A stretch of 14,272 nucleotides of DNA from Candidatus Moanibacter sp. Its GTDB lineage: Bacteria > Verrucomicrobiota > Verrucomicrobiia > Opitutales > UBA2987. The notes beneath the pieces were generated by a model that searched no databases, was not told where the DNA came from, and worked only from the letters and a program-made list of their open reading frames with translations. Below are positions 1 to 14,272 of this stretch, in pieces. The stretch lies in contig CBDCEW010000011.1 of assembly GCA_965215885.1 (NCBI GenBank), positions 1-14,272 of the forward strand. The letters run 5' to 3'. A program made the translations under genes and the position numbers. The stretch's first letter is position 1, and each line of letters begins with the position of its first letter.

Positions 1-171
1 CGCATGGGCGTCCAGATCCTTCTCGATCGCCTCGATGATTTGCGCCGCGAACCCGGCCAATTCTTCAACTTCATCCAGAAAATCACGGAAATCCGTGTCT
101 GGAACCGGCAGAATGAGGTTGCTAAGGGGCGTCTTATCGCTTTTGTTCTCCTCTGTCGCACATGTTGGCAT
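1..171 (-). CDS. 5' part of a CDS running off the left edge; possibly a DDE transposase (IS5/ISNCY-like)
   Basis: Not in the ORF track. Minus strand reads GAAAGGAG-ttaaac-ATG (strong SD, ATG at 171), then 57 open codons MPTCATEENKSDKTPLSNLILPVPDTDFRDFLDEVEELAGFAAQIIEAIEKDLDAHA to the edge. The transposase call rests on remembered resemblance of this N-terminus and the IS-end-like sequence near 316. Confidence 0.5.
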   Translation of the reverse strand, partial: MPTCATEENKSDKTPLSNLILPVPDTDFRDFLDEVEELAGFAAQIIEAIEKDLDAHA

Positions 172-262
172 GTTTAACTCCTTTCTTAATCTTAGGTTGT
201 TAAACACTAGCATGTTGCGACACTTTTTATCAAGCCAAAAAATGATTTTTCTCAAGTTTTTC

Positions 263-289
263 TTGCGCCTTTTGCGCCTCTTTGCGGCC
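263..289. repeat. Short 9-nt tandem repeat (ttgcgcctt ttgcgcctc tttgcggcc)
   Basis: Three imperfect units visible directly. Confidence 0.55.
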
Positions 290-296
290 AATCAGT

Positions 297-316
297 AGCT
301 TTTCGGATAAGGTCTA
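297..316 (-). mobile_element. Putative terminal inverted repeat of the IS carrying the edge CDS
   Basis: Minus strand TAGACCTTATCCGAAAAGCT, 145 bp upstream of the ATG at 171. It resembles IS ends and lies next to a 5'-truncated gene relic. The partner end would be outside the window. Confidence 0.3.
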
Positions 317-395
317 CCTACGCTTACACCATCGTTGACAACGAATTCCAGAACTTTCTTAGTTGCTCAGCCGGTAAAGCTAGTTTTCCAGCTAA

Positions 396-659
396 TGGAC
401 TCTTTTTGCTTTCGAAGGGTTTGATTTTCCCTCAGTCGACGTGGACCAAAGGGCGGTCAGCAGGCACGCGGCAGGTCTGTTGATCAGTCGAGGCCATCGC
501 CGCATCTGTTTTCTCGGCACCACGGAACCGACTGCCGCACTGCTCTTCAAAAGCATCTACCCTTCCGTCGCGAGGTATTCGAGAAATCTCGACCAGATGA
601 TCCATCGACTGGGAAAATCCCGCGCGAGCGCGGTCCTACAGTCGTCAGATCGATGCTGA
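396..659 (+). pseudogene. Relic of a LacI-type substrate-binding (sensor) domain regulator
   Basis: FPSVDVDQRAVSRHAAGLLISRGHRRICFL is a typical LacI/periplasmic-binding-like segment, followed too closely by PTAALL and PSVARYSRN, which look like later motifs. In-frame TAA at 393-395, no HTH domain, 87 sense codons only. Confidence 0.65.
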
Positions 660-798
660 AGAGGCGACAAGATGCTTCTCAGGGAGCGCCGGGACTACGC
701 TCAATTGGGAGACCCGTAGCGGAAAGCGGAAGCTTTTCGATGCCTTTGCAGCAGCGACGAAATGCTCCCGCATTCCGCTACGAACTATGCCCGTCGGG

Positions 799-851
799 TG
801 TAGGAAGGCCGCTTGTCGAAGACCGTGAGCTCTGCCAACGAGCGGCCGAAA
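799..851 (+). repeat. GTAG-type REP-like palindrome (GTAGGAAGGCCGC...GCGGCCGAA), copy 1
   Basis: 48/53 identical to the reverse complement of 3840-3892. GGCCGC/GCGGCC stem. Confidence 0.85.
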
Positions 852-957
852 GGAAGACCAATTTCTTTGGATCGCTCGCAAGCGAGCTTCCTACCCTCAC
901 GGTTAAACGTGTCTGAAGTAGACTCCCCGTCAACGCGCTCTATGTCTGAAATTCAAA

Positions 958-2790
958 TCAATTTGCCAAACTCCTCGCCTCGCGAGCGGCATTGCGAAAT
1001 CCGTTGAGGTTGTCGCGCAGTCGGGAGGGGCGATTGCGAAGGCGCCAAAGGCGGGCAAACTCGAGTGAACACGCGTCGAGATCTGCGGCGTGTCGTCGGA
1101 GACGTCTCGCGGGCACGGACCTACCGCTACGTATTCTCCGCGCCAGGAGGACCCGCTCACAGGCGAGGCGTTCCATTTTCGTCGCGACAACAAACTCCTC
1201 CAAAGCAATCGCGAGAAAGCGATCCGCGGCCGGCTTGGGTTTCGGCCATTTGAGAACCTTCAGATTTCGGACTCGGTCTTCCAACCATTCGTCTCTTATC
1301 TCGACGCCATCGATACGAGGGCGTGACCGCGCGAATCCGGTGGCGAGCGATTTCGGTTCCTCCAGACTCTCCATGAGAGCGGCATAGGCCCAATTTCCGC
1401 TCTTATCATCTCCCAAAACGGTAAGGGTATCGGAGAGTCTGCCCGAAGAGTCTCCGAAAACGGCACTGGTGAACCGGCACAGGTGTTTTCTATCTTTGAC
1501 TTTGCCGGTGTTCCAGGAATGGGATGCGCCATGGACCAGGCTGCAGAGGCTTACTCCAAGGAACTGGCGATGGCCACTGTCGCCCCAATCAGTATTCATG
1601 AATCCCTCCGCTCCATGCGCTTCGGCCTCTTCGGCGAACCGAGCGACATTCTGGAGCGCAGTCTGCAAACGTGAGCCATGACTCTGCCAGTTGTTGGTCC
1701 CCGGACAGCAGACGAGAGGGAGCCCAGACTCAGCAATCTCATTGCTACGGGGGATCCGTCGACCCAAGGCGTTGTAATCCCAATTCAGCATGACTATGTC
1801 CTTTGGGATTTCCGGAATGATCTCCGGGTGGTCGAGCACGATGTCGGCCCACATGTTCATTCGTTTGCCGTGTTTCAGGCACAGTTTGCGGATCTTAAGA
1901 ATAAATTCGAGATAGACGCGGCCCGTGCCAGTTCTCTCTGCGCGTCGTCGAGATCTCCCTTTTCCAAGTTCCCACGGCTCATCACCGCAAACGTTGAAAT
2001 CCTCGGAATCAAACAGGGGAAGATAATCGTCATACATATCCTCCAGCAGCTGAATCGAACCGGAGTCGATGGGACAGAGGGTGGTACCGCCGGGATGGCC
2101 GCGAAAACCGGGAAATTCCCCGAGGTGGGAATACTGCGGCAACATGAGGATCTTCTCAAAGTGGCCGAAACTGGTCAGTGACGGCACAAGCCGCATATGG
2201 TGCAACCTGGCGTGCGCCTGAATGGCGAGAATCTCGTCGGGGTTGTAAGGTGAAAAACCCTTCCCTATCTCCGGGTGCCGGCTGAAGGTAAAGACGTTTT
2301 CAATGTAGAGTTGAAGCTCGTTGATCTTCCAACGGGCGAGGAACTCAATAAGGGCCTTCACAGTTCCTACCTTAGGCACTTTTCCCCGCGAGCAGTCATG
2401 GTAGACTGCCCGTCGACTGAAGACAGGCTCGTCATCGATCTCGCAACAAGCCAGGTTTTTACCTGACTGAATCACAATGTCTCGAAGTGTTTGTACGGCA
2501 TAGTAGGCACCGGCCGAAGTCGACGATTGGACTTCAATGCCTTTTGGACTGATTTTCAGCCTGTATCCCTCGGGATGCACAATGGCGCGGTTTCGCCGCA
2601 CGTTCACATCGGCTGCCGAAGTTCCAACTTTCAATCGTGTCTTGATCCCAATTCGTTCGAGGTCGTTCTTCAACTGCCTCAGCGGCAGGTGGTCCGATCG
2701 ATGAATAGAAGAGAGAACAATCTCATTCGGAATCTCGTACCGAGAGCGGCTACGCCGAATATTGCGAGGAGGTATAAGGAATTCTTTCAT
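958..2790 (-). CDS. Glycoside hydrolase family 20 (beta-N-acetylhexosaminidase-like), 610 aa
   Basis: GH20b segment HPEGYRLKI...GAYYAVQTL, then RRAVYHDCSRGKVP, LVPSLTSFGH, catalytic NVCGDEP, MWAD, WDY, TDWGDSGH. Start moved from 3105 to ATG 2790 (MKEFLIPP, GAAGG upstream), because the extension crosses a palindrome and the SDR relic. No signal peptide. Confidence 0.9.
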   Translation of the reverse strand: MKEFLIPPRNIRRSRSRYEIPNEIVLSSIHRSDHLPLRQLKNDLERIGIKTRLKVGTSAADVNVRRNRAIVHPEGYRLKISPKGIEVQSSTSAGAYYAVQTLRDIVIQSGKNLACCEIDDEPVFSRRAVYHDCSRGKVPKVGTVKALIEFLARWKINELQLYIENVFTFSRHPEIGKGFSPYNPDEILAIQAHARLHHMRLVPSLTSFGHFEKILMLPQYSHLGEFPGFRGHPGGTTLCPIDSGSIQLLEDMYDDYLPLFDSEDFNVCGDEPWELGKGRSRRRAERTGTGRVYLEFILKIRKLCLKHGKRMNMWADIVLDHPEIIPEIPKDIVMLNWDYNALGRRIPRSNEIAESGLPLVCCPGTNNWQSHGSRLQTALQNVARFAEEAEAHGAEGFMNTDWGDSGHRQFLGVSLCSLVHGASHSWNTGKVKDRKHLCRFTSAVFGDSSGRLSDTLTVLGDDKSGNWAYAALMESLEEPKSLATGFARSRPRIDGVEIRDEWLEDRVRNLKVLKWPKPKPAADRFLAIALEEFVVATKMERLACERVLLARRIRSGRSVPARRLRRHAADLDACSLEFARLWRLRNRPSRLRDNLNGFRNAAREARSLAN

Positions 2791-2897
2791 ATTGGCACCT
2801 TCGGTTGATTCTACGGGATTTGTGGTCGTTTCGAAAACAAAGAACACTTTCTGATCTCGCCGATCGGGACGGCAACAACAATAAACTATTATGGAAG

Positions 2898-2987
2898 TTT
2901 CGTAGCCGGTCCGGTCGGCGGAACAAGAACGTGATGCCTTGGTAGCCTGTATCAAATGATCTGAACCGGAAGCGGTCCAGCTACGAA
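2898..2987. repeat. REP doublet-like inverted repeat (GTAG...CTAC)
   Basis: TTTCGTAGCCGGTCC (2898-2912) pairs 13/15 with GGTCCAGCTACGAAA (ending 2987). A third GTAGCCGG occurs near 3012. Confidence 0.6.
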
Positions 2988-3062
2988 AATATCGTGAACT
3001 GTTGGCTAGAGTAGCCGGATTGCCTGCGGTGAGCGACTTTAGACAAGGTAGGATAGAGCACT

Positions 3063-3363
<301 letters not shown>

Positions 3364-3367
<4 letters not shown>

Positions 3368-3768
3368 TCGATCTCAAGATAGGTCCGATCCTTCCATTTT
3401 CCGAAGAGCCGAGCGAACACTTCAACGATCCACATTTGGACTCCGTATTTCGCTTGCAACGCGTTTCGGGCGCGCAGGCACAGCGAAGGATCATCAATAA
3501 TCCTGACCTCGGAATCCTCCCAATCTCCATGGACACGACCTTTCATGTTACATGCGGCGATGCGAACGCGGGAACTGTTTCTGATCCGCTTCACTTTCCA
3601 GGAGTTTTTATTCGTGTAGATGTAGAGTTTCCTTTCGACCTCGGCAAACCACACAGGCGTGGCGATCCCTTCGCCGCTCTTTCGGAACGTCATGAGGCTG
3701 ATGTATTTCTCGCTTCGAAGGGAATTCGAATCGAGTATTGGATCCTGACTAGTGTCTGTGTCGGCCAT
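3364..3768 (-). CDS. PPOX-class (pyridoxamine 5'-phosphate oxidase-like) putative F420-dependent oxidoreductase
   Basis: KYISLMTFRKSGEGIATPVWFA, SWKVKRIRN..VRIAACNMKG and KYG motifs typical of Rv2061-like proteins; 134 aa. Confidence 0.88.
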
Positions 3769-3839
3769 AGTGTGAAATTATCCTAGACTCGAATGGCACA
3801 AAGATAGGGCGCACAAAAGATAAACTCGACCTTTTTCCT

Positions 3840-3892
3840 TTTCGGCCGCCCGTCGACAAAGCTCAGGGTCTTCGACAAGCGGCCTTCCTACA
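3840..3892 (-). repeat. GTAG-type REP-like palindrome, copy 2 (inverted relative to 799-851)
   Basis: 48/53 identity to copy 1. Contains the TCGACAAAGCTCAGGG motif that recurs near 4623-4638. Confidence 0.85.
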
Positions 3893-3986
3893 ACAATTTA
3901 TGAACCTCGAAGGAAGCTCGCTCTTGACACGGCGCAGGCCGGAGACGGTTGCGAGCGATACACGCTCCTGAATCGATAAAAAACAT
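3888..3986 (-). pseudogene. Truncated VapC/PIN-domain toxin remnant (32 codons)
   Basis: Starts 6 nt after the antitoxin stop. MFFIDSGACIARNRLRPAPCQERASFEVHKLL* begins with the PIN N-terminal strand motif (hhhDS/TGA). Its TAG stop is the TAG of the REP's GTAG. Confidence 0.7.
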
Positions 3987-3992
3987 CCATCC

Positions 3993-4226
3993 CTAATGTT
4001 CAAAAATGTATCTATCGTGTTGGAGTGCGCCATCCCTGGGAGCGGCGCCTCGATACACGGCCTTATCCTCAATCAGGAGATCCTTACTCCTCCCGACTCG
4101 CTCTTTTTCCAAATGATCGGCCAAGGCCTCTCGTATGAGCTGAGCAAGGGTCTTGCCTGTCCTTCGCGCAAGGAGTACGGCTGACTGTTTAGGTTCCTCT
4201 GGTAACATGACTGTTGTGCGAATCAT
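3993..4226 (-). CDS. CopG/ribbon-helix-helix antitoxin (VapB-like)
   Basis: MIRTTVMLPEE...LARRTGKTLAQLIREALADHL fits the RHH pattern. The C-terminal HDRYI is typical of VapB partners; 77 aa. Confidence 0.8.
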   Translation of the reverse strand: MIRTTVMLPEEPKQSAVLLARRTGKTLAQLIREALADHLEKERVGRSKDLLIEDKAVYRGAAPRDGALQHDRYIFEH

Positions 4227-4513
4227 ATGAACGCATAACTAAGCAGTCGGCATATATTCTGTCAAAGGCGGACAGACAAAACGTAGTGAATATTTACCTT
4301 GTTCGGAAAATGTCCCCAATCTGAGAAATCTGGCTTGAGTCAGTCCAACCAGTTTGACAAGCGACACGCTTGTCCTACGATCTCGGCAAATATCCATTCC
4401 TCCGCGTTCCCACCGCGGCCGCAGGGCGTGGTGCCTGGAATTCGGCGGAGCCGAGTACGTGTTTAGGGTGATGGCTTATGGTCTTAAAGTTCTTGCAGAT
4501 TTTTTCGTCGTTC

Positions 4514-4710
4514 GGGGTCATGCCCTTAAGAAGTGTCTGTTTTTCCGCTTCGCTGAGGGGGTCAGCCGCCGTCGCCCAAGGGCTATGGCGAGCCAGGGGC
4601 CTTACAAACCGCACTTCGCCCTTCGACAAAGCTCAGGGACTGCGTCAGGCTCCGTGCAATTTGTTAAGGCGGCTGACCCCGAAAAACAGACACTTCTAAG
4701 GCTTGACCCC
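4514..4710. repeat. Long REPIN-like inverted repeat built from GGGGTCA/TGACCCC units, with nested inserts
   Basis: GGGGTCA-tgccctta-AGAAGTGTCTGTTTTTC...GGGGTCAGCCGCC (4514-4570) pairs with GGCGGCTGACCCC-GAAAAACAGACACTTCT-aaggct-TGACCCC (4668-4710). Inner CCTTACAAACCGCAC pairs imperfectly with GTGCAATTTGTTAAGG. Confidence 0.88.
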
Positions 4711-4768
4711 TTGATCCAATATCTAAGCCAATTACCATCACGCTAAACACGTACGGAGCCGAATTCCA

Positions 4769-5800
4769 ATGAAAGCGTCACAGATCGTCGGTCCACGAAA
4801 AGTGGAGATCGTGAAAGTTGCGGAACCCGACATCGATGCCATTCGCAATGTCAAAATCGAGGTTGAGCTATCCTGCATTTGCGGCTCCGATATTCCCTTT
4901 TTCAATATTGATCTGACGGGGATGCAGCATCTGGCACCGGAAGCGAGGGCACTCGAGAGTCGAGTTCTCGAATTTGAACGAGAGGAGATGTATCCACTGA
5001 AACCAGGCCTTTCCCTTCACGAGTGTGTCGGGACCGTCGTTGAGTCTACTTCCGATCGGATCAGAGAAGGCCAGTTTGTCCTGGCAAAACCGGATCTGCA
5101 GATTGGGTATCTGGAGTACTTCTCAGTGCCACATGATCACGTCCTTCCCCTGCCGAGAAATTCCGTCGAAAAGGGCGAGATTCTCATGGCACAACCCTTG
5201 GGGACAGTCATATCGGCTTGCAAGAAGATCGGGAGCGTGATCGGCAAGGATACGGTTGTTATCGGATCGGGGCCGATGGGGCTCTTACTCATGCATATGT
5301 TGGCGAATCTTGGCGCGCGAACCGTGATCGCCCTCGACAAACTCGACTATCGACTGGAAACGGCGACAAGGATGCGTGCGAGCCACACTGTGAACGTTGA
5401 TAGCTGCGCAGCGAGAGAAACGATCGAAGAGATCACGTCCGGTAAGATGGCCGACCTGGTCGTCGAGGCAGTCGGGCATCAGAATGAAACAATCCATGAT
5501 GCGGTTAGTTACGTTAGGGAACACGGCATTATCCTCGCCTTCGGTGCTCCTGATACCATTCTGTTTGACGGGTTCCCGTTCTATGAGATTTTCCGAAAGA
5601 ATATTCAAATGATCACTTCCATCATTACGGAGCCGCTGATTAACTATGCCCAGGCACGTGATCTTATCATTCAGAGGCGTGTCGATGTGTCTCCTCTTTT
5701 AACACACTGTTTTACATTCGACCAATCACAGGCAGCTTATGAGACATTTGCAGACAGACGAGACGGGGTAATCAAGGCGTTGATCAACTTTGAGAGCTGA
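4769..5800 (+). CDS. Zinc-binding medium-chain dehydrogenase/reductase (sorbitol/threonine dehydrogenase-like)
   Basis: CICGSD, LHECVGTV (GHE-like), Rossmann GSGPMG, ADLVVEAVG and C-terminal IKALINF. GGAG SD upstream. The four-Cys structural zinc loop is absent. Confidence 0.9.
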   Translation: MKASQIVGPRKVEIVKVAEPDIDAIRNVKIEVELSCICGSDIPFFNIDLTGMQHLAPEARALESRVLEFEREEMYPLKPGLSLHECVGTVVESTSDRIREGQFVLAKPDLQIGYLEYFSVPHDHVLPLPRNSVEKGEILMAQPLGTVISACKKIGSVIGKDTVVIGSGPMGLLLMHMLANLGARTVIALDKLDYRLETATRMRASHTVNVDSCAARETIEEITSGKMADLVVEAVGHQNETIHDAVSYVREHGIILAFGAPDTILFDGFPFYEIFRKNIQMITSIITEPLINYAQARDLIIQRRVDVSPLLTHCFTFDQSQAAYETFADRRDGVIKALINFES

Positions 5801-5820
5801 GAGAGTGAGTCAATTGGTCC

Positions 5821-5883
5821 CAAAACTCAGTATCATTTTCTTGAGAGGAATCTGTCGGTCCTTAAGTCCGGCAAGTTCCCAGG
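5821..5883 (+). repeat. Second copy of the unit 4/unit 5 junction of the 7732-8372 array, followed by a collapsed unit 5
   Basis: 5821-5860 matches 8250-8289 at 34/40. It is followed directly by TTAAGTCCGGCAAGTTCCCAG, a degenerate form of the unit 5 right end TTAGTCCGACAGACTCCTAG. Confidence 0.75.
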
Positions 5884-5946
5884 GCGGCAGTATCGCCTCA
5901 GCTGTCGACAAACCGCATCTATAGGGGCAAGAAGAAAGGTAACGCT

Positions 5947-6300
5947 ATGAATTGGTATCTGGAGGTGTTGAAGAAGTATACTGTGGTGAGCGGGAGAGCA
6001 CGACGGAAGGAATACTGGATGTTCGTCCTGTTCAACATGATCATCGCAATAGCGATCGGGTTCGTTGAAGGGCTTGTAGGAAGCCCCGGTATCATCGGAA
6101 TGATCTACTGCCTGGCCGTGCTCGTTCCAAGTGTCACCGTTTCTGTGCGGAGACTCCATGACACAGGCCGAAGCGGTTGGTGGGTGCTCGTTGCGTTTGT
6201 TCCGCTGATTGGCGCTATTGTTCTTATCGTGTTCATGATCCAAGACAGCCAGCAGGATGAAAACGAGTATGGCCCTAATCCGAAGTCGGTTACTGCGTAG
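5947..6300 (+). CDS. DUF805 inner membrane protein (YhaH/YhaI family)
   Basis: MNWYLEVLKKY...GRARRKEYWMF, VRRLHDTGRSGWW and NEYGPNPK motifs. GAAAGG SD. Confidence 0.95.
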   Translation: MNWYLEVLKKYTVVSGRARRKEYWMFVLFNMIIAIAIGFVEGLVGSPGIIGMIYCLAVLVPSVTVSVRRLHDTGRSGWWVLVAFVPLIGAIVLIVFMIQDSQQDENEYGPNPKSVTA

Positions 6301-6380
6301 GAGCTGACACCGGCTTTCCGGCAGAGTGGGTTTCCGGTCGGTTGGTTAACGTTTAAAGAATGCTGTAACGGATTTGGTAA

Positions 6381-6462
6381 GAACCCACCCCCGTCCCCTC
6401 CAAGGAGGGGAACTTAATAAACGAGCTCACCAGTGAACTGATCCGCTTGTGGGAGGGGTTAG
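6381..6462. repeat. Intergenic palindromic repeat between convergent genes; may also act as a terminator
   Basis: ACCCACCCC-cg-TCCCCTCC-aa-GGAGGGGA perfect 8-bp stem at 6394-6411, with a degenerate second arm TGTGGGAGGGGTTAG near 6448-6462. Confidence 0.6.
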
Positions 6463-6506
6463 TCCGCTTATTTCGCAGTATGAGCGGACTAAAGCGACGG
6501 GGATCA

Positions 6507-7685
6507 CTACAATACCTTGATCCTGCGCAGAGAAACCAGTGACACCAAACCAGCCCCAAAAAACACACTTCCAGCCACAATAAATGCCTGCTGAAGCGAG
6601 TATACATCCGCCGTCCATCCGATGAATGGGCCCACGATTGAAAAGGCGACACGCCCCATCATATTCGCAACCGATAGTACGGTTGCCCGTCTATCTGACG
6701 TCACGAGACGATTCAGGTAGTTCCTGACAACGGGCCCGTTGATTCCCCGCACATAATAGAAGATGAGGAAAATTGGCATGGCCCAGAGAGAGCGAAAGAA
6801 AGCCAGAAGAAGATATCCAATCAGGACGAGGAATATGAGAGAGATAAGGGTGCGTCTTCGACCGAGATATGCTTCCACTCGATAGGCCAACAGAGAGAAG
6901 ATCCCAACTGAGAAATTCAGGATTGCCCACACGATCCCGAAAAAACTGAGTGGGAGTTCGACCATTTTCAAATAGGGCTGAACGAGCCAAACCATGGTCA
7001 AGGTCGAAGCGGAGACAAAAGCCGAATAAAGAATCAGCCATTTTATTTCGCGATTATCGTGCAGCGCATAGCGCACGATCTCAAGTATTCCGGCGAAACT
7101 GCCACGACTGGATTGAAAGCGCTTCCGGCTCGGCTCGGTCAGACTGAGAGCAAGGGGGATCGCGAAAAAGATGACTGCCGCTTCAACATAGATCGGCGTA
7201 CGCAGACTCACCGTCGCAAGAAATCCTCCCAGGATACCCGCGACACCCTCCGAGACATTTCCCACCGACTGCATTCGCCCTTCCATTTTCTGGTAATCGC
7301 CTTCGCGATTCACCTCGAGTAGGGAATCATAGAGAAGCGCCGAATCTGTTCCGGAAATGAAACTGGCGCCCAACCCGAGGATTAACTCAGCAGCCAGAAA
7401 GGTCCAGAAACCGTGGGCGAGTGCATAAGTGACAAATCCGAAAAAGGCCAATGTCGCTCCGACGACCAGCGAATTCCTTCTCCCGATAACATCTGCATAG
7501 TATCCCGACGGCACTTCCAGCACGATCACCGCAATCGAGAAAACGGCCTGTAAAACCATGATGTCCGTTAGGCTGAGACCGTTCTCTTCGAAAAAGAGCA
7601 CAATGATCGGCATAACGAGCAGAAACCAGCGAAGCCCTACGATCGCATAAAGCTTCCAGAAATTGGACTGAATCGACGCTTTCAT
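6507..7685 (-). CDS. Major facilitator superfamily transporter, 392 aa
   Basis: About 12 hydrophobic segments, EVPSGYYADVIGRR (motif A variant), GTDSALLYDSL, RATVLS. Start placed at ATG 7685 (MKASIQSNF) because the extension to 7781 lies in repeat unit 1. Confidence 0.92.
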   Translation of the reverse strand: MKASIQSNFWKLYAIVGLRWFLLVMPIIVLFFEENGLSLTDIMVLQAVFSIAVIVLEVPSGYYADVIGRRNSLVVGATLAFFGFVTYALAHGFWTFLAAELILGLGASFISGTDSALLYDSLLEVNREGDYQKMEGRMQSVGNVSEGVAGILGGFLATVSLRTPIYVEAAVIFFAIPLALSLTEPSRKRFQSSRGSFAGILEIVRYALHDNREIKWLILYSAFVSASTLTMVWLVQPYLKMVELPLSFFGIVWAILNFSVGIFSLLAYRVEAYLGRRRTLISLIFLVLIGYLLLAFFRSLWAMPIFLIFYYVRGINGPVVRNYLNRLVTSDRRATVLSVANMMGRVAFSIVGPFIGWTADVYSLQQAFIVAGSVFFGAGLVSLVSLRRIKVL

Positions 7686-7735
7686 CACGGATGGGCCAAG
7701 AAAAGGCCGGGATACTGGAAAACGCAAATTGATAG

Positions 7736-7832
7736 CCCGCTTTTCCTGGCCGGCGAGCTCCGCCGGAGGGCAGAGTGTCAAAATGGACGTTTTGTCGTGA
7801 CACTGTTCTCGGAAATCTGTGAGAAAAGCGGG
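7736..7832. mobile_element. MITE-like unit 1 (97 bp)
   Basis: Perfect 10-bp terminal IR CCCGCTTTTC / GAAAAGCGGG. Flanked by ATAG (7732-7735) and CTAG (7833-7836). Confidence 0.7.
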
Positions 7833-7836
7833 CTAG

Positions 7837-8010
7837 CCCGAACATTTCACAAACCATCTGCTGCGACTGCGGATCTCACTGCGCCTCAAAGCCTTCCCTT
7901 GCCCGGCGACCTCAGAGGGTTTCAACACGCTGTCACCCGCCGGACTGCGAAAAGGCCTTGATCCGCAGCAAGCTACGCATTCTCGCTACGATGTGTGTGA
8001 AATGTCCGGG
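7837..8010. mobile_element. MITE-like unit 2 (174 bp)
   Basis: Terminal IR CCCGAACATTTCACA / TGTGAAATGTCCGGG (14/15), CTAG on both sides. Inner pairings CTGCGGATC/GATCCGCAG and CCGGCG/CGCCGG. Confidence 0.85.
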
Positions 8011-8014
8011 CTAG

Positions 8015-8092
8015 TCCCGGCGATCCGGGATCGGACTTTATGCCTCTTTCGAAGGAATTATTTGGTTTAATTCCGATCCCGGCCCGCCGGGA
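8015..8092. mobile_element. MITE-like unit 3 (78 bp)
   Basis: Terminal IR TCCCGGCGATCCGGGATCGGA / TCCGATCCCGGCCCGCCGGGA (19/21). CTAG at 8011-8014 and 8093-8096. Confidence 0.82.
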
Positions 8093-8096
8093 CTAG

Positions 8097-8272
8097 AATC
8101 AAGAAAATGAACCTGAGATTTGTGGGAAGGCGTAAGAGTTGTTGCGCAGCGGCTTCCCTATGGGCCATTTTGGCACGATCACCCTACGCGCGATATTGTT
8201 TCATCATCAGATTTGTATTCGAGTAAAGAATGGATATGACAATATGGATCAAATCTCAGGTTCATTTTCTTT
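8097..8272. mobile_element. MITE-like unit 4 (about 176 bp)
   Basis: Perfect 22-bp IR AAGAAAATGAACCTGAGATTTG (8101-8122) / CAAATCTCAGGTTCATTTTCTT (8250-8271). CTAG on the left, CAAG (8273-8276) on the right. The outermost bases are asymmetric. Confidence 0.75.
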
Positions 8273-8276
8273 CAAG

Positions 8277-8368
8277 GAATCTGTCGGTCACATCTGGGTC
8301 GGAATGTCGAGCTGTCATCTTGAAACATACACTACGGACGTTTTAGGAACACTTAGTCCGACAGACTC
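8277..8368. mobile_element. MITE-like unit 5 (92 bp)
   Basis: Terminal IR GAATCTGTCGGTC / GTCCGACAGACTC (11/13). CTAG at 8369-8372. Confidence 0.7.
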
Positions 8369-8371
8369 CTA

Positions 8372-10780
8372 GTGACGACATCAAAATTCAGGATCGCCCT
8401 CCTTTGCGGAGGCCCCTCTCTTGAGCGAGGAATATCTCTCAACTCGGCTCGCTGCGTCTGTGATCACCTACACACCGACACGCTCGAAATCGTCCCGATC
8501 TATTTCGACAGGAGGCTTAGGACTTACGAGATTTCGCGGGGGCAGCTTTATTCAAACACACCATCGGACTTCGATTTCAAGATCGACGCAGCGAAGCGAC
8601 TCAGTCGATCCAGCCTCGAATCGGTGCTGCGGAAAGTCGATCTGGTCTTTCCCTTAATCCACGGAAAGTTTGGCGAAGGCGGCGAAGTTCAGAGCTGGCT
8701 TGAAAGGCTCTCTATCCCATATGTCGGACCCACCTCAACCGCATGTCGTCGTTGTTTCGATAAATACAAGGCCAGGGCGTTTTTGAATTCTCACGGTTAC
8801 CATACCGTCCCAACACTTCTAATTCGGAAAAGCCGGCCGAACTGGAGAGCCGCCGTCGATCGATTCTTCGAAACACAAAAACTGTCACGCGCGATCGTAA
8901 AACCATCACAGGGTGGCTCGAGCATTGCGGTGCATTCCGTTTCGAGCGTGGCGCAAGCCTGCCATAAGATCGAAGAGATATTTTTGCAAAGGATCGACGA
9001 CAGAATCGTCGTGGAACCCTTTTCGCACGGTAGAGAATTTACTGTTATTGTGCTGGAGAACACCCGTTCAAATCCCGTGGCCCTCGTTCCTTGCGAGATC
9101 GAATTGGGAGACCGGGGTGACGCCATATTCGATTATCGCCGAAAGTACCTCCCAACCCGTCAGGTTACCTATCACTGCCCTCCGCAATTCGAAGACGAGG
9201 TCGTCGAGCGAATTCAACTGGAGGCCGAGAGGCTCTATTCACTCATCGGATTGCGGGACTTCACGCGATTGGATGGTTGGCTTTTGCCCGATGGAAAAAT
9301 CTGGTTTTCCGACATAAACACCATCAGTGGAATGGACCAGAACAGCTTTCTTTTTATTCAGGCTGCCCGCATGGGGATGAGCCACAGGGATGTTCTGCAG
9401 ATCATCGTAAGAAATGCTTGCCGTCGTTTCGGCGCGCAGTTTCCCGATGAGCCGATTTCTCCGGACAAAGGAAAGCTTGAGGTTCAGGTTCTGTTTGGGG
9501 GGAAAACCGCTGAGAGACAGGTCTCGATGATGAGTGGCACAAACGTTTGGCTCAAGCTGCGCCGTTCAGAATTCTACGATCCCAAACCTTTTCTTCTGGA
9601 ATCGGACTCCCGTGTTTGGCAACTACCCTACTCCTATACCCTGAACCATACAGTCGAGGAAGTGCTGGAGATGTGCCGCAATGCTGAATCTGTAGAGGCC
9701 CGTCTCGTGTCCTACCGAAAGCGCTTCCACCGGAAAATGCTGCAAGAGAGAGCTAAATACCGGGGCGACACGGACCGCCCGAAGTCGATGGAACTGGAAA
9801 AATTCATCGAAAGCGCCTCCTTCGTCTTCATCGCACTTCACGGAGGATTTGGAGAAAACGGAGGTTTGCAGAGCCTTCTCGAGTCGAAGGGGGTGCCGTT
9901 CAACGGATCCGGCTCCAAGACATCAAGACTGTGTATGAATAAGCTGGAGACGAGCCGGTCGATATCTCACTTCACGGCGGACGGTATACTCACCGCGAAG
10001 AAAACCTCCGCTCGAATCAGAGATATCGAACGTCTCAACTCACGTGCATTGGATCGATATTGGGACTCTCTCGTTGCCGAGCTTTCTACCGAACGGATCA
10101 TAGTAAAACCGATCGACGACGGCTGCTCTTCCGGCATCGCAGCGCTTCATGATGCCGGCGATCTCAAGCGCTATATTGCTCATGCCGCCGAAATAGAATC
10201 ACACATACCATCCGGAACCCTGACAGGTCAGGAAGAGATCGTCGAAATGCCAAGCGAGCGAATGGATGAGATTCTGTTCGAGGAGTTTATTGAAACGGAC
10301 CGTGTCGCTATTACCGATCAATCTCTTGATTGGGATTCGAAAGGTGGATGGGTAGAAATCACCGTTGGAGTGCTCGAGGACGAGGCCGGCCTTAAATCGC
10401 TCTCGCCCAGCATCACCGTTGTGGAAGGTTCTCTTCTGAGTCTTGAGGAGAAATTCCAGGGAGGTACAGGTGTCAACATCACCCCGCCCCCCACCGCCCG
10501 CGTGCCTCCCGAAACAGTAGAGGCCGTAAAGACCCGCATCGAGAAAGTCGCAACCGCGTTGAAAATCAGGGGCTATGCTCGCATCGATGCGTTCATGCAC
10601 ATCGAAACAGGAGAGATTATCGTTATCGAGGCAAATACTATCCCCGGATTGACACCGTCGACAGTAATTTTCCAGCAGGCTCTCGCGGAAGATCCACCCC
10701 TCTATCCTACCGCATTCCTCGAAAGAATCACGCAACAGGGCATGAAGAGAGCAGCAAAGAGCAAAGAGTGCCCACCCTAA
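8372..10780 (+). CDS. ddl: D-alanine--D-alanine ligase family protein with two tandem ATP-grasp ligase modules, 802 aa
   Basis: Module 1: GGPSLERGISLNS, IHGKFGEGG, DK, KPSQGGSS, REFTV, RLD, DINTISG. Module 2: GGKTAERQVSMMSG, LHGGFGENG, MNK, KPIDDGCSSG, EITVG, RID, EANTIPG. GTG start with no obvious SD. Confidence 0.9.
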   Translation: MTTSKFRIALLCGGPSLERGISLNSARCVCDHLHTDTLEIVPIYFDRRLRTYEISRGQLYSNTPSDFDFKIDAAKRLSRSSLESVLRKVDLVFPLIHGKFGEGGEVQSWLERLSIPYVGPTSTACRRCFDKYKARAFLNSHGYHTVPTLLIRKSRPNWRAAVDRFFETQKLSRAIVKPSQGGSSIAVHSVSSVAQACHKIEEIFLQRIDDRIVVEPFSHGREFTVIVLENTRSNPVALVPCEIELGDRGDAIFDYRRKYLPTRQVTYHCPPQFEDEVVERIQLEAERLYSLIGLRDFTRLDGWLLPDGKIWFSDINTISGMDQNSFLFIQAARMGMSHRDVLQIIVRNACRRFGAQFPDEPISPDKGKLEVQVLFGGKTAERQVSMMSGTNVWLKLRRSEFYDPKPFLLESDSRVWQLPYSYTLNHTVEEVLEMCRNAESVEARLVSYRKRFHRKMLQERAKYRGDTDRPKSMELEKFIESASFVFIALHGGFGENGGLQSLLESKGVPFNGSGSKTSRLCMNKLETSRSISHFTADGILTAKKTSARIRDIERLNSRALDRYWDSLVAELSTERIIVKPIDDGCSSGIAALHDAGDLKRYIAHAAEIESHIPSGTLTGQEEIVEMPSERMDEILFEEFIETDRVAITDQSLDWDSKGGWVEITVGVLEDEAGLKSLSPSITVVEGSLLSLEEKFQGGTGVNITPPPTARVPPETVEAVKTRIEKVATALKIRGYARIDAFMHIETGEIIVIEANTIPGLTPSTVIFQQALAEDPPLYPTAFLERITQQGMKRAAKSKECPP

Positions 10781-10844
10781 GAGCCTTCGGCGGACTTCGC
10801 ATTGAATCGATCCATTCCGACTGAGTCTGCTCCACCCCACGCCT

Positions 10845-10934
10845 GTCATTGCGAGGAGGAACGGCGAAGCAATCCACGATTGCGATCTCGCGGAATGGGA
10901 CTGGATTGCCACCCCCGCTCCGCGGGATCGCAAT
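10845..10934. repeat. Palindromic element of the GTCATTGCGAG...CGCAAT type (RPE-like)
   Basis: GTCATTGCGAGGAG...GAAGCAATCC and GGATTGCCAC...TCGCAAT. ATTGCGA/TCGCAAT and GCAATCC/GGATTGC pair. Confidence 0.75.
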
Positions 10935-10980
10935 CTTTGTCTTGCAAAAAATCCGGCAATGATCCCATATCCTCCGGATT

Positions 10981-11709
10981 ATGAGTAACGCACCCTTGTC
11001 AAACGAACAGCTGACGGAATTGGCGAAGTACGATACGCCTACAGTTTGCAACGCAATTGAACTATTCGACGTCCGGCCGCGAAACACCGGCTATATGGAC
11101 AGCCGGATCACGGCCTGCTTCCCGGAAATGCCGCCTATGGTCGGCTATGCATCCACCGCCACCTTTCGTTCCGACAACTCTCCGGAAGGTGTTGACGCAT
11201 ACGCGGGAATGGATAGTCAACTCGCTGACTTTGAGGACCTTCCCGGACCGCCTGTGGTTGTTTTCCAGGATCTTGACGATCCTACTGCATCAGCCACGTT
11301 CGGTGAAGTGATGTGCACGGTTTACAAGACCTTTGGCGCCGCCGGCATTATTACCAGTGGGGCGGGACGTGATCTCGACCAGGTTAGAGATTTAGGATTT
11401 CCTGCCTTCACAAACGGAACAATCTGCGCACACGGCTACTGCACGATAATGGATGTTCACGTCTCCCTCCACGTGGGCGGTATTACAATAAACCCCGGCG
11501 ACCTGCTTCATGGTGATTGCAACGGTGTCACTACCATCCCCAAGGAGATTGCTTCTGAAGTGGCGGACGTCTGCAAAGGCTTCTTCGAGGCTGAGGATAT
11601 CGTTCTGAGCTATTTGAAGAGTGGGGATGCAAACCGAACAGGCCTGTCCGAGGCGCGCCAAGGGTGCATGGATGTGATCAGCACAATGGGCGATCGGGTG
11701 AAAAGGTAA
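10981..11709 (+). CDS. RraA family protein (HMG/CHA aldolase-like)
   Basis: DTPTVCNAIE, PPMVGYAST, ATFGEVM, GAGRDLDQV and INPGDLLHGDCNGV motifs; 242 aa. Confidence 0.9.
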   Translation: MSNAPLSNEQLTELAKYDTPTVCNAIELFDVRPRNTGYMDSRITACFPEMPPMVGYASTATFRSDNSPEGVDAYAGMDSQLADFEDLPGPPVVVFQDLDDPTASATFGEVMCTVYKTFGAAGIITSGAGRDLDQVRDLGFPAFTNGTICAHGYCTIMDVHVSLHVGGITINPGDLLHGDCNGVTTIPKEIASEVADVCKGFFEAEDIVLSYLKSGDANRTGLSEARQGCMDVISTMGDRVKR

Positions 11710-11813
11710 ATCGCGGTTAGGGAAACTCCTGGAGCAGCAAAGCCGCAACCGGAAAAGAGAGGGGAAAGCGGTTGTCGAGGCGTGCCGGGATACCCCTGAT
11801 TCGAACTTCCCGA

Positions 11814-12629
11814 CTAAATCACTTCGCCACTGTCATCACCGATCGGCTTGGTATCGCCTAACGCCTTTCTGATCTGATCGATCTCTTCAGCGGTTCGCTG
11901 TTCGAAGGCAGTCACATCGCTATTATTGACAATTAAATTCGCCCCCGCCTCCGTCCAGGCCACTTGGGCATCGACACCGAACCACCAATGGATTCCGGCG
12001 CCGATGCCATGAGCGCGTGCCTTCTGAAAGATCTCTCTCACGGCCGCATCGAAATCTGCATGACCGTATTGTTCGGGAATTCCCAAGCTGATGGAGAGAT
12101 CGTGAGGTCCGATAAGCACCCCATCTAACCCTTCAACAGAAACAATCTCGTCAAGCGACTTCATGGCGGGTCTACTCTCGATATTAGCGATCAACACCAA
12201 GTTTTCGTTGAACGACCTGAGGTACTCCACCAGATTAGCATCACGTTCTTCGCCGCATTCCAGGAACTCTTCAAGTTTCTGTCCCTTCAACGGCCGGTAT
12301 TTCGTAGCTCCCACAAGCCTTTTTACCTGCTCGACAGACTCAATATAGGGGCCAATTATCCCTTGGGCTCCGGCGTCGAGAGCCTTGCAGGCTTCATAGG
12401 GATCGGGAGAGGGAATCCTCACAATCGGTGCAACCTGAATGGCGCGATAAGTCCTGCACATCCATGACAGCTGATGGCGGTCAATGGGAGTGTGTTCCGT
12501 ATCGATGAATACAAAGTCCAGCCCGATTCGCTTGATCGCGGCCGGCCAAACCGGCGATGGCGAAACGATACAGGTGCCGTATACTCGATCGCCCCTGTGC
12601 AAAGCTTCCCTAATCTGTTTTCCTGTCAT
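11814..12629 (-). CDS. HpcH/HpaI family class II pyruvate aldolase, about 271 aa
   Basis: DFVFIDTEH, PIVRIP, LDAGAQGI, ANIES and LIGPHDLSISLG motifs. ATG 12629 (MTGKQIR) is preferred because GGAGGG lies 10 nt upstream. Confidence 0.9.
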   Translation of the reverse strand: MTGKQIREALHRGDRVYGTCIVSPSPVWPAAIKRIGLDFVFIDTEHTPIDRHQLSWMCRTYRAIQVAPIVRIPSPDPYEACKALDAGAQGIIGPYIESVEQVKRLVGATKYRPLKGQKLEEFLECGEERDANLVEYLRSFNENLVLIANIESRPAMKSLDEIVSVEGLDGVLIGPHDLSISLGIPEQYGHADFDAAVREIFQKARAHGIGAGIHWWFGVDAQVAWTEAGANLIVNNSDVTAFEQRTAEEIDQIRKALGDTKPIGDDSGEVI

Positions 12630-13361
12630 CTTAACTTTTCCCTCCAAGCATTTATCACACTGCGTCTGTCCGAATATTAATCAAAATTCCGGATTAACCG
12701 AAAAGAACACGAAAGTCGTCGATTGGGAATTCGGAACCCGATCGTGTGGATCACTCAGCAGAATCCGAAAATTCACTTGCTGCCAAGTGAAAAATAGAAC
12801 CTTTGACTCCCTCACTTTCTACAAAAATCATCGTCTGGGACGGAAACGCAAGACCGACTTGATAAACGACTCTAGTGGAGGGTATGCGAACAGGCCCCTG
12901 TCTCTTGGTGGACGACATGAGGGATTCCGGTTGGCGAAAGGATCAGAAACTTCGCTCGGCGGACTTGAATGCGGGGAAAAAACGGTTTTAGGTGTTAGGT
13001 TAGTACGTTCCAGGTTGGAGATGCGTATTTGTGCGTGCTACCTTCCGCGTTCAGAGAACAGGCGGGCATTCGACCCTTCAACGAACTGAGAGTGCATTCG
13101 ATCGTGAATCCCTCGCGGCGGGGCTGCCAGGAATGGGCAATTCAGAGCTTGCGCCATTTCAAAGCAGCGTTCGGCTTTCTTCCAGCCTTTTGGCCCAACG
13201 ATCCCCCTCAGGGACCACCATCACCGAGCACATCCCGGACAAGAGTTTCCAGCCTGATTTTCGACAGGCTCTGCACCATGAAAGCGCTCCTTCAGGCCGG
13301 TCTCAACGGGGGCGTGACCGCACCGGCAGAAGAGAATTTCTGATACGAGATTTTATTATGT

Positions 13362-13370
13362 TGCTATAAT
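13362..13370 (+). promoter_or_regulatory. Extended -10 promoter element (TGcTATAAT) upstream of the collagen-like gene
   Basis: Exact TGnTATAAT in an AT-rich patch, 68 bp before GTG 13438. No clear -35. Confidence 0.5.
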
Positions 13371-13437
13371 GTATTCGATCAGAAAATAGTAGGAGATACA
13401 TATCCAAGAATCTCAGTGGAGGACTAGGACTATTAAA

Positions 13438-14272
13438 GTGAAGAAGAAACTACTGTCAGATCATCATCCAATTCTCAAACATGTAATCATTTTCGTGGCG
13501 TTGCTGTTCTTCGCAACTTCGCCTGTCTTTGCGAAAAAAGACAAGGATAAGGATAAGGACGGCGAGCAGGGGAGCCGAAATCTGAGGATCGTAGCCGCGG
13601 AGCCCGACCTCGAAGCGGGGACGATTCTCATCACCGGCTTTAATTTCTCCACGGGTTCTTCTTTTGATGGGGTGGTGGAGCTCTTCTTCCCGTCGGATGC
13701 GGAGGAGGGGCCTGCTGAGCTCACGGTCATATCATTCGATCCGGACGTGCCCCAGATAATCTTTGCCGGGCCGCTACCCGGAGGCATAGAGGATTTCCCC
13801 GGTACCTACGTTTTGCAAGTGCGCAGAGAGGACGGCTCTGGCGATAAAGCAAAGGCAAAGATAAAGACGGGCATTCGCCCGGCAGTGCCGATGACATTGA
13901 TGTGACCTTCGGCGCGGTAGGGCCATCGGGCGCCACCGGCCCCCAGGCCGACCAGGGGCCGCAAGGCAAGATCGGACCACAGGGCGACCCGGGTGCGCAA
14001 GGTGCACAGGGCAAGATCGGTTCACAGGGCGACCCGGGCGCACAAGGCGTTCAGGGCAAGATCGGGCCGCAGGGTGTTCAAGGCAAGATCGGACCACAGG
14101 GTGTCCGTCCGGAGGGGCCTTCGGGACCCGGAGGGCCCACCGGACCTTCAGGCGACCAGGGTGACCCAGGTGAGCAAGGAGTCCAGGGCAAGATCGGACC
14201 TCAGGGTCCGCAGGGTAAGCTCGGGTCGCAAGGTGTCCAAGGCAAGCTCGGGCCGCAGGGTGACCCGGGTGC
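13438..14272 (+). pseudogene. Secreted collagen triple-helix repeat protein with an apparent frameshift near 13849; runs off the right edge
   Basis: Signal peptide (MKKK...IIFVALLFFATSPVFA) and a beta-rich domain (ILITGFNF...PGTYVLQV). A second frame continues KGKDKDGHSPGSADDIDVTF, then about 39 G-X-Y triplets from 13911 to the edge. Could be a sequencing error rather than a true pseudogene. Confidence 0.8.
13911..14272 (+). repeat. Collagen G-X-Y coding repeat with recurring QGK(I/L)GPQG units
   Basis: GAV GPS GAT GPQ ADQ GPQ GKI GPQ GDP GAQ GAQ GKI GSQ...; CA(A/G)GG(C/T)AAG(A/C)TCGG occurs 7 times. Confidence 0.95.

Follow-up and report, generated by a model that had tools for sequence, protein, structure and literature searches.

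Among described systems, MITEPsy1 of Pseudomonas syringae, a single short hairpin of 100 nt related to ISPsy2, is non-coding and has inverted repeats at its termini; in the available part of its description it inserts behind CTAG or YTAA, duplicates this target and at one site stands in tandem with an IS (PMC3189936). For the IS1182 and IS1380 families, the accessible portion of PMC3281130 gives ISPse1 (IS1182 family) as 1653 bp with IR 16/16 and DR 4, and IS1247 (IS1380 family) as 1672 bp with IR 16/13 and DR 5; IS1272, also of the IS1182 family, is described in the available text as targeting hairpins with no duplication (PMC5678879, PMC4923244). In TIME-bounded composites, as far as the partial texts of PMC4133298 and PMC13367494 go, a segment lies between two miniature elements of the same family and is carried along with them as one composite. 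Within the literature searched, which excluded ISfinder and subscription journals, three-hairpin MITEs of IS1182 or IS1380 type were nowhere found described, and by term search the words IS1182, IS1380, nested and tandem were all absent from the available text of a MITE review (PMC10969869).

The window analysed here, the whole 14,272-nucleotide stretch from Candidatus Moanibacter sp., carries a 641-nt stack of hairpins that occupies nearly all of the spacer between two divergent genes. We read this stack as three gene-less MITEs accumulated at one CTAG and not as a cassette array (probability about 0.85). Like MITEPsy1, its members are short and non-coding with terminal inverted repeats, but their ends are of IS1182 or IS1380 type and two of the three are three-hairpin elements. 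The largest resembles the IS1182 family through full-length relatives of 1613-1720 bp with ~15-bp inverted repeats, 4-bp CTAG flanks and an IS1182 transposase; the stack element itself lacks a transposase and, in contrast to IS1272, shows a 4-bp duplication. The IS1380-type elements have 4-bp CTAG flanks and not the 5 bp given for IS1247, and one of them (U1) fits the family less closely and belongs to a derivative with three hairpins. Compared with the Tn3 ends and gene cargo of the TIME composites, the three-hairpin elements carry a non-coding hairpin of 165-176 bp in a total of ~300-350 bp. The features of the locus are as follows.

6507..7688, minus strand: MFS transporter gene (MFS_1 match, E 1e-35), divergent, starting ~45 bp left of the stack
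7732..7735, plus strand: ATAG, likely inner junction of an IS1380-type three-hairpin MITE (4-mer tally of U1-type arms)
7736..7832, plus strand: U1, 97-bp right arm of that MITE type (arm survey and end comparison)
7833..7836, plus strand: CTAG, left target copy presumably duplicated by U2
7837..8010, plus strand: U2, 174-bp IS1380-type MITE (copies; ends compared with a full IS1380)
8011..8014, plus strand: CTAG common to U2 (right) and the composite (left)
8015..8368, plus strand: U3-U4-U5, 354-bp three-hairpin MITE with IS1182-type outer ends (copies, flanks, ends)
8015..8030, no strand: 16-bp palindrome standing for the first 7 bp of an IS1182-type end
8077..8092, no strand: 16-bp palindrome again, here in place of the inner end (7 bp) of arm 1
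8093..8096, plus strand: inner CTAG of the composite, in other copies hit by U2 or an ISNCY-like element (C61, C66, C102)
8097..8272, plus strand: U4, the hairpin in the middle, containing an inverted repeat of 22 bp; no free CTAG-bounded copy seen
8273..8276, plus strand: CAAG, fixed inner junction and not a fresh target copy (U4 right-end tally)
8277..8368, plus strand: U5, right arm of 92 bp whose outer end agrees with IS1182 ends at 12-13/15
8369..8372, plus strand: right CTAG, its G being the first base of the ddl GTG start
8372..10780, plus strand: D-Ala-D-Ala-ligase-like gene, two-domain, 802 aa (profile match)

The original prediction parsed the stack without remainder into five inverted-repeat units, and this parse was exact when 4-mers (ATAG at 7732; CTAG at 7833, 8011 and 8093; CAAG at 8273; CTAG at 8369) and unit lengths (97, 174, 78, 176 and 92 bp for U1 to U5) were re-checked. 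Terminal complementarities of 10/10, 14/15, 19/21, 22/22 and 11/13 were likewise reproduced, except that the 22/22 repeat of U4, although present, is offset from the unit ends (8101-8122 / 8250-8271); it starts 4 nt in from the left CTAG and stops 1 nt short of CAAG, so that U4 is asymmetric relative to its 4-mers. A single-stranded DNA fold of the 641 nt gave five distinct hairpins (z = -12.4 relative to 20 shuffles; -144 kcal/mol), and the CTAG that separates most of them is the genome's most under-represented 4-mer (ratio 0.49, 0.64 per kb). Misassembly, which had been raised as a danger to the parse, is countered by contigs from two public runs (two studies) that together carry every junction, at 7200-7847 with one difference and at 7988-8115 and 8088-8900 with none, none of them alone covering the entire stack and the runs possibly including the source sample; in such contigs, whole-element removal was seen at 0 of the 15 joints listed (of 19).

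The units are MITEs, being short, non-coding and bounded by terminal inverted repeats, with many dispersed copies at unrelated flanks. To this extent the proposal of stacked MITEs held: the units are multicopy and not single-copy, they have IS-type ends, and regeneration of CTAG fits the U1/U2 and U2/U3 junctions, but the elements number three and not five. U3-U4-U5 make up one element, which at other sites has been inserted undivided. In this genome 25 copies contain U4 and U5, 22 of them also the U3-type arm in the same order and orientation, and the left outer 4-mer was CTAG in 20 of these 22. By contrast, the right end of U4 bore CTAG in 0/33 near-full copies, 29 of which continue into U5, and in 0/12 full copies. 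The interiors of U4 and U5 co-vary (Mantel r = 0.41, p = 0.0004, n = 21); the correlations of U3 with U4 (r = 0.34, p = 0.07) and with U5 (r = 0.15, p = 0.21; both n = 12) were not significant. The composite duplicates a CTAG-type 4-bp target, as the copy at C105:112473 is flanked left and right by CTAA and a 93% identical paralogue bears a single CTAA at the empty site, the only true empty site among 22 composites tested. Copies, deletion derivatives included, are scattered genome-wide, and the layout is kept in a sister genus (G006), where we counted 74 U4 left ends and, among 40 loci examined, 19 complete copies, with copies 97-99% identical at unrelated flanks. No transposase partner was found for U4. 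In the search for a parent of the middle hairpins, exact matching against the genome collection, from which near genomes may be excluded, gave 0 in each of two scans, and 13 metagenome matches were each single, with the opposite end absent. U4 and the IS1380-type middle showed no homology to each other (best E 0.16).

U2 is a simple element with 131 full copies in the genome, 100 of them with CTAG on both sides. Where it is nested in other repeats, removing U2 together with one 4-mer restores an in-register match to undisturbed copies. At 16 such sites with at least two undisturbed copies, CTAG was present in the closest or commonest copy at 7, and at the remaining 9 the undisturbed copies mostly lacked it; in one set, 16 or more of the 18 undisturbed copies differed by 2 bases. 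Moreover, 31 U2 copies have a flank other than CTAG, and the 4-mers on the two sides are identical in just 2 of these. The mismatched flanks and CTAG-less empty sites thus fall short of proving a clean 4-bp duplication by U2, and TA duplication or junction conversion is possible instead. Stacking was no more frequent than random choice of CTAG predicts: 22 of 128 U2 copies adjoin a non-IS1380-type end, as against 16.6% expected over all CTAG sites (p = 0.81), so that no mechanism beyond target duplication is needed, and a special attraction of U2 to other element ends was discarded. Measured against CTAG outside long frames, defined by a crude gene mask, stacking was lower than expected (17% versus 31%, p = 0.0007).

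The affiliation of U1 was traced through its arm type, which occurs in an IS1380-type three-hairpin layout consisting of a 26-bp mini hairpin, a middle of 164-168 bp and a U1-type arm. The best other copy of U1 is 80% identical; its right end matches the full IS1380 end at 10/14 and its inner (left) end at 6-7/14, and end variants of intermediate type connect U1 ends to U2 ends. ATAG stands on the left of 15 of 37 U1-type arms, and all 16 arms with ATA(G/A) are preceded by a 4-mer resembling that of the intact composite, the remaining 21 by varied 4-mers; on this comparison, ATAG is probably not a degenerated copy of the target but a junction internal to a larger element. U1 right ends were seen to adjoin U3-type ends at C18, C79, C80, C88 and C33. 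Our searches recovered neither a full IS element bearing exactly the end of U1 nor a clean empty site for it.

Full-length relatives identify the families. Five elements of 1613-1720 bp in other genomes of the phylum share the end type of the composite and are flanked by CTAG left and right, and all four that were scanned pass the IS1182 profile NF033551 (301-341 bits, cut-off 270). A 1567-bp IS1380 element (L109; NF033539, 253.8 bits, cut-off 180), also with CTAG on both sides, bears the end of U2, whose two ends match its left end at 12/14 and 13/14. By their ends, the composite classes as an IS1182-family derivative (U5 12-13/15; U3 8/8 behind the 16-mer) and U2 as an IS1380-family derivative. 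IS5, named originally as an example of a family that targets CTAG-type sites, was abandoned, the candidate parents being far below IS5 cut-offs and above those of IS1182 or IS1380. The genome's own multi-copy IS elements, including abundant CTAG-flanked IS1380 and ISNCY-like elements, were rejected as parents on their differing termini, and no inner inverted copies of the ends of at least 7 nt were found within 260 nt in six full IS elements from other genomes. In G006 an IS1182 3' transposase remnant ends in a 92-bp U5-type arm plus CTAG, and in the present genome an IS1380 3' remnant ends in a U2-like end. In this 90%-complete genome, cognate IS1182 and IS1380 elements with these ends were found as remnants only, none of them intact, so that mobilisation in trans by DDE transposases of the two families is something we infer.

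Copy numbers, CTAG flanks, empty sites, end matches to full IS elements and the co-inheritance of U4 and U5 were observed directly; the order of arrival is inferred. The composite would move as a whole via its outer ends, and U1 would be the right arm of an IS1380-type three-hairpin element whose left part is missing at the locus. U2, an identical copy of which exists at C97:67576 with unrelated flanks and which would for that reason be the most recent insertion, likely arrived last, into the CTAG between U1 and the composite. Stacking at one CTAG would follow because each insertion duplicates the target and offers it anew. The original idea that the stack is an ordered record of insertions was not sustained: the youngest unit lies between the others, and position therefore does not give age.

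Both termini of U3 are replaced by a 16-bp palindrome with 283 exact copies in the genome. The 8 nt after the left 16-mer match IS1182 end positions 8-15 (8/8), and 9 of 10 homologous sites without the second 16-mer hold 7 bp in its place; the replacement may have occurred after the composite had formed. As a short, very abundant hairpin in a genome with small GIY-YIG frames, the 16-mer is similar in shape to the dRS3/NTS/SRM palindromes associated with Ssn nucleases, as outlined in the available parts of PMC11893778 and PMC3733652; it differs from what those parts describe in lacking fixed flanks, in displacing 5-12 bp of other repeats and in not bracketing any of the three GIY-YIG frames, near one of which a 15-mer lies.

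Three other explanations of the locus deserve weighing. Five independent MITE insertions, one per hairpin as originally proposed, would account for the inverted ends that each hairpin possesses, and CTAG or TTAG stands to the left of some U5-type arms and of 15 of 37 U1-type arms with no visible partner, so that arms may also move singly; the composite may even have arisen once through such stacking. For this locus, however, the reading is largely refuted, and we regard it as very improbable, given the fixed order and orientation of U3-U4-U5 in two genera, the absence of a right CTAG from U4 (0/33), the co-variation of U4 with U5 and the whole-composite empty site. IS110 and IS4 elements target REPs, and both also target the repeats described here, which agrees with a REP/BIME- or NIME-like mosaic mobilised not by DDE enzymes but by an Ssn-type nuclease or a HUH transposase (RAYT). 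The genome holds ~20 RAYT-like frames besides the three GIY-YIG frames, and the U3 termini combine a tetranucleotide with the abundant short palindrome, a shape like that of dRS3/NTS in the accessible text of PMC11893778. Yet none of the 21 inspected Y1 loci lies between such ends (a U2 copy is situated 200 bp from one of them), a direct 4-bp duplication was seen, and the outer ends match termini of CTAG-flanked DDE elements. The RAYT/REP link was accordingly dropped for the units; a REP- or Ssn-like account can be held for the 16-mer only, and for the stack it is slightly less probable still.

We give the least credence to a function of the stack itself, be it as a cassette-like series of RNA or DNA hairpins or as a regulatory block exapted for the divergent genes. 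The strong fold (z = -12.4), arm lengths conserved between genera though the loops diverge, and compensatory changes in arm 1 (14 G-C versus 10 C-G; 9 T-A, 7 G-C and 6 C-G; 25 copies) speak for it, and since the stack fills the spacer up to the ddl start codon, transcription signals may lie inside. Against this, there was no Rfam match, the consensus fold holds terminal stems only, copies and deletion derivatives are scattered throughout the genome, and promoter-like sites numbered 2 as compared with 0.6 ± 0.8 in shuffles. No recombinase was found beside the stack among neighbouring frames or by profile search, as had been noted at the outset.

As three stacked MITEs, the locus follows known biology, in which a rare, duplicated 4-bp target creates new targets at an element's own ends. 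Less ordinary are the three-hairpin layout, which occurs in two IS families and persists in two genera, and the 16-bp palindrome, a replacement-type insertion whose enzyme is not known. A broader and doubtful, if possible, extension is that target-regenerating stacks serve as nurseries of mobile units, in which two unrelated IS families of this lineage would each give rise to conserved arm-hairpin-arm mini-composites with non-coding cargo that are overwritten (5-12 bp, hundreds of sites) by an undescribed ultra-short mobile palindrome and become landing pads for an IS110 bridge-RNA element; if true, a four-level parasite hierarchy would be legible at a single locus. The natural CTAG-specific IS1182 and IS1380 ends provide hundreds of insertion sites usable for target rules, and a MITE end is clearly a natural target of the IS110 element.

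At the locus itself, no DNA match was obtained in 37 of 41 genomes, and no empty allele was seen, the MFS-ddl neighbourhood in relatives not being syntenic: in G002 and G004 the two genes are on the same strand ~12 kb apart, and in G006 the MFS gene was not found with the query used. Contigs of an RNA run (X7) lie at 7483-7706 and 8292-8543 and show neither transcription nor start sites. Homologues of the MFS protein align from residue 6 of its 393-aa frame, and the ddl N-terminus, which begins at the right edge of the stack, has the same length as in the homologues of G002 and G004.

The interval 7732-8372 parses exactly, on re-reading of the sequence, into five units with the terminal repeats originally described, and folding of the stack strand gave five hairpins (z = -12.4). 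The original prediction read these as five stacked insertions of gene-less miniature transposons (MITEs). Stacking of MITEs at CTAG holds for this feature, but with three elements rather than five, a reading to which we assign a probability of about 85%: the CTAG target would be regenerated at insertion, allowing three MITEs to accumulate at one site. The features are as follows.

7732, ATAG; 7833, 8011 and 8093, CTAG; 8273, CAAG; 8369, CTAG: 4-mers joining the units
7736-7832: U1, 97 bp
7837-8010: U2, 174 bp
8015-8368: U3 (78 bp), U4 (176 bp) and U5 (92 bp), together the composite, with IS1182-type outer ends
8015-8030 and 8077-8092: 16-bp palindrome at both ends of U3
8372-10780: ddl-like gene, encoding an 802-aa protein with two D-Ala-D-Ala-ligase modules (five family members were searched and three have it)

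A divergent MFS transporter gene and the two-domain ddl-like gene lie on either side of the stack, and the G that ends the right CTAG also opens the GTG start of the latter. Every junction was found in contigs of runs from two studies, although no contig spans the whole stretch.

BLAST of each unit against the host genome (6.36 Mb, IS-rich; the window is C11:1-14272) confirmed that all five are repeats, with 40, 207, 65, 27 and 70 loci for U1 to U5 in local searches and 9, 131, 11, 12 and 39 full-length copies, respectively. CTAG flanked full-length copies on both sides in 0/9, 100/131, 9/11, 0/12 and 3/39 cases, and these unit-specific differences were the first sign that some 4-mers are not fresh target copies.

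Unit U2 alone makes up a simple MITE: one other copy is 100% identical at unrelated flanks, and 26 of 131 copies had junction-spanning matches to another repeat. Its insertion adds four bases: where U2 lies inside another repeat, deleting it with one 4-mer produced an in-register match to undisturbed copies. The four bases may represent a 4-bp duplication, or a duplicated TA plus bases owned by the element: among the 16 U2 sites with at least two undisturbed copies CTAG was present in the closest or commonest copy at 7 and mostly absent at 9, and only 2 of 31 U2 copies with a non-CTAG flank had an identical 4-mer on both sides. A search of 401 genomes from the phylum found the U2 end pattern in 13; in one of them (G220), ends matching those of U2 at 12/14 and 13/14 positions bound an element of 1567 bp that encodes an IS1380 transposase and has CTAG on either side. 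The host genome holds an IS1380 3' remnant whose end resembles that of U2, and U2 is also present in the sister genus (G006). A 175-bp look-alike in G194:C30 (L110:2066-2240) belongs to a distant family, and G224:C1 carries 137-bp IS1380-type MITEs with an end that folds back onto its own inverted copy.

U3, U4 and U5 form one element. U4 was joined to U5 in 25 copies, with a U3-type arm ahead in 22; the left outer 4-mer was CTAG in 20 of these 22, and at the right 13 of 25 copies had CTAG, 4 had CTAA, 4 were disrupted by an IS110 element and 4 differed from all of these. Among near-full U4 copies, 29/33 continued into U5 and 0/33 ended in CTAG, and the U4 22-bp repeat is displaced relative to the flanking 4-mers. 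U4 and U5 interiors co-varied (r = 0.41, p = 0.0004, n = 21), while co-variation of the U3 core with the rest fell below significance (n = 12). One copy was flanked by CTAA on each side, and its 93% paralogue had a single CTAA (1 true case in 22 tested). The sister genus contained 74 U4 left ends; 40 loci were examined, and 19 complete composites were found there, whose arms measure about 61, 176 and 92 bp. Copies with 97-99% identity lay at unrelated flanks. Shorter forms fit deletion at microhomologies. The outer end was present in 36 of those 401 genomes, and five elements of 1613-1720 bp had it at both termini with CTAG outside, all four of those scanned passing the IS1182 cut-off. Behind an IS1182 transposase remnant in G006 come a U5-type arm of 92 bp and a CTAG, roughly where the element's right end would be expected, which suggests that the IS1182 parent in this lineage may natively end in such an arm; a free U5-type arm may instead have inserted there. 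No parent was found for U4.

A second three-hairpin element accounts for U1, which is its right arm. Between outer CTAG-type sites, that element comprises a mini hairpin of 26 bp, then a middle that mostly measures 164-168 bp and contains a long inverted repeat, and finally an arm of the U1 type. This layout was seen in G006 (L170-L189), in 9 of the 12 copies listed, and in four near-full host copies with IS1380-type ends.

C41:30820
C78:79357
C99:93824
C104:50383

U1 matches the IS1380 end at 10/14 positions, making its assignment to that family the weaker one. The two MITE middles had no detectable homology, and no parent of the second was found. ATAG lay left of 15 of 37 U1-type arms, and in 16/16 ATA(G/A) cases the preceding 4-mer resembled the junction of this second element; the window copy is among these cases, so its left part was probably lost. 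In relatives MFS and ddl are not adjacent, and the site may therefore also be a rearrangement junction. IS1380-type/IS1182-type composite hybrids occur at C19:40907 and C87:74010.

The U3 palindrome stands in for 7 bp of the IS1182-type end. It had 283 exact copies versus 0-1 for 39 shuffled-arm controls; counting a related 15-mer too and allowing one mismatch raised the total to 607 sites, 261 with a known homologous palindrome-free site, and at 191 of the 261 the palindrome takes the place of 5-12 bp (mode 7). Across these roughly 600 sites the 15-16-bp palindromes overwrite parts of other repeats (up to about 66 bp) without any duplication, and the lost stretch usually has C first and G last. 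Within the order, 8 of the 121 genomes contained the palindrome (33 copies in G006, at most 10 elsewhere). The 16-mer resembles dRS3/NTS in shape (PMC11893778). The palindrome was not seen to bracket any of three small GIY-YIG frames in the host genome, two of which adjoin tRNA-like or tRNA-fragment sequence.

C36:37805-37999
C95:78583-78795
C95:84210-84413

The alternative of a hairpin-RNA cassette was not upheld: Rfam gave no match, and a consensus fold built from 25 composites, drawn from the two genera, had stems at the termini only. Arm 1 had compensatory changes, which fit symmetric DNA-level ends and RNA pairing equally well. RAYT mobilisation of the units was rejected, as none of the 21 RAYT-type loci inspected was bracketed by these ends. 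Promoter-like sites in the stack were near chance; the stack may hold some signal for the adjoining genes, because it occupies nearly all of the divergent spacer. Returning to MITE stacking, no special targeting is required. The 4065 CTAG sites in the genome comprise 268 within IS bodies, 895 at classed element ends and 2902 naive sites; 31 of 128 scored U2 copies abutted another end, 22 (17%) a non-IS1380-type end; the expected share is 16.6% when every CTAG site is counted (p = 0.81) and 31% when only sites outside long frames are. At least two double-sided junctions occurred at 15 loci, the window (three) being the longest among those listed. Judged by best identity elsewhere (100% for U2, 86% for the composite, 80% for U1), U2 appears younger than both others, and because it occupies the middle, order along the DNA is not the time series once proposed.

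Stacking itself is ordinary; closer study is merited by the recurring layout of three hairpins, the palindrome that overwrites other repeats and the site that IS110 targets. Searches of the open literature (ISfinder and subscription journals lying outside their scope) yielded no account of IS1182 or IS1380 MITEs built from three hairpins. Published work describes CTAG or YTAA duplication by MITEPsy1 (PMC3189936), 16-bp repeats and a 4-bp duplication for ISPse1 (IS1182) and a 5-bp duplication for IS1247 (IS1380; both PMC3281130), and TIMEs as composite elements with gene cargo (PMC4133298). IS1272 is reported to enter hairpins without duplication (PMC5678879, PMC4923244), in contrast to the duplication seen here.

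These repeats are themselves targets. An IS110-like element (C25:11262-12584, L024; NF033542 E 2e-34, below cut-off), with about 10 further copies and one in G006 (L164), sits five bases inside the end of the IS1182-type MITE (left junctions 9/10, right 9/11), which may be its natural bridge-RNA target; the same insertion lies upstream of ddl in G006. An IS4-family element (C28:850-2283, L022; about 36 copies) splits the 15-bp palindrome at its centre and is accompanied by a 9-bp duplication (35/36 left junctions, by eye). Window positions 1-291 are a partial copy of the host's most abundant IS (556-aa ISNCY-like transposase; >100 copies; flanks CTAG-rich, >4 bp), and 13438-14272 holds a secreted-looking frame, then a collagen-like Gly-X-Y repeat frame continuing past the window edge.
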